64,000 nucleotides of DNA, taken from the NCBI GenBank assembly GCA_963664305.2, contig CAXXLV010000001.1, positions 352,001 through 416,000 on the forward strand, read 5' to 3'. This DNA comes from an uncultured Aliarcobacter sp. (GTDB lineage Bacteria > Campylobacterota > Campylobacteria > Campylobacterales > Arcobacteraceae). Positions 1-64,000 of this stretch are shown here, in pieces. Made by a program: the position numbers and the translations under genes. Under the pieces are notes generated by a model. The model had not been told where the DNA came from, did not search any database, and saw only the letters and a list, made by a program, of their open reading frames with translations. The first letter of the stretch is position 1; the number at the start of each line of letters is the position of its first letter.

Positions 1-483
1 TCAAGAAATGAAAAATCTTTAGATTTTGGGATTGTTGCACGAAATGAAGTTTTATCTGTTCTTTTAATTCCTGGAGTTGAAGCAAAAGATTATCAATCAA
101 AAACTTCAAATGCACTTGCTGATGTTTTAAATTTAAAAGGTGAAGTAATTATTGGAGATAAAGCTTTAAAATTTTATCACGAGAACCAAAATACTTTAAA
201 AATTGATTTAGCCAAAGAGTGGCAAAAAAAATATAATCTTCCTTTTGTATTTGCTGTTTTGTGTTATAACAAACATGAAAAAAGATTAAAAAAACTGACA
301 AAAAATTTCAATAAAAAATATATAAAAATACCTCAATATGTTTTAGAACAATATTCAAAAAGAAGTGGTGTATCAAAAGAAAATATTTTAAAATACTTAG
401 AAAAAATTGATTATGATTTGGGTTATAAAGAAAAACGAGCTTTAAAACTTTTTCTAAATTTAACTAAAGAAAAAAGGATATAA
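1..483 (+). CDS. mqnA: Chorismate dehydratase MqnA (futalosine menaquinone pathway), 5'-truncated by the window edge
   Basis: Frame 1 is open from base 1 (SRNEKSLDFGIVARNEVLSV...KTSNALA...VIIGDKAL...DLAKEWQKKYNLPFVFAV). The SxTS, IGDxAL and DLxxxW...LPFVFA motifs are typical of MqnA. The 74-aa ORF in the track is only the C-terminal part. Confidence 0.8.
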   Translation, partial: SRNEKSLDFGIVARNEVLSVLLIPGVEAKDYQSKTSNALADVLNLKGEVIIGDKALKFYHENQNTLKIDLAKEWQKKYNLPFVFAVLCYNKHEKRLKKLTKNFNKKYIKIPQYVLEQYSKRSGVSKENILKYLEKIDYDLGYKEKRALKLFLNLTKEKRI

Positions 484-1251
484 ATGACATTATTTGATTC
501 TCTGATTTTGGGAATAATAGAAGGTATAACAGAATTTTTACCAATATCTTCAACTGGACACTTGATTGTTGCAAGTGAATTTTTAGGTTTAGAACAAACA
601 AGTATAAACAAAGCTTTTGAAGTTATCATTCAATTTGCTGCAATATTAGCAGTTATTCTAAACTATCCATCAAAATTTACTTTTTCACATATAAATTTAT
701 GGACAAAAGTTTTAATCGCTTTTTTACCTATTGCGATAATTGGTTTTATTTTTTCAAAACAAGTAAAAGAATTATTCTCTATAGAAATCGTTGCATGGAT
801 GTTTATCATAGGAGGAATTGTTTTTTTAATTGTTGAAAAATTCTATGATGAAAAAGCAACTCACACTTTAGATGTTGAAAATATTACCTATAAACAAGCA
901 GCTTGGATTGGATTTGCACAAATATTTGCATTGATTCCAGGAACTTCTAGAGCTGGATCAAGTATTATTGGAGCTATGCTTGTTGGATTAAATAGAAAAA
1001 CAAGTGCTGAATTTTCTTTTTTACTTGCTTTTCCAGTTATGTGTGCAACAACAGCCTATGACTTATTAAAACATCATGATGAAATTTTAGTTGGAGGAAA
1101 TTTTTTAAATTTAGCAACTGGATTTGTTGTATCTTTTATTGTTGCATTTCTTGCAATAAAACTATTCCTAAAATTCCTTGAAAACTTTACGTTTATTGCG
1201 TTTGGAATTTACAGAATAATTTTTGGAATCTTACTTCTTATTATTTTCTAA
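484..1251 (+). CDS. uppP: Undecaprenyl-diphosphate phosphatase
   Basis: [18 protein letters not shown] and [11 protein letters not shown]acA/UppP motifs; multi-TM protein. Confidence 0.95.
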
Positions 1252-2262
1252 AATAATATTTACTATTAAAGCAATTGCATTTGGACTTATAGAACTTATA
1301 AGTTCAATGCTAATTTTATGAATATCTGATTTTAAAACTTCAAAAAAATACTCTTCACTTAACTCTTCTTCCCTCTGTAAAAAGCATAAACCTTTATCTT
1401 TTAAAACCTTTGCATTGTAATACTGATGATCACCTGCTGCATGTTTAAAAGGAATAAAAAAAGTTGGTAATGAATTTGCACATAATTCCCAAAGAGTTGA
1501 TGCCCCAGCCCTACTTACTGCAAAATCAGCTTTTGACATTTTAGAAGGTATATCTTTTGAAAAATCAAATACATCGGCATTTATATTTAACTTTTCATAT
1601 TCATTTTTTACTCTTTCAAAATCACTTTTTCCGGTTTGATGAATTATATTAATTCCCATTTCATTAAGTTTTGGAGCAACTTTTAAAGCAAAATCATTTA
1701 TACAAATAGCTCCTTGAGAACCACCAAAAAAAGCTATTGTTTTAATTTTTTCTCTAACTCTTGCACTATTAAAAAACTCATTAGAAACAGGATAATCTTT
1801 TACTAAAGAATTATCATCAAATGAAGAAAAAACTTCTGTTGCAAATTTTGAAGTTATTTCATTTAATTTTCCCATTTTTGAATTTTGTTCATGGATATAT
1901 AATTTACAATTCATTTTTAATATAGAAGCAAAAGTTGCAGCTGCTGCTGAAAATCCACCTACACTAACAACTGTTCTAATATTATATTTAGAATACAAAC
2001 TCAAACAATATAATGTTTTTGAAAAGATATTAAATAAAGAGATAAATTTACCAAAACCTTTTTTATTTACGACACCTTTAGTATCTAAAAAAATTGCCTT
2101 TTTTAATCTTCTATCATGTTCAAACCAAGCTTTATCTTGACCATTTGAAGAACCAATAAAAATTACACTAATTCCTCTATTATGAAACTCTTCAATAAAA
2201 GCATCTGCAACTTTTAAATGTCCGCCTGTTCCACCACCAGTTATAACAACTGTTTCCATCAT
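1231..2262 (-). CDS. murG: Lipid II N-acetylglucosaminyltransferase MurG
   Basis: GGGTGGH, HEQN, GGSQGA and SRAGAST motifs. Confidence 0.95.
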
Positions 2263-3506
2263 TTAACTTTCACCTTTTTTTTAACTTCTTCATCTTTAAC
2301 AACTCTACTAATTGATAAAACTAATCCTATGGAAACTGCCATTGCAAGCATAGAAGAACCTCCATAAGACAGAAATGGCACAGCAATACCTTTAATTGGA
2401 ATCATTCCTGAAATTCCATATGAATTTATTAAAAATGCAATAATAATCATTAATGCAATTCCTAAAGTAAATAAGTGATAAATTGGATTTTCAACTCTTC
2501 TACTTATTCTAAAAATTCTCCAAATAATTATAAATAAAATTGACGTTATTCCCATTAGACCAAATAAACCAACTTCTTCAGTAATTCCTGCAAGAACAAA
2601 GTCAGTATGAACTTCAGATAAAAAACCAACTTTAATATCTCCAAGAGCAATTCCTTGTCCAAAAAAACCACCATTATGAATTGCATTTAAAGAGTGAGAA
2701 ACCTGATATGGTTCAGGTAATTCATCAATTCTAAGATATGGTTCTGCCCATGCTGGTAAAACAGATAAAATTCCATCTTGTACCATAGCCCACCAAGAGT
2801 GAATTCTTTTTATCCTATGAGGGGCAGCAATAATTAATCCAACTAACCCAACTAAAGCAATTGCACCTAAAGCTAAGAATATTTTAAATGATCTATTTGC
2901 AAATATTAATAATGCAACTAAAATTAATCCCAATAATACTACTTGACCTAAATCCTTTTGTAAAAAAGCAATTACAAAAACAACAACAAAAAAAGTCAAA
3001 AAGTATGGTGCAAGAAGTAGAACTTCATCTTTTAAGCCAATTTTCTTAGGTTGAAATATAACCTTTCTATGAAATGACCATGATAAAAAATAGATAAATC
3101 CTATTTTAAAAAACTCAACCGGTGATAGAGAAAAACCAGGAAGCCTAATCCATCTATTTGCTCCTCCAGAAGCAGTTACTAATGAACCTGGTAAAAATGG
3201 CATAGCAATCATCAAAAGGAAAAATACTATAAACAAATTCATACCAACTTTTTCTACTATCTTATCTGGATCTATCATCGAAAAAGTCCACATGATTAAT
3301 ATAGAAATAATTCCAACTAATCCTTGTCTTATGAAAAAATGAAATTCATCATAACCAAAAAATTCTACTGTATAAATAGTTAAGGAATAGGAAAAAACTA
3401 TACTTATTATTATCAATAATGACACCAATATAAACAATGTATAATCGGCTTCACTATTATTTAAATTATTACTAATTGATTTAATCTTACTTTTGTTAAA
3501 ATTCAT
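2259..3506 (-). CDS. ftsW: SEDS-family peptidoglycan polymerase FtsW
   Basis: GANRWI, SPVEFFK, EVHTDF and PFLSYGGSS motifs; adjacent to murG. Confidence 0.9.
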   Translation of the reverse strand: MNFNKSKIKSISNNLNNSEADYTLFILVSLLIIISIVFSYSLTIYTVEFFGYDEFHFFIRQGLVGIISILIMWTFSMIDPDKIVEKVGMNLFIVFFLLMIAMPFLPGSLVTASGGANRWIRLPGFSLSPVEFFKIGFIYFLSWSFHRKVIFQPKKIGLKDEVLLLAPYFLTFFVVVFVIAFLQKDLGQVVLLGLILVALLIFANRSFKIFLALGAIALVGLVGLIIAAPHRIKRIHSWWAMVQDGILSVLPAWAEPYLRIDELPEPYQVSHSLNAIHNGGFFGQGIALGDIKVGFLSEVHTDFVLAGITEEVGLFGLMGITSILFIIIWRIFRISRRVENPIYHLFTLGIALMIIIAFLINSYGISGMIPIKGIAVPFLSYGGSSMLAMAVSIGLVLSISRVVKDEEVKKKVKVK

Positions 3507-3534
3507 TTCTCATTATATAATAATATGGATAAAT

Positions 3535-5388
3535 ATGTCTTCAAATAAAATTGAAAAAGTCGATAAAACAAAAAAAATAGTTATACTATTTTTACTAATA
3601 TTCTTATTTCTTTGCATTCTAATGATTTCAGTGTTTAGAACTATCTCTGAGAAGAGACATCTTCCTTCATTACAAGGTGAAAAAAATGAACTTGCAGTTA
3701 GAGGAGATATAGTTAGTGAAGATAATTTTAAAATTGCATCTTCAAAAAAATTATATAAAGCTGCAATTGATACAAGACATCTAGACCCAAATAAAAAAGA
3801 GTTATTTCTTAATCTTTTTTCTATCTATAGTAATACAGATTATCAAATTTTAAAAGATAGATTAATTGAAGGAGAAAAAAATCCTGGTAACTTAGTTTTA
3901 TCTTATGGAATTGACTCAAGATCAGCAAAAAACTTAAAAGAGTTAGCATTTAAATTAGTTCAACTTGATGTTTTTACAAGTAGAATGGTAAATGGAACAA
4001 AAATTTTAAGAGGATTAACAATTAGTGAGAGTGGCGAAAAAAGAACTTTCTCTTATAATGACACATTAACTCCTGTAGTTGGTTATATTTCAAAATATGA
4101 ATCAGAACTAGGAAAAACAAAAGTAAATGGAATAAAAGGTTTAGAAAGACATTACAACAAAGTTCTGAATCAAACTAAAGATGGAGTTTTACAAGGAGAT
4201 AGAGACGTTTTATCATATATTTCATTTGATAAAAATTCAATCATAAGAAAAAGAGTTGATGGTGCAACTTTAAATTTAAATATTCCATTAAAACTTCAAA
4301 AAAACAATGAAACAACTCTTGATGTATATAAAGAAAAACTAGGTGCAGATGAAATTATTGTATCTATTATGGAGAGTAGAACAGGTAAAATCCTAACAAT
4401 GGCTTCTTCAAATAGATTTAATCCAGAAAAAATTAGAAAAGAAGATATTGGTTCGTTAAATGTTAATGCTGTTGAATATCAATTTGAACCAGGTTCTGTT
4501 ATAAAACCTCTTTCAATTTCAATTGCAATGGATAAAGGTTTAATCAAAAAAAATGAAAACTTTCCTGCATATAACACAGGTGGAGGAAAAGGTGTTTATA
4601 AAATTGGAAGATTTAATATCAAAGATGACCATGCCTTTTCAAAACACTATTTATCACTTGATGATATAGTTATGTTTTCTTCAAATATTGGAACTCTACA
4701 AATTGCTCAAAGATTAACTGGTCCTGAATTTTTTGAAGGTATGAAAAGATTTGGTTTTACAAGAAAAACAGGTATTGACTTACCTTATGAGAAAAAAGGT
4801 GTAATGCCTAAAGTTTGGCAATTTTCTGCAGGAGATAAAGAAAAAAGAGACAACGTATTTAAAGCAACAGTATCTTTTGGTCAAGGTATGACAGCAACTT
4901 TTATTCAGTTATTAAAAGCTTACTCTATTTTTAATAATGATGGACAAATGATTACACCAAGAATTGTTGATTATTTAACACATGATGGAAATAAATATAA
5001 ACCATATGAAGATAAACCAGAAAAAATTGTTTCTAAAGAAACAGCAGATGCAATGAAAAAAATGTTAATTAAAACAGTAACGGATGGAACAGGAAGATCT
5101 GCAAAAATTGATGGTTTAGAAATAGGTGGAAAAACTGGTACTGCTCAAATTGCAAGAGGTGGAAAATATCTTAAAAAATATATTTCTTCATTTTTTGGAT
5201 TTGTAAATGATGATAAAGGAAATTCATATACAATAGGGGTAACAGTTATAAATCCAATTTCTACTGGTACGCATTGGTATTACTACTATGCATCTTGGTC
5301 AGCTGTACCTGTGTTTAAAGAAATCGTTCAAAACTTAGTCAAATTAAACTATTTAACACCTAAAGAAGGTATAATTCCAGAAAAATAA
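3535..5388 (+). CDS. ftsI: Class B penicillin-binding protein (FtsI/PbpC); probable start at ATG 3535 rather than 3493
   Basis: N-terminal TM anchor, RGDI motif, catalytic SxxK (EPGSVIK), SxN (SSN) and KTGT. Confidence 0.85.
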   Translation: MSSNKIEKVDKTKKIVILFLLIFLFLCILMISVFRTISEKRHLPSLQGEKNELAVRGDIVSEDNFKIASSKKLYKAAIDTRHLDPNKKELFLNLFSIYSNTDYQILKDRLIEGEKNPGNLVLSYGIDSRSAKNLKELAFKLVQLDVFTSRMVNGTKILRGLTISESGEKRTFSYNDTLTPVVGYISKYESELGKTKVNGIKGLERHYNKVLNQTKDGVLQGDRDVLSYISFDKNSIIRKRVDGATLNLNIPLKLQKNNETTLDVYKEKLGADEIIVSIMESRTGKILTMASSNRFNPEKIRKEDIGSLNVNAVEYQFEPGSVIKPLSISIAMDKGLIKKNENFPAYNTGGGKGVYKIGRFNIKDDHAFSKHYLSLDDIVMFSSNIGTLQIAQRLTGPEFFEGMKRFGFTRKTGIDLPYEKKGVMPKVWQFSAGDKEKRDNVFKATVSFGQGMTATFIQLLKAYSIFNNDGQMITPRIVDYLTHDGNKYKPYEDKPEKIVSKETADAMKKMLIKTVTDGTGRSAKIDGLEIGGKTGTAQIARGGKYLKKYISSFFGFVNDDKGNSYTIGVTVINPISTGTHWYYYYASWSAVPVFKEIVQNLVKLNYLTPKEGIIPEK

Positions 5389-5399
5389 TAAGGATTAAT

Positions 5400-5909
5400 A
5401 TGTTTGGATTCAAAAAAGAATTAAAAGAATACAATTATTCAAAAGAAGAATTATCAAAATTTAACTATGCAAAAATCACTACAGAAAAAGGTCTAATTTG
5501 GATAAAACTTTTCAATGAAGCAACACCTATTGCTGTTTCAAATTTTTCAACTTTAGCAAATGATGGTTTTTATAATGGATTAAATTTTCATAGAGTAATT
5601 CCAGGATTTATGGCTCAAGGTGGTTGTCCTGAAGGTTCTGGAATGGGTGGACCAGGTTGGTCAATTAAATGTGAAATTGATGCACCTAAACAAATACATA
5701 ATAGAGGTTCATTATCTATGGCTCACGCAGGTAGAAATACTGGTGGAAGTCAATTTTTTATATGTTTTGTTCCTTGTCCACATTTAAATAATCATCATAC
5801 TGTATTTGGTGGAATAGAAGAAAATGATACAGATAGCTTTGCAGCACTTGATGCAATTAAACAAAATGATAAAATCGTTTCAATTGAGATTCTTGAAAAA
5901 AGAGATTAA
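5400..5909 (+). CDS. ppiB: Cyclophilin-type peptidyl-prolyl cis-trans isomerase
   Basis: FYNGLNFHRVIPGFMAQGG, SMAHAGRNTGGSQFFI and HTVFG motifs. Confidence 0.9.
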   Translation: MFGFKKELKEYNYSKEELSKFNYAKITTEKGLIWIKLFNEATPIAVSNFSTLANDGFYNGLNFHRVIPGFMAQGGCPEGSGMGGPGWSIKCEIDAPKQIHNRGSLSMAHAGRNTGGSQFFICFVPCPHLNNHHTVFGGIEENDTDSFAALDAIKQNDKIVSIEILEKRD

Positions 5910-5936
5910 TAACTCATTCTTTAGAACAAAAAAATT

Positions 5937-5973
5937 AAAAGGGGAGAGACAAAGATGTTTCTTCCCTTTTTTT
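5937..5973 (+). terminator. Intrinsic terminator after the cyclophilin gene
   Basis: AAAAGGGGAGAGACA-aaga-TGTTTCTTCCCTTTTTTT: imperfect hairpin followed by a T tract. Confidence 0.7.
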
Positions 5974-6203
5974 GTGTAAAAAAGGACAAATATATTCTAA
6001 ATAAATCAAGCCGTAAACAAAGAGAAAGCTAAGAAGTATATTTTGAAGTAAGAATACAAATAATTAAAAAAGAGCCCTTGTAAGCCAATTATTGATTAAT
6101 AAAAGATACTTGTGTTATATGTTAACTGTAATAAACAAAAACAAAAGAACTGAATAAACAAAACATAGATAAAGTAGATAAAAAGTGAGGCAGAAAGCGG
6201 GGC

Positions 6204-6259
6204 AAAAAAAAAGCTTCTGCTAAAAAGAACTTAAAGAAGTTCAAATTAGCAAAAGCTTT
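6204..6259 (-). terminator. rRNA operon terminator
   Basis: Long hairpin AAAGCTTCTGCTA..GAACTT aaag AAGTTC..TAGCAAAAGCTTT just past 5S, with an A9 run (U tract on the minus strand). Confidence 0.7.
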
Positions 6260-6274
6260 GAAAAAAACTCAAGA

Positions 6275-6390
6275 GCTGGCAGCGGCCTACGTTTCCACCA
6301 GGGGACCCGGCAGTATTATCGGCGATGAAGTGCTTGACTTCCAGGTTCGGAATGGGACTGGGTATTTCCACTTCTCTATAGCCACCAGCA
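6275..6390 (-). rRNA. rrf: 5S rRNA
   Basis: Reverse complement reads TGCTGGTGGCTATAGAGAAGTGGAAATACCCAGTCCCATTCCGAACCTGGAAGTCAAGC...GTAGGCCGCTGCCAGC, canonical 5S. Confidence 0.95.
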
Positions 6391-6537
6391 AAGTTGAGTA
6401 AAGAAGATATTATAAAAAATATACTCTTCACTCAACTCGTTTAGGAGTTAAGAAAAAATAATGTTAAAGTCTTTTCACAATATATACTAAATATAAGAAA
6501 TATATTTAATAAGATAGTAAACCAAAGAATTGTTTAA

Positions 6538-9445
<2,908 letters not shown>

Positions 9446-9745
9446 TTAATAAATAGAGTTAAACTCTATCGCTTTTTGATAATATTCTTTGGCTACTATC
9501 TTATTAAACATATTATTTAAAATATATCCAATAAAATAATGTTGTGTTCTATCTAATTTCTTAGATATGAAATTTTTTTTGTTTTAAATTATTTAACATT
9601 TCTGTTATCTAATTCTTACGAAAAAATTAAAGACTTTAACATTATATTTTTAAATATCGTTTTGATTTTGAAAATCAAATATAAATTCAATCTCTTATTG
9701 AACTTATATTTAACTTTTAAATCAGATGAACTTATTAGTTATAGG

Positions 9746-9821
9746 TGGTGGAGAATAGCGGGATCGAACCGCTGACCTCCTGCGTGCAAAGCAGGCGCTC
9801 TCCCAGCTGAGCTAATTCCCC
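9746..9821 (-). tRNA. tRNA-Ala(TGC)
   Basis: GGGGAATTAGCTCAGCTGGGAGAGCGCCTGCTTTGCACGCAGGAGGTCAGCGGTTCGATCCCGCTATTCTCCACCA, 76 nt with encoded CCA. Confidence 0.97.
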
Positions 9822-9852
9822 AACCTAAATTAATCTTTACTAGATTATTTAA

Positions 9853-9929
9853 TGGTGGGCCTATCAGGACTTGAACCTGAGACCTCACGATTATCAGTCG
9901 AGCGCTCTAGCCAGCTGAGCTATAGGCCC
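9853..9929 (-). tRNA. tRNA-Ile(GAT)
   Basis: GGGCCTATAGCTCAGCTGGCTAGAGCGCTCGACTGATAATCGTGAGGTCTCAGGTTCAAGTCCTGATAGGCCCACCA, 77 nt. Confidence 0.97.
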
Positions 9930-10010
9930 CTTTACTACCTATTTAAATAATCTTTATAAACCGAATATAAAATCTCTGGAAGTAAGAAACGAATCTTACT
10001 TCTCTCTCTG

Positions 10011-11527
<1,517 letters not shown>

Positions 11528-11814
11528 ATTATAGAGTTTTTGAAACTGACAAATTTTATAACTCTTCAATTACAAAATTATCACTCAAATTTTATAGACA
11601 AGATTTGTTTTACCAAATTTCTTGTTTTTATATTTTTTAACATTTATTCTTATTTTAAATCTAAATAAACATAGATTTTTTATAAGAGTTCTATATTCGG
11701 TTTATAAAGATTACTTTACAAACTTTCATTCATTTTTAAAGATCATTCCAGACTCGATTGAATCGTTTCTCTTCAAGCTTTTCGTTTGAAGCGTTCCAGT
11801 CAAATTGGACGGGA

Positions 11815-11843
11815 ATTATAATAGATTTTTATCTACTTGTCAA
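11815..11843 (-). promoter_or_regulatory. Consensus sigma70 promoter of the rRNA operon
   Basis: Minus strand TTGACA-17 nt-TATAAT followed by a GC-rich discriminator (TCCCGTCC), with an AT-rich UP-like region upstream. Confidence 0.85.
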
Positions 11844-11951
11844 GAGCTTTTTGTATGATTTTTTATTTTTTTTTATTTTTTTAATAATTTACAATATTAA
11901 CTTAGTGTATTTAATAAAATTCTTTTAAATATCTCTTTTTTTATTATCTTT

Positions 11952-12566
11952 TTACTCTATAAATCCAGTTTTTGGATAGATTTTTATCTCTTTTTCTTCT
12001 CCATTTTCAGATTTAATACTTATTTTGCACTCTTTTTCAATTTCATATTCATAAAATTCATTTTCAAAACTTGATAATTTTGAATATATTCGTCCGTCAC
12101 TTCCAAAAGATAGTTGTCCTAAAGATGTTGTACTATTACAATCAATATTTACATCTTTGATATTAAACTTTTTAGTTAATAAAACATATTCACTATTTTT
12201 ATCATTCTCTTGACAATAATTTGAACTATATATATTTTTATTTGTTAATGGATCTTTTAATGTATCTTCAACACTTGGATGTCCAGTTTTGTTTTTATCA
12301 CTATAAATTACAAAATATATACCATCATCTGTATTTCTACATCTAAAAAATTTTATTGTCCATCTTTTTTTATGCCACAGATTATCATCTTCATCAAATT
12401 TATCATCTATCATTGCTTTAAATCTTACATAAGATAGATATAGGGAAATTTTGTTTGTAATCTCTTCAAGTTTATTTGGATTAGTTTTTGGAATAAAAAT
12501 AGTATATAAAAATCCTATTAGAGTTATTACTATAATAATTTCTAAAAGGGAAAATGATTTTTTCAT
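11952..12566 (-). CDS. Prepilin-type N-terminal cleavage/methylation domain protein (pseudopilin-like)
   Basis: MKKS/FSLLEIIIVITLIG class III signal with F+1 and E+5. Confidence 0.75.
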   Translation of the reverse strand: MKKSFSLLEIIIVITLIGFLYTIFIPKTNPNKLEEITNKISLYLSYVRFKAMIDDKFDEDDNLWHKKRWTIKFFRCRNTDDGIYFVIYSDKNKTGHPSVEDTLKDPLTNKNIYSSNYCQENDKNSEYVLLTKKFNIKDVNIDCNSTTSLGQLSFGSDGRIYSKLSSFENEFYEYEIEKECKISIKSENGEEKEIKIYPKTGFIE

Positions 12567-13762
12567 TTTAATTTTTTAATATAAACTACGAAAAGTTCTC
12601 TTTCATAATATTTTATACTTATTTTTTCATCATAATTATAAAACTTCTTCATCGATATATAATAATCTTGACCTTGATCTATTCCATAAAATTTTAATCT
12701 TAATAATAAATCATCGTCACCAATTAAATTATCAATATTTCTTTTTTTCAATTCTGCTGAGAGTTCTTTTATAAAATGATATTGATAAACGAAATGTTTT
12801 GTTTGATTTGGTAGTAACATATATAAAGGTTTATTAATAAATGTTAATATTACATTTATTGACAACATCCCAATAATCAAAATTGCTAATATATTATATA
12901 TTTTTCTAAACTCTTTTAATCTTACTCTGTAAGAGTGTAAAAAAGTTTTTAACATCAAAGGAATAGATATTACTACAAATGGTGCAAAATCTTCAATATA
13001 AACTCTTTGTCTAAAAGATATAATTACAGATAACAATAAAGCAGTTACTGAAATATACCAAGCTAAACTTTTTTCTTTTTGTATTCCTGCTCTATACATT
13101 GTGTAAATAAAATATAAAAAAAGAATAGGTGAAAATATTGTTGCATAAATTGCAACTGTATCAACTAAAAATCCTTTTGGTTTTCCATCAGTTGAAAAAC
13201 CATATATATACATAGAAAGAACAAATAATATTAAAGAAAAATATAAAAGCTTTTTATCCTTTTCTTTTAATGAATAAAAGAATAGAGCTAAATATAAAAT
13301 TGCAAATGAATTATCAATAATAAAAAATATAATTAATAATATATAAGAATGTCTATTTTGTTTTTTATAATAATATACATATAAAAGGGTACAAAAAGTT
13401 ACTATTATTGCACTATTAACTAATAATGATGCACTAATAACTCCTGGTAACATCATAAAAATCAATATACCAAGAAATCTATCTTTTTCATATTTAAAAT
13501 AATTATCTGTAATTTGATACATCAAAACTACACTTAGAAAATAAAAAAGTATAAATGGTAATCGTAAAGCTATATCATTTTGCCCAAAAAAATAGATGGA
13601 TGTATTTGTAATAATTGTTAGAATTGAATTATTTACAAATACATTAAGAGCTTCTTTATATGAAATACTAAGTGATAAATCTGCTTTTAAAATTAGAACA
13701 CATACTAATATAAATAATATAGTGTAAAAATAGTAGCTATATTTACCTGTAGTAGTCATCAT
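12563..13762 (-). CDS. Integral membrane GT-C fold glycosyltransferase (ArnT/PMT family-like)
   Basis: Multi-TM protein with FGQNDIALRLPFI motif resembling PMT_2/GT39 proteins. Confidence 0.55.
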   Translation of the reverse strand: MMTTTGKYSYYFYTILFILVCVLILKADLSLSISYKEALNVFVNNSILTIITNTSIYFFGQNDIALRLPFILFYFLSVVLMYQITDNYFKYEKDRFLGILIFMMLPGVISASLLVNSAIIVTFCTLLYVYYYKKQNRHSYILLIIFFIIDNSFAILYLALFFYSLKEKDKKLLYFSLILFVLSMYIYGFSTDGKPKGFLVDTVAIYATIFSPILFLYFIYTMYRAGIQKEKSLAWYISVTALLLSVIISFRQRVYIEDFAPFVVISIPLMLKTFLHSYRVRLKEFRKIYNILAILIIGMLSINVILTFINKPLYMLLPNQTKHFVYQYHFIKELSAELKKRNIDNLIGDDDLLLRLKFYGIDQGQDYYISMKKFYNYDEKISIKYYERELFVVYIKKLK

Positions 13763-13765
13763 ATT

Positions 13766-14335
13766 TTATAATTTTAAGAAATTGTCAATTATTTTATATC
13801 CATGTTCACTCATAATTGATTCAGGGTGAAATTGAACACCATAAATTTGTTTATCTTTTATTTCTAAAGACATAATTTCATTATCATCTTCACTATGAGA
13901 AGTTACGATTATATCTTTTGGAAGATTTTCTTTTGAAACAATTAAAGAGTGGTATCTTGTTTGAGTAAACTCTTTTGGAAGTCCTTCAAAAATTTTTGTA
14001 TCTTTATCAACTTTTATTAATGAAGTTTTCCCATGCATCATGTTTTTTGCTCTTACAACATCTGCTCCAAAAACTTGTCCTATTGCTTGATGTCCTAAAC
14101 AAATACCAAAAATTGGTTTTTTACCTGCAAAATATTTAATTACTTCTAAACAAACTCCAGCATCATCAGGAGTTGCTGGACCTGGAGAAATTATAATTTT
14201 TTCAGGATTTAAAGCTTCAATTTCTTCGATGCTCAATTCATCATTTCTAATAATTTTTAAATCTGCACCTAATTCTAGACAATATTGAACTATATTGTAA
14301 GTAAATGAATCATAATTATCAATCATTAAAATCAT
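13766..14335 (-). CDS. pabA: Aminodeoxychorismate/anthranilate synthase component II (class I glutamine amidotransferase, PabA/TrpG)
   Basis: IDNYDSFTYN, ISPGP, GICLGHQ, RYHSL and QFHPES motifs. Confidence 0.85.
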   Translation of the reverse strand: MILMIDNYDSFTYNIVQYCLELGADLKIIRNDELSIEEIEALNPEKIIISPGPATPDDAGVCLEVIKYFAGKKPIFGICLGHQAIGQVFGADVVRAKNMMHGKTSLIKVDKDTKIFEGLPKEFTQTRYHSLIVSKENLPKDIIVTSHSEDDNEIMSLEIKDKQIYGVQFHPESIMSEHGYKIIDNFLKL

Positions 14336-14414
14336 TTTATATCTATTCCTAATTTCTAATTTGTTTTATTATATCCATAAAAGAATTTGTTTATCTTAAA
14401 ATATTGTATATTTA

Positions 14415-14433
14415 TTTTATGATAATCATTCTT
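14415..14433. promoter_or_regulatory. Putative Fur box
   Basis: TTTTATGATAATCATTCTT matches 14 of 19 positions of GATAATGATAATCATTATC and lies upstream of an Fe3+ ABC operon. Confidence 0.7.
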
Positions 14434-14508
14434 AATATAAGACAAATTAAAGTTATTAAAGACTATTATTTCAATAATAATTATTAATATAGAAAAGAGA
14501 GTTTAGTT

Positions 14509-15516
14509 ATGATAAAAAAATTGACAATAAGTGCAATGGTCTTAGCAACTTCTTTATTTGCAGCAAATGAAGTAAATGTTTATTCTCAAAGACACTATGA
14601 TTCAGATAAAATAATATATAAAAAATTTGAGCAAGAAACTGGTATAAAAGTAAATGTTATTACAGCTCAAGCAGAAGAACTTGTTGCTAAATTAGCAATT
14701 GAAGGTGCAAATACACCAGCAGATGTTTTAATCACGGCAGATATTGGAAATCTATATCAAGCTAAAAAAAGAAATTTATTACAACCTATAGAGTCTAAAA
14801 TATTAAATCAAAATATTCCTGAAAATTTAAGAGACCCTGACAATAATTGGTTTGCCCTTACAAAAAGAGCAAGAGTATTTGTTTATAATCCAAAAACAGT
14901 TAATCCTGCTGATTTAAGTGATTATTTAAGTCTTGCAGATCCTAAATTTAAAGATAAAGTTGTAACTCGTTCTTCGACAAGTGGTTATAATAAATCTTTA
15001 TTGGCTTCAATTATTGCAAACTATGGAGAAGAAAAAGCTTTAGCTTTTGCAAAAGGTTTAGTTGAAAATATGCCTTATAATCCAAAAGGTGCAGATAAAG
15101 ACCAAATTATAGCTGTTGGTGCTGGTGATGCAGATATTGCAATAGTTAATACATATTATTTAGGTGTGATGTTAATTAGTAAGGATAAAAAAGACCAAGA
15201 GATTGCAAAAAGTTTAAAAATCTTTTTCCCTGCACAAAATACAACAGGAACGCATATGAATATCACAGGAGCTGGTGTTACAAACTTTGCTTCAAATAAA
15301 GAAAATGCAATTAAATTTATTGAATATCTAAGTTCAGTAGAAGCACAAGAAATATTTGCAGAAGCAAATCAAGAATTTCCTGTAAATCCAAATGCAAAAG
15401 CTTCTGAAATTGTGCAATCATGGGGAACATTTAAAGAAGATACAATTTCATTAAATGAAGTTGGGAAATATAATAAAAAAGCAATTGAAATAGCGACGGA
15501 AGCAAATTGGAAATAA
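14509..15516 (+). CDS. Fe3+ ABC transporter periplasmic binding protein (FbpA/FutA type)
   Basis: Signal peptide, VNVYSQRHY and iron-binding tandem Tyr (VNTYYLG). Confidence 0.9.
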   Translation: MIKKLTISAMVLATSLFAANEVNVYSQRHYDSDKIIYKKFEQETGIKVNVITAQAEELVAKLAIEGANTPADVLITADIGNLYQAKKRNLLQPIESKILNQNIPENLRDPDNNWFALTKRARVFVYNPKTVNPADLSDYLSLADPKFKDKVVTRSSTSGYNKSLLASIIANYGEEKALAFAKGLVENMPYNPKGADKDQIIAVGAGDADIAIVNTYYLGVMLISKDKKDQEIAKSLKIFFPAQNTTGTHMNITGAGVTNFASNKENAIKFIEYLSSVEAQEIFAEANQEFPVNPNAKASEIVQSWGTFKEDTISLNEVGKYNKKAIEIATEANWK

Positions 15517-17075
15517 ATAGATATAAACGTTACGTTGCTCCATTTATTGGACTATGTATCGCTTCACCAATATTAGCACTATTAATTTATTTCATCCTAA
15601 AAAACGAATTTGACTTTAATTTTCTATTAGGAAAATTAATGGGACAATATATAACTAATACAACAATATTAGTTATTGGTACTTTCTTCTTAGTTTTAAT
15701 CATAGGAACTATTACTTCTTATTTAAGTGCAAGATTTGAATACTTTGGAAGCAAATTTTTCTCTATTTGTTTTATTTTACCACTTGCATATCCAGCTTAT
15801 ATTTTAGGTTATACATATGTTGGTTTCTTTGAATTTAGAGGAATTTTATCAGAGATTGTGGGAAGTAAAAGTGCTAGACTTGATATTTTAAATATGTATG
15901 GAGCAATTTTTATTTTTGGAATTGCAATGTTTCCATATGTTTATGTATTAGCTAAAGTATCTTTTGGCTCAATTTCATCAACTGTTACAGAACTAATATC
16001 TTTACATAAAATAAATCCTATTAAAGCCTTTTTCAAAGTATATTTACCCTTGGCTTATCCAGCTATTTTTGCTGGTTGTCTTTTAGCAATTTTAGAAACA
16101 TTAAGTGATTATGGAACAGTTTTATATTTTGGAATAGATACTTTTAGTATAGGAATATTTAAAAGTTGGTTTGGATATGGAGATTTTATTCAATCAATAA
16201 ATGTTGCAATAATTTTACTTATTTTTGTATTTGGTATTTTATGGACAGAAAGTTTAATTAGAAAAAAATATAGATTTGTAAGTTCAACTTTTAGTGGGAA
16301 AAAAGCACCTAAAATAAAACTTACTGGAAAATACAATTTTTTAGCATTTTTTACATCTTTTATAATTGCTTTAATAACTCTATTTATTCCAACTATTATT
16401 TTAATTTATTGGTTCATTTTAGATATTCATACTTTAGATTTTTCAACATTTCACTATTTATCAAATACACTTACTTTAAATCTTATATCATCTATATGTA
16501 TTATTCTTTTATCATTTTTTGTTGTATATATGCTTAGATTTTATCCATCAAAAATTGGTAATTTTACACATAAATTATCTGTTCTTGGTTATTCTATTCC
16601 AGGAGCGATTGTTGGTATTGGATTATTGGTAATTGCTAATTTTATTGACCAAAGTTTAAATCATGCATTTTTAAATGGTACTTTTTTACTTTTAATTTTT
16701 GCATATACTACAAGATATTTTGCATCAAGTATTGGCTCAATAGAAAATGGTTTTAGTAAAATTGATAGTAGTATTGATGATGCTAGTAAAATATTTGGTA
16801 AAAATGAAATAAGTAATATTTTAAAAGTATATTTGCCATTGATGAAACCTTATATTTTAAGTGGTTTTCTAATTTTATATATAGATATAGCAAAAGAATT
16901 ACCAGCAACTTTAATTTTAAGACCATTTAATTTTGATACTTTAGCTATAAGAATTAGTGAATTAGCAAGTAATGAAATGCTTTATAAAACAGGTTTTCCA
17001 TCTCTTGTACTTGTATTAACGACTGCTGTTGCAGTGTTACTTTTAAATTCTAAATTTGTGAGAAGAAAAATATGA
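15507..17075 (+). CDS. Fe3+ ABC transporter permease (FbpB type)
   Basis: Duplicated permease halves; LSDYG and KELPATLILRPFNFDTLA motifs. Confidence 0.9.
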   Translation: MEINRYKRYVAPFIGLCIASPILALLIYFILKNEFDFNFLLGKLMGQYITNTTILVIGTFFLVLIIGTITSYLSARFEYFGSKFFSICFILPLAYPAYILGYTYVGFFEFRGILSEIVGSKSARLDILNMYGAIFIFGIAMFPYVYVLAKVSFGSISSTVTELISLHKINPIKAFFKVYLPLAYPAIFAGCLLAILETLSDYGTVLYFGIDTFSIGIFKSWFGYGDFIQSINVAIILLIFVFGILWTESLIRKKYRFVSSTFSGKKAPKIKLTGKYNFLAFFTSFIIALITLFIPTIILIYWFILDIHTLDFSTFHYLSNTLTLNLISSICIILLSFFVVYMLRFYPSKIGNFTHKLSVLGYSIPGAIVGIGLLVIANFIDQSLNHAFLNGTFLLLIFAYTTRYFASSIGSIENGFSKIDSSIDDASKIFGKNEISNILKVYLPLMKPYILSGFLILYIDIAKELPATLILRPFNFDTLAIRISELASNEMLYKTGFPSLVLVLTTAVAVLLLNSKFVRRKI

Positions 17076-18004
17076 ATGAAATAGTTCAAATAAAAAATTT
17101 GCATAAAGTATTTTGTAAAGGAAATATTTGCGTTGCAAATAGAATTAATTTGTCAATAAATGAAGGTGAGATTTTTACAATCTTAGGTAAAAGTGGAAGT
17201 GGGAAAACTACCTTTTTAAGAATGATTGCAGGACTTGAAACTCCAGATGATGGAGAAATCACTATAAATGAAAATATTGTTTTTTCAAAAAACAAAAATC
17301 TTGAACCAAAAGAAAGAGAAGTAGCAGTTGTTTTTCAAAATTATGCACTATTACCGCATCTTACAATTGCTTCTAATATTACTTTTGGAAGTGATGCTTC
17401 AAAAAAAGAACTTGAAGAAGTATTAGAAAAAACAAAATTAAAAGGTCAAGAAAATAAATTTCCTCATGAATTAAGTGGTGGTCAACAACAAAGAGTTGCA
17501 CTTGCGCGTGCAATTATCAATAAACCAAAAATCTTACTTTTAGATGAACCATTAAGTAATGTTGATACGGAACTTAGAAGTCATTTAAGAAGTGAATTAA
17601 AAGAGATGATTAAATCATTTAATATTACTGCTTTATTCATTACTCATGATAAAGAAGATGCATTTTATCTGTCAGATAGAATTGCAATTATGCATGAAGG
17701 TGATATTTTACAAGTTGGTACATCAAAAGAAATTTATCATAATCCAAATGATTTGTATTGTGCAAATTTTTTAGGAAAAATGACTCAATTGGATAATAAT
17801 AGTTATATTAGACCTGAACATATTGAAATTTGTGATAATGGAGAATTTGAAGCAACTATAAAAGATATCATTTTTTATGGAAGTTTTTATGAAATAAATA
17901 TTTCTACAAAAGAAAAAAATTTATTTCTTCATAGTTTTGATGATAATCTTCAACTTGGTCAAAAAATAAAATATAAGCTTAATGGAAAAATTCTAAATTT
18001 TTAA
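17072..18004 (+). CDS. Fe3+ ABC transporter ATP-binding protein (FbpC type)
   Basis: GKSGSGKT, LSGGQQQR and LLLDEP. Confidence 0.9.
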   Translation: MNEIVQIKNLHKVFCKGNICVANRINLSINEGEIFTILGKSGSGKTTFLRMIAGLETPDDGEITINENIVFSKNKNLEPKEREVAVVFQNYALLPHLTIASNITFGSDASKKELEEVLEKTKLKGQENKFPHELSGGQQQRVALARAIINKPKILLLDEPLSNVDTELRSHLRSELKEMIKSFNITALFITHDKEDAFYLSDRIAIMHEGDILQVGTSKEIYHNPNDLYCANFLGKMTQLDNNSYIRPEHIEICDNGEFEATIKDIIFYGSFYEINISTKEKNLFLHSFDDNLQLGQKIKYKLNGKILNF

Positions 18005-18051
18005 TAAAAAATAAAATAATAAATTTATTTTTTATATTGTAAAATCATTTT

Positions 18052-20331
18052 ATGATTATTAAAAAATTACTTATTATTTTATTATTGTCAATTTTACCCC
18101 TATTTTCAATAGAAAATAAGAAAATTAATTTATATCTTGATTGGTTAAATCAATTTCAATTTGCAGGTTATTATATTGCAAAAGAGAAAGGTTTTTACAA
18201 TAATTACGGTTTTGATGTAAATATAATTGAATATAAACATAACAATATCCCAAATGAAGTAATGAATAATCCAAACTCTTATGGTATTGGAAAATCTTCT
18301 TTAATTATTGATAAATATGATGGAAAGAATATTATTTTATTATCAAGCATATTTCAAAATTCTCCTTTAGTATTAATTAGTCTAGAAAAATCACTTATTA
18401 AAACTCCAAAAGATTTAAAAAATAAAAAAATAATGATTACAAATGATGCAAAAGAAACTGCAGCATTAAAAACATTAATTAGCTCTCAAGGAGTAAATGA
18501 AGAAGATTTAATACTTCAAGAACACTCTTTTAAACTTGAAGATTTATTAAATGGAAAAACTGAAGTTATGGCATCATATTTATCAAATGAACCATATATT
18601 TTAGAAAAAAATAAAATCCCTTATAATGTAATAAATCCAAATGATTATAACTTCAATTTTTATGAAGGTATTTTATTTACTTCTGAAAATGAGTTACATA
18701 CAAACCCTACTCGTGTACAAAATTTTAATGAGGCTTCTTTAAAAGGTTGGGAATATGCTTTTAAAAATATTGAAGAAACTGCAAAATTAATATATGAAAA
18801 ATATAATACACAAAATAAATCTTTAGATGCTTTGATTTACGAAGGAAATGTATTAAAAAAATTATCTAAATTTGATGATGGAAAATTAGGAGATATAAAT
18901 ACTGAAAAAATTGATGAAATCAAAAGATTTTATAACTTTTTAGGATTGAATACAAATAACAATAAATTTGATACAAATTCAATTATTTTAAACAAAACAG
19001 ATGTTATTTTTAACAAAGAAAAGTTAGATTATTTAAAAAATAATCATTTTACTCTTTTAGTTGAAGATAATAAAATCCCTTTTTCTTTTAAATTAACAAA
19101 TGAATTTAAAGGTATAGAAATTGATTTTTGGAATTTAATTTCTGAAAAATTAAATAAACCATTTAATATTGAAGAAGTAATTGACAATAAAATGTTTAAT
19201 ATTTTTTCAAATACGATTAAAGCAAAATTTATTTATAGCTATGAAGATTCAAATAAAAACAATGACTATTTATTAAGTAAACCTATTTCTAATATTCCTC
19301 TTGCAATAGCAACAAAAAATGATAAAAATTTTATAAATTATTTTTCAATTTTAGCAAATAAAAAAATTGCTGTATTAGAGCAATTAAAAATGAAAAATTT
19401 ATTAGAAACTACTTTCCCCAATATTCGTTTTGTTGAAGTACCTTCATCAGAAAGTGCATTTTATAAGTTAAGAAATAATGAAGTTTTTGGTTTTATTGAT
19501 AATATATATTCTTTAACTCACTATATAAATAAAAATCATTTATTAAATATGAAAATAAATTCAACGATAGACTATTCTTTAAAAATGTATTTACAGATTG
19601 AAAAAAAAGACTCTAAATTTTTGGATTTAATTAATAGTGCAATAAACAGAATAACTAAAGATGAAGAAAAAATTATATTAAATAATTATCAACAAATTTT
19701 GTACCATGATAGAATAGATTACATCCAATTTCTGAAATATATTTTACCTCTAGTTATTTTACTTTTAGTATTTGTATTTTTTAATATTAAACTAAAAAAA
19801 GAGATTCATAGAAGAAGAGAAGTAGAAGCTCAACTTCTTAACTTTGCAAATAAAGATAGTTTAACTAACATTTTTAACAGACGCAAGATTGAAGAAATTT
19901 GCGAAAAAGAGCTACTTAGAAGTAAAAGATACGGTACACATTTTTCTATAATATTCTTTGATTTAAATGATTTCAAAATAATAAATGATAAATTAGGACA
20001 TCACATTGGAGATGAAGTTCTCGTAAAAGTTGCAGATATAATAAATAAAAATATAAGAGAAATAGATAGTTTTGGTAGATGGGGTGGAGATGAATTTCTA
20101 ATAATACTTCCTCAAACAAATAAAAATCAAGCAAAAACTATAATCTTAGCACTAGAAAACAATATAAATGATTTAACGTTTAGTTTTAACAATGAGTTAA
20201 AAGTAAGTTGTAGTTTTGGAATAAGTGAATATGAAAAAGGTGATACATTGGATTCATTACTTAAAAAAGCTGATGAATCAATGTATACTACAAAAGCTAT
20301 ATATAAAAAAGAATTAAGTAAAAAAACTTAA
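18052..20331 (+). CDS. Membrane diguanylate cyclase with NMT1/THI5-like and second periplasmic-binding sensor domains
   Basis: Signal/TM segment, LDWLNQFQFAGYYIAKEKGFY (NMT1-like), a TM segment, then DSLT...NRR, FDLNDFK.IND..GH..GD and an intact RWGGDEF. Confidence 0.85.
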   Translation: MIIKKLLIILLLSILPLFSIENKKINLYLDWLNQFQFAGYYIAKEKGFYNNYGFDVNIIEYKHNNIPNEVMNNPNSYGIGKSSLIIDKYDGKNIILLSSIFQNSPLVLISLEKSLIKTPKDLKNKKIMITNDAKETAALKTLISSQGVNEEDLILQEHSFKLEDLLNGKTEVMASYLSNEPYILEKNKIPYNVINPNDYNFNFYEGILFTSENELHTNPTRVQNFNEASLKGWEYAFKNIEETAKLIYEKYNTQNKSLDALIYEGNVLKKLSKFDDGKLGDINTEKIDEIKRFYNFLGLNTNNNKFDTNSIILNKTDVIFNKEKLDYLKNNHFTLLVEDNKIPFSFKLTNEFKGIEIDFWNLISEKLNKPFNIEEVIDNKMFNIFSNTIKAKFIYSYEDSNKNNDYLLSKPISNIPLAIATKNDKNFINYFSILANKKIAVLEQLKMKNLLETTFPNIRFVEVPSSESAFYKLRNNEVFGFIDNIYSLTHYINKNHLLNMKINSTIDYSLKMYLQIEKKDSKFLDLINSAINRITKDEEKIILNNYQQILYHDRIDYIQFLKYILPLVILLLVFVFFNIKLKKEIHRRREVEAQLLNFANKDSLTNIFNRRKIEEICEKELLRSKRYGTHFSIIFFDLNDFKIINDKLGHHIGDEVLVKVADIINKNIREIDSFGRWGGDEFLIILPQTNKNQAKTIILALENNINDLTFSFNNELKVSCSFGISEYEKGDTLDSLLKKADESMYTTKAIYKKELSKKT

Positions 20332-20342
20332 CTCCCTATTTT

Positions 20343-21929
20343 TTATTCAGAATCTTCTACAGCTCCAACTGGCTCTAAAGCTGCTAAATAATCTTTAAAT
20401 CTTGTTTGACCTAAATTATCAGCTTTGTAATCATTTATTAGTTTTTCAACATAATCAACAACACCTGTAGCTGGAACTTTTACTCCAATTTTTCTTGAAA
20501 GTCTACTTTTACTTGTTCCTTCTAAATTTCCACCTAAAAGAACTTCATAACCTTCAACTCTTTCACCTTCGTGTCTTATCATTCCACCGACAAATCCAAT
20601 ATCAGAAATTTGAGGTTGAGAACAACCATTTCCACATCCTGAGAATGAAATAGTTACATCTTCAATAAATTCTGGGAATCTATTTTCAAGTTCAACAACA
20701 ACTTTTTTTGCAAACTCTTTTGTTTCAGTAATACCAAATTTACAGAACTCTTTTCCTGTACAAGATTGTAATCTTGCTCTAAAAGGAGTTGGTTGATATG
20801 GATATCCTAAAGCTACAAATTCATCAGCTAAAGCTTGAACTACCTCATCTTTAACACCATAAACTACAAAATTCTGAGTTGCAGTTAAAGCTAATCCTTC
20901 AGCATTATATTTTTCACAAATTTCATACATTTTAGCAAAATCAGTTCCTGGAACTCTTCCTGAATTAGTTGCAAAACCAACATAAGAATATCCCTCTTGT
21001 TTTGATTTATTAATTCCAAAATGATTTCTATTTTCAAATGAAGCAATTTTTGGTTCAACTAAACCTTCTTGTAATTTATAACCAATTACTTTTTCAATTT
21101 CATCAACGAATTTTTCAATTCCCCAATCATTTAATAAGTGTCTAACCCTTGCTTTATTTCTATTATCTCTATTTCCATTATCTCTAAAGATTTCAGCACA
21201 TGCAACTGCAACATCTAAAACTTGTTCTGGTTTTACATATCTTGAAGCCCTTGTAGCAATTTGTTTTGATTTTGATAAACCACCACCAATTGTTAAATCA
21301 AATAAAACTTCACCATTATCTGCTTTAAATGCAGTAAAAGCAACATCTTGGATTTCATGAGCTGCACAATGACATTTACATCCACTAATACCTATTTTAT
21401 ATTTTCTTGGGAAATTGCAAAATCTATCATCATTTTTATCAAAGTAAGTATCTACTTGTTTTACAAGTTCTCTTACATCATAAATCTCACCCTCATCAAT
21501 TCCACTCACTGGACAAGTCATAATTGGTCTTGGTCCATCTCCTGAAGCCATTCTTGAAGTTAAACCTGCACCTTCTAATAATTCAAAAATTGCTGGCATG
21601 TCTTTGATTTGGATATAGTGAAATTGCACATTTTGTCTTGTAGTAAAATCAACTAATCCTTGTGCATACTCTTGTCCAATTTGTGCCATAACTTTTAGTT
21701 GAGCTAAATTCATTTTAGTATCAACTATTTTGATTCTTTTCATAAAATATTTTTTATCTTCTCTGCCATCACTATTTACATGAGGATACATTCCATACCA
21801 TTTTAATAAACCAATATATTCATCTTTTAATGGAATACCTTCATTTGCTTCTTTATAAATATCTTCTATAACTCTTAAAGGATTTCTTGAAGCTTTTAAT
21901 TGCTCTAATGCAGATAACTCTTTTGCCAT
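20343..21929 (-). CDS. Ferredoxin-dependent nitrite/sulfite reductase (siroheme, 4Fe-4S)
   Basis: FTTRQNVQFH, PRKYKIGISGC, CTGKEFC and GCGNGC motifs. Confidence 0.85.
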   Translation of the reverse strand: MAKELSALEQLKASRNPLRVIEDIYKEANEGIPLKDEYIGLLKWYGMYPHVNSDGREDKKYFMKRIKIVDTKMNLAQLKVMAQIGQEYAQGLVDFTTRQNVQFHYIQIKDMPAIFELLEGAGLTSRMASGDGPRPIMTCPVSGIDEGEIYDVRELVKQVDTYFDKNDDRFCNFPRKYKIGISGCKCHCAAHEIQDVAFTAFKADNGEVLFDLTIGGGLSKSKQIATRASRYVKPEQVLDVAVACAEIFRDNGNRDNRNKARVRHLLNDWGIEKFVDEIEKVIGYKLQEGLVEPKIASFENRNHFGINKSKQEGYSYVGFATNSGRVPGTDFAKMYEICEKYNAEGLALTATQNFVVYGVKDEVVQALADEFVALGYPYQPTPFRARLQSCTGKEFCKFGITETKEFAKKVVVELENRFPEFIEDVTISFSGCGNGCSQPQISDIGFVGGMIRHEGERVEGYEVLLGGNLEGTSKSRLSRKIGVKVPATGVVDYVEKLINDYKADNLGQTRFKDYLAALEPVGAVEDSE

Positions 21930-22328
21930 AATTTTCTCCTAAAATTTTAAAACTATATAATATCTCAAAATCATTTTATTTTAGAAATTATATCTTAGAT
22001 TTATAAAAAATAAATTAAATTAATCTTGATTAAAATACTATAGTTTATTTAATGATTAATTTTAGGGCTATCCAATAATAAAATTAATATATTTTATATC
22101 TTTTTTCTTATCATTATTTTCCAATTTTATTTAACAAATAAATTTATTTATCTTTTAATAAGTCCATAAAATAGAGCTTTTAAGGAATAATTTTTCCTTT
22201 AAGTTTCATTTCAGAAAATTTCTTTTTTTTATGGTTTATAATTGCAATATAGAATAAGAAGATAATCTTAGATGATTCATAAATCTTCCTATAAATCTTA
22301 TTCTATCTAAATTTTTCAGGAGAATAAA

Positions 22329-23414
22329 TTGGGTGCTTCATTTACAAATGAGCCAAAAAATTTTGTTCCTTTTCTTGACTTATTAAAACAATTAATAAGA
22401 GTTCCATCAGTTACTGGTGCAGAACACTCTTTTTTACTTTATTTAAAAAGAGAGTTAGAAGAAATAGGTATAGAAACACAATATTATGATGGTCTATTAG
22501 TTGCGCAAGGTAAAAATCCTACCAAAGGAATGTTAAGTGCACATATTGATAGACATGGTGTAATTTGTACAGGACCAAATGAATTTCAATTTGCAGCATT
22601 TCTTGCTAAAAATCGTTCAGATTTAAGAGGAAACTCATTATCAGAACAGACTTATCAATTAATTGCAAAAAGATATATAAATCAACAAGTGCAAGCTTAT
22701 GAACCATGGAGTGGAAGTTATCTAGGAATTGGTAGAATTAATGATGCTTACATGTGTGAAGAAGTTAATAATCTTATTTTTAAAATAGAAGGATTATCAC
22801 ATTTACAACCAGGAACACCTATTGCATTTAGTGATAAGTTAAAAAGAGATGATGATTTAATATCAGCGCAACTTGACAATGTAATTTCAGCAGCAATTAT
22901 AATTTATTTATATCAAAATGGTTTTCAAGGTACAGCATTTTTTACTGCTCAAGAAGAGGCTGGTAAATCTTGGAGATACGTATATGAATGGTTTAGAAAA
23001 AATAATGTGACAACTAATGAATTATTGGTTTTGGATACAAGTCCTTATGATACAAGAGTTGAGGCAGATGTTCAACAAGTAGTTTTAAGAAATAGAGATG
23101 CAAATGCAAAATTTAAATCTCCTGTTTTAAAACAGCTTAAGAATTTTTGTCATAAAAATGGTATTAATTTCTCATGTAAAGATAGTTTTATTCAAGAAAA
23201 AAATAAAATTAGAAAAGAAAAAGGTTTACCACTATTAACTTTAGGAAGTACAGAACTAGGAAGAATAGTAATGGAATCTAAAGGAACAATTCAAGGAACA
23301 ACATTACAAATACCAACAACAGGTTATCATACAGTTGAAGAAACAGCATCAATAAAATCGGTTAAAACGATTTTACATATCTTAAGCAGTTTATATATTG
23401 ATAAAAGTGCTTAA
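22329..23414 (+). CDS. M42/M20-clan zinc metallopeptidase-like protein (TTG start)
   Basis: PSVTGAE, SAHID, QLDN, QEEAG, LDTS and GYHT co-catalytic metal ligands; AGGAG RBS. Confidence 0.7.
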   Translation: MGASFTNEPKNFVPFLDLLKQLIRVPSVTGAEHSFLLYLKRELEEIGIETQYYDGLLVAQGKNPTKGMLSAHIDRHGVICTGPNEFQFAAFLAKNRSDLRGNSLSEQTYQLIAKRYINQQVQAYEPWSGSYLGIGRINDAYMCEEVNNLIFKIEGLSHLQPGTPIAFSDKLKRDDDLISAQLDNVISAAIIIYLYQNGFQGTAFFTAQEEAGKSWRYVYEWFRKNNVTTNELLVLDTSPYDTRVEADVQQVVLRNRDANAKFKSPVLKQLKNFCHKNGINFSCKDSFIQEKNKIRKEKGLPLLTLGSTELGRIVMESKGTIQGTTLQIPTTGYHTVEETASIKSVKTILHILSSLYIDKSA

Positions 23415-23455
23415 TAAAAATAAAGAAATATATTAATTTAGAGGAATTTGAAATT

Positions 23456-23686
23456 ATGGATTTAGCTATTATTTACGAATTAAGAGCAAACGATGTAAGC
23501 GAAGAGCATATTGAATTAATCATGAATAGAGTAAAAAATAGATTGACGGAAGAGAATATAGATAAAGAATTAGTAAAGTTAGGTTATCCTAAAATATTCA
23601 CTGTAGATTATGATGAATATGATAACTATAATTTTGATGACGACTATAGTCCTAGTCACAAGGGAAATTATGAAGAAATTGACTAA
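23456..23686 (+). CDS. Small acidic hypothetical protein
   Basis: GAGGA RBS; 76 aa with an Asp/Tyr-rich C-terminus. Confidence 0.65.
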   Translation: MDLAIIYELRANDVSEEHIELIMNRVKNRLTEENIDKELVKLGYPKIFTVDYDEYDNYNFDDDYSPSHKGNYEEID

Positions 23687-24074
23687 TAAAGAATTAGTAA
23701 AATTATATTACGACGAATTGTGGAATAAACAAAATAAAGATTATATTGATATTTTATTTGATGACAATATAACTTTTCATGGTTCATTAGATATAGATGT
23801 AAAAGGTAAAGAACAGTTCAAAACATATATGGACACAATTTTAACTGGTATTCCAAATCTTTTCCATAGTATTGTTACTATGGTTAGTGAAGGTGATACT
23901 ATTGCCGTTAAAGCACTTTACAATGGTAGACACACTGGTAAATTATTTGAATTTGAACCAAGTAATAATAAAATTGCCTACAGTGGTGCATCTTTCTTTA
24001 AATTTAGAGATGGAAAAATTGTAGACGTTTGGGTTCTTGGCGATTTAAAAAATCTTATTAAACAACTTTCATAA
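23670..24074 (+). CDS. SnoaL-like ester cyclase (NTF2-like fold); probable start ATG 23670
   Basis: NKELVKLYYDELWN, GRHTG.LF.FEPSNNKI and FKFRDGKIVDVW..GD; AAGGG RBS. Confidence 0.8.
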   Translation: MKKLTNKELVKLYYDELWNKQNKDYIDILFDDNITFHGSLDIDVKGKEQFKTYMDTILTGIPNLFHSIVTMVSEGDTIAVKALYNGRHTGKLFEFEPSNNKIAYSGASFFKFRDGKIVDVWVLGDLKNLIKQLS

Positions 24075-24091
24075 ACAACCGTTTATGAAAG
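24066..24091 (+). terminator. Hairpin after the SnoaL gene
   Basis: CTTTCATAAAC-aacc-GTTTATGAAAG, 11-bp perfect stem with a weak U tract. Confidence 0.5.
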
Positions 24092-24179
24092 CCTACTTTA
24101 TACTTACAAAATTATTTTTCAAATAAAAACAACAGTTTTTTTCACTATAATTACGCCAAATTATTAAATAAGAGATTAA

Positions 24180-24914
24180 ATGAAATTAGATGAAAATCAA
24201 TTAAAAGAGTTTCAAGAAAATGGTTTTTTAGTTTTAAAAAACTTTGCACCAATGGAACTTTGTGATGCAATTTTAGAAAAAGCAAAAGAGCATTTACACA
24301 AAAAGCAAGCTCCTATTGAAACTGAACAAGAATATATGAATTTAGATGACAACAATATAACAGTTAGAAGACTTAGACAAGTTTATGATAGAGAAGAAAT
24401 TTTTAGAACTTGGATGACAAATGAAAAAATCAGACCTATTTTAAAACAGATTTTAAATGATTCACCTGTTTTAACTTTAGCTCATCATAACTCAATTATG
24501 ACAAAACTACCAAAAGAAAGCACTAGAACTTATTGGCATCAAGATAGACGTTATTGGAATTTTGAAAACAATAATTTAGTTTCAGTTTGGCTTGCACTTG
24601 GTGATGAAAATCTTGAAAATGGATTATTAGAGTTTATTCCAAAAAGTCATAAAATAGATTTTTCAAAAGATAGATTTGATGAAGTTGATAATTTTTTAGA
24701 CGAAAATGAAGAGAATAAAAAACTAATAAAAACAAAAGTTCATACAAATTTACAAAAAGGTGATGTGGTTTTATTTCACTGTAAAACACTTCATCATGCA
24801 AGTAAGAACAATACAGATAAAGCAAAAATTTCTTTTGTTTATACAGTTCGAGCAAAAAGTAATAAACCAATAGCAAATACAAGAAGTGATTTTAAGGAAA
24901 TAATACTTGACTAA
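24180..24914 (+). CDS. Phytanoyl-CoA dioxygenase (PhyH) family Fe(II)/2-oxoglutarate oxygenase
   Basis: FQENGFLV, WHQD, VWLAL, NG.LEFIPKSH, GDVVLFH..TLH motifs. Confidence 0.85.
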   Translation: MKLDENQLKEFQENGFLVLKNFAPMELCDAILEKAKEHLHKKQAPIETEQEYMNLDDNNITVRRLRQVYDREEIFRTWMTNEKIRPILKQILNDSPVLTLAHHNSIMTKLPKESTRTYWHQDRRYWNFENNNLVSVWLALGDENLENGLLEFIPKSHKIDFSKDRFDEVDNFLDENEENKKLIKTKVHTNLQKGDVVLFHCKTLHHASKNNTDKAKISFVYTVRAKSNKPIANTRSDFKEIILD

Positions 24915-27018
24915 TTTAATAGACTTAATAAAAGAAAAAACAAATCTATCAAATAATGTAATTTTAAATATCATCAAACTTTTAGATGAAGGTTGTACTA
25001 TTCCATTTATTGCAAGATATAGAAAAGATTTTACAAATGGTGCGACAGATGAAGAATTAAGAATTTTTGAAGAAGTATATGAATACTCAAAAAAACTATT
25101 AGCTAGAAAAGAAGAGATAAAAAATCTACTTGCTGAAAAAAATTTTTTAGATAATAAAGTTCTAAAAAATCTTGAAAGTGCAACTACACTTCAAGCTTGT
25201 GAAGATATTTATGCTCCATTTAAAGAGAAAAAATCTTCAAGAACAACAACAGCTATTGAAAATGGTTTAGAACCATTGGCAAATATTATTCAAAGTATGA
25301 AATATTCACTTGAAGAGATAAATCAAAAAGCAAAACAATTTTTAAATGAAAATGTTACGAATATTGATGAAGCACTAAATGGTGCAAAAGATATTATTGC
25401 TCAAAGATATGCAGATGATTTTAAATCAAAAGAGGTTTTAAGAAACCTGATAGCAAATTGGGGAACGTTAGAAATAAAAGAGACTAAAGAACTTGATAAA
25501 AATGGTCTTTATGCTTCTTTTGCAAACACAACTGAAAAAATAAAATATATTAAATCACATAGAGTTTTAGCAATTTTAAGAGCTGTAAATGAAAAACAAC
25601 TCTCGATAAAAGTTGAAATTGATGAAAATCATATTTTAGAAAATATTAAAAAATATAAAATACCAACAAATGCAGAAAGTTCAAAAGAGTTAGTATTTGA
25701 AGCTTACAAAGATGGATTAAAAAGGCTACTTCTTCCAAGTTTAAAAAGAGAAGCAATAACAAATCTAAAAGAAAAAGCAAGTAGTGAAGCCATAGAACTT
25801 TTTGGAAAAAATCTAAAAGAACTGCTTCTAACTGCACCACTAGTTAATCAAGTGATTTTAGGAATGGACCCTGGGTATAAAACTGGTTGTAAATTGGCAG
25901 TTATTGATGAAAATGGACTTTATTTAGATAGTGCTGTTATATATCCTACTAAACCAAAAGAAGATATAATAAGCTCATCAAAAGTTGTTTTAGATTTAAT
26001 CAAAAAATATAAAATCACAAGTATTGCAATAGGAAATGGAACAGCTTCAAGGGAAACTGCAAACTTTATAAATGAACTAATAAAACAACATGACTTAGAT
26101 GTAAACTATGCAATCGTTAGTGAAATAGGAGCTAGTGTTTATTCTGCTTCAAAAATTGCCATTGAAGAATATCCAAATCTAGACGTTACTATTAGAGGTG
26201 CAATTTCTATTGCTTCAAGGCTTCGTGACCCTATGGCAGCTTTGGTAAAGATTGACCCAAAATCTTTGGGTATTGGTCAATATCAACATGATGTGAATCA
26301 AAAAGAGTTAGCTTTAAAACTTGAAAATATAACAATTGACTTAGTAAATAAAGTTGGAGTTGATTTGAACTCTGCTTCATATAAACTTCTATCTTTTATA
26401 TCTGGTATTACTGAAAAGTTAGCAAAAAATATTGTTGAACATAGAAATAAAATCAAAAAGTTCAATACTAAAGATGAACTGCTTAAAGTAAAAGGTATTG
26501 GAGAAAAAGCATATGAGCAATGTGTTGGATTTTTAAGAATCAAAGATGGAAAATCAATCCTTGATAATACAGCAATTCACCCAGAAGATTATGAAATAAC
26601 TGCAAAACTGCAAAAAAACTACACTATAAAAGAGCTTGAAGAGATAAAAGATTTTGAAAAAGTTTCAAAGGAAATAAATACAAGTTTACTAAAACTAAAA
26701 GATATCGTAACTGAACTTTTAAAACCAGGATATGATGTAAGAACTGAGTTCAATCAAGTAAAATTTGCAAATGATATTTTGGATATCAATGATTTAAAAG
26801 AAGGATATATTTTAAGTGGAATAGTAAGAAACATCACTGACTTTGGTGCTTTTGTTGATATTGGACTAAAAAATGATGCCCTACTTCATATCTCACAAAT
26901 AAGTGAAAAAAGAATCTCTCATGCAAGTGATGTTTTAAGTATAAATCAAAATTTAGAAAATCTAAAAGTAATAAGTGTGGATTTAGAAAAACAAAGGGTT
27001 GGGTTGAGTTTAAGATGA
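24907..27018 (+). CDS. tex: Transcription accessory protein Tex (YqgF-like, HhH and S1 domains)
   Basis: TIPFIARYRK, GMDPGYKTGCK, GNGTASRET, GQYQHD and a C-terminal S1 domain (DFGAFVDIG). Confidence 0.92.
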   Translation: MTNLIDLIKEKTNLSNNVILNIIKLLDEGCTIPFIARYRKDFTNGATDEELRIFEEVYEYSKKLLARKEEIKNLLAEKNFLDNKVLKNLESATTLQACEDIYAPFKEKKSSRTTTAIENGLEPLANIIQSMKYSLEEINQKAKQFLNENVTNIDEALNGAKDIIAQRYADDFKSKEVLRNLIANWGTLEIKETKELDKNGLYASFANTTEKIKYIKSHRVLAILRAVNEKQLSIKVEIDENHILENIKKYKIPTNAESSKELVFEAYKDGLKRLLLPSLKREAITNLKEKASSEAIELFGKNLKELLLTAPLVNQVILGMDPGYKTGCKLAVIDENGLYLDSAVIYPTKPKEDIISSSKVVLDLIKKYKITSIAIGNGTASRETANFINELIKQHDLDVNYAIVSEIGASVYSASKIAIEEYPNLDVTIRGAISIASRLRDPMAALVKIDPKSLGIGQYQHDVNQKELALKLENITIDLVNKVGVDLNSASYKLLSFISGITEKLAKNIVEHRNKIKKFNTKDELLKVKGIGEKAYEQCVGFLRIKDGKSILDNTAIHPEDYEITAKLQKNYTIKELEEIKDFEKVSKEINTSLLKLKDIVTELLKPGYDVRTEFNQVKFANDILDINDLKEGYILSGIVRNITDFGAFVDIGLKNDALLHISQISEKRISHASDVLSINQNLENLKVISVDLEKQRVGLSLR

Positions 27019-27842
27019 ATGAAAAAGATTTTATAATAGATAAATTAAATAATGCATCACTTATTATTAAAGATGCTCACTCTTTTTTATTTTTAAATTT
27101 TGAACAAAAACATAAAATTGATGAACATAAATTAGGCTTAGGTAGCTTTTCTACAGCAATATCATTATTTGCATTAATTAATTTTGTATCAAAAGTATAT
27201 TTTATATTAAACAAAGGTGATGAAAAAATTGTAAATCAATCTAACATTGATGAATATAAAAGATTAGAAAATATTTTAAAAGAAAATAAGAAAGAGTGGA
27301 AAAATATTAAAAAATATTTTAAGAAACCTCGAATTGGTGAGATAAATGAAACTGATGCTTTTATTTTTCTAATTGAAAACTGCCCTATTGATTTTGGAAT
27401 TGATAAAACAAATAAAAAACAAATTTGTGAAGTTTGGCAAAATTATAGAAATAAATTAACTCATTTAATTTCATTAAAAGGGAATACTGTAAATGGTCAA
27501 ATGTTAATAAATTTAGTAATTCATCCTACAAAAGAAGGAATGTATCAAGAAATACTTAACCATATTAAAAGTAGAATAGAAATAGATAAAGCATTTGATA
27601 TTGAAGAAGAAAAAACCAAAAATAATATTCTAACAAAAAAAGCTGAATTAAAAAAAATCTTTGGAAATGAATTTTTACAAGTTATGATAAAAGATAAATG
27701 TCATATTGAAAGATTAGTTATCACCTCAGAAATACTTATTGAATGGTTAATTGAAGAAATTAAATCAGACAAATTTTCTGAAAATTATAATTTTTTAATA
27801 AATTGGTTAGAAGATGAGCTAAAAACTAGAGAAAACTTCTAG
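27015..27842 (+). CDS. Hypothetical alpha-helical protein with a HEPN-like RNxxxH motif
   Basis: 275-aa ORF coupled to tex (ATGA overlap); YRNKLTH motif; family not otherwise recognised. Confidence 0.55.
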   Translation: MNEKDFIIDKLNNASLIIKDAHSFLFLNFEQKHKIDEHKLGLGSFSTAISLFALINFVSKVYFILNKGDEKIVNQSNIDEYKRLENILKENKKEWKNIKKYFKKPRIGEINETDAFIFLIENCPIDFGIDKTNKKQICEVWQNYRNKLTHLISLKGNTVNGQMLINLVIHPTKEGMYQEILNHIKSRIEIDKAFDIEEEKTKNNILTKKAELKKIFGNEFLQVMIKDKCHIERLVITSEILIEWLIEEIKSDKFSENYNFLINWLEDELKTRENF

Positions 27843-27848
27843 TTTTTA

Positions 27849-28157
27849 TCAAAATCCCGTAACCAAAAAATCAACTGCTCCAATAATCTCTTCTCTTTTC
27901 TCTTTCAAAGAACAGATTTTATTTCCCAAAATTTCCATTGGAATACTTGCAAGTTCAGCAGTTGATAAAATCACATCTATTTGATTTATTGTAAATTTTG
28001 GATTTAAAAAATTTATTGATTGATTTGAAATTACCAAAGGTATCACTACTCTTGTAGTTAAATTTTTTAAAATATCATTTTGTATATCCAATAGATATGG
28101 AATATTTTGTCTTGATTTTTCATTTAGATTTTCATAAACATCAAATTGAGCCATCAA
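27849..28157 (-). CDS. ccdB: CcdB toxin (DNA gyrase poison family)
   Basis: MAQFDVYEN, PYLLDIQ, LTTRVVIPL, LNPKF and C-terminal IIGAVDFLVTGF. Confidence 0.9.
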   Translation of the reverse strand: MMAQFDVYENLNEKSRQNIPYLLDIQNDILKNLTTRVVIPLVISNQSINFLNPKFTINQIDVILSTAELASIPMEILGNKICSLKEKREEIIGAVDFLVTGF

Positions 28158-28399
28158 AAACTTCTTAATCCATCAGAAAACAGTCCATTTTGAGAGATTC
28201 TTTGATTATAATCTTCTATTGCTTCTTTGTTTTCTTTTTCCCAATTTTGAATTTCATGTTGTTTTATTAATTCTTCAAGAGTTTTTTCAACATTTGCAGA
28301 AATATTGATTTTATATTTTTTTGCTTTTTCTAACAATTCTGAATTTATAGAAATATTTGTAGCTTTCTTTTTTGCATCTTTATTATATATGGCTGTCAT
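28154..28399 (-). CDS. ccdA: CcdA antitoxin; probable start ATG 28399
   Basis: KKATNISINSELL (RHH), INIS, WEKENKEAIEDYN and GLFSDGLRSF; AAGGA RBS; overlaps ccdB. Confidence 0.9.
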   Translation of the reverse strand: MTAIYNKDAKKKATNISINSELLEKAKKYKINISANVEKTLEELIKQHEIQNWEKENKEAIEDYNQRISQNGLFSDGLRSF

Positions 28400-28412
28400 T
28401 ATACATCCTTTA

Positions 28413-28431
28413 TACACATATTTTATGTGTA
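28413..28431. promoter_or_regulatory. Inverted repeat, putative CcdA autoregulatory operator
   Basis: TACACATA-ttt-TATGTGTA, perfect 8-bp inverted repeat directly upstream of the ccdA RBS. Confidence 0.6.
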
Positions 28432-28532
28432 AGTATAACATAGATTATACTATTTTAAAATGAAAAGATAAGACTAGAAGAGTTTTTATAGTTTTTAAAT
28501 GTAATTGTATATCTACTTCAACTAAATAATAT

Positions 28533-30599
28533 TTAAACTAAAAATTCTGGTTCGTGGAATAGATAACCTTGAGAAAAATCTATTCCTAGAGATTCAACAA
28601 CTTCTTGAACTTCTTTACAGTGTACATACTCTGCAACAGTTTGAATACCAAGTACTTTTGCAAAATTTACAATAGTTGAAACTGTTAATCTGATGTTATC
28701 ATCAATGTGAATATTTTTAATCAATGAACCATCTATTTTTATAAAATCGACATTTAATTTTATAATATATTCAAAATTTGAATATCCTGTTCCAAAATCA
28801 TCAATAGCAACTTTACAACCAAGTGCTTTTGCTTTTTTTATAAATTCTCCAACTTCTTCAAACTTTTCAATTCCTTCTGATTCAACTATCTCTAAAATTA
28901 CTCTTTTTGCCAAATTCGTTTCAGTTAATTTTGAAAATAAAAAATTTACCGTTTTTTCATTTTTTATATCTTCAATCATCAAATTAATAGAAAAAACCAT
29001 ATCTTTATCTACAAAATAATTACAAGCCTTTTCAATTATTTTTTTTGTCATTTGAGGATAAAGTCTTGCTCTTTTTGCATGTTCTAAAAATATAAATGGA
29101 GATAAGATAGTTCCATTTGATAATTTCATTCTCATTAATATTTCATATTTAATTTCATTAGATTTGTTATCAATAATTTTTTGAGCATACATTAAAATAT
29201 TCTCATCTTTTAATGCTTGTTTTATATCTTTTGTTAGTTCTATATTTCTTTTTAGTTCTTTATATATAGGCATCTCTTCATTAAAAATTCCTATATCAAT
29301 ATTAATCTTTTTTGCCCAAAATAGTGCAATTTCGGCATGAGTTAATAACTTCTCATCATTGTCTGCCATACCTATTGTAAAAGAGATATCAAAACTATTA
29401 TCATCAATAATAAAATTTTCTCTATCACATAAAATATTAAGATTAGAACATGTTTTATATAATTCATCCATTTTGAAATTTCCAAAAGCCATAAAAGCAA
29501 AAATATCACCAGAAATTCTATAAATATTCAGATTTATACTTTTAAATATTAATAATTTTTTTGCAAATTCTTTTAATATTCTATCCCCTATTTCCATTCC
29601 ATAAGAGCTATTTATGTCTTTAAATCTATCAATATTTATAATTGCAAGTTTAGGATTAATACAAGTTTTCAAATCTTTTAAAAGTTTTTGTCTATTTGGT
29701 AAAGAAGTTAATTCATCAGTAAATTGTTCATAAATTAATTCATCTTTTTCAAATAAAGAAGTTACATCATTTCTTATTGCTATATACTCTAATATCTCAT
29801 TGTTTTTATCTAAAATTGGAATTATTGTTGAATCAACATAATATCCTTGTCCACTTTTTTTTCTATTTTTTATTATGCCTTTAAATATTTTTTTGTTTTT
29901 GATTGTTTCCCATAATTGTTTAAAAAACTCTTTTTCAATATCTGGATGTCTGATTATATTATGATTTTGTCCAATTAATTCTTCTCTTTTATATCCTGAG
30001 ATTTCACAAAATTTATCATTTACATACGTAATAATTCCATGTAAATTTGTTTTTGAAACAACAGAACTTGCATCTAAAGCTTTTTTATACTCTTCTAATA
30101 ACAATATAGATTCAGATAAATTCTCATAATTTTCATTGTACATCCACATTGTTTCATTTATTTGTTGAATATAATTATCTTTTTGTTCAACAATTAATTT
30201 CTGATTTAAAAGCTCTTTTTCTAATCTTTTTATTTTTTCAAGATTCTTTAACTTATTTATTATGATTTCTTTACCATCTATCACTATCTTTTTTAAATTC
30301 ACTTCAACATAAAAAATTTCATTGGTAAAAGTTTTAGATAGCCATTCAAAAGTATGTTCACCATTTATAAGACAAAGTTCAAGCATTTTATTGGCTTTTA
30401 TTAACGATAGTTCACCATCTGGTTGATATTCAGGAGATAAAATAGCAGGATGTAATTCAAATAATTCTTCTTTTGAACTTACTTCAAATAAATTAAGAGC
30501 TGACGAATTTCCATAAATGAAATGTTGCCCTTCTATAAGAAGAATAGGTTCTGAAATAGCATTGAAAATTGCTTCAAAAAAAGAATTATTTTTTTCCAA
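28533..30599 (-). CDS. PAS-PAS-GGDEF(degenerate)-EAL protein, likely c-di-GMP phosphodiesterase
   Basis: Two PAS-like regions, SGDIF in place of GGDEF, EIL, DDFGTGYSN, KIDGS and QGY. Confidence 0.85.
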   Translation of the reverse strand: MEKNNSFFEAIFNAISEPILLIEGQHFIYGNSSALNLFEVSSKEELFELHPAILSPEYQPDGELSLIKANKMLELCLINGEHTFEWLSKTFTNEIFYVEVNLKKIVIDGKEIIINKLKNLEKIKRLEKELLNQKLIVEQKDNYIQQINETMWMYNENYENLSESILLLEEYKKALDASSVVSKTNLHGIITYVNDKFCEISGYKREELIGQNHNIIRHPDIEKEFFKQLWETIKNKKIFKGIIKNRKKSGQGYYVDSTIIPILDKNNEILEYIAIRNDVTSLFEKDELIYEQFTDELTSLPNRQKLLKDLKTCINPKLAIINIDRFKDINSSYGMEIGDRILKEFAKKLLIFKSINLNIYRISGDIFAFMAFGNFKMDELYKTCSNLNILCDRENFIIDDNSFDISFTIGMADNDEKLLTHAEIALFWAKKINIDIGIFNEEMPIYKELKRNIELTKDIKQALKDENILMYAQKIIDNKSNEIKYEILMRMKLSNGTILSPFIFLEHAKRARLYPQMTKKIIEKACNYFVDKDMVFSINLMIEDIKNEKTVNFLFSKLTETNLAKRVILEIVESEGIEKFEEVGEFIKKAKALGCKVAIDDFGTGYSNFEYIIKLNVDFIKIDGSLIKNIHIDDNIRLTVSTIVNFAKVLGIQTVAEYVHCKEVQEVVESLGIDFSQGYLFHEPEFLV

Positions 30600-30679
30600 T
30601 TAGAATCCTAGATATAATTTTTAAATTATATTATTTTATTATTTATTCTAACATTATACAAAAAAACTAGAGATATTCT

Positions 30680-31063
30680 CTAGTTTTTAAAAGCGATTGT
30701 ATCTACCTCAACTAAAACATTTTTTGGTAAAGTTTTAACTGCAACTGTACTTCTTGCTGGTGCAGTTTCACCTTTGAAATATTGCCCATAAATTTCATTG
30801 AAAGCAACAAAATTATCCATATCTGATAAATAACAAGTTGTTTTTAAAACATTTTCAAAAGAACTTCCAGCTTCTTCTAAAACTGCTTTTAAATTTTCCA
30901 TAACTTGTTTTGTTTGTTCTTGAACTCCACCACTTACTATTTCCATAGTTGTTGGGTCTAATGCAATTTGTCCAGAAGTAAAGATTAATTTATCAAAAGC
31001 TGTTGCTTGATTGTATGGTCCTATTGCACTTGGTGCTTTTGGTGTAGAGATTATAGTTTTCAT
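30680..31063 (-). CDS. ridA: RidA family reactive imine deaminase
   Basis: APSAIGPY, TSGQI, PARSTV..LP and VEVD. Confidence 0.9.
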   Translation of the reverse strand: MKTIISTPKAPSAIGPYNQATAFDKLIFTSGQIALDPTTMEIVSGGVQEQTKQVMENLKAVLEEAGSSFENVLKTTCYLSDMDNFVAFNEIYGQYFKGETAPARSTVAVKTLPKNVLVEVDTIAFKN

Positions 31064-31107
31064 TTATTTCCTTTGTCTAAATCTTTATTGAATTTTTTAG
31101 TTGCGTA

Positions 31108-31896
31108 TTATACAAGGTTCTTACTTTCTCTTGGGAAAAACAATTCAAAATCTTTTTTAATATGACATAAAACTTCATGATTTGCTTTTATAAAACCTTT
31201 GTATTCAAGTGCAGCTAAAACTACTGCTTTTGAATATGTAAGTACACTTTCATCTTCCAAATATTTTTTTACATCTATCCATTTTGCATCAAGAATTTCA
31301 TGGGTATCTTGAATATTTATTTCTAAAGTTTTTGGATTTGCTGTACATAAAACGTATAAATTTGATTTATGAAATTGATGTGGGAAAAAATGTCCTAAAG
31401 ATATAATCGATTCAAATTCTACAATAACACCTGTTTCTTCAAAAACTTCTCTTGCAACTGCTGTTGAAATCATCTCACCATTATCTATATGACCACCAGG
31501 AAGTTTGTAACCTAAATTTAAAACCTTTTCTTTTATTACTAAAATTTCATTATTTTCATTTATTACTACTGCTCCAACACCTAATGTATGATTTGCACAA
31601 GTTGGTATTACTGTATTTTCTTTTAATCTTTTTACTATAAGTAAATAATCTTCATCGCAAGAATGAAATATAAAACCTCTTTTTGTAGCAATTGGTATAA
31701 AATCTGATTTTTTTATATCGATATAAATCCAAATTAAATTTCTTTTATTTTCAAGTTCACTGATTAAAAAATCAAGATTTATTTCAAACTCTTCTTTTGT
31801 ATTTGGTAAATCTTTTTGCTCAATAGTAATTCCATTATAAGGGTCTAAAATTGTATTAAAACACCCTATTTTTTCTAAACTCGTATTATTATTCAT
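31108..31896 (-). CDS. Nudix hydrolase with an N-terminal pre-Nudix-like domain
   Basis: Nudix box GGHIDNGEMISTAVAREVFEETG; HTLGVGAVVIN. Confidence 0.85.
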   Translation of the reverse strand: MNNNTSLEKIGCFNTILDPYNGITIEQKDLPNTKEEFEINLDFLISELENKRNLIWIYIDIKKSDFIPIATKRGFIFHSCDEDYLLIVKRLKENTVIPTCANHTLGVGAVVINENNEILVIKEKVLNLGYKLPGGHIDNGEMISTAVAREVFEETGVIVEFESIISLGHFFPHQFHKSNLYVLCTANPKTLEINIQDTHEILDAKWIDVKKYLEDESVLTYSKAVVLAALEYKGFIKANHEVLCHIKKDFELFFPRESKNLV

Positions 31897-31926
31897 TAAT
31901 TACCCTTTATATTGGGAAAATGATAA

Positions 31927-32541
31927 CTAAAATGAGATTAATTCAATTAAAGAGAAAGCAATAAAAAGCATTAAAAATCCAATTGAAACATCTAATATTT
32001 TCCAAGTAATAGGTTTTTTAAATAGAGGTATTAAAACTCTAGCTCCAAAACCAAGCAATGTAAACCAAAATGCAGAGGCACTAACAGCACCTATTAGAAA
32101 ATAGATTTTTAAACTATCTTCAATATTTGCACCAATTCCACCAATCAATAAAACCGTGTCAAGATAAGTGTGTGGATTTAAATAAGTAAAAATCAAAACC
32201 ATCGAAATAACTTTTTTCAATGGATTTGTTTTTATTTCATCATCAATTTTCATACTCTCATTTTTTAAAGCACTTTTAAAAGATAAAATTGCATAAAAAA
32301 TTAAAAAAGCTATTCCAAATATTGCAATAGAATTTATAAGTATTTGATTTCCCTTTATAAAAAATCCTAAGCCCATTACACCAAGAAAGATAAGTAAAAA
32401 ATCTGATAAGATACAAATGATAATAGCTGGTAAAACATATTGTCTTAAAAGCCCCAGTTTTAAGATATAAGCATTTTGAGCTCCTATTGCTACTATCAAA
32501 GAAATAGTTACAACAAAACCTTTAAGAAAAATTTCAAGCAT
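31927..32541 (-). CDS. LysE/ArgO family amino acid exporter
   Basis: LIVAIGAQNAYIL and LNPHTYLDT. Confidence 0.9.
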   Translation of the reverse strand: MLEIFLKGFVVTISLIVAIGAQNAYILKLGLLRQYVLPAIIICILSDFLLIFLGVMGLGFFIKGNQILINSIAIFGIAFLIFYAILSFKSALKNESMKIDDEIKTNPLKKVISMVLIFTYLNPHTYLDTVLLIGGIGANIEDSLKIYFLIGAVSASAFWFTLLGFGARVLIPLFKKPITWKILDVSIGFLMLFIAFSLIELISF

Positions 32542-33172
32542 TTAAATAGACTTTACTTAAATTAACTATTCCACTAACGATAAATTGAACTGCTATTGCT
32601 CCAACAATTAGTCCCATTAGTTTTGTAATGATATTTTGACCTGTTTGTCCAAAATATTTTTTTATATAAATTGAGTTTTTTAATATCAGATAGAACAATA
32701 AAGCATTTATACAAAAAGCCATTGAAATAGAAAATAAATCAAAAGCAGTTTGAGCTTGATGTTTAAAAATAATAATTGTTGTAAATAATCCTGTTCCAAA
32801 TGCAATTGGAATTCCTATAGGAATTACAGCTAACTCTTCATCATTTTTTGTAGTATCTTTTCTATTTTTATTTTCTGTCGCTTTTCCATTTACCATTGAA
32901 ATTGCCATTAAAATAAGAATAATTCCACCCATAACTTTTAATGAATTTTCATCAATACTAAAAAGTTTTAAAATCAAATCACCAGTTATTAAAACTATAA
33001 AAAAAGCTACTAAAATAGTAATCGTAGATTTATATGCGATTGTTGAGATTTGAGTTTTTGTGATGTTTGTATCTAAAATTGACAAAGCAATCGCACTTAT
33101 TCCAATTGGGTCTAAAATTGCAAAAAATGTGATTGTTTGTTGTAAGAAAGTTGCTAAGGCTAAGCTATCCAT
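32534..33172 (-). CDS. MarC family membrane protein
   Basis: FAILDPIG, AVIPIGIP and KLMGLI; about 6 TM segments. Confidence 0.85.
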   Translation of the reverse strand: MDSLALATFLQQTITFFAILDPIGISAIALSILDTNITKTQISTIAYKSTITILVAFFIVLITGDLILKLFSIDENSLKVMGGIILILMAISMVNGKATENKNRKDTTKNDEELAVIPIGIPIAFGTGLFTTIIIFKHQAQTAFDLFSISMAFCINALLFYLILKNSIYIKKYFGQTGQNIITKLMGLIVGAIAVQFIVSGIVNLSKVYLNA

Positions 33173-34144
33173 TTAGCTTAACCCACCTTTTAATGCCATT
33201 CGTTTTTCTAATCTATGACCAATAAAACTTAATATAGAAGTAATTGATAAATAAACTAATGCTATAACTATCCATGTTTCAAATGGAGAGAAAGTATTTG
33301 CAACTATCTCTTTTCCAACTTTTGTTAAATCTGTAATTGAAATAACAGAAACTAAAGAAGAATCTTTTACTAAAGATATCATCTCTCCAACAAGTGTTGG
33401 TAAAGCTCTTTTAAAAGCTTGAGGTAAAATGATATATCTCATAGCTTGATAATTTGAAATACCTAAAGATTTTGCAGCTTCTAATTGTCCTTTATCTATT
33501 GATTGGATAGCTCCTCTTAAAATTTCAGCCATGTAAGCTCCAAAGAAAATTCCAAGAGCTAAAACCCCAGCTACAAATCTGTCAAGTTCAAAAATATTTG
33601 CAACTATAAAATAGAATAAAAATATCTGAACTAAAAGTGGAGTTCCTCTAACAATCGTAATATAAACACTTGCAATATCTTTTAGAAATTGGAAAGAAGA
33701 CAACTTCATAAAAGCTACAATAGTTCCCAATACAAAAGTTAAAATTGCAGCAAAAAATGAGATTTTTAAAGTAACCCAAAGTCCTGTTAAAACAGGTCCT
33801 ATTTTAGTTGTAGTTTTAGATGCGATATTATCGCCTTCATAAATATCTTCTCCAACTTTATATGAAATTTTAAAACTATCATCCATATTTAATTTTATTT
33901 GTTCATCATCTTTTGACTTCACATAATAAACATTATCTATTTTTTCTAAAACTCCATTTGCAGGTGCTTCAACATATTTTGTTTCATCATACATAAAATA
34001 GTTTGGAATGGTATTCCATTTCCAAACATAGTTCATATTTGCAGCTGCTAAATATAATAGATATCCAATAACAACATAAAAAAGTAGAGCAATAAAATGC
34101 CCTAAAGTCTTATTTTGTGCTAATAATTGTTTTCTTTTACCCAT
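33173..34144 (-). CDS. Polar amino acid ABC transporter permease
   Basis: RGTPLLVQ, AEILRG, EAA loop (GQLEAAKSLG) and KDSSL. Confidence 0.92.
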   Translation of the reverse strand: MGKRKQLLAQNKTLGHFIALLFYVVIGYLLYLAAANMNYVWKWNTIPNYFMYDETKYVEAPANGVLEKIDNVYYVKSKDDEQIKLNMDDSFKISYKVGEDIYEGDNIASKTTTKIGPVLTGLWVTLKISFFAAILTFVLGTIVAFMKLSSFQFLKDIASVYITIVRGTPLLVQIFLFYFIVANIFELDRFVAGVLALGIFFGAYMAEILRGAIQSIDKGQLEAAKSLGISNYQAMRYIILPQAFKRALPTLVGEMISLVKDSSLVSVISITDLTKVGKEIVANTFSPFETWIVIALVYLSITSILSFIGHRLEKRMALKGGLS

Positions 34145-34147
34145 AAA

Positions 34148-34963
34148 TTATTGAACTCTTTTTAACCAGTCAGTATCAACTAACCATTTTTGATATAACT
34201 CATCTGAGAAACCAATAACTTTATCCTCTTTCATTTGTCTTAAGAAATTATTTAACCAATTTATAAAATCTGGGTCACCTTTTCTAACAGCAAAACCTAA
34301 TGGTTCATAAGTTAAAGGAGTATCTAAATGAATTAATTTATCTTTACCTTTATCACTCATAAATAAAACATTATAAGGTTGGTCATATACCATTGCAGCA
34401 GCTTTTCCATTTAATACTTCAGCAGCAGCATCTACTTCTGTTTCAAAAGTTACAATTTTTGCATGTTTAAAGAATTTTTTAGTAGCAATTTCACCTGTAA
34501 CTCCAAGTTTTGTAACAATTGTATATTCAGGTTTATCTAAATCTTTTGCAGTTTTAACTTTACCTTCTAAATCTTTACTCATCATTACAGTTTGTCCAAC
34601 TACAATATATGGGTCAGAAAAATTAACAGTTAGATTTCTTTGTTGAGTTATTGTCATACCTGACATGATAATATCACATTTTTCAGTTATAAGTGCAGCA
34701 ATAATTCCATCCCACGCAGTTGGAATAAGTTTTAGTTTAACACCCATATCTTTCGACATTTGTCTTGCAATATCAATATCATAACCAATAATATTTCCCT
34801 TTTTATCAGTCATCTCAAAAGGCATATAACCAGGTTCAGTACATACTTGAAGTTCACCCCTTTGAACAATTTTATTCAATGTTGAATTTTGCCATAGATT
34901 AATATCTGATGCAAAACTATTTACAGTTGCTAATGCCACAAGTCCTAAGATAAATTTTTTCAT
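34148..34963 (-). CDS. Polar amino acid ABC transporter substrate-binding protein
   Basis: Signal peptide; YMPFE, GYDID, SGMTITQQR and FSDPY. Confidence 0.92.
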   Translation of the reverse strand: MKKFILGLVALATVNSFASDINLWQNSTLNKIVQRGELQVCTEPGYMPFEMTDKKGNIIGYDIDIARQMSKDMGVKLKLIPTAWDGIIAALITEKCDIIMSGMTITQQRNLTVNFSDPYIVVGQTVMMSKDLEGKVKTAKDLDKPEYTIVTKLGVTGEIATKKFFKHAKIVTFETEVDAAAEVLNGKAAAMVYDQPYNVLFMSDKGKDKLIHLDTPLTYEPLGFAVRKGDPDFINWLNNFLRQMKEDKVIGFSDELYQKWLVDTDWLKRVQ

Positions 34964-34989
34964 ACTATTTCTCCTTGTTTAGTTTTAAT

Positions 34990-35730
34990 TTAATGAGTTA
35001 AAATTTCATTTAAAAATTTTTTTGCTCTATCACTTTTTGGATTGTTAAAAAACTCTTCTGGTGTACTTTGTTCAATAATTACACCATGGTCCATAAATAC
35101 TATTCTATCTCCTACTTCTTTTGCAAAACCCATTTCATGAGTTACACAAACAATTGTAAAATTCTCTCGTGCTAAATCTTTCATTACAGATAAAACATCT
35201 CCAATTGTTTCTGGATCTAAAGCACTTGTTGGTTCATCAAATAAAATTATCTTTGGTTTCATTGCTAAACTTCTAGCAATTGCAACCCTCTGTTTTTGTC
35301 CACCACTTAAATCGCTTGGATATGAATTTGCTTTATGTTCAAGTTTAACTTTTTTAAGCAATTCAATAGCAACTTCAGCAGCTTCACTTTTTTTTGTCTT
35401 TTTCACCAACGTGGGAGCTAGAATAATATTTTCTAAAATAGTTAAATGTGGAAACAAATTAAAATGTTGAAAAACCATTCCTACTTCGCTTCTAATCATT
35501 TGAAGATTTTTTTTACTTCCATGAATATCTATATTATCTACGATAATAGTTCCATCATCAATATCTTCTAAACCATTAATACATCGAATTAGTGTTGATT
35601 TCCCAGAACCACTTGGTCCACAAATCACAACAATTTCACCCTTTTGTACACTAAAATCAATATTTTTTAACACATGAAATTTGTCGTAAAATTTATTGAT
35701 TTTTGACATTGAGATTATATTTTCAATCAT
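34990..35730 (-). CDS. Polar amino acid ABC transporter ATP-binding protein (GlnQ-like)
   Basis: [27 protein letters not shown] and VTHEMGFA. Confidence 0.92.
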
Positions 35731-35877
35731 TAAACCTCTCTTTTAATTTTACTAAAGAGTAATAATACTAAACTTATCATTAAATGCAAACATCATTTAT
35801 ATATAATAATTATACAATTTATATATAATTTAATCTAAGAAAGTTTATAATCCACTTTTTTATTTGGGAGATATTAG

Positions 35878-36768
35878 ATGCAATTATCAAAAACAAAAGA
35901 ATTAAAAGCTGATTTATTATTATTGTCAGTTGCTATTGCTTGGGGTGTAACCTTTTTAATGGTTCAAGATGCTATTAATACAACACCTGTTTATTCATTT
36001 TTATTTTTTAGATTTACTTTAGCCTCAATTATAATGTTTATTATCTCTTATAAATTTCTAAAATATACTAACTTAAAAACTATGTTTTATGGAATAGTTT
36101 TAGGTATTTTTTTATTTAGTGCCTTTGCAACTCAAACTTTTGGATTAATTTATACACCAAGTTCTATCGTTGCATTTATTACAGGATTAAATGTAATTTT
36201 TGTACCATTTTTAACTTATCTATTTTTTAAAGATAAAATTAAAATCAACGTACTTATTGCAACTTTTGTTGCTGTAATTGGACTTTATTTATTAACTATG
36301 TCAGGAACATTAACTTTTGAAAAAGGTGAATTTTTAACTCTAATTTGTGCTGTTTTATTTGCACTTCAAATTATCTTTACAGGAAAATTCTCAAAAGAGG
36401 TAAATGTATTTTTATTAGTTTTATTCCAACTAATCACTGTTTCTATTTTGTCTTTAATTTTTTCATTATCACTTGATAAAGTAACATTTGATATTCCTTA
36501 TGATTTTGCATTTTTTAAAGCTGTAATTATCACTGCAATCTTTGCAACTGTTTATGCTTTTTTAATACAAACTTATATGCAACAATTCACAACAGCAACA
36601 AAAACAGCAATCATTTTTACTATGGAGCCAGTAAGTGCTGCAATTTTTGCGTATTTAACTGCAAATGAAATTTTAACAATCATTCAATTTTGTGGGGCTG
36701 TTTTAATAATTATTGCCACACTAATTGCAGAAATAAAATTTAACAACAAAACTAAACATAACGTATAG
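35878..36768 (+). CDS. EamA/DMT family transporter
   Basis: About 10 TM segments in two repeats; AWGVTF and IFTMEPV. Confidence 0.88.
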   Translation: MQLSKTKELKADLLLLSVAIAWGVTFLMVQDAINTTPVYSFLFFRFTLASIIMFIISYKFLKYTNLKTMFYGIVLGIFLFSAFATQTFGLIYTPSSIVAFITGLNVIFVPFLTYLFFKDKIKINVLIATFVAVIGLYLLTMSGTLTFEKGEFLTLICAVLFALQIIFTGKFSKEVNVFLLVLFQLITVSILSLIFSLSLDKVTFDIPYDFAFFKAVIITAIFATVYAFLIQTYMQQFTTATKTAIIFTMEPVSAAIFAYLTANEILTIIQFCGAVLIIIATLIAEIKFNNKTKHNV

Positions 36769-37630
36769 GTAAATAATAGTCTAAAATAAACTCTTCATCG
36801 CTACTTAAAAAATGATTTTTATGATAAATAGTGTATGAAGGGCTTGGCGTTGTTTCATATCCACTTTCTATTAACCATGTATGATAAACCCATTGAATTA
36901 ATTTTATAACATCACCATACTTTCCAGTTAATGAAAATTTTGCATAAATACCTTTTGGAATTATCAAAGTAGGAAGTGATAAATCTTTTAGTTGTTCTTC
37001 TTCATTTTCTAAAACTACTATTGCAATATATTGACACTCTTCAAGTGGAGTAATAATTGGATTATCATGATGTAAAGCCATTTGTTTATACTCTTTAATA
37101 TCATTTGTATAAATCCATGTTTGAAGTTTTTGCCATGTTTTTTTAATACTTCTATCATAACCTTTATGTCTTATATAATAACCTTTTATTTCAGGCATTT
37201 TTACAATAGTTTGTTCTATCTTTGAAAAATCTATTGTTTCATTGTTTGTAGATATTTTTTCAACAATTTTATTTGAATACTCTTTATAACCACCATTTTT
37301 CCACATCTTTGGAGTCATTAAAAATCTCTCTTTAAATGCTCGTAAAAATGAAGTTTGAGAACTATATCCTGTCATTTTTGATATATCTGTAATAGTTGAA
37401 TATTTATTTGTTATTAGTAAATTTGCAGCTTTTTCAAGTCTTATTGATTTTATACTTTCATAAATATTTTTTCCAAATTCCTCTTTAAATATTCTATGAA
37501 GATGGAATTTACTTATATCAAGTTCCAAACTTAGTTCATCAATATTTATATTTGTTTCTATATATTTATATATATAATTCATCACATCATTTGCGATTCT
37601 TGCTCGTTTTTCATAAGTTGATTTTTTCAT
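36752..37630 (-). CDS. AraC family regulator with a C-terminal GyrI-like effector domain; probable start ATG 37630
   Basis: N-terminal HTH (ISKFHLHRIFK, IRLEKAA, GYSSQTSFLRAFK); HDNP..TP and G.YAKF GyrI-like region. Confidence 0.88.
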   Translation of the reverse strand: MKKSTYEKRARIANDVMNYIYKYIETNINIDELSLELDISKFHLHRIFKEEFGKNIYESIKSIRLEKAANLLITNKYSTITDISKMTGYSSQTSFLRAFKERFLMTPKMWKNGGYKEYSNKIVEKISTNNETIDFSKIEQTIVKMPEIKGYYIRHKGYDRSIKKTWQKLQTWIYTNDIKEYKQMALHHDNPIITPLEECQYIAIVVLENEEEQLKDLSLPTLIIPKGIYAKFSLTGKYGDVIKLIQWVYHTWLIESGYETTPSPSYTIYHKNHFLSSDEEFILDYYLPIRYV

Positions 37631-37754
37631 AAAAACAATTATAACAATAAATGTATATAAAAATAGCAAAAATAGATAATAATAAAAGCATTTTATGTAA
37701 AGAATAAAAGAGAAAATTGCTGTATTCTTTCAAAAAAAATTTAAAAGGATATAT

Positions 37755-38861
37755 ATGAAAAGATCATTTATTAGAGAAATCCTTGAAGCAATCGATGAAG
37801 AGACTATTTCCTTTGCAGGTGGACTTCCAAGTGAAAAACTATTTCCAGCTGAAGATATAAAAATAGCAACATTAAAAGCTATGGAAAATCCAAAAATATA
37901 CCAATATGGAATTAGTAATGGAATTAATGAATTAAGAACTCAAATTGCAGCTCGTTATACAAAAGAGGGATTTCCTACAACTAAAGATAATATTTTAATT
38001 ACAACAGGAAGCCAACAAGCTATGTATATTCTTGCTAAATATTTTGAAGGTAAAGATATTACTATAGAAGAACCTTCATATTTAGGAGCAATGAATATAT
38101 TTAGACTAAATCACTTAAATATGCAAGGTGTAAAACTTGAAAATGATGGAGTTAACGTAGAAGCATTTGAGAATAGCTTTAAAAATACAAAATTAACTTA
38201 TCTAATTCCAGATTTTCAAAATCCATCTGCAACAACTTATAGTGAAGAAAAAAGAGAAAAAATTGCAGATATTATAAAAAAATATGATGGAATTTTAATA
38301 GAAGATTCTCCTTATGGTGAACTTTTCTTTGATAAAAAAAATGTATCTATGAGTTCAAAACTTCCTAAAAACTCTTTCCACTTAGGAAGTTTTTCAAAAA
38401 CTTTAGTTCCAAGTCTTAGAATTGGTTGGATTAGAGCTGATGAAGAGTTATTAAAATCATTAATGATTATAAAAGAGAGTATAGATTTACACTCTTGTGG
38501 AATTTCTCAATATATCTTAACTGAATATTTAAAAGATGAAGAAAAATATGAAAAACATCTTCAAGATATTAGAGATGATTATGAGAAAAAAGCAAACTTC
38601 TTTTCAGAACAATTAAATCTAATTATGCCTGAGTTCAAACATGAAAAACCAAGAGGTGGAATGTTCTTATATGGAACTTTTGGAGATGGAATTGATACAT
38701 TTGCACTTGTTCAAGAATGTTTAAAAAAGAAAGTTGTTTTTGTTCCAGGAAATCAATTTTATATTGATAAAATTCCAAATGGAGAGATAAGATTTAACTA
38801 CACTCATTCTAATTTTGAACAAATTGAAAAAGGTATTAAACTTATTAAAAGTTGTCTATAA
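37755..38861 (+). CDS. PLP-dependent aminotransferase, class I/II (LysN/Aro8-like)
   Basis: ISFAGGLP, TTGSQQA, PDFQNP, EDSPY and SFSKTLVPSLRIGW. Confidence 0.88.
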   Translation: MKRSFIREILEAIDEETISFAGGLPSEKLFPAEDIKIATLKAMENPKIYQYGISNGINELRTQIAARYTKEGFPTTKDNILITTGSQQAMYILAKYFEGKDITIEEPSYLGAMNIFRLNHLNMQGVKLENDGVNVEAFENSFKNTKLTYLIPDFQNPSATTYSEEKREKIADIIKKYDGILIEDSPYGELFFDKKNVSMSSKLPKNSFHLGSFSKTLVPSLRIGWIRADEELLKSLMIIKESIDLHSCGISQYILTEYLKDEEKYEKHLQDIRDDYEKKANFFSEQLNLIMPEFKHEKPRGGMFLYGTFGDGIDTFALVQECLKKKVVFVPGNQFYIDKIPNGEIRFNYTHSNFEQIEKGIKLIKSCL

Positions 38862-38883
38862 AAAAGGCTCTAAAGCCTTTTTT
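38860..38883. terminator. Bidirectional intrinsic terminator
   Basis: AAAAAAGGCT-ctaa-AGCCTTTTTT between convergent genes. Confidence 0.75.
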
Positions 38884-38884
38884 A

Positions 38885-40042
38885 TTAGAATTTATAAGAA
38901 ACATAAAGTCTTGATCTATAACTCTCTTCAGCCAATTTATCATAAGTAGCAACTACTAAAGTTGTAGATAAATTTTTATTAAAACTATATTTAGTTACAA
39001 AATCTGTTTCAGATGCTCTTTTTTCATCACCTGTTTTCCATGCATAATATTGTACGTCAAATGATAAATCATCTAATATCTTATATCCAGCAGCTAATTT
39101 ATAAGCATCAGTATCTGCTGTATAAACTCCACCATAAATCCATGAAGCAGTATATAAATAATCAGCTCCATTTCCAATTCCAGGATAGATATCACCACTT
39201 TCATCAATATTTGTATATGCAGTACCTAAAGATAATTTTCCTAAATTAACATCTAAATTAATTCCGTATTCTTTACCTCTTGAATTTGTATCTTCACCGT
39301 TATCTGTTTGATATGATTGAAGTCCAATTGTGAATGGTTTAATATCATATGCTGTAGCGATATAAAATGCTTTTGTATCATCAGTAGAATCATTACTATT
39401 TAACTGTAAATATTGAGTATCTACATTTAAATTTTCAATTGATTTATTATTCACATATAAAGTATAAGCTCCATCTTCAATTTGTTCGAAATCAGAAACT
39501 TTTTTTACTTCATTTCCACCTGATGCAATATTTGTTCTATATTGTTCTTTATCAACATATGCAGCTAAAATTGTTGTATTTGGTAAATCACTATTTGTTA
39601 CAACAACTCCTTCAAATGCCTCTTTAAATATTCTAGAACCAGAACCTTCTAATAATGGAGTTGAAATATATTGTCTTCCAACTTTTACACTTGAATTATC
39701 AATTGTATATTGAATATAAGCTTGTGATAATACAGCTCCCGAAACATTTTGGTCTTTATTATATGCAGTTGTTGCATTATCTAAATCATCAGCAGTTACA
39801 GTTGAAGCTTGAACTGTAACACCTGCATTAAATCCATAAAAATCTCCAGTTACATATGATAAATTCCCACCATTAGTCCAAATACTAACTTTTTTGTCAG
39901 ATACTTCTTTTTGAAAATATTGAGATTTGATTTCACCACTTACTTTTCCCTCTTCAAATGCCTTTGCAAGAGTATCAGCACTAAATGCTTGTGTAGATAA
40001 AATTAAACTTGTAACTATTCCTAATTTTGTTATTTTTCTCAT
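38885..40042 (-). CDS. Outer membrane porin (OprD-like / Campylobacterota MOMP-like beta-barrel)
   Basis: Signal peptide, KVGRQYISTPL, amphipathic beta strands and C-terminal YVSYKF BAM signal. Confidence 0.82.
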   Translation of the reverse strand: MRKITKLGIVTSLILSTQAFSADTLAKAFEEGKVSGEIKSQYFQKEVSDKKVSIWTNGGNLSYVTGDFYGFNAGVTVQASTVTADDLDNATTAYNKDQNVSGAVLSQAYIQYTIDNSSVKVGRQYISTPLLEGSGSRIFKEAFEGVVVTNSDLPNTTILAAYVDKEQYRTNIASGGNEVKKVSDFEQIEDGAYTLYVNNKSIENLNVDTQYLQLNSNDSTDDTKAFYIATAYDIKPFTIGLQSYQTDNGEDTNSRGKEYGINLDVNLGKLSLGTAYTNIDESGDIYPGIGNGADYLYTASWIYGGVYTADTDAYKLAAGYKILDDLSFDVQYYAWKTGDEKRASETDFVTKYSFNKNLSTTLVVATYDKLAEESYRSRLYVSYKF

Positions 40043-40137
40043 GTTTTTTCTCCCCTGAATTAATTTTTTTCTAAAGGAAATTTATCATTTTGAAGTGTGT
40101 ATAAAGTAGCTAAAAAGAGTTTACTGAAGGAAAAAAA

Positions 40138-40172
40138 AGATTAATTTTTAGAAATAAATCTAAAATTAATCT
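40138..40172 (-). terminator. AT-rich hairpin after dedA
   Basis: AGATTAATTTTTAGA...TCTAAAATTAATCT inverted repeat, preceded on the plus strand by an A run (U tract on the minus strand). Confidence 0.45.
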
Positions 40173-40777
40173 TATATAATTTTTGCTTTTTTTGCTCTTT
40201 TGTAATAAAAAAAGCATAAAATTGAAACTAGAAGTAAAAGTATGATGATAATATAATGTAAATACTCTTTTATCAATCCTTCATTATCTCCTAAGAAATA
40301 ACCTAGCATTGCTAAAATTATAACCCAAATTCCTGCACCTAAACTTGTATATAAACAAAATACAAAAAGGTTCATTTTTGCTAAACCAGCAGGGAAAGAG
40401 ATATATTGTCTAATTACAGGTATTAATCTTCCTGAAAAAGTTGAGATATGACCATGAGCTTTAAAGAATTTTTCCATTTTTACAATAGTTTCTTCTTTAA
40501 CAAAAAAATATTTACCATATTTTATTAAGACTTTTCGCCCTAATTTTATAGCAAGATAATAGTTAAACAAAGCGCCAGCTAAAGAACCTAATATTCCAAA
40601 AAGAATAACTAGATACATATTCATTTCACCCTTGTATGCCAAATAACCTGCTGGTATCATAACAACTTCTGAAGGAAATGGGAAAAAAGAACTTTCTAAA
40701 AACATCATAATAAAAATACCTATATAGCCTAAACTTCCTACAGTTTCAACTATAAAATTGATTATATTAGCTAGCAA
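40172..40777 (-). CDS. DedA family membrane protein
   Basis: [19 protein letters not shown] and [16 protein letters not shown]. Confidence 0.9.
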
Positions 40778-40786
40778 GAGGTTCCT

Positions 40787-41305
40787 TTAGATTAATTTCT
40801 TCCATTTTGAAATAGAATTATTTATAAGTTCAAAGATTTTTTCATTTGTAGGTTCAGTTTCATCAAAATAGTCAGATACAATTTTTAGAACATAATAATC
40901 TTTGATATTTTCTTTACAAATTTCAGAAAAAAACAAAGCTTGTTTATCCACAAGCAAAGTATCTAAATCTTCATCTGTTTCAAGATTTTTTTCTACAGTA
41001 GTAATATTAGCAAAGTTCAAACCACCAACAAAACGGTTTGTACAAAAAAGTGTTCCTAAAGCAATACTTCCATCACTACAAGAAGCTATACTTAAATCAA
41101 ATGCTTTTGAGATTGAGTAGTTTTTAAAGATATAATCTAATGACTTAACTATTAAATCTTTACTTGTTCCAGATATTATTAGTAAAGTATCATCGTTAGA
41201 ATATATTTTGTTTTCACAAGTAGTTTCTAATTCTTTTAAATTAAAAAAATCGATAATCGGTTTTGCTTCGATTATCGATGTTGTGTGAATTAAGATTTGA
41301 GACAT
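40787..41305 (-). CDS. Hypothetical protein with a degenerate nucleoside phosphorylase/MTAN-like fold
   Basis: IEAKPII, ITTV and LKIVSD resemble PNP_UDP-family segments, but the usual DME motif reads DKQ. Confidence 0.5.
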   Translation of the reverse strand: MSQILIHTTSIIEAKPIIDFFNLKELETTCENKIYSNDDTLLIISGTSKDLIVKSLDYIFKNYSISKAFDLSIASCSDGSIALGTLFCTNRFVGGLNFANITTVEKNLETDEDLDTLLVDKQALFFSEICKENIKDYYVLKIVSDYFDETEPTNEKIFELINNSISKWKKLI

Positions 41306-41335
41306 AAATCAGAACTAAGACTAAGTCTTAATTTA

Positions 41336-41692
41336 CTATTTTTTTAACTCTTTAATTCTTGCAGCTTTACCTTTTAATCCTCTTAAGAAGTGAAGTTTAG
41401 CTCTTCTTACTCTTCCTTTTCTTACAACTTCAAAAGTTTTTAAAGACTCAGAGTATAATGGGAAAATTCTTTCTACACCAATTGAATTTGCACCGATTTT
41501 TCTAACTGTGAAAGTAGCATCAACACCATTTCCACTTCTAGCAATAACAATACCTTCAAAAAGCTGAATTCTTTTTTTCTCACCTTCTTTAATTTCAACA
41601 CCAAGTCTTACAGTATCTCCTGCTTTGAACTGTGGAATTTGTTTTTCTGCAATTTGCGCTGCTTCAAAGCTTGCAATGTATCTATTTTTCAT
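41336..41692 (-). CDS. rplS: 50S ribosomal protein L19; start ATG 41692
   Basis: [33 protein letters not shown] and [17 protein letters not shown]. Confidence 0.97.
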
Positions 41693-41709
41693 TGTATTTC
41701 CCTTTGGCG

Positions 41710-41748
41710 AAAGTGCCCGCATTTGCAACTTGCGGGGTATCACACTTT
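41710..41748 (-). ncRNA. Candidate structured cis-regulatory RNA between trmD and rplS
   Basis: GC-rich island in an AT-rich genome; minus strand AAAGUG-ugauac-CCCGCA-aguugcaaa-UGCGGG-CACUUU, a two-helix hairpin. Confidence 0.5.
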
Positions 41749-42437
41749 TATTTAAATTTTTTGTTTGTAACTAAACCTGGTCTAAAGTATTTTGTTTTGC
41801 AAATAGCCAGATTGGTTTTTAGGTCGGCAATTTTACTATGGTTTCCCTTTAAAAATTCTTTAACTACACTTAAATTTTGAAAATTTTCAGGTTTTGTAAA
41901 AGATGGTGCTTCAAGCATATTATTTTCATAGCTTTCAACATCCAAAGAATCAGCATTTCCAAGTACATTATCAACATTTCTAGAAATTGCATCTGCCATT
42001 ACTGTTGAAGCTAATTCTCCTCCTGTTAAAATATAATCACCAATACTAAATACTTCATTTGCATATTTTTCAATAACTCTTTCATCAATTCCTTCATATC
42101 TTCCACTTACAAATACAATATTTTTTTTCTTTGCTAATCTTTTTGCATCATTTTGTTTAAATGGTTTTGCAGCTGCTAGTGGAAATATAATATAGGCATC
42201 TTCATTTTTCTTTTTTATTTCATCTAAACAATCAAATAATGGTTGACAAAAAAGAAGCATACCTGCTCCTCCTCCTACAATTTGGTCATCAACCTTTTTA
42301 TGTTTATTAGTTGTAAAATCTCTTGGATTATAAAACTCGTAAGATATAAAATTTGATTCAACTGCTCTTTTTAAAATAGAATCTTGAAAATATGGTTCTA
42401 TAAGATTTGGGAAAAGTGTTACAAATGTAAATTTCAA
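41748..42437 (-). CDS. trmD: tRNA (guanine-N1)-methyltransferase TrmD (TTG start)
   Basis: VTLFP, VDD...[16 protein letters not shown] and [11 protein letters not shown]. Confidence 0.95.
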
Positions 42438-42487
42438 AATAAAATCTAGCCTTTTTTAGTTGAAATATTAACATATTTATTTTTATT

Positions 42488-42493
42488 TATAAT
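42488..42493 (+). promoter_or_regulatory. Putative -10 box driving the leader ORF-metE transcript
   Basis: TATAAT about 50 nt upstream of the leader ORF start; no comparable -10 seen between the leader ORF and metE. Confidence 0.45.
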
Positions 42494-42544
42494 TAAGCAT
42501 TTATTCTTTACACTTCCCACCTTATTTAAATAAAAGGTTATTAC

Positions 42545-42889
42545 TTGAAATTACTAAACGGTTTTGGGAAAAAGTATTTTACACTTTCTTCAATACAAGC
42601 ACACTCTGTTGCACCAAAATTACATAGTATTGTTACATCTAGTAAAAATTATTTAAATAAAAAATTATCGATATCTTCAGAATGTGATGAAGAGGAAGAA
42701 TCACCTCCAAATCTTCAAGAAAATTTATCATTACCTATTTTATTAAATTCGAAACCTTGTCACTGTGATTGTTTTTTTAAAAGAAGAACTGCACTAGCAG
42801 TAAGTCTATTTAAATTTATTCCAAGATGTCCATTTTATTGCACATTTTTTGCTTTTAGAAGAACGGGTGTTCATCCTCCTATTACTTAA
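42545..42889 (+). CDS. Cys-rich leader ORF upstream of metE; candidate ribosome-arrest regulatory peptide
   Basis: AAAGG RBS 7 nt before TTG; 114 open codons in very AT-rich DNA; CHCDC and CPFYC motifs; C-terminal RRTGVHPPIT; 3' end complementary to the metE RBS and start region. Confidence 0.7.
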   Translation: MKLLNGFGKKYFTLSSIQAHSVAPKLHSIVTSSKNYLNKKLSISSECDEEEESPPNLQENLSLPILLNSKPCHCDCFFKRRTALAVSLFKFIPRCPFYCTFFAFRRTGVHPPIT

Positions 42890-42951
42890 TTAATCTAACA
42901 ACTTAACAAAAATATTTAAACAATAAATTATTAATAATCAAAGGATTAATT

Positions 42952-45222
42952 ATGCAAAAAAATTATGTAATAGGATTTCCAAGAATTGGAGAAAAAAGAG
43001 AACTTAAAAAAGTTTTAGAAAAATATTGGTCAAAACAAACTGATTTTAATGAAGTAAAATTTGTAGCAGAAAGTTTGAAAAAAAGACATTGGAATTATCA
43101 AAGAGAAGCAAAGATAGATTTTATCTCTTCAAATGATTTTTCATATTATGACAATATGTTAGATACATCTATATTATTAGGTGCTATTCCAAAAAGATTT
43201 GAAAACTTAAAAAATGAAGAACTATATTTTGCAATGGCAAGAGGAAATGACTCTTGTGTCGCAATGGAAATGACTAAATGGTTTAACACAAACTACCATT
43301 ATATTGTTCCTGAAATTTCAAAAGACACAATATTTAGATTAAATAGTAAAAAAGTAATTGAAGAGTACAAAGAAGCACTTGATTTAGGAATTAAAACAAA
43401 AATAAATCTAATTGGAGCAATAACATATCTTGGACTTTCAAAAAGTGTAGATAATAGTGATATTTTTTTACACATTAATAATGTAGTTGAAGTATATAAA
43501 GAATTATTGTTAGAAATTTCAAAACTAGATGATGAAATTATCGTTCAATTTGATGAACCATTATTTGTAAAAGATTTAGATACAAAAATTTTATCTTTAA
43601 TCAAACCAGTTTATGATGCCCTAGCTTTGGTTGCATCAAATATAAAAATAGTTGTAACAACATATTTTGAACATTCAAATGAAGCAACAAAAATATTAGT
43701 TAATACTCCAATTTGGGCATTAGGTTTAGATTTTATTCATGGAAATAAAAATCTTGAAGTTTTAGAACTTATCAAAAACTCAAATAAAATTTTAATTGCA
43801 GGAGTAATTGATGGAAGAAATATTTGGAAAAGTAATTTTCAAGATAAAGTAGAACTACTTGAAAAAATCTCAAAAACTATAAATAAAGAAAATATTATAG
43901 TTGGAACTTCTTGCTCACTTTTACATGTTCCATTTACTTTAAATTATGAAGAAAAATTAGATAAAGAGATAAAATCTTGGTTAGCATTTGCAAATGAGAA
44001 GTTAAAAGAGTTATCACTTGTATCTAAACAATTTTTTGACTTCAAACTAAATTTAGAAGAGTTATCTACAATAAAAAGAAATATTGAAGATAATAATCAA
44101 AGAAAGATTTCTTCAAAAATTCACAATATTAAAATTCAAGATGAAATAAAAAATCTTAAAAATTTTGAAAGAGTAGATAAGTTTCAAAATAGAATAAAAG
44201 TTCAAAGAGAATTTTTCAAATATGATTTTTTAACAACTACAACTATTGGTTCATTCCCTCAAACTCCAGAGATTAGAGAAAATAGAAAACAATATAAAGT
44301 AAATGCCATTTCAAAAGAGCAATATGAAAATGAAATCAAAAAATATATTGACGATTGTGTAGCTTTTCAAGATGAAATTGGACTTGATGTTCTAGTTCAT
44401 GGAGAACCTGAAAGAAATGATATGGTTGAATATTTTGGAGAATTAATGGATGGATTTGTATTTACACAAAATGCCTGGGTTCAATCTTATGGTAGTCGTT
44501 GTGTAAAACCACCTTTAATTTATGGTGATGTTTCAAGACCAAATCCAATGACTGTTGAGTGGATAAAATATGCTCAAAGTAAAACTAAAAAAGTTATGAA
44601 AGGTATGTTAACAGGACCAGTTACTATTTTAAATTGGTCATTTGTAAGAGATGATATATCAAGAAATGAAGTTGCAAAGCAAATTGCATTTGCTATAAAC
44701 AAAGAAGTAGATGATTTACAAAATGCTGGAATAAAAATGATTCAAGTTGATGAAGCAGCATTTAAAGAAGGTTATCCTTTAAGAGCTGAAAACATTAAAG
44801 CTTATGAAAATTGGGCAGTTGATAATTTCAAATTAAGTGTTAGTTGTGCAAAAGCAGACACTCAAATTCATACACACATGTGTTATAGCGAATTTAATGA
44901 CATTATTAAAACTATTGAAGCTATGGATGCTGATGTTATTTCAATCGAAACTGCACGTAGTGGAAATAGACTTTTAAAAATCTTTAAAGAAGTAGCTTAC
45001 AAACAAGAAATTGGTCCTGGAATTTATGATATTCATAGTCCTAGAGTTCCAAGTGTTGAAGAGATGGTGAAACAAATTGAAGCTTTAATCGAAGTTTTAC
45101 CAAAAGAACAATTATGGATAAACCCTGATTGTGGATTAAAAACTAGAAAATGGCCAGAAGTAAAACAAAGTCTAAAAAATATGGTTGAAGCAGTGAAAAT
45201 TGTTAAAGAAAAAAATTACTAG
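42952..45222 (+). CDS. metE: Cobalamin-independent methionine synthase
   Basis: GFPRIGEKRELK, EMTKWFNTNYHY, TTTIGSFPQT, HGEPERNDMVEYF, Zn ligands HTHMC and NPDCGLKTR. Confidence 0.97.
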   Translation: MQKNYVIGFPRIGEKRELKKVLEKYWSKQTDFNEVKFVAESLKKRHWNYQREAKIDFISSNDFSYYDNMLDTSILLGAIPKRFENLKNEELYFAMARGNDSCVAMEMTKWFNTNYHYIVPEISKDTIFRLNSKKVIEEYKEALDLGIKTKINLIGAITYLGLSKSVDNSDIFLHINNVVEVYKELLLEISKLDDEIIVQFDEPLFVKDLDTKILSLIKPVYDALALVASNIKIVVTTYFEHSNEATKILVNTPIWALGLDFIHGNKNLEVLELIKNSNKILIAGVIDGRNIWKSNFQDKVELLEKISKTINKENIIVGTSCSLLHVPFTLNYEEKLDKEIKSWLAFANEKLKELSLVSKQFFDFKLNLEELSTIKRNIEDNNQRKISSKIHNIKIQDEIKNLKNFERVDKFQNRIKVQREFFKYDFLTTTTIGSFPQTPEIRENRKQYKVNAISKEQYENEIKKYIDDCVAFQDEIGLDVLVHGEPERNDMVEYFGELMDGFVFTQNAWVQSYGSRCVKPPLIYGDVSRPNPMTVEWIKYAQSKTKKVMKGMLTGPVTILNWSFVRDDISRNEVAKQIAFAINKEVDDLQNAGIKMIQVDEAAFKEGYPLRAENIKAYENWAVDNFKLSVSCAKADTQIHTHMCYSEFNDIIKTIEAMDADVISIETARSGNRLLKIFKEVAYKQEIGPGIYDIHSPRVPSVEEMVKQIEALIEVLPKEQLWINPDCGLKTRKWPEVKQSLKNMVEAVKIVKEKNY

Positions 45223-45239
45223 AGCTTTTGCTCTAGTAA
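45216..45239 (+). terminator. Hairpin at the end of metE
   Basis: TTACTAGAGC-tttt-GCTCTAGTAA, 10-bp perfect stem with a weak U tract. Confidence 0.6.
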
Positions 45240-45306
45240 GAATATGTTTTGTTATAACTTAATTATGATAAAACATATTTTTAGATAATATTCGGGAATT
45301 ATAAAA

Positions 45307-46527
45307 ATGAGAAAAGAAACTATGATTACATTAAATGATATAAAAGAAGCAAAAAAAAGATTATCAAATACAGTTCACGCAACTCCACTTATGAAAGCTC
45401 CTATTTTAAGTAAAGAAAAAAATGCAGAAATTTTTCTAAAAGAGGATAACTTACAATTAACAGGAAGTTTTAAAATTAGAGGTGCTTTTAATAGAGTTGC
45501 TTTGCTTGATGAAACTAGAAGAAAAAATGGTGTTGTTGCAGCAAGTGCAGGGAATCATGCACAAGGTTTAGCTTTTGCGGCACAACACTTCAATTGTGAA
45601 GCAACTATTTTTATGCCAGAAGCAACTCCACTTACAAAAGTTTCAGGAGTTAAATCTTATGGAGCAAATGTTGTTTTAACTGGTGAAAATTTTGATGAAG
45701 CATATGCAGCAGCTACAAAATTTGCAAAAGAAAACAATAAAGAGTTTATTCATCCATTTGCAGATGATGCTGTTATTGCAGGGCAAGGGACAATTGCATT
45801 AGAAATTTTAGAAAAAATTGACGATATTGACCACATTATTGTACCAATTGGTGGTGGAGGTTTAATCTCTGGAATTGCAATTGCGGCAAAAGCAATCAAT
45901 CCAAATATTAGAATCACAGGTGTTGTTGCAAGTGGTGCAAGAGGGATGAAAGACTCATTCGAAGCAAGACTTCCTATAGATTCTTCAAGTGTTAGAACAA
46001 TTGCAGATGGAATTGCAGTTCGTGATGTAACACCAAAATTACTTGAAATCATTTTAGAATATGTAGATGAAATTGTTGAAGTAAGTGATAATGAAACTGC
46101 TAATGCAATTTTATTTTTATTAGAAAAACATAAACTTATGGTTGAAGGTGCAGGTGCTGTAGCAACTGCTGCAATCATGCATAATAAAGTTAATGTTGAA
46201 AATGAAAAAGTTTGTGCAATAGTAAGTGGTGGAAATATTGATGTCACTATGTTATCTTTAATTATTGATAAAGGATTAGTAAAATCATTTAGAAAAATGA
46301 ATCTAATCGTAACACTTATGGATAAACCAGGTGCTTTAATGCATTTAACAGAAATTTTCAAAACTTGTTCAGCAAATATTGTTCAAATAGATTATGATAG
46401 AAACTCTATAAAACTGGAGTTTGGTGAAGCTCATGTTACAATTGCACTTGAAACAAAAGGTGAAGAGCATCAAGAACTAATAAGAGAAAATTTGAAACAA
46501 AATGGTTACAGATATAAACAAATTTAA
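45307..46527 (+). CDS. ilvA: Threonine ammonia-lyase with a C-terminal ACT domain (start may be ATG 45322)
   Basis: LQLTGSFKIRGA, ASAGNHAQG, PIGGGGL, SGGNID and DKPG (ACT). Confidence 0.9.
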   Translation: MRKETMITLNDIKEAKKRLSNTVHATPLMKAPILSKEKNAEIFLKEDNLQLTGSFKIRGAFNRVALLDETRRKNGVVAASAGNHAQGLAFAAQHFNCEATIFMPEATPLTKVSGVKSYGANVVLTGENFDEAYAAATKFAKENNKEFIHPFADDAVIAGQGTIALEILEKIDDIDHIIVPIGGGGLISGIAIAAKAINPNIRITGVVASGARGMKDSFEARLPIDSSSVRTIADGIAVRDVTPKLLEIILEYVDEIVEVSDNETANAILFLLEKHKLMVEGAGAVATAAIMHNKVNVENEKVCAIVSGGNIDVTMLSLIIDKGLVKSFRKMNLIVTLMDKPGALMHLTEIFKTCSANIVQIDYDRNSIKLEFGEAHVTIALETKGEEHQELIRENLKQNGYRYKQI

Positions 46528-46619
46528 GTTAATTTTTTGTCTTTAGAAAGATTTTAGAAAATAAATACTATAATGCACGCATAATTTAGTACATGTAGAA
46601 ACAAAAAAAAAGGAAGAAA

Positions 46620-47306
46620 ATGGAAGGAAGACTGTTTACATTCTTGGGTGCAATTGGTGGGCACGGGCAAGAGTGGATAATCTTATCACACTTTGTTCTA
46701 GTTATTGGGATAATTTTCTTAATTTCAAGAGCAGCTACTAGAAAGTTACAATTAGTTCCAACTGGATCTCAAAATGTAATGGAAACGTTTGTAGGTGGTA
46801 TCGTTGCAATGGGAACTGATACAATGGGTGAAAAAAACGCTAGAACTTATATGCCTTTAATTGGTTCTTTAGCTTTAGTAATTTTTGTTAGTAATATGAT
46901 TGGAGTTATCCCTGGTTTCGAAGCTCCAACTTCAAATATTAACTTTACATTATCTTTAGCTTTAATAGTATTTGTTTACTATAACTATTTAGGTATTAAG
47001 AAAAATGGTTTCGTTGCTTATTTTAAACATTTTATGGGACCTATGCCTGTGTTAGCTCCATTAATGTTCCCAATTGAAATTATTTCTCACTTATCAAGAA
47101 TTGTTTCATTATCATTCAGACTTTTTGGTTCAATCAGAGGAGATGATATGTTCTTAATGGTACTTTTAATGTTAGTACCTTGGTTATTACCTCTTCCTGG
47201 GTTCTTCTTATTAACTGCGTTTGGTTTCTTACAAGCGTTTATTTTCAGTATATTAACTTATGTTTATATTGCTGGTTCTATTATGATGGAACACGAAGAA
47301 CACTAA
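46620..47306 (+). CDS. atpB: F0F1 ATP synthase subunit a
   Basis: PTSNIN, IEIIS, SLSFRLFG (essential Arg) and LQAFIF..LT.VY. Confidence 0.95.
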   Translation: MEGRLFTFLGAIGGHGQEWIILSHFVLVIGIIFLISRAATRKLQLVPTGSQNVMETFVGGIVAMGTDTMGEKNARTYMPLIGSLALVIFVSNMIGVIPGFEAPTSNINFTLSLALIVFVYYNYLGIKKNGFVAYFKHFMGPMPVLAPLMFPIEIISHLSRIVSLSFRLFGSIRGDDMFLMVLLMLVPWLLPLPGFFLLTAFGFLQAFIFSILTYVYIAGSIMMEHEEH

Positions 47307-47327
47307 AAATTTTGATAAAAAATTTTG

Positions 47328-47362
47328 AAAAGGGAATAAGTTTTTACTTATTCCCTTTTTTT
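47328..47362 (+). terminator. Intrinsic terminator after atpB
   Basis: AAAAGGGAATAAGT-tttt-ACTTATTCCCTTTTTTT. Confidence 0.85.
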
Positions 47363-47384
47363 ATATCTTTAAATAGAAAGACTT

Positions 47385-47939
47385 ATGAAAAAATATCTTA
47401 TAACTGACCCTCAATATTATACTAATGATATAGAAATATTTAAAAAAACTTTGATAAAAACCTTAACTAAACATAAAATTGATATTGCTTGTTTTAGAAA
47501 TAAAGAATCTGAAAATTTTGAAGAATTGGCAAAAATCTTTATAGAAATTTGTAAAAAATTTAACGTTAAAGAAATACTTATAAATTCAGATTATTTGTTA
47601 GCTAAAAAGCTAGGTGCAACAGGAGTTCATCTAAATTCAAAACAATTTGATAAAATCAAAGAAGCAAAAGAAAAAAATCTTTTTACAATTATCTCTTGTC
47701 ACACTTTTTTAGAGATTGAAGAAGCTATGAAATTAAAAGCAGATGCGATTACTTTTTCTCCTATTTTTAATACACCAAATAAAGGTGAACCTAAAGGAAT
47801 AGAAAAGTTAGAAGAGGCAACAAACTTATATAAAGATATAAAGATTATTGCTCTTGGAGGAATAGTTTCAAAAGAACAAATCTCTAAAATAGAAAATACA
47901 AAAGCCTATGGTTTTGCTTCTATTAGATATTTTGTTTAA
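47385..47939 (+). CDS. Thiamine phosphate synthase (ThiE/TenI) family protein
   Basis: YLITD, GVHL, SCH, SPIF.T..K and IALGGI. Confidence 0.75.
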   Translation: MKKYLITDPQYYTNDIEIFKKTLIKTLTKHKIDIACFRNKESENFEELAKIFIEICKKFNVKEILINSDYLLAKKLGATGVHLNSKQFDKIKEAKEKNLFTIISCHTFLEIEEAMKLKADAITFSPIFNTPNKGEPKGIEKLEEATNLYKDIKIIALGGIVSKEQISKIENTKAYGFASIRYFV

Positions 47940-50668
47940 ATCTCTTTTAGTGTGCAATTATTAGGTTTTAAATATACTAGATATGATTTCACATTTGATG
48001 TTTGAAATATCTCTTTTATAGCTTTTTTATAATATGAAACTTGAACTTTATGTTCATCAAGTTCTTCTTTTGTTGTCTTATAATCAATAATATAAAAACA
48101 ATCTTCTTTAAATAAAAGTAAATCTATAATCTTTATCTCTTCTTTATAAATCAAAGATTGTTCTGAAATAAACATTGAATTTTCTAATAAAGATTTAAAA
48201 ATTGAATTATTCAATAAAAATCTCAATCTATTTTTTATATCAAAAAAATCTTCTTCACTTAAATAGTTTGAATATCTAGTTTGTACTAAATCCATAGAAT
48301 AGTCTAAATTCTTTTCATCAAATTCATTCATCATTTCCAAACAATAGTGAGTTGCCAATCCAAAATATTTTGCATGTAAATGGTCAACTTCTAACTCTTT
48401 TTCTTTTGAGATTTGTTTTTCTTGTGTTCCTAAATCTAATGGAGTATATGAAACAATATTTTTTTCATCTTTGTTTATTACAAGATTAATACTCTCTTTA
48501 ATTTTTCCAATTTTACAAATATTCATATTTAAAATATCAAAAACAGAAGATTTAACTTTTTTAAATATAATCATATTGTTTTTAGCACGAGTTAAAGCAA
48601 CATATAAAATATTTATTTCATCTTCTAGACTTAGTGCCTTTTCTTTTGCTATTGCTTTTTCATAATCTTTATCAAAATTTTCATAACCTTTTATTTTGTA
48701 AAAAATATTTTTTAGTTCGAGATTTTCATACTCAAATAAAAGTGAAGATTTATCTACATTTTTTCTTTTAATTCTATCAAGTAAAATAACAGTATGAAAC
48801 TCCAAACCTTTTGATTTAAAAATAGTTAATATTTGAAGTCCAACTGATTCACTATTTTCCATATTTGCATCTAATTTATCTATCTCATAAACAAAATCTA
48901 CAATATTATTAAAACTTGAACTCACTTCAATTAATTTAACAACATTTTCATCTATGATTTTTAATTTTTTTGATAACTCTTTTATAATTTCTTGAACAGA
49001 TTTTTCTTCCAATTCAATTTGTAAATCCAATTCATTTAATATCTCTTTTCCAATAAGCGCATTTACATTCTCTTTATAAATTTCCTCTTTGAAATAAAGA
49101 TATTTCATAGCATTAATAACAGCTTTTACATTTTGTTGATTTATTAATTTTGAAGTCATTTCAGTTGATATTTTCATATCAGGAAACTTCTGTTTTAAAT
49201 AATAATATAAAGACAAAACATCATCATTTGTATAAGTTAGAATTGATATATCATTTGGATTAACTCCTAAATTAATCAACTCTTCAATCTTTTTTGCAAT
49301 ATTTACAAATTTTTCTTCTTCATCTAATGCTTCATCTTCACAAACTTCAACATAACCATCTTTTGCAACTGATTCTTGTTCATAATATTCATAATTACTA
49401 AGATTTAAAAAAAGTGAATTTACATAAGAGATAATATTTTCACATGAACGATAATTTGTATTTAAAACTTCTACTTCTAAAACTTTATTTGTATTTGCTA
49501 CATAATCAAAAAGTTCTCTTTTCCCACCTCTAAATCTATAAATAGATTGTTTTATATCCCCAACATAAAAAAATGTTTTAAATTTCGTTGTATCACCAGA
49601 AAGTATCTCTTTTATTAAAGGTTCTAAAATTTTATATTGTAAAAGTGAAGTATCTTGAAACTCATCCATCAAAATATGTGAATAAGTTGAATCAAGTCTA
49701 AAATATAAAAAATCTTTATCAATTTTTGTTGATAATAATTCATAAACTAAATTTGAGATATCGTTAAATTCTAAATAGTTTTTATTTTTGTTAAACTCAA
49801 ATTTAAAATCTTTAAACATTAAATAGAGTTCAAATAGTTTATTTAAACTGTACCCTGCTCTAATTTTATAATATATTGTTATCTCTTTTTTTAACTCTAT
49901 AAAATAAGATTCTATTGTTTCATTTGCACATTTTTTAAAATATGAATATTCAGCTAAACAATCTTTTTCAAGCCATGTTCTTCCAAATAAATCATCAAAT
50001 TTCTCAAAATCAACAGCTTTTTTTGCACTTGGGCTTGCAACACTACAATTTAAAATAAACTCTTTTATTTTAAAAGCATTTTCTAAAACTTTCTCTTTTT
50101 GGAAATCTATTAATTTAGCATCAATATTTAAAATATCTATTTTTTCATTTTTTTCTAAAAGTATTTTAAAAAGTTCAAAAAGAGAATTAAATTTCTTTTT
50201 TTCATAATGGGAAAAATCTATCAATGTTTCAAACTGTTTTAAATCAAGTGATTCTAAAAATTTTAAACTAAGAGTTTCAATATCATCTTCTTTTATTTCA
50301 AAATCATCTGAAATACCAATATATCCACAAAACTCTCTTAAGATTTTATTTACAAATTTATCAATAGTAAATATTGATAAGTTTGCACTTGAAAATGATT
50401 TTACTAAAAAACCTTTTTTACCTAAAATCTCCTCTTTTGAAAGATTTGATTGTTCAATAATTGCATTTAGATATGCTTCATCATCACCTAATGTAAGAAG
50501 TGTTTTATATATTCTTTCACTCATTTCATTTGCAGCTTTATTTGTAAATGTAAGAGTTAAAATCTCATTTGGTTTTGCACCAAGCAATAACAAAGAAATG
50601 TAACGAACCGTAAGAGCAAATGTTTTACCACTTCCTGCACTGGCTTTTAAAGCTAAATATTTTTTCAT
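47936..50668 (-). CDS. addA: RecB/AddA-like UvrD helicase-nuclease
   Basis: ASAGSGKT, LTFTNKAA, DEFQDT, VGDIKQSIYRFRG, NYRS, SKGLEF, YVALTRAK and C-terminal IDLL...IDYKT nuclease. Confidence 0.88.
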   Translation of the reverse strand: MKKYLALKASAGSGKTFALTVRYISLLLLGAKPNEILTLTFTNKAANEMSERIYKTLLTLGDDEAYLNAIIEQSNLSKEEILGKKGFLVKSFSSANLSIFTIDKFVNKILREFCGYIGISDDFEIKEDDIETLSLKFLESLDLKQFETLIDFSHYEKKKFNSLFELFKILLEKNEKIDILNIDAKLIDFQKEKVLENAFKIKEFILNCSVASPSAKKAVDFEKFDDLFGRTWLEKDCLAEYSYFKKCANETIESYFIELKKEITIYYKIRAGYSLNKLFELYLMFKDFKFEFNKNKNYLEFNDISNLVYELLSTKIDKDFLYFRLDSTYSHILMDEFQDTSLLQYKILEPLIKEILSGDTTKFKTFFYVGDIKQSIYRFRGGKRELFDYVANTNKVLEVEVLNTNYRSCENIISYVNSLFLNLSNYEYYEQESVAKDGYVEVCEDEALDEEEKFVNIAKKIEELINLGVNPNDISILTYTNDDVLSLYYYLKQKFPDMKISTEMTSKLINQQNVKAVINAMKYLYFKEEIYKENVNALIGKEILNELDLQIELEEKSVQEIIKELSKKLKIIDENVVKLIEVSSSFNNIVDFVYEIDKLDANMENSESVGLQILTIFKSKGLEFHTVILLDRIKRKNVDKSSLLFEYENLELKNIFYKIKGYENFDKDYEKAIAKEKALSLEDEINILYVALTRAKNNMIIFKKVKSSVFDILNMNICKIGKIKESINLVINKDEKNIVSYTPLDLGTQEKQISKEKELEVDHLHAKYFGLATHYCLEMMNEFDEKNLDYSMDLVQTRYSNYLSEEDFFDIKNRLRFLLNNSIFKSLLENSMFISEQSLIYKEEIKIIDLLLFKEDCFYIIDYKTTKEELDEHKVQVSYYKKAIKEIFQTSNVKSYLVYLKPNNCTLKEI

Positions 50669-50759
50669 AAAAGAATAATACTAAAGTAACTATTTCATTT
50701 TAGTTAATAAGATACTTTTAGATATAATCTTGCTTTAAAAATTACATAGGATTGTAAAT

Positions 50760-51674
50760 ATGCAAACTGATTATCCATTTTCAAAAGAACAAAAAGTTCA
50801 AACACTACTTGATGCAATTCCATATATTAAAAAATTTTTTGGGAAAACTATAGTTATCAAATATGGTGGTTCTGCTCAAACTAGTCCAGATTTAAAAGAA
50901 AAATTTGCTCAAGACATAGTTTTTCTTTCATTATTAGGTATTAAACCTGTAATCGTACATGGAGGAGGAGCAAGAATTACTGAACTATTAACAAAATTAA
51001 ATATTCCTTCTCATTTTGTTGATGGACATAGAGTTACTTGTGAAGATAGTATGAGAGTTGTTGAAATGGTATTAAGTGGAGAAATTAATAAAAATATCAC
51101 TTCTTTATTAAATCATCATGGAGCAAAAGCTATTGGAATTTCAGGAAAAGATTCAAGTATTATAAATGCTGTTCCAAAAGATGGTGGGAAATTTGGTTTT
51201 ACAGGTGAAATTACAAAAGTAAATGGCTCAATGATAAATAATTTAATAAAAGAAGGATTTATCCCAGTAATTGCACCAATTGCAGATAGTGCTGAACCAA
51301 ATCATCCAGGATTTAATATAAATGCAGATATCGCAGCTTGTGAAATTGCTGTTGCTATTGGAGCTCAAAAAGTTTTATTCTTAACAGATACAATTGGAGT
51401 TTTAGATAAAGAAAAAAATCTAATTCAAACTTTAGATAAACAAAGTGTTGAAAATTATAAGAAAAATGGAACAATTGCTGGAGGAATGATTCCAAAAGTT
51501 GATTCTTGTATTGATGCAATTGAAAATGGCGTAAACAAAGCTCATATAATTGATGGAAGAGTTGAGCACTCAATTTTATTAGAGTTATTTACAAGTGATG
51601 GAATTGGAACACAATTTATTAGAAAAGACAATCCAAATAATGGCATTGACTTAGAGAAATTATTAGAGAATTAA
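50760..51674 (+). CDS. argB: Acetylglutamate kinase
   Basis: VIKYGG, VHGGG, NINAD, LTD and GGMIPK. Confidence 0.95.
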   Translation: MQTDYPFSKEQKVQTLLDAIPYIKKFFGKTIVIKYGGSAQTSPDLKEKFAQDIVFLSLLGIKPVIVHGGGARITELLTKLNIPSHFVDGHRVTCEDSMRVVEMVLSGEINKNITSLLNHHGAKAIGISGKDSSIINAVPKDGGKFGFTGEITKVNGSMINNLIKEGFIPVIAPIADSAEPNHPGFNINADIAACEIAVAIGAQKVLFLTDTIGVLDKEKNLIQTLDKQSVENYKKNGTIAGGMIPKVDSCIDAIENGVNKAHIIDGRVEHSILLELFTSDGIGTQFIRKDNPNNGIDLEKLLEN

Positions 51675-51682
51675 GGGGTATT

Positions 51683-53164
51683 ATGAATTTTATAGAAACA
51701 AGAGGAAACGATGGAATTAAACCTATCGAAGTTCCATTTAGCGAAGCGATATTAAATCCAAGTACTTCTTTTGGTGGATTATATGTACCAAAAGAACTAC
51801 CAAAACTAGAAGAAAACTTTTTACAAAATCACATAAATTCAACTTACAAAGAATTAGCTTATGATATTTTAAAAGCTTTCGAAATTGATATTGAAGAAAA
51901 TGAAATAAAAAAAGCTTTAGATTTATATGACAATTTTGATGATGCTTCAAATCCTTGTCCTGTTGTAAAAGTAAAAGATGATTTATTTGTTCATGAACAA
52001 TACCATGGACCAACACGTGCGTTTAAAGATATGGCATTACAACCTTTTGGTTCAATTTTAAGTTCAATTGCAAGAAAAAGAGATGAAAAATATTTAATTC
52101 TTGCTGCAACTTCAGGTGATACTGGACCAGCTGCTCTTAATACTTTTAAAAATAAAGAAAATATTCAAGTAGTTTGTTTATATCCAGATGGTGGAACTTC
52201 TGATGTTCAAAGATTACAAATGGTTTGCGAAGATGGAAAAAATTTAAAAGTTTTAGGAATTAAAGGAAATTTTGATGATGCACAAAATGCACTTAAAAAT
52301 CTTTTAGCATCAAAAACATTTAAAGAAGAATTAGAAAAAGATAATATTAAACTTAGTGCTGCAAATTCAGTAAACTTTGGAAGAATTATTTTTCAGATAA
52401 TTTATCATTTCTGGTCATATATCCAACTTTTAAAACAAAATGAAATCAAACTTGGAGAAAAAATATATTTAGTAGTTCCAAGTGGAAATTTTGGAAATGT
52501 TCTTGGAGCATTTTATGCACAAAATATGGGTGTACCAGTAGAAAAACTTTTAGTTGCTTCAAATGAAAACAACATCCTAACAGAATGGATAAATACAGGT
52601 GTTTACGATATTAGAGATAAAGAATTAAAACTTACTAAATCTCCTGCAATGGATATTTTAAAATCTTCTAATATTGAAAGAGTTATTTACTCTTTATTTG
52701 GTGCACAAAGAACAAAAGAATTAATGGAAGATTTAAATGAGAAAAAAATCTTCAAAATGAGTGAGAATGAAACAAAAGAATTAAAAAGATACTTTTCTGC
52801 CGTTTATTCTGATGATACTTTTGGTACAAGAACAATTAAAGAGTTTTTAGACTCAGGATACTTAATGGATCCACATACTGCAACTTGTATAAAAGCATAT
52901 AATGACTTAAAAGAAAAACCTTTAAAAACAGTTATTTATTCAACTGCTGAATGGACAAAATTCTCACCTACAGTGTTAAATGCGTTAAATCAAAATTCTA
53001 CAAAATATGCTGATAAAGAGGCTTTAGAAGAGATTTCAACAAAATATAATGCTAATTTACCACAAACTATCAAAGATTTATTTAGTGCAAAAATAAATCA
53101 TTCTTTAGTTATTAATAAAGAAGATATAGAAACTGAAATAGTAAATTTTATTAGAAAATCATAA
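51683..53164 (+). CDS. thrC: Threonine synthase
   Basis: HGPTRAFKD, ATSGDTG, NSVNFGR, VPSGNFGN, SPAMDI and DPHTA. Confidence 0.95.
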   Translation: MNFIETRGNDGIKPIEVPFSEAILNPSTSFGGLYVPKELPKLEENFLQNHINSTYKELAYDILKAFEIDIEENEIKKALDLYDNFDDASNPCPVVKVKDDLFVHEQYHGPTRAFKDMALQPFGSILSSIARKRDEKYLILAATSGDTGPAALNTFKNKENIQVVCLYPDGGTSDVQRLQMVCEDGKNLKVLGIKGNFDDAQNALKNLLASKTFKEELEKDNIKLSAANSVNFGRIIFQIIYHFWSYIQLLKQNEIKLGEKIYLVVPSGNFGNVLGAFYAQNMGVPVEKLLVASNENNILTEWINTGVYDIRDKELKLTKSPAMDILKSSNIERVIYSLFGAQRTKELMEDLNEKKIFKMSENETKELKRYFSAVYSDDTFGTRTIKEFLDSGYLMDPHTATCIKAYNDLKEKPLKTVIYSTAEWTKFSPTVLNALNQNSTKYADKEALEEISTKYNANLPQTIKDLFSAKINHSLVINKEDIETEIVNFIRKS

Positions 53165-53177
53165 GATTTTCTAATAA
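53148..53177 (+). terminator. Hairpin at the end of thrC
   Basis: TTATTAGAAAATC-ataa-GATTTTCTAATAA, 13-bp stem. Confidence 0.55.
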
Positions 53178-53324
53178 TAATCTAAAAAAACACTTATTTT
53201 GTAGTGTGTATTTTTTTCCCAAAAAACACTATAAAAACTAGCTTTCATGACTTGAATCAATACATTTTAAGTAATTCCGTAATATAATATCCAAATTCTA
53301 AAATTAAAAAAAAGGAAGCCAAAT

Positions 53325-53825
53325 ATGTCTAAAGAAACAAATAGACGAGATTTTATTGGTTACTCATTTGCTGCAGTTGCTGCAGTTGGTGGTGCCGCGT
53401 CGCTTGTTGGTATGAAGCAAGTTTGGGATCCACTTCCAAGCGTACTTGCTGGTGGATTTACAACTGTTGACCTTACTACACTAAAAGCTGGTGAGCCAGA
53501 AACATTTGTGTGGAGAGGAAAACCTGTTTTCGTACTTAAAAAAACTGCTGAAATGGAACAATCTCCAAGAGATTTACACATTGGTGAAGATAGATTTATT
53601 GTTGCAATTGGTCTTTGTACTCACTTAGGTTGTATTCCAGCATGGAAAAAAGATACGTGGAAATGTGCATGTCATGGGGGAGAGTATAACTCTAGTGCAA
53701 AACAAACTTTTGGACCACCACCAAGACCACTTGATTTACCACCATTCAGTGTAAAAGGATCTACTATCGTTTTAGGTGAAGAAGGTCCAGAATACAAAAC
53801 TATCGCTGAAACACTAAAAGCTTAA
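53325..53825 (+). CDS. petA: Cytochrome bc1 Rieske Fe-S subunit
   Basis: Tat motif NRRDF; CTHLGC and CACHG. Confidence 0.95.
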   Translation: MSKETNRRDFIGYSFAAVAAVGGAASLVGMKQVWDPLPSVLAGGFTTVDLTTLKAGEPETFVWRGKPVFVLKKTAEMEQSPRDLHIGEDRFIVAIGLCTHLGCIPAWKKDTWKCACHGGEYNSSAKQTFGPPPRPLDLPPFSVKGSTIVLGEEGPEYKTIAETLKA

Positions 53826-53835
53826 GGAGTTATGA

Positions 53836-55086
53836 ATGGCAAAATTTGAAAAAGCTAACTCTGTTGGTGAATGGTTAGATCAAAGATTAAATCTAACAAC
53901 ATTCAACAAAGTTATGATGACTGAATATTGGATTCCAAAAGATATTAACTTCTTATGGGCAATGGGTGTATTATTAGCTACTACTTTTGGTATCTTAGTA
54001 ATCTCTGGTTTATTCTTAATGATGTATTACAAACCTGATGTTAATTTAGCATTTGATTCTGTTAACTATACAATTATGCAAGAAGTTGCATTTGGTTGGT
54101 TATTTAGACATATGCATGGTGTTGCAGCTTCTGTTGTTTTCTTAATCATTTATATTCACATGTTTACAGGTATCTACTATGGTTCTTATAAACAAGGTAG
54201 AGAAATGATTTGGATTTCAGGTATGTTATTATTTATGACATTCTCTGCTGCTGGATTCTCAGGATATATGTTACCATGGGGACAAATGTCTTACTGGGCT
54301 GCAATGGTTATTACTAACTTATTTGGTGGAGTTCCTGTTATTGGAGATGCACTTGTTGTTTGGATTAGAGGTGACTTTAACGTTGCTGATGCTACATTAA
54401 CAAGATTCTTTATGTTACACGTATTCTTATTACCTATTACAATCATGGGAATTATTGGTTTACACTTCTATACTTTAAGAATTCCTCACGTTAACAATCA
54501 ATCATCAGATGAATTTGATTTTGATGCTGAAGCTGAAAAATATTTATCAGGAAATAAAAAAGAATCAAAAGTTATTCCTTTCTGGCCAATCTTTATTTCT
54601 AAAGATTTAGCTGTTCTTGGTATTTTCTTAATTTTCTATTTCTACTTAGTATTCTTCCATTATAACTTTGCAATGGATCCAGTTAACTTTGACCCAGCAG
54701 ATAACATGGTTACACCTGCACACATTTATCCAGAGTGGTATTTCTTATGGTCATATGAAGTATTAAGAGGATTCTTCTTTGATATTGCTGGATTTAAAGC
54801 ATTTGATATTGGATTAGTTGCATTTGCATTCGCTAATGCTATTTTCTTAGTATTACCATGGTTAGATAGAGATCCAAAAATTTTACCAGCACACAAAAGA
54901 CCTGCGTTCTTTGTTTGGTTCTGGATTTTAATGGTAGATTTAATTGTATTAACTGTGTATGGTAAATTACCTCCAACAGGTACAAATGCATGGGTTGGAT
55001 TCTTTGCAGCAGTAGCATTTATATTATTATTTGTTGTATTACCAATCGTAACAAAAATTGATGCTAAGAAAAGGGGTTCACTATGA
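53836..55086 (+). CDS. petB: Cytochrome b
   Basis: RHMH, GYMLPWGQMSYW, TRFFMLH and PEWY. Confidence 0.97.
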   Translation: MAKFEKANSVGEWLDQRLNLTTFNKVMMTEYWIPKDINFLWAMGVLLATTFGILVISGLFLMMYYKPDVNLAFDSVNYTIMQEVAFGWLFRHMHGVAASVVFLIIYIHMFTGIYYGSYKQGREMIWISGMLLFMTFSAAGFSGYMLPWGQMSYWAAMVITNLFGGVPVIGDALVVWIRGDFNVADATLTRFFMLHVFLLPITIMGIIGLHFYTLRIPHVNNQSSDEFDFDAEAEKYLSGNKKESKVIPFWPIFISKDLAVLGIFLIFYFYLVFFHYNFAMDPVNFDPADNMVTPAHIYPEWYFLWSYEVLRGFFFDIAGFKAFDIGLVAFAFANAIFLVLPWLDRDPKILPAHKRPAFFVWFWILMVDLIVLTVYGKLPPTGTNAWVGFFAAVAFILLFVVLPIVTKIDAKKRGSL

Positions 55087-55967
55087 GAGAATTAAAAATT
55101 TTAGCAGTAGTAGTAGTTTTAACACTAGTTACTTACTGGGGAGTTGAGCCTTATGCTCACTCAGTTATGCATCCTCATGTTGCTCCAGCTGATTTTGCTT
55201 TCTCTGATACAAAAGAAGATGTTGCAGATGTAAAAGGTTTAGCTGGTGATGCAGCTAATGGAGAAGTTTTAGTTACTTCAAATTGTACTGCTTGTCACTC
55301 AATTGAATCTAAAGGTTTTCCAAAAGTTATGGATAATGCAAGTGCTGCATCTGCATATGGTGTAACACCTCCAGATTTAGGAAGTGCTGGAAAACTTTAT
55401 AATGCTGATTATTTAGCTTCATTTATTAAAGATCCTGCAAAAGCATCTAAAACTGCACACAAATATGTTGATGGAAAAGTTCATCCAATGCCTCAATTCA
55501 ACTGGATGCAACCTCAAGAAATTGCAGATATGGTCGCATATTTACAATCTATTGCTCCTAAAGAAATGACAAATAAAGAAGTATTCACTGATGCTTGTCA
55601 AAGATGTCACTCTATTAAATATGCTGATATGAAAGGTGGATCAATGGCTGCATTTACTCCACATGATGATATCAAACATTATATGGGTAAATTACCTCCA
55701 GATTTATCACAAATGATTAGATCAAGAGGTCATCATTATTTAGAAACATTTGTTAATGATCCACAAAAACTTTTAGAAGGTACTGCGATGCCAAGAGTTG
55801 GATTAACAGAAGAATCTCAAGCTCAAGTTGTTGCATACTTAGAAGAAGTTGGTGATTCTAAAAAAGCTCAAAGAGAAGAGTTAGGTCCTAAATTCTTAAT
55901 TTATTTAGTGATTTTTGCAATCTTTGCTTTCTTATGGAAATCAAGTAAATGGAGAGATGTTCACTAA
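55083..55967 (+). CDS. petC: Cytochrome c1 (diheme)
   Basis: Two CxxCH motifs (CTACH, CQRCH), two PPDL motifs and a C-terminal TM anchor. Confidence 0.93.
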   Translation: MRELKILAVVVVLTLVTYWGVEPYAHSVMHPHVAPADFAFSDTKEDVADVKGLAGDAANGEVLVTSNCTACHSIESKGFPKVMDNASAASAYGVTPPDLGSAGKLYNADYLASFIKDPAKASKTAHKYVDGKVHPMPQFNWMQPQEIADMVAYLQSIAPKEMTNKEVFTDACQRCHSIKYADMKGGSMAAFTPHDDIKHYMGKLPPDLSQMIRSRGHHYLETFVNDPQKLLEGTAMPRVGLTEESQAQVVAYLEEVGDSKKAQREELGPKFLIYLVIFAIFAFLWKSSKWRDVH

Positions 55968-55996
55968 GAACATCTCTTTTTAAAACAGGAGAACAA

Positions 55997-56392
55997 ATGA
56001 AATTATTAAAAATTTTAGTAGCATCAACTTTATTAGTAGCTACTGCAAATGCAAATGATGTAATGCAAAAATCTATGTCTAACATGGAAAAAGGTATGAC
56101 TCAAATTCAACAAGGTTTTTTAAACAACAACTTAAATGCAATTAAAGATGGTGTTAAACTTGTAAAAGAAGGTAATGCTTTATTTTCTGATGCAAAAGTT
56201 ATAGCTTCTTATTTACCAGACAATAAAAAACATATGGTAAATGTTGCTGAAAATGCTTCAAAAAGAATTGCTTTAGATATTAATGTATTAGAACTAAATT
56301 TAGATAACAAAGCTTATGTAAATGCTGCTAATGCATATTCTGACATGTTAAATGCATGTTCAAGCTGTCACTCAATCGTAAGAAATTGGTAA
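55997..56392 (+). CDS. Periplasmic class II cytochrome c (cytochrome c'-like); start ATG 55997
   Basis: AGGAG RBS, signal peptide, helical body and C-terminal CSSCH. Confidence 0.8.
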   Translation: MKLLKILVASTLLVATANANDVMQKSMSNMEKGMTQIQQGFLNNNLNAIKDGVKLVKEGNALFSDAKVIASYLPDNKKHMVNVAENASKRIALDINVLELNLDNKAYVNAANAYSDMLNACSSCHSIVRNW

Positions 56393-56400
56393 TAGTATTT

Positions 56401-56426
56401 ATAAAAGAGGAGTTTTTCTCTTTTAT
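56401..56426. terminator. Bidirectional terminator-like hairpin
   Basis: ATAAAAGAGGA...TTCTCTTTTAT between convergent genes. Confidence 0.55.
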
Positions 56427-57094
56427 AAAATAATTTTAGAACTTGCTGCAATTATTGCAGTTTCACTTCGTAGTATTAAATTAGATTCAAATCCAACAAC
56501 TAAATTTTCATTAAATTTTTCTCTCTCTTTTTGTGAAAAACCACCTTCACAACCAATAACTAAAGTTTTAATATTATCTTTCTTTTCATCAATAGAAGTT
56601 GTAGAAAAGTCTAAGAAATATGCATCAATATGATTTTTCATAAACTCTCCTAAATTTTTTGAAATATCTAATTTTATAATATCTGAACGTCCACATTGAG
56701 ATGATGAATTTACAAGAATTTTTTCTAATTTCTCAATATTAATTTTAAAATTCTTTTGAGAATAATCACTATATATAAAAGTTATCTTATCAACACCCAT
56801 TTCATTTAATGATGGAATATATTTTTCTATTGTTTTAGGATCAACAACACACCAACCAAGATGTAATTTTTTGTCATTTCCTAAAACTTTTTTTTCACTT
56901 GAAATAAGATTTAATATTGCTTTTTTCTTATCTATTAAACCTATTTTATATAAATAAATATTTTCATCTTTCAAATTTCTAAAATAAATTTCATCTGATA
57001 TTTTATGTCGTCTTGCTTTTATTAAATAATTATAAACTTCATCTTTTATTTCTAGGATTTCATTTCCACAAAATTCATCATATGTAAATTGCAT
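56423..57094 (-). CDS. rsmE: 16S rRNA m3U1498 methyltransferase
   Basis: EMGV, QCGR, IGCEGGFS and LILRSETA. Confidence 0.88.
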   Translation of the reverse strand: MQFTYDEFCGNEILEIKDEVYNYLIKARRHKISDEIYFRNLKDENIYLYKIGLIDKKKAILNLISSEKKVLGNDKKLHLGWCVVDPKTIEKYIPSLNEMGVDKITFIYSDYSQKNFKINIEKLEKILVNSSSQCGRSDIIKLDISKNLGEFMKNHIDAYFLDFSTTSIDEKKDNIKTLVIGCEGGFSQKEREKFNENLVVGFESNLILRSETAIIAASSKIIL

Positions 57095-57498
57095 TAAAAT
57101 ACCTTACTTATAATATAAACTACAACTATTACTGATATTTCTATAGTATAAATCTTTTTTGCATATCTTAAAAATTCATTTTGCAGTTCTATTTGGTCAT
57201 GTTTAATAACTCTCATTTTTTTATATCTTTTTATTTCAATTACTAATAAAAAAATTGAAGCAGGAATCATTAAAGCAATCGTTGGACTAAATTCTTGTGC
57301 ATAAAAAGCAACAATTGTTCCAGTATAAATAACTATAGCATTTGTTAAATGATATAAAGGTGTCATAAATTTTAATCTTTTTGCTAATACTAAAAAGTCT
57401 TTTTCTTTTGTCACTGAATATAAATTAAATAACATTATTCCTAAGAAAAAATATATTGTATATACGTGTGTCTGAATTGCACTTTGCATTAATTCCAT
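57094..57498 (-). CDS. Hypothetical membrane protein (about 4 TM segments)
   Basis: Hydrophobic segments; coupled to rsmE; GTGAG RBS-like sequence. Confidence 0.7.
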   Translation of the reverse strand: MELMQSAIQTHVYTIYFFLGIMLFNLYSVTKEKDFLVLAKRLKFMTPLYHLTNAIVIYTGTIVAFYAQEFSPTIALMIPASIFLLVIEIKRYKKMRVIKHDQIELQNEFLRYAKKIYTIEISVIVVVYIISKVF

Positions 57499-57580
57499 AT
57501 CTGTTTATCTCACTTTTAAAAAATTTTGGTATTATATCTAACTTGTCATAAGTTTTTATTTTAACTAAAAAAGGGATAAT

Positions 57581-58804
57581 ATGGCTATTTCAGTTGATAC
57601 TGCATTAGAAATCATTACAAATATAAAAACAAATTTAAAATATGAAATTCTACCAATTGAAAATTGTCTAAATAGAATATGTGCTAAAGAAATAGTAGCT
57701 AATAGTTTTTTACCTAAATTTGATAACTCTGCAATGGATGGATATGCGATTATTTTTGAAGATAAAGATGAAGAACTAAAAGTAATAGATACAATTTTTG
57801 CAGGTGATAATAATACAAAACTTTTAGAAAAAAATAGTTGTATTAAAATAATGACTGGTGCTAGAATTCCTCAAAATGCAACAGCAATTATTCCCAAAGA
57901 AGATACAGAAGAACTAAATGACAATAAAATAAAAATTTTACAAAAAGTTAATAAATTTCAACATATCAGATATATTGGTGAAGATATAAAAAAAGATGAA
58001 ATTCTTATAGAAATGGGAGAAGAGATAAATTTCTCAAAAATCACTCTTCTAGCAAGTCAAGGAATTTCACATATAAAAGTTTTCAAAAAACCTAAAATCG
58101 TAGTTTTTGCAAGTGGTGAAGAGTTAAAGCTTCATTATGAAAAAATTGAAGATTATCAAATCTATAATTCAAATACACCTACATTTTTAGCAAGAGCAAA
58201 AGAATTAGGTTGCGATGTTACATTTATAGGACAATCAAAAGATAGTATAAGTGCAATTAAAGAACTTATTTTAAATTCTACAGATGCTGATTTAATTATA
58301 ACATCTGGCGGTGTTTCAGTAGGTGATGCTGATTTTACAAAAGATGCTTTTAAAGAATTCAATTTTGAAACAATTTTTGAAGGTATCCAAGTAAAACCTG
58401 GAAAACCAACTATGTTTGGTAAAATAGAAAATTCTTATATATTAAATCTTCCAGGAAATCCACTTGCATCAGCTTTAATATTTGAACTATTTGGAAGAAT
58501 TTTAATTCAAAAACTCATAGGTTCAAAAAATATTTTTCACAATTTTATTTATGGAAAAATGAAAGAAGATTTCAAAACAAAAAAAGGAAAGATTACAATT
58601 ATTCCAGGTGATTTTAATGGAGAATACTTTGATATTTCACAAAAAAGATCTCCAGGAATGGTATCAACACTTGGTTCTTGTAACTCTATGATTGTAATTA
58701 CTGACAAAGTTGAAAATATAAATAAAGATGATTTTATAAAAATACTACCAATTAACTGGAAATTTTTTAGCAATATTAATAAGGATTTTTTTACACATGA
58801 ATAA
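57581..58804 (+). CDS. moeA: Molybdopterin molybdenumtransferase
   Basis: [38 protein letters not shown] and LPGNP. Confidence 0.93.
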
Positions 58805-59477
58805 TTCAACAAAAAAAGCTATATGTATTTTAAGTGGAGGGATGGACTCGACTTTAGCATCATACATAGCAAAAAATGATGGATATGAAATTATTGCTGT
58901 TCATTTTAATTATGGACAAAGAACACAAGATAGAGAATTAAAAGCATTTAGAGATATTTGTGAAGATTTAAAGATTTTAGAAAAATATGAAATTGATATT
59001 CCTTTTTTCACACAAATTGGAGCAAGTGCACTAACAGATAAAAGTATTGATGTTCCAACAGGAGGTATTGAAGCTGGAGTTCCAATAACTTATGTACCAT
59101 TTAGAAATGGTATTTTTCTGTCTATTACTGCAGCAATTGCAGAAAAAGAAGGTGCAACAGCAATGTATATTGGAGTTGTTCAAGAGGATAGTTCTGGTTA
59201 TCCAGATTGTACAGATGAGTTTATAGATAAAATGAAAAAAGCTATAAATCAAGGAACAAAAGAATCAACTTGTATTGACATTATTACACCTTTAGTTCAT
59301 CTGACAAAAGCCCAAATTGTTCAAGAAGCAATAAAACTGAATGTTCCTCTTGAACATACATGGTCATGTTATAAAGAAGAAAATGAAGCTTGTGGAGTTT
59401 GTGATTCGTGTAGATTAAGACTTAATGGTTTTAAAATTGCAGGTGTTAAAGACCCTATTTCTTATAAGGCTTCATAA
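58797..59477 (+). CDS. queC: 7-cyano-7-deazaguanine synthase
   Basis: SGGMDST, NYGQR, YVPFRN, YPDC and TWSCY...CGVCDSC. Confidence 0.95.
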
Positions 59478-60010
59478 TGCATTGGAAAATATCAAAAGAG
59501 TTTGAATTTTGTTATGGGCACAGAGTTTGGTCACAAACATTAAATACAGAATTTTCACTTGATGGTTGTTTAAAATGTAGACATTTACATGGACATCAAG
59601 GAAAAATATTAGTTTATCTTGAAGCAAATGAGTTAAAAGATGGAATGGTAACAGACTTTAAACATCTAAATTGGTTTAAACAATTCATTGATGATGTACT
59701 TGACCATAAATTTATTTTAGATATTAATGATCCACTTTTTAATACCCTACTTCCTCATATTAGTAAAGACGAACTAATCAAATTTGAAGAGAACTATTAT
59801 TTAGTAGACTTAACAAAATTCAAAGATGATGAAATTCATATAAAAGAGTTATACGAAGGTTATGTTTTAGTAGATTTTGTTCCAACAAGTGAAAATTTAT
59901 CAGCTTGGTTTTTAAAAATTGTTCAAAAAAAGATGGATAAACTAAATATAAAAGTTTCACATGTTGAATTTTTAGAAACTCCAAAAAGTAAAAGTACTTT
60001 TTATGCTTGA
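59477..60010 (+). CDS. queD: 6-carboxytetrahydropterin synthase
   Basis: CRHLHGH, GMVTDF, LDHK, PTSENL and ETPK; lies between queC and queE. Confidence 0.9.
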   Translation: MHWKISKEFEFCYGHRVWSQTLNTEFSLDGCLKCRHLHGHQGKILVYLEANELKDGMVTDFKHLNWFKQFIDDVLDHKFILDINDPLFNTLLPHISKDELIKFEENYYLVDLTKFKDDEIHIKELYEGYVLVDFVPTSENLSAWFLKIVQKKMDKLNIKVSHVEFLETPKSKSTFYA

Positions 60011-60767
60011 AATAAATGAAATATTTGGTCCTACAATCCAAGGTGAAGGAAAGCTTGTAGGAACTCCTTCAATTTTTATTAGATTTGGAAAATGCAATTT
60101 TAAATGTGAAGGTTTTCAAGTTGAATATGAAACACCCAGTGGAATTAAAAAATGTGCTTGTGATTCATATTTTGCTGTTGATACTGAATTCAAAGATACA
60201 TGGACAAAATATAAATCTTATGATGAAATAGTAAAAGAAGTAGATGATTTATTATCAAGCTATCCAAATAATTATAAGATTGATATAGTAATAACTGGTG
60301 GTGAACCTTTATTGTATTGGAATAAAATTGAATTTCAAAAACTATTAGAACATTATATCAATGATGGACATAAGGTAACTATTGAAACTAATGCTTCTTT
60401 AAATCTAAATTTTGAATTTGATTATCAAAAAAATATTTTATTTTCAATGAGTGTAAAACTAAGCAATTCTTTGGAACCATTAAAAAAGAGAATAAATAAA
60501 GAAACCCTAACAAAAATTTTGACAAATACAAAAGAGTCTTATTTAAAATTTGTAATTGGAAAAGATTTTTTAGAAAATGCAAATGAAGAAATAAATGAAA
60601 TTTTAAAAGATATCCCAAAATGTGAAGTTTATCTTATGCCTCTTGGAGATACAGCAGATGAAATCAATAAAAATTGTGAAGATGTGATTAATATGGCAAT
60701 AAAAAATGGTTTTAAATATTGTGATAGATTACATATAAGAGTGTGGAACAACAAAAGAGGCGTTTAA
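60003..60767 (+). CDS. queE: 7-carboxy-7-deazaguanine synthase (radical SAM)
   Basis: EIFGPTIQGEG, FIRF..CNFKC...CD, ITGGEPL, IETN and RLH. Confidence 0.9.
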   Translation: MLEINEIFGPTIQGEGKLVGTPSIFIRFGKCNFKCEGFQVEYETPSGIKKCACDSYFAVDTEFKDTWTKYKSYDEIVKEVDDLLSSYPNNYKIDIVITGGEPLLYWNKIEFQKLLEHYINDGHKVTIETNASLNLNFEFDYQKNILFSMSVKLSNSLEPLKKRINKETLTKILTNTKESYLKFVIGKDFLENANEEINEILKDIPKCEVYLMPLGDTADEINKNCEDVINMAIKNGFKYCDRLHIRVWNNKRGV

Positions 60768-60838
60768 ATATAGTCAAATACATTATTTATAAAAGTGTTG
60801 CTATAATATACAATTAATGTAAATTAAAAAGGAAAAAA

Positions 60839-61582
60839 ATGAAATTTTCAGGTTCTAATGTATTAGTTACAGGTGCAAGTAGAGGAATTGGTGCAGAAAT
60901 TGCAAAAACACTTGCAAATTTTGGACTAAAAGTTTGGATAAATTATAGAAGTGGAGCTGAAGCAGCTGAAGCTATCAAAGAAGAAATTGAAAAGGCTGGA
61001 GGAATTGCTGCTATCATCAAAGCTGATGTAACAAATGAAGAAGAATTTTCAAATGCAATTAAAACAATAGTAGATGCTGATGGAGAATTATCTTATTTAG
61101 TTAATAATGCAGGTATTACAAAAGATAAATTAGCATTAAGAATGAGTGTTGCTGATTTTAATGATGTTATTAATGCAAATTTAACTTCTGCATTTATTGG
61201 ATGTAGAGAATCTTTAAAAGTTATGGGTAAAAAAAGATTTGGTTCAGTTGTTAATATTTCTTCAATTGTTGGAGAAATGGGAAATCCTGGTCAAACTAAT
61301 TATTCAGCTTCAAAAGGTGGATTAAATGCGATGACTAAATCTTTTGCAAAAGAGGCAGCATCAAGAGGTATCAGATATAATGCTGTTACTCCAGGATTTA
61401 TCCAAACTGATATGACTCATGAATTAAAAGAAGAAGTTAAAGCAGAATATGAAAAGAATATTCCTCTTTCAAGATTTGGAAAGCCTAGTGAAATCGCTGA
61501 TGCAGTGGCATTTTTATTAAGTGATCATGCATCATATATTACTGGTGAAATATTAAAAGTTAACGGTGGACTATACGTTTAA
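60839..61582 (+). CDS. fabG: 3-oxoacyl-ACP reductase
   Basis: TGASRGIG, NNAGITKD, YSASK and PGFIQTDMT. Confidence 0.95.
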   Translation: MKFSGSNVLVTGASRGIGAEIAKTLANFGLKVWINYRSGAEAAEAIKEEIEKAGGIAAIIKADVTNEEEFSNAIKTIVDADGELSYLVNNAGITKDKLALRMSVADFNDVINANLTSAFIGCRESLKVMGKKRFGSVVNISSIVGEMGNPGQTNYSASKGGLNAMTKSFAKEAASRGIRYNAVTPGFIQTDMTHELKEEVKAEYEKNIPLSRFGKPSEIADAVAFLLSDHASYITGEILKVNGGLYV

Positions 61583-61675
61583 TATAGTCTTAAAAAGTTT
61601 AAATATATAATTTAAAAGAGTTTTTAAAAACTTTTTTGGTATAATACAAAGATAATTTTATAAAAGGAAATAAAT

Positions 61676-61906
61676 ATGGCATTATTAGATGATGTAAAAG
61701 CAGTAGTTGTTGAGCAATTAGATTGTGATCCAGCAGAAGTAAAAGAAGATTCAAAATTCATTGAAGATTTAGGTGCTGATTCACTAGATGTAGTTGAACT
61801 TGTAATGGCTTTAGAAGAGAAATTTGACATTGAAATCCCTGATGAAGATGCTGAAAAAATCTTAACTGTTGCTGATGCTATAAAATACATCGAAAATAAC
61901 GCGTAA
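61676..61906 (+). CDS. acpP: Acyl carrier protein
   Basis: [18 protein letters not shown]. Confidence 0.97.
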
Positions 61907-62015
61907 TTTATACGCTGTAAATAGAAGAGAAAATCTTCTATTTATATATTTAAACTATTGAGTTTTTTGTAAAAAAAATTGAATAATTCAAATAATTAAC
62001 ATGGAGCATATTTAA

Positions 62016-63275
62016 ATGAGAAGAGTTGTTGTAACAGGTATAGGTACTATAAATTCTACAGGGCATAACGTAAAAGATTCTTTTGAAGCTGTTGTGAATG
62101 GGGTTTGTGGTATTGATACTATAACACTATTTGATGCAAGTGATTTTTCAGTACAAATTGCTGGAGAAGTAAAAGATTTTGATCCAACTACAGTAATGGA
62201 TAAAAAAGAAGTAAAAAAAGCAGATAGATTTATTCAATTAGGTATTAAAGCTGCACTTGAAGCAATGGTTGATTCTGGATACGTAACAGAAGAAAATAAA
62301 AAAGTTGATGCATCAATTGCTGATAGATTTGGAATTATTTCAGGTTCAGGAATTGGTGGTTTATCAACTATTGAAAAGAACTCTGTAGTTTGTGAAACAA
62401 AAGGGTCAAGAAAAATTTCACCATTTTTTATTCCTTCATCTTTAGCAAATATGTTAAGTGGATTTATTTCAATTGAACATAATTTAAAAGGTCCATCATT
62501 ATCTCATGTAACAGCTTGTGCTGCATCAACTCATGCTTTAAATGATGCTGTAAAAACTATTATGTTAAATGGTGCAGATAGAGTTCTTGTTGTAGGAGCT
62601 GAATCAGCTGTTTGTGGAGCTGGTGTAGGTGGATTTGCAGCGATGAAAGCATTATCAACAAGAAATGATGATCCTAAAAAATCTTCTAGACCATTTGATA
62701 TGGATAGAGATGGTTTCGTTATGGGTGAAGGTGCAGGAGCACTTGTAGTTGAAGATTTAGAGTTAGCTTTAGCAAGAGGTGCTAAAATTTACTGTGAAAT
62801 CATTGGATTTGGTGAATCAGGTGATGCAAATCATATCACATCTCCAGTTACAGATGGTCCATTAAGAGCTATGAAAGCAGCATTTGAAATGGCTAAAAAT
62901 ATAACTGGAGAATATCCAAAAATTGATTATATCAATACACATGGTACTTCTACTCCTGTTGGAGATAAAAATGAAACTGCTGCAATTAAAGAAGCATTTG
63001 GTGGAAAAGAAAATTGTCCTCCAGTATCTTCAACAAAAGGACAAATTGGTCATTGTTTAGGAGCAGCTGGTGCAATTGAAGCTATTATGGCAATAAAAGC
63101 ATTAGAAGAAGGAATTATTCCTCCAACAATTAATGTAGAAAATCAAGACCCAGATTGTGACTTAGATGTTGTTCCAAATGTTGCAAGAAAAGCTGAATTA
63201 ACAACTGTAATGAGTAATAATTTTGGTTTTGGTGGAACAAACGGTTCTGTTATTTTTAAGAAATACATTAAATAA
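62016..63275 (+). CDS. fabF: Beta-ketoacyl-ACP synthase II
   Basis: RRVVVTG, TACAAS, HGTSTP.GD, GHCLGAAG and NFGFGGTN. Confidence 0.95.
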   Translation: MRRVVVTGIGTINSTGHNVKDSFEAVVNGVCGIDTITLFDASDFSVQIAGEVKDFDPTTVMDKKEVKKADRFIQLGIKAALEAMVDSGYVTEENKKVDASIADRFGIISGSGIGGLSTIEKNSVVCETKGSRKISPFFIPSSLANMLSGFISIEHNLKGPSLSHVTACAASTHALNDAVKTIMLNGADRVLVVGAESAVCGAGVGGFAAMKALSTRNDDPKKSSRPFDMDRDGFVMGEGAGALVVEDLELALARGAKIYCEIIGFGESGDANHITSPVTDGPLRAMKAAFEMAKNITGEYPKIDYINTHGTSTPVGDKNETAAIKEAFGGKENCPPVSSTKGQIGHCLGAAGAIEAIMAIKALEEGIIPPTINVENQDPDCDLDVVPNVARKAELTTVMSNNFGFGGTNGSVIFKKYIK

Positions 63276-63295
63276 TTTAAAATAAACCTAACAAC

Positions 63296-63328
63296 AAAAG
63301 AGCTAATAATCTTAGCTCTTTTTTTTTT
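63296..63328 (+). terminator. Intrinsic terminator-like hairpin between fabF and accA
   Basis: AAAAGAGCTAA-taatc-TTAGCTC followed by T10. Confidence 0.75.
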
Positions 63329-63339
63329 AAGGAAAAACT

Positions 63340-64000
63340 TTGGCAGCTTACTTAGAATTTGAAGATAAAATCAAAAAAATTGAAGAAGAAATTATAATAG
63401 CTAAAACAAAAGCTGATGAACATGCAGTGGAAATTTTAGAAAAAAAACTAGAAAAAGAAGTTGAAAAAACATTTAAAAACTTAAGTGATTATCAAAAACT
63501 TCAACTTGCACGTCATCCAGACAGACCTTATGCTCTTGATTATATTACAGGATTACTAACTAATTCTTATGAAATACATGGTGATAGACATTACGTTGAT
63601 GATCATGCAATTGTATGTTATTTAGGATATATCGGAACTCAAAAAGTATTAGTAATTGGTGAACAAAAAGGTAGAGGAACAAAAGATAAACTTTACAGAA
63701 ATTTTGGAATGCCAAGTCCAGAAGGATATAGAAAAGCATTAAGAGCTGCAAAAATGGCTGATAAATTTCAAATTCCAATTTTAATGCTTGTTGACACTCC
63801 GGGTGCATATCCAGGAATTGGAGCAGAAGAAAGAAATCAAAGTGAAGCAATTGCAAAAAACTTATATGAATTTGCTGACCTGACAACTCCAACTATTTCT
63901 GTAGTTATTGGAGAAGGTGGTTCGGGTGGAGCATTAGCTATATCAGTTGCTGATAAACTTGCAATGATGAGATATTCTGTTTATGCCGTTATTTCACCTG
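63340..64000 (+). CDS. accA: Acetyl-CoA carboxylase carboxyltransferase alpha subunit, 3'-truncated by the window edge (not in the ORF track)
   Basis: AAGGA RBS and TTG start; reads [11 protein letters not shown]...QLARHPDRP...HGDR...[15 protein letters not shown]...[14 protein letters not shown]...[11 protein letters not shown]. Confidence 0.95.

Follow-up and report, generated by a model that had tools for sequence, protein, structure and literature searches.

The leader ORF upstream of metE

The 5' region of metE is filled by a small open reading frame (ORF). In the window, by which we mean the whole stretch of 64,000 nucleotides analyzed, metE encodes a cobalamin-independent methionine synthase of 756 aa (positions 42952 to 45222, + strand; Pfam Meth_synt_1, E value of 9e-118, and Meth_synt_2, E value of 4e-151). 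The leader ORF upstream of it comprises 114 codons and a stop codon on the same strand (42545 to 42889, +), is delimited by its reading frame, its relatives, and protein-level selection, starts with TTG, and stops 62 nt before the metE ATG (42952). A Shine-Dalgarno sequence, AAAAGG (42532 to 42537, +), is located 7 nt before the TTG, and a TATAAT read directly in the DNA (42488 to 42493, +) may represent the -10 box of a leader-metE transcript. The product of 114 aa has no internal methionine, contains six cysteines (C47, C72, C74, C76, C96, and C100), including those of the motifs CHCDC and CPFYC, and ends with FRRTGVHPPIT. A preliminary description of this DNA had reported the ORF coordinates, the TTG, the ribosome-binding site (RBS), the TATAAT, the Cys motifs, an acidic Pro-Pro tract, the HPP ending, and the 62-nt gap, and all of these statements were found to be correct.

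The weak TTG start is conserved among the same-genus loci; in 11 of them, other than the window locus, AAGGA or AGGAG lies 6 to 8 nt before it. A comparable A/T box with TTAAG after it also occurs in relatives, roughly 50 nt ahead of the TTG. A scan with a promoter consensus returned 3 promoter-like sites versus 4.1 expected from shuffles and, since this count is no higher than that of the shuffles, backs neither a leader promoter nor an internal metE promoter. One promoter-like site falls in the gap between the leader and metE (42903 to 42931), so an independent transcription start of metE is possible. As for sequencing contigs, which reveal no transcripts, starts, or levels, depth over the leader was low compared to trmD and metE in four sequencing runs, and a few contigs of relatives span the leader into metE (e.g., X17 record 28 and X1 record 1).

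Where bacterial genes respond to B12, riboswitches are generally held responsible, and cobalamin riboswitches precede metE, btuB, and cbi genes in other bacteria. An Rfam scan of positions 40000 to 46000 (E ≤ 1) returned only a chance miRNA match, which bears out the earlier statement that the metE 5' region has no recognizable cobalamin or SAM riboswitch. Similarly, at 17 related loci with a long leader-metE gap, only tRNA and a weak small RNA (sRNA) match were recovered (E ≤ 0.1).

Selection on the leader ORF

Sequence comparison confirmed that the leader ORF is real, conserved far beyond chance, and under selection as a protein. Strong stop-free matches (E ≤ 3e-38) were found in 21 of 24 same-genus genomes, and the frame was open in every strong match. 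Of the three genomes devoid of such a match, one lacks metE (G009) and the other two are 87% (G006) and 77% (G015) complete. The dN/dS ratio was below 1, as the preliminary description had anticipated for a conserved leader, in all 189 pairs (median, 0.32), with regional values of 0.25 for the N terminus, 0.69 for the middle region, and 0.096 for the C terminus (last 43 codons). Strong conservation at the amino acid level extends to about 45 residues. Of the 42 columns with an invariant residue, 36 are encoded by two or more codons, the differences being at third positions or at Leu/Arg first positions. When the locus of a high-GC relative (L024) is compared to the window, third codon positions track the genome G+C content while the residues are unchanged. 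Such codon-level selection supports, at the level of sequence comparison, the earlier proposal that the ORF is translated.

Motifs of the leader peptide

The N-terminal motif GFGKKYFTLSSIQA (residues 6 to 19; 42560 to 42601, +) is homologous to the signal peptide of BtuB-like TonB-dependent receptors, and this motif also begins eight TonB receptor genes. Among 82 diverse representatives of the family, Y11 is invariant, and G6, F7, F12, L14, I17, and A19 are nearly invariant. The most hydrophobic 10-residue segment has a hydropathy of 0.83 in the window ORF, compared to a family median of 1.47 and to 2.1 to 2.3 for the receptors. The earlier view that the leader has no signal peptide is therefore doubtful, the homology speaking against it and the weak hydrophobic core of the window ORF in its favor.

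The acidic tract with its internal Pro-Pro, ECDEEEESPP (residues 46 to 55; 42680 to 42709, +), was defined by alignment and falls in the middle region, where dN/dS is highest. In most family members it appears as a run of E/D followed by PP(P), and it is lost in some same-genus species. Both Cys motifs emerged from the alignment as well. In the first, PCHCDC (residues 71 to 76; 42755 to 42772, +), P71 and C74 are invariant and H73 is nearly so among 18 aligned sequences, and C74 is also nearly invariant among the 82 representatives. In the second, RCPFYC (residues 95 to 100; 42827 to 42844, +), C96 is invariant in the genus, and C100 is replaced by D, T, or N in many species; distant members have CxC at this place.

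The alignment also delineates a candidate arrest motif, FRRTGVHPP (residues 104 to 112; 42854 to 42880, +), whose Pro-Pro codons occupy positions 42875 to 42880. Apart from Tyr11, P111 and P112 are the only invariant residues across the 82 representatives, and G108 is invariant in the 18-sequence alignment. The residue preceding the Pro-Pro is S in 44 representatives, H in 18, A in 16, T in 3, and F in 1, and the commonest preceding triplets are GVH, GLA, VSS, GIS, and GIA. The spacing between C74 and the terminal Pro-Pro is 33 residues in 36 of 61 sequences and 36 residues, as in the window, in 14 of 61. Beyond the Pro-Pro, the tail consists of 0 to 39 residues of nonconserved sequence. Overall, the alignments and the regional dN/dS values agree with the earlier expectation that conservation would focus on the Cys motif and the terminal G-x-x-P-P. 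The description of the leader as Met free holds for the window ORF and fails as a family rule: 49 of the 82 representatives lack internal methionines, and 33 have 1 to 3 of them.

Linkage to metE and to B12 and cobalt genes

Hidden Markov model (HMM) matches to the leader family were found in 251 of 401 genomes, representing 60 of the 96 genera of the order, and the family forms 151 representative clusters among 1.84 billion proteins. Conserved synteny with metE, which had been suggested at the outset, was indeed observed: metE lies downstream in 24 of the first 26 loci, the remaining two ending at contig edges, and the leader is directly upstream of metE in 39 of 40 loci sampled outside the window's family. 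The fixed leader-metE distance expected by the preliminary description was not found, the distance ranging from 12 to 309 nt; what is kept instead is the predicted pairing with the RBS described below. With respect to the B12-dependent methionine synthase, metH is present in genome G000. In tallies by family, which are phylogenetically non-independent, families with metE and without metH have no leader (0/30 in f13, 0/6 in f25, and 0/3 in f20), yet family f11 has a short leader before metE and metH in 0 of 38 genomes, a poor fit to a simple MetH/MetE switch.

The leader family is not restricted to metE. Thirty family matches in 15 genomes were distributed between metE (15), the N terminus of TonB receptors (8), sites upstream of TonB receptors (5), and sites upstream of cbiM-cbiK (2). 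Shorter leader paralogs head TonB-receptor/BtuFCD/cob operons and cbiM-cbiK. These receptor operons hold BtuF-, BtuC-, and BtuD-like, CobQ, CobU, CobD/CbiB, and BluB-like genes, and the B12-receptor model was the best match for 7 of 10 receptors, though under its cutoff. The paralogs, of 51 to 78 residues, lack the Cys core and hold the same position before these other operons; in five of them (L035, L036, L052, L061, and L062), CHCxC is missing while the N-terminal motif and a late Pro-Pro are kept.

The search for the cobalamin riboswitch RF00174 was positive in 5 of 41 relatives and in 0 of 16 outside the genus. Genome G000 carries a canonical cobalamin riboswitch at another site, so the lineage is able to sense B12 through RNA. 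The preliminary description had left the signal of the leader open (Zn/Co, thiol, redox, or SAM/Met); the sites before B12 uptake, salvage, and cobalt genes favor a corrinoid or cobalt.

Predicted pairing of the metE ribosome-binding site with the leader 3' end

In the minimum free energy (MFE) structure, computed on locus L001, which is identical to the window, the 5' arm of a helix (42887 to 42896) falls within the segment formed by the variable tail (IT), the stop codon, and the first bases beyond (42881 to 42896, +). The 3' arm (42943 to 42952) falls within the segment spanning the metE Shine-Dalgarno sequence AAGGA (42941 to 42945) and ATG (42952 to 42954) (42941 to 42954, +). The predicted energy required to open the metE RBS was 6.94 kcal/mol in the free RNA versus 2.44 kcal/mol with the leader 3' end masked. 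Among the loci with a short gap, which are related to one another, masking the leader 3' end lowered the opening energy beyond the mononucleotide-shuffled control in 44 of 49, with a mean drop of 5.06 versus 2.05 kcal/mol in the control. About 68% of the pairing probability of the Shine-Dalgarno core lies at -6 to +23 nt of the second Pro codon.

Duplex energies, calculated over the same kind of related loci and mononucleotide shuffles, averaged -9.1 kcal/mol for own-locus segments, -6.8 kcal/mol for cross-locus segments, and -6.2 kcal/mol for shuffles. The own-locus duplex beat the cross-locus mean in 54 of 69 loci and was no better in 15. Long-gap loci showed weaker pairing (-7.9 versus -9.6 kcal/mol) and extra hairpins. 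Overall, the predictions place the pairing partner of the metE Shine-Dalgarno sequence in the leader's Pro-Pro codons, variable tail, and stop codon, and a paused ribosome would be positioned over this same arm.

Proposed mechanism

Codon-level selection, synteny, motif invariance, spacing, the predicted RBS pairing, and the regulon pattern lead us to favor, with moderate confidence, a reading in which the leader is a cis-acting nascent chain whose Pro-Pro pause sets metE translation. It would answer to a corrinoid or cobalt signal and control the B12 regulon in a manner resembling that of CutF and CruR, through a new sequence family. In the free mRNA, the metE Shine-Dalgarno sequence and start codon would be paired with the Pro-Pro codons, tail, and stop codon of the leader. 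A ribosome lingering at the Pro-Pro, or slow to terminate just past it, would cover this arm and expose the metE RBS, its dwell time being governed by the conserved nascent chain upstream. With the ribosome at the Pro-Pro, the Cys/His motif would lie 33 to 36 residues back, near the mouth of the exit tunnel. The signal peptide of a BtuB-type receptor is the probable origin of the leader N terminus, which may mediate export. Given the paralogs at B12 and cobalt operons, the BtuB-type N terminus, and the rarity of B12 riboswitches, the likeliest signal is the status of corrinoid (B12) or cobalt. If the leader behaves as CruR does, the ligand would relieve the pause, such that metE would be off when the B12-dependent MetH can work. 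Counting against a pause, the motif is not RAPP, and X-Pro-Pro alone is normally resolved by EF-P.

More tentatively, the leader family may be a protein-based counterpart of the cobalamin riboswitch, a possibility that we hold with less confidence than the pausing leader itself. The BtuB-derived N terminus and CHCxC at the tunnel exit might detect corrinoid or cobalt on the ribosome, release or prolong the Pro-Pro pause, and thereby govern metE, B12 receptors, btuFCD/cob, and cbiM-cbiK throughout the order. Like RF00174, the leader sits before metE, before btuB-type receptors with btuFCD/cob, and before cbiM/cbiK; unlike RF00174, it is a translated peptide and not a structured RNA.

Comparison with known systems

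No description of such a metE leader was found in the literature searched. Nascent chains that couple a metabolite to the expression of pathway genes include TnaC (tryptophan), SpeFL (ornithine), and Arabidopsis CGS1 (SAM), the last acting within methionine synthesis. These are short or have their ligand sensed in the exit tunnel, whereas conservation of the leader chain extends over some 110 residues, and the exit tunnel is too small to hold a corrinoid. In SecM, MifM, VemP, and ApdA/ApdP, a targeting segment at the N terminus is joined to an arrest site at the C terminus that ends in Pro, and mRNA structure controls the RBS of the next gene. Unlike in these systems and ApcA, the genes downstream of the leader are metE, TonB receptors, and cbiM, not Sec/YidC; a SecM-like secretion monitor was rejected as no Sec gene lies downstream. 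tRNA-sensing attenuation was likewise rejected, the leader having no Met codons and its invariant feature being a single Pro-Pro and not a codon run. In contrast to RAPP/RAPG arrest peptides, leader members contain no R-A-P-P, their preceding triplets including GVH, GLA, GIS, and VSS. The likeness to SecM, MifM, VemP, and ApdA/ApdP would lie in the N-terminal targeting-type segment, the C-terminal Pro site, and the mRNA structure at the next RBS, a comparison supported by a published account (PMC10987492).

The closest parallels are CutF of Rhodobacter capsulatus and CruR of Bordetella pertussis, upstream-ORF metal sensors of the DUF2946/PF11162 family, which we compare here on the basis of two reports (PMC9973294, PMC9426467). 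Like them, the leader is a small ORF (about 110 to 145 residues) heading an operon, with a Cys motif kept at a set distance from a Pro-Pro close to the C-terminal end. Its N terminus may likewise be of the signal-peptide type. It is also followed by a short intergenic region in which a helix, here a predicted one, shields the downstream Shine-Dalgarno sequence and would be melted by a ribosome at the proline motif, and its relatives precede TonB-dependent transporters. The sequences are nevertheless distinct. PF11162 matched 0 of the 82 leader members at E ≤ 1, and a search of 151 genomes of the phylum recovered it in none. Compared to CutF and CruR, the leader has CHCxC in place of CXXC/CxxxC, and its spacing is 33 or 36 residues in place of the 45 that separate the CXXC motif of CruR from its C-terminal RAPP (PMC9426467). 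It ends with [S/H/A]-P-P and not with RAPP (CruR) or PPP (CutF); indeed, a C-terminal Pro-Pro is present in 82/82 members, none of which has a preceding R or a C-terminal PPP. Finally, the main target of the leader is a cytoplasmic enzyme, MetE, and its regulon concerns B12 or cobalt rather than copper detoxification.

Alternative explanations

The same cis-acting pausing leader could answer to another signal, be it zinc, the thiol or redox state sensed through the cysteines, or Met/SAM/homocysteine, which we consider unlikely. Such a signal would suit the scarcity of internal methionines, the retention of the leader without metH in family f11, and, for zinc, the fact that MetE is a zinc enzyme. 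Moreover, CxC motifs supply the conserved ligands, Cys and His, a trait shared with the CutF-like metal sensors (PMC9973294). However, the genes that follow the paralogs are cbiM-cbiK and operons for B12 uptake and salvage rather than genes for zinc, sulfur, or SAM. A signal read by the cysteines is further opposed by the short paralogs without CHCxC that keep the N-terminal motif and the late Pro-Pro, so that the Cys motif cannot be the sole sensor.

It is rather improbable that the leader encodes a stable, small, Cys-rich protein acting in trans and merely cotranscribed with metE, such as a chaperone for a metal or corrinoid, an interaction partner of MetE, or a peptide that is exported or resides in the membrane. 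The strong amino acid conservation of about 45 residues would be natural for such a protein, gene callers annotate the leader as a protein, and AlphaFold (82-row alignment) predicts confident helices at residues 14 to 46 and 75 to 91 with a mean pLDDT of 80. The same model, however, has no compact fold (pTM, 0.41), and its last 23 residues are coil. Neither the window ORF (0 Pfam families at E ≤ 1) nor the 82 members (scattered chance matches only) resembles a Pfam family, the ESM Atlas gave no usable match, and no likeness to a solved family was found. A protein acting in trans would also have to account for an invariant Pro-Pro after which the tail varies freely in length and sequence, a tail and stop region complementary to the downstream RBS, the conserved TTG start, and paralogs that occupy the same site before other operons without the Cys core.

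Less probable still is constitutive translational coupling, in which leader translation would open the metE RBS in each round, regulation, if any, would act at leader initiation or transcription, and the peptide would be conserved for export or turnover. Any ribosome terminating at the leader stop (42887 to 42889) would cover the entire helix arm and open the helix, so plain coupling also fits the RNA data, and the conserved weak TTG is in its favor. It leaves unexplained, however, the invariant Pro-Pro, the Cys-to-Pro-Pro spacing, the low dN/dS of the last 43 codons (0.096), and the fact that the module also heads other operons of the B12 regulon. Finally, an unrecognized riboswitch RNA with an incidental open frame would occupy the very site of metE, btuB, and cbi riboswitches in other bacteria but is highly improbable in view of the synonymous variation, the third codon positions that follow genome G+C content (L024 versus the window) at constant residues, the frame open in all strong matches, and the lack of an Rfam match in the window region or the 17 related loci.

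Significance

The preferred reading, that of a pausing leader that senses a corrinoid or cobalt, is directly testable, since the residues concerned (the TTG start, C74/H73, and P111/P112) and the helix (42887 to 42896 with 42943 to 42952) are defined. An uncharacterized peptide family fills riboswitch positions in this order, being present in 251/401 genomes, compared to RF00174 in 5/41 relatives, and hundreds of "hypothetical proteins" can now be given a name and an annotation rule. If the reading is true, the principle of CutF and CruR, a nascent-chain sensor combined with a proline pause, would apply beyond defense against toxic metals, in the economy of a cofactor and for an enzyme of the cytoplasm. 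Studies of how nascent chains control a Pro-Pro pause could then draw on a second sequence family of independent origin, and the leader would account for the bacterial choice between MetE and MetH.

Results

The leader ORF upstream of metE occupies positions 42545 to 42889 of the forward strand, has a TTG start and 114 residues, and fills the 514-nt interval between trmD (41748 to 42437, minus strand) and metE (42952 to 45222, plus strand), both assigned by Pfam, which has no family for the leader itself. On re-reading, the sequence agreed in every detail with the preliminary description: an AAAAGG ribosome-binding site (RBS) 7 nt 5' of the TTG, a TATAAT upstream at 42488 to 42493, six cysteines (one within ECDEEEESPP, the others in CHCDC and CPFYC), no internal methionine, the C-terminal end FRRTGVHPPIT, and 62 nt between the leader stop and the metE ATG (42952). 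The absence of a recognisable riboswitch near metE was also borne out, the only Rfam match between 40000 and 46000 at E≤1 being a chance miRNA. Between leader and metE, a site resembling a promoter (42903 to 42931) scored no better than chance in a promoter scan but may still be one. Inside the leader ORF, a palindromic terminator-like hairpin (ACTGCACTAGCAGT; 5 pairs plus a T-rich stretch) at 42788 to 42801 overlies the conserved TALAV codons; the hairpin scan gave two sites, one palindrome seen on both strands, versus 0.1 expected in shuffles.

We found this leader to be widespread. A profile built from 18 leader sequences matched 251 of the 401 Campylobacterales genomes (60 of 96 genera) and also hit 151 representative clusters in a set of 1.84 billion proteins. 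A large protein collection held 252 relatives at E≤0.01; none carries a Pfam domain, and all the named ones are "hypothetical proteins" of Arcobacter, Aliarcobacter, Poseidonibacter, Halarcobacter or Malaciobacter. Among the matches listed, we sampled 40 loci from families other than that of the window, and metE came next after the leader in 39 of them; in the fortieth (L102), the leader is in frame with a TonB-dependent-receptor-like protein. At L102 (G059 contig 8), no stop separates the leader frame from the receptor, the two making one 731-aa open frame, and the annotated 344-aa protein P0258 is likewise continuous; such frames could be natural fusions, sequencing errors or programmed read-through.

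An alignment of 82 diverse representatives revealed a common plan: an N-terminal motif [KR]GFGK.YF.L.AIQA, a variable acidic stretch usually closing with PP or PPP, the motif PCHC[ND]C, a second Cys or CxC about 20 residues later, and a C-terminal ..[ST]G[VIL][HAS]PP or ..xSPP followed by 0 to 39 unconserved residues. The only invariant positions are Tyr11 and Pro111-Pro112; Gly6, Phe7, Phe12, Leu14, Ile17, Ala19 and Cys74 are nearly so. Immediately before the C-terminal Pro-Pro, serine is commonest (44 sequences), ahead of histidine (18), alanine (16), threonine (3) and phenylalanine (1), and the central Cys precedes the first Pro by 33 residues in 36 and by 36 residues in 14 of 61 sequences. 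Conservation is thus concentrated on the Cys motif and the terminal Pro-Pro, as had been anticipated, but the fixed distance to metE expected along with it was not found, the leader stop and the metE start being 12 to 309 nt apart. Some lineages (L023, L025, L049, L051 and family f11) have short forms of 60 to 80 residues that retain the C-terminal core only. AlphaFold on this alignment gave two helices (14 to 46 and 75 to 91) and coil elsewhere (mean pLDDT 80, pTM 0.41), a model in which the leader product is not a compact domain.

Eight long-gap relatives (L002, L006, L008, L013, L014, L015, L018 and L022; 123 to 309 nt) harbor an extra element between the leader stop and metE, absent from the window. 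It comprises several hairpins, the last of which, a GGTTCC...GGAACC stem with a T-run directly 5' of the metE Shine-Dalgarno (SD) sequence, looks terminator-like. Rfam had no match for the element in the seven loci searched (L014 left out).

For 49 loci with gaps of ≤110 nt, we predicted the energetic cost of opening the metE SD/start region (-14 to +3), either with the RNA free or with the 3' part of the leader blocked as far as 13 nt beyond the second Pro codon, mimicking a stalled ribosome. Masking lowered the predicted opening cost by a mean of 5.06 kcal/mol versus 2.05 kcal/mol with a mononucleotide-shuffled leader part, and its effect exceeded the locus's own control in 44 of 49 loci, which are related to one another. 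In the window, the predicted cost was 6.94 kcal/mol free versus 2.44 kcal/mol masked, with a predicted helix between 42887-42896 and 42943-42952. About 68% of the predicted SD-core pairing probability falls from -6 to +23 nt relative to the second Pro codon, a span that takes in the Pro-Pro codons, tail and stop and a few bases beyond. The helix sequence varies by lineage while both partners stay constant; other lineages are predicted to place long CU-rich stretches beginning CCUCCU opposite GGAG-rich RBSs. Predicted duplexes averaged -9.1 kcal/mol for a locus's own segments, -6.8 across loci and -6.2 for mononucleotide shuffles, own pairs being stronger than the cross-locus mean in 54 and than the shuffle mean in 60 of 69 related loci; pairing was weaker in long-gap loci (-7.9 kcal/mol). 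The tail would therefore be free in peptide sequence but kept in position because its mRNA pairs with the metE RBS. A ribosome merely terminating at the leader stop would open the helix too. Metatranscriptome contigs from relatives can extend from the leader into metE, contigs being no proof of a transcript.

An explanation by RNA alone was rejected on the strength of the codon tests, the conserved TTG and SD, and the third positions of a high-GC relative (L024), which track that genome's own base composition although the residues are the same. In a six-frame search, 21 of 24 same-genus genomes had a strong match free of stops (E≤3e-38); the others are G009, without metE, and G006 and G015, 87% and 77% complete. 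Of the 42 invariant residue columns in a 22-sequence codon alignment, 36 use more than one codon, differing in the third base or, for Leu and Arg, the first. Nei-Gojobori dN/dS was below 1 in all 189 pairs with dS≤1.5 (median 0.32), and by region it was 0.25 over the N-terminal 31 columns, 0.69 in the middle and 0.096 over the last 43 columns. All 11 same-genus loci inspected have a TTG start with AAGGA or AGGAG 6 to 8 nt before it. The order trmD (opposite strand)-leader-metE recurs in 22 of 22 same-genus loci, two of which stop at a contig edge before metE. Both the synteny with metE and the dN/dS below 1 to which the preliminary description had looked for support were hence observed, and by its codons the leader is a real translated gene, selected at the protein level.

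The profile had exactly two matches in each of 15 genomes, complete or nearly so and drawn from five families. Fifteen of these 30 matches were the leader preceding metE; eight were the N terminus of a TonB-dependent receptor whose own signal peptide has the motif as its n- and h-regions; five were separate small ORFs preceding such a receptor, and two were small ORFs preceding cbiM-cbiK. The small ORFs before receptors have 51 to 60 residues (ending ..SPPAA, ..SPPYPSC or ..APPVLSA) or are full length. The best hydrophobic core scored 0.83 in the window leader, with a family median of 1.47 and 2.1 to 2.3 in receptors. The claim that the leader lacks an evident signal peptide is doubtful: although this core is weak, the N terminus clearly derives from a BtuB-type receptor signal peptide, and the leader product may be exported.

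Vitamin B12 receptor models were the best match for 7 of 10 receptors, below curated cut-offs and mostly on partial sequences. Leader-headed receptors are followed by Peripla_BP_2, ABC_tran and FecCD genes, corresponding to a BtuFCD-type transporter, and then by genes for an APH-type kinase, a class I/II aminotransferase, CobQ, CobU, CobD/CbiB and a nitroreductase-family (BluB-like) protein; at the cbiM locus, genes for CbiK and a corrin methylase come next. At L024/L034 (G027 contig 1, about 145247-150005), a BtuB-like receptor, leader and metE are arranged head to tail on the same strand, the receptor carrying the leader motif at its own N terminus and ending about a dozen bases 5' of the leader start. 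At L109 (G340 contig 1), a YcaO-family gene (540 aa) lies 3' of a leader-headed receptor and BtuFCD-like genes in an otherwise B12-uptake-like operon.

The distribution across families, tallied per family and thus not as independent counts, points the same way, in apparent agreement with a B12 link. Families with metE and without metH, the gene for the B12-dependent synthase, have no leader: f13 (leader 0/30, metE 26/30, metH 0/30), f25 (0/6, 5/6, 0/6) and f20 (0/3, 2/3, 0/3). Families with both nearly always have it: f1 (37/39, 33/39, 38/39), f10 (11/11, 11/11, 8/11), f17 (20/22, 20/22, 17/22) and f23 (37/38, 29/38, 38/38). The exception is f11 (18/38, 29/38, 0/38), with the short form; three of its loci (L119 to L121; G236, G388 and G411) have ...PLHCNCIF...FSLRRSGCHPP... 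upstream of metE. In f13, the metE ATG lies 22 to 107 nt past the preceding ORF, with a TATAAT-like box there in several loci. The window's own genome (G000) has metH.

Elsewhere, cobalamin riboswitches control metE and the B12 receptor/btuFCD, cob and cbi gene sets. Searches with the Rfam cobalamin riboswitch model RF00174 gave a hit in only 5 of 41 relatives, one each and all congeneric with the window, and in none of the 16 genomes of other families. G000 has one canonical copy (L042; contig 2, 150748-150950; 83 bits), which precedes a large CobN-like ORF by about 850 nt and is on a contig other than the window's.

Discussion

Feature by feature, the architecture of the metE leader family resembles that of the DUF2946 upstream-ORF metal sensors CutF and CruR. 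Copper relieves RAPP arrest in CruR, turning the downstream transporter off (PMC9426467), and prolongs stalling in CutF, melting a stem-loop by which the RBS of cutO is masked (PMC9973294; 10.1101/2025.02.05.636593). The leader family nevertheless differs in its Cys motif, its spacing and the residues preceding Pro-Pro, lacks the RAPP motif, and does not have secretion components as downstream genes. Membership in DUF2946 was rejected, PF11162 matching 0 of 82 leader representatives at E≤1 and 0 of 151 genomes of the phylum. We found no description of the leader family or of a peptide-based B12 leader in the open-access papers covered by full-text searches.

We lean slightly toward reading the leader as a proline-pause nascent-chain mechanism with a B12 or cobalt signal. 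Translation would begin at the weak TTG, and the ribosome would pause on reaching the invariant Pro-Pro. The paused ribosome, or one terminating a few codons later, would cover the anti-RBS arm and allow metE initiation. The conserved nascent chain behind the pause would tune its length in response to a ligand, the CHCxC motif, 33 to 36 residues back, lying near the mouth of the exit tunnel. Because the regulon holds B12 and cobalt genes, the ligand would report B12 or cobalt status. If CruR is a guide, it may shorten the pause, so that metE would be repressed when MetH can work; with the reverse, CutF-like polarity, it would prolong stalling and melt the RBS shield.

Overall, the leaders form a widespread, unannotated family that shows the characteristic features of a proline-pause nascent-chain sensor, extends far beyond the window and occupies the places where B12 riboswitches sit in other bacteria.

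Follow-up and report, generated by a model that had tools for sequence, protein, structure and literature searches.

A conserved leader open reading frame upstream of metE in Campylobacterota and the pairing of its 3' tail with the metE ribosome-binding site

The gene for the B12-independent methionine synthase, metE, of an uncultured Aliarcobacter sp. is directly preceded by a leader open reading frame (ORF) that is conserved under protein-level selection. The conserved RNA element at this locus is the pairing of the leader tail with the metE ribosome-binding site (RBS), both of which change together among relatives. The best reading is that a CutF/CruR-like arrest-peptide switch, with predicted stalling, signal and sensor, runs the B12 regulon of the Campylobacterota.

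The leader ORF and its conservation

In the 64-kb stretch of DNA that was analysed, here called the window, the ORF list and comparison with homologues place a leader of 114 amino acids at positions 42545..42889 of the forward strand. It has a TTG start and the C-terminus RRTGVHPPIT, and belongs to an unnamed family. A probable RBS (AAAGG) lies at 42533..42538 (+), judging from the sequence, and an AGG or AGGA precedes the TTG start in all 19 leader loci inspected. The putative regulated gene, metE, follows at 42952..45222 (+) and contains the domains PF08267 and PF01717. A promoter scan gave 4 sites compared to the 5.7 expected. Two assembled contigs from RNA runs of relatives span the end of the leader and the start of metE; the transcript, its strand and its level are not readable from contigs.

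The N-terminal motif GFGKxYFxLxxIxA (residues 6-19; 42560..42601, +) is a candidate sensor that is common to the btuB-like and cbiM leaders and also occurs at the N-termini of some BtuB-like receptors, including receptors without a leader. An internal Pro-Pro (residues 54-55; 42704..42709, +) behind an acidic run marks the end of a first module; it is not invariant, and lies 37-47 amino acids past the tyrosine of the N-motif in the 74 long leaders, among 101, that have it. The CHCDC motif (residues 72-76; 42758..42772, +), in which C74 is nearly invariant (alignment A2), precedes the terminal Pro-Pro by 39 amino acids, and the distance from CxC to Pro-Pro is 39 amino acids in 74 of 86 leaders and 36 in the other 12. 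The short leaders, which have no CxC, place the N-motif tyrosine 37-39 amino acids before their Pro-Pro in 30 of 30 cases, and the leader in the window looks, from its sequence, like two sensor-Pro-Pro modules in tandem. The terminal Pro-Pro codons (P111-P112; 42875..42880, +), the predicted stall site, are invariant across 67 diverse homologues, and a Pro-Pro within the last eight residues was seen in merely 4 of the 1456 called genes of the source genome. The btuB leader of the source genome and its homologues in the genus are without the Pro-Pro.

Across 58 leaders, pN/pS was 0.28 in the N-motif, 0.84 in the linker and 0.22 in the C-terminal module. The codons of the N-motif are synonymously variable in 104 copies, which speaks against an RNA motif behind the N-terminal conservation. 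No long ORF lies on the minus strand at 42440-42990, and the idea that the leader merely mirrors an antisense gene, for example rimM, was rejected. The family comprises at least 939 protein clusters, is conserved over much of the Campylobacterota and is annotated as hypothetical wherever a name was given. It matched no family in Pfam and NCBIfam; the leader itself had no Pfam match at E<=1, and DUF2946 was absent from 67 members at E<=0.01. The AlphaFold model of the leader (pLDDT 77.7, pTM 0.43) is chiefly one long helix, and a search of the PDB returned nothing at E<=0.001. An Atlas search with the leader gave no usable match, no plasmid match was obtained, and no paper on the leader was found in a literature search that had most subscription papers outside its reach.

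Pairing of the leader tail with the start of metE

The tail of the leader (42877..42896, +), which lies beneath the predicted ribosome footprint, provides the 5' arms of two helices. In helix (i), 42887-42896 (TAATTAATCT) pairs with 42943-42952 (GGATTAATTA) through nine Watson-Crick pairs and one G-U pair, the 3' arm lying in the Shine-Dalgarno (SD) sequence (AAGGA) and ATG of metE (42941..42954, +). In helix (ii), 42877-42885 matches 42967-42975 at nine of nine positions, and at 14 of 15 when extended over metE codons 4-8 (42961..42975, +), a lineage-specific arm. The letters of both helices are as the preliminary description gave them. It proposed that they form one nested stem; in the ensemble, the pairing probability was about 1.0 for helix (ii) and only 0.15-0.25 for helix (i). 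Helix (i) and the extension of helix (ii) are mutually exclusive, with 42887-42891 as their common bases, and helix (i) competes both with this 5-bp extension and with a local hairpin, TAATC/GATTA (42935..42948, +; 42935-39 with 42944-48), which has a probability of about 0.7 and covers part of the SD. The Pro-Pro codons do spell CCTCCT at 42875-42880, but their suggested pairing with the SD had a probability of 0.0 in the ensemble.

The 141-nt fold was not unusually stable compared to shuffles (MFE -18.9, z -1.25, 27 of 200 shuffles equally good). Placing a ribosome footprint on the leader lowered the predicted opening energy of the RBS from 6.4 to 3.8 kcal/mol, although the GA of the SD was still paired by the local hairpin. 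With 190 adjacent gene pairs of the source genome as the chance null, the pairing of the tail with the RBS and the first ten codons (-16.7 kcal/mol) was equalled by none, and that with the RBS alone (-8.7 kcal/mol) by 13.

Among relatives, the pairing of the tail with the SD region, similar to helix (i), was conserved and covarying. In a swap test on 62 loci, cognate tails paired at -6.32 kcal/mol and non-cognate tails at -4.67 kcal/mol. The permutation test gave p 5e-5 for this difference and p 0.34-0.98 for five controls, and the signal was strongest for windows that began between -5 and +5 nt relative to the end of the Pro-Pro. Independent pairs on the MetE tree gave the same picture: of 38 informative pairs, 24 favoured the own partner, 7 went against it and 7 were ties (p 0.0017). 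None of six controls was significant, and the sign test became marginal when the Pro-Pro codons and the ATG were left out (20 versus 10, p 0.049). For 45 of 51 loci, opening the RBS was harder with the native tail than after shuffling of the tail. Over 80 loci, a ribosome at the Pro-Pro lowered the mean predicted opening energy from 7.0 to 3.9 kcal/mol. Measured against the own-genome null, the pairing energy of 40 of 89 metE loci was in the most stable tenth, below the 10th percentile. The pairing is nevertheless weak in many loci: it reached p<=0.05 compared to shuffles in only 23 of the 89. The shuffles were also beaten by a control stretch located 60-35 nt ahead of the Pro-Pro (z -0.81). 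For the btuB and cbiM leaders, with 35 hand-set starts, the swap test was significant and so was its coding control.

The idea that the 3' end of the leader hides the metE start until a ribosome at the Pro-Pro frees it is partly supported, by the covariation of tail and RBS and by the predicted drop in opening energy; its details differ. Helix (ii) did not covary (15 versus 11, p 0.28) and reached -8 kcal/mol or better in merely 12 of 85 loci, and CCTCCT was present in merely 18 of 85. As conserved parts of a switch both are rejected, owing to the few loci, the lack of covariation and the failure of CCTCCT to pair with the SD; they are lineage-specific extras. The metE leaders do show the pairing between 3' end and RBS inside the ribosome footprint that belongs to arrest-peptide upstream ORFs with an SD-sequestering stem.

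Targets of the leader family and the link to B12

The genes downstream of 169 family loci, many of which were picked by the analyst, were metE (107), BtuB-like receptors (51, all of them assigned below curated cut-offs), cbiM (8), a binding protein (1) and unassigned genes (2). Of the BtuB-like genes, 17 of 51 cluster with a receptor that best matches a siderophore-receptor model. The cbiM product belongs to a cobalt transporter family, and the leaders precede cbiM-cbiK operons. No copper gene, zinc-uptake gene, secA, secDF or yidC was found among the 169 downstream genes.

The N-motif occurred in 86 of 93 genomes with metH and in 1 of 208 without, the latter looking spurious, an association among phylogenetically non-independent genomes that may merely mirror the presence of btuB. 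In genome G297, which lacks metH, the N-motif has decayed. Leaders of metE without the N-motif are found both in genomes with metH (L021, L145 and L219-L221) and in a metH-less family, where 62 of 124 genomes match.

The cobalamin riboswitch regulon includes metE, btuB-type uptake and cbi/cob synthesis genes. This is the same target set as that of the leader family, whose loci instead appear to be controlled by a peptide and without the riboswitch. A search for RF00174, the cobalamin riboswitch, found it in 1 of 150 genomes. The Rfam scan of the window returned rRNA and tRNA only, with no cobalamin family at E<=10 within 42300-43100, and none of the Rfam families was found in 20 leader loci. 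A cobalamin riboswitch is described at metE of Mtb (PMC11260477).

Comparison with known leader peptides

In mifM-yidC2, a stall at the 3' end of the leader melts an SD-sequestering stem. The same arrangement, a stall near the 3' end of the leader that melts such a stem, is described for SecM-secA and the RQH/RAPP family (PMC10987492), and would, if the predicted stall occurs, be shared by the metE leader. The RQH/RAPP peptides are described there as monitors of Sec/YidC that precede secA, secDF or yidC and have the consensus (R/Q/H)-(A/G/D)-(P/G/S)-(P/G). The metE leader differs in that VHPP falls outside this arrest consensus and that the targets are others; among 146 leader C-termini, VHPP occurred 70 times, QAPP twice and RAPP once.

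CruR, which heads the TonB-receptor operon of bfrG in Bordetella pertussis, is described as a DUF2946 protein with a CXXC 45 amino acids before RAPP that senses copper and acts through Rho-dependent termination (PMC9426467). The leader resembles CruR as an upstream ORF in which cysteines stand a set distance ahead of a C-terminal Pro-Pro, although this distance is 39 rather than 45 amino acids and the short members of the family have no such motif. Both CruR and members of the family stand ahead of TonB-receptor genes. In CruR the ligand lifts the arrest and thereby shuts off downstream expression, a logic proposed here for metE. Unlike CruR, the family has no DUF2946, ends in VHPP or xSPP, and has a distinct N-motif, a covarying anti-RBS and B12-related targets. 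CutF-cutO of Rhodobacter capsulatus may likewise be similar: CutF is described as having a signal-like N-terminus, a Cys motif and a C-terminus rich in proline, with stalling opening an RNA stem that covers the SD of cutO (10.1101/2022.11.11.516240). In the same phylum, the MetL, LeuL and TrpL leaders of Campylobacter jejuni also precede amino-acid biosynthesis genes and are described as proposed attenuators of 20-35 amino acids with runs of the sensed residue (PMC3847290). The leader in the window differs from MetL in its 114 amino acids, in having neither an internal Met codon nor a run of a sensed codon, and in preceding metE rather than metB/metY.

Proposed mechanism and alternatives

We consider it somewhat probable that a stall at the Pro-Pro melts the tail/RBS pairing and turns metE on, and that B12 sufficiency ends the stall and turns metE off. 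By analogy with RAPP-type peptides, the ribosome would arrest on the 114-codon leader with the first proline of the terminal Pro-Pro in the P-site, although neither VHPP nor TSPP or ISPP belongs to the RAPP type, which speaks against the reading. When B12 is scarce, the stalled ribosome would melt the pairing and uncover the metE start. The sensor may lie about 37-39 residues before the Pro-Pro, just beyond the exit tunnel, and would be the N-motif in short leaders and CHCxC in the second module. When B12 is replete, engagement of the sensor could pull the chain and release the stall, in the way copper acts on CruR, and once the stall has ended the pairing would re-form and metE would be off. 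The receptor of the sensor might be holo-MetH or the export machinery, both of which are guesses. In favour of this switch are the covariation of tail and RBS, the low pN/pS of the motifs, the invariant Pro-Pro with its fixed spacings, the set of downstream genes, the metH link and the rarity of the riboswitch; the unremarkable fold, the many weakly pairing loci, the btuB leaders of the genus that lack a Pro-Pro and the metE leaders that lack the N-motif in genomes with metH speak against it.

The same stall-and-unmask switch could respond to a shortage of methionine or SAM, for example through slow proline decoding of tRNA-Pro left under-methylated by TrmD, which we regard as rather unlikely. 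In this case the B12 genes would be targets because B12 feeds MetH. Loss of m1G37 is described as a cause of stalling (PMC8384417), trmD (41748..42437, minus strand; PF01746) is divergent from the leader in the window, and metE leaders with the CHC-Pro-Pro module alone persist in the metH-less family (L126-L130). However, trmD is a neighbour in Arcobacteraceae-like loci only, other families having other upstream genes, no other first gene of a Met pathway was found at the leader loci, many of them analyst-chosen, and the leader in the window would have to sense methionine with no internal Met codon. The conservation of the N-motif, its fixed spacing to the Pro-Pro and its presence on leaderless receptors are also left unexplained.

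MetE is a zinc enzyme and cbiM imports cobalt, and a metal sensor similar to CutF/CruR, in which cobalt or zinc bound by CHCxC as it leaves the tunnel would determine the stall, is a further alternative, albeit an unlikely one. The 39 amino acids between CHCxC, which includes a CxxxC, and the Pro-Pro are comparable to the 45 between CXXC and RAPP described for CruR (PMC9426467), but CxC is missing from all 7 cbiM leaders classed and from 41 of 52 "other" leaders, and neither the lack of zinc-uptake targets nor that of a DUF2946 match is in its favour.

It is also improbable that the leader encodes a small conserved protein, or a SecM-like secretion monitor, the translation of which opens the metE start by coupling, with no ligand control and with the pairing only blocking leader-independent initiation. 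A ribosome terminating two codons past the Pro-Pro would cover the same tail, and the N-motif takes the position of a signal peptide in the BtuB-like fusions, where it is more hydrophobic (2.15-2.63 versus 0.70 in the leader of the window, in a comparison of hydropathy only); the invariant Pro-Pro, the fixed spacings, the restriction of the targets to the B12 regulon and the link to metH would nevertheless have no explanation. Chance complementarity in AT-rich DNA, with which the modest fold z, the 13 gene pairs that equal the RBS-only pairing and the lack of covariation in helix (ii) agree, is very improbable and already disfavoured by a cognate-over-swapped advantage that is confined to the tail and upheld in independent pairs with flat controls.

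Returning to the B12-responsive arrest switch, we tentatively extend it to the suggestion that the Campylobacterota may have swapped the cobalamin riboswitch for nascent-peptide sensors, in which one N-motif would report B12 status, possibly via holo-MetH, and control metE, uptake and synthesis together. It would do so either by way of a Pro-Pro stall that acts on an anti-RBS or directly, by serving a B12 receptor as its signal peptide. If true, this would explain how metE and the B12 genes are regulated in a phylum that uses the B12-dependent MetH nearly without the cobalamin riboswitch (1 of 150 genomes), and a vitamin cofactor would join the signals that are read by arrest peptides. B12 transporters of the Campylobacterota could also be sought with the N-motif as a marker.

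A conserved leader upstream of metE

The leader ORF (42545-42889, 114 codons, TTG start) is placed between trmD (41748-42437, minus strand) and metE (42952-45222), and it is a conserved coding sequence. It was matched with open frames in 21 of 24 same-genus genomes, and pN/pS over 58 leaders was 0.28 for the N-terminal motif GFGKxYFxLxxIxA (N-motif, residues 6-19), 0.84 for the linker and 0.22 for the C-terminal module, which contains CHCDC (residues 72-76) and the terminal Pro-Pro (PP). G6, Y11, P111 and P112 are invariant across 67 diverse homologues, and PP occurs within the last eight residues in 4 of 1456 called genes, a count for the window's own genome only. The leader is almost certainly translated. 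It had no match in Pfam, NCBIfam, Atlas or PDB; a profile search gave 939 protein clusters, and all named clusters among the best 120 are hypothetical or uncharacterized.

Two candidate -10 boxes, TATAAT (42488-42493) and TACACT (42509-42514, found again in close relatives), lie 5' of the leader. A terminator-like hairpin (42788-42801) is placed within it on both strands, and on the minus strand a T run comes after it. In the trmD-rplS region (41336-42437), the rimM frame, which in the usual operon order lies directly upstream, is missing. At another locus of the family, L008 (G013:C1, past about base 2650 of the locus), the metE frame is only about 220 codons long and stops at a transposase-like ORF on the opposite strand.

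The leader family and its probable link to B12

A broad profile matched in 151 of the 301 Campylobacterota genomes, and four architectures were seen: a full leader 5' of metE or a BtuB-like receptor; a short leader (N-motif, then xPP) 5' of operons that are BtuB-like or of cbiM-cbiK-cbiL type; the N-motif fused to a BtuB-like receptor as its N-terminus; and the CHC-PP module alone 5' of metE. For the 169 matches with a called downstream gene (nine more lack a call, and many loci were hand-picked from match lists), this gene was metE in 107, BtuB-like in 51, cbiM in 8, a binding protein in 1 and unassigned in 2. Neighbours include BtuF, CobT, CbiK, CbiL, CobB and CbiM by family. TonB-B12 was the best match for most receptors tested, with every score below the curated cut-offs, and a siderophore-receptor model was the best match for two N-motif receptor fusions.

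Spacings are fixed: that from the Tyr to PP is 37-39 aa in all 30 short leaders, that from CxC to PP is 39 aa (74 leaders) or 36 aa (12), and 74 of 101 long leaders have an internal PP 37-47 aa past the Tyr. The ribosome exit tunnel accommodates about 30-35 residues. A second N-motif leader in the own genome, of 59 aa (L147, G000:C2:667105-667281, minus strand), heads a btuB-btuF-btuD-btuC-cobB-like run and is conserved across the genus (37 of 40 genomes); it has no PP, ends in a conserved YSTNN-type tail and may use a different arrest motif. A membrane-like protein of about 190 aa, a candidate inner-membrane B12 transporter, lies 3' of N-motif-bearing receptors (L088:4106-4717, L089:4283-4840, L135, L136), and the two copies scanned had no Pfam match. 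An NMT1/SsuA-like binding protein behind a short N-motif leader (L093:828-1958) is a candidate importer of a cobamide precursor.

Of the 93 metH-bearing genomes, 86 have the N-motif, against 1 of the 208 that lack metH, counts in which kin are not independent; the single exception is a weak match (E 0.003) in an unrelated ORF. The association is also seen inside groups: one genus has both in 13 of 14 genomes and another family in 1 of 3, the N-motif has decayed in the metH-less genome G297, and the own genome has metH. The association may reflect the presence of btuB. At N-motif receptor loci, metH is often adjoining (L090, L135; by coordinates G103, G107, G151, G216), in several cases divergently.

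According to PMC3847290, riboswitches are nearly absent in C. jejuni and its relatives. Among 150 genomes of the phylum searched, the cobalamin riboswitch RF00174 turned up only in the own genome, away from the leader locus (L146, G000:C2:150748-150950, with a cobN-like ORF downstream), and was possibly acquired from elsewhere; no Rfam family was found at 20 leader loci. A B12-linked signal is the reasonably likely input. Its strongest rival, sensing of Met/SAM, fits the metH-less family that retains the C-module, and metal sensing is a further rival.

The leader family would work much as CutF (10.1101/2022.11.11.516240) and CruR (PMC9426467) do, but it does not belong to DUF2946. Nor does it match the RAPP/RQH consensus of arrest peptides given in PMC10987492. 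The literature searched, with partial coverage of supplements, contained no description of the family: the supplement text searched for PMC12992588 mentions neither Arcobacter or Sulfurimonas nor btuB or methionine synthase, and that of PMC9973294, where cluster lists may be figure-based, had no match.

Pairing between the leader tail and the metE ribosome-binding site

The preliminary description held that the leader end can bury the metE initiation region in a nested stem of helix (i) (42887-42896/42943-42952) and helix (ii) (42877-42885/42967-42975), that the PP codons CCTCCT (42875-42880) spell an anti-SD sequence, and that a ribosome paused at HPP would switch metE on. The observation is confirmed, with all three complementarities correct to the letter, and the interpretation is partly supported. 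The folding energy of the 141-nt segment is -18.9 kcal/mol (z -1.25), which 27 of 200 shuffles equalled, and global stability is therefore no evidence. In the ensemble, helix (ii) is almost certain and helix (i) has a P of only 0.15-0.25; the competitors of helix (i) are an extension of helix (ii) and a local hairpin that lies over the SD (P about 0.7). No pairing of CCTCCT with the SD is predicted. The predicted cost of opening the initiation region is 6.4 kcal/mol if the free RNA begins 21 nt before the PP end and 3.8 kcal/mol if it begins 12 nt past that end; the hairpin over the SD persists.

Across metE loci the leader-metE gap can be a few nucleotides or as long as about 300, and the tail beyond PP keeps its complementarity to the SD region despite varying letters and gap, as in L013 (CATTCTTTAT/ATAAAGAATG) and L012 (CCTTATTAA/TTAATAAGG). 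Plain translational coupling of leader and metE is a less likely rival explanation. A further, improbable rival is pairing by chance, for which 190 adjacent gene pairs of the own genome, called by a simple script, served as the null: the tail scored -16.7 against the RBS plus ten codons, equalled by none of the pairs, and -8.7 against the RBS alone, equalled by 13. Pairing is significant on its own in only 23 of 89 loci.

In a swap test of 62 de-duplicated loci, tails scored -6.32 with their own RBS and -4.67 with others (p 5e-5), with a signal seen only in windows whose start lies between about -5 and +5 nt of the PP end; five permutation controls gave p 0.34-0.98. Relatedness was removed by pairing loci on the MetE tree (85 of 89 used, four left out for short sequence or gap). 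The own partner was better in 24 of the 38 informative pairs (of 42), the swap in 7, with 7 tied (p 0.0017); the counts were 20 versus 10 (p 0.049) without the PP codons and ATG and 20 versus 5 (p 0.002) for the first 15 nt, and six controls were flat. The RBS is harder to open with the native than with a shuffled tail in 45 of 51 short-gap loci, and with the tail taken as covered by a ribosome the mean opening energy falls from 7.0 to 3.9 over 80 loci, nine with very long or short gaps being excluded. A stretch upstream of the tail likewise beats shuffles, yet does not covary. Helix (ii) did not generalize (-8 or better in only 12 of 85 loci; swap 15 versus 11), and CCTCCT, present in 18 of 85, is one among many PP spellings. 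The conserved element is the tail against the RBS, and an anti-RBS switch is very likely at metE. For btuB and cbiM leaders the swap test gave a significant signal, and so did its coding control. Several palindromic hairpins, related to one another and resembling a mobile repeat family, fill the long gaps (L015, L017, L019, L002, L013); they self-fold, and tail and RBS thereby stay close.

Proposed mechanism

We infer the arrest, ligand and receptor of the leader peptide, and arrest at PP is likely. The genes metE, btuB and those of cbiM type are repressed by B12 in other bacteria. Because of this repression and the RNA geometry, we take a stall to mean that metE is on. Most likely, the ribosome would stall by default at the terminal PP and hold the tail inside, so that metE stays on. 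B12 sufficiency would be read at the tunnel exit via the N-motif, perhaps also via CHCxC, and this signal would release the stall and let the stem close.
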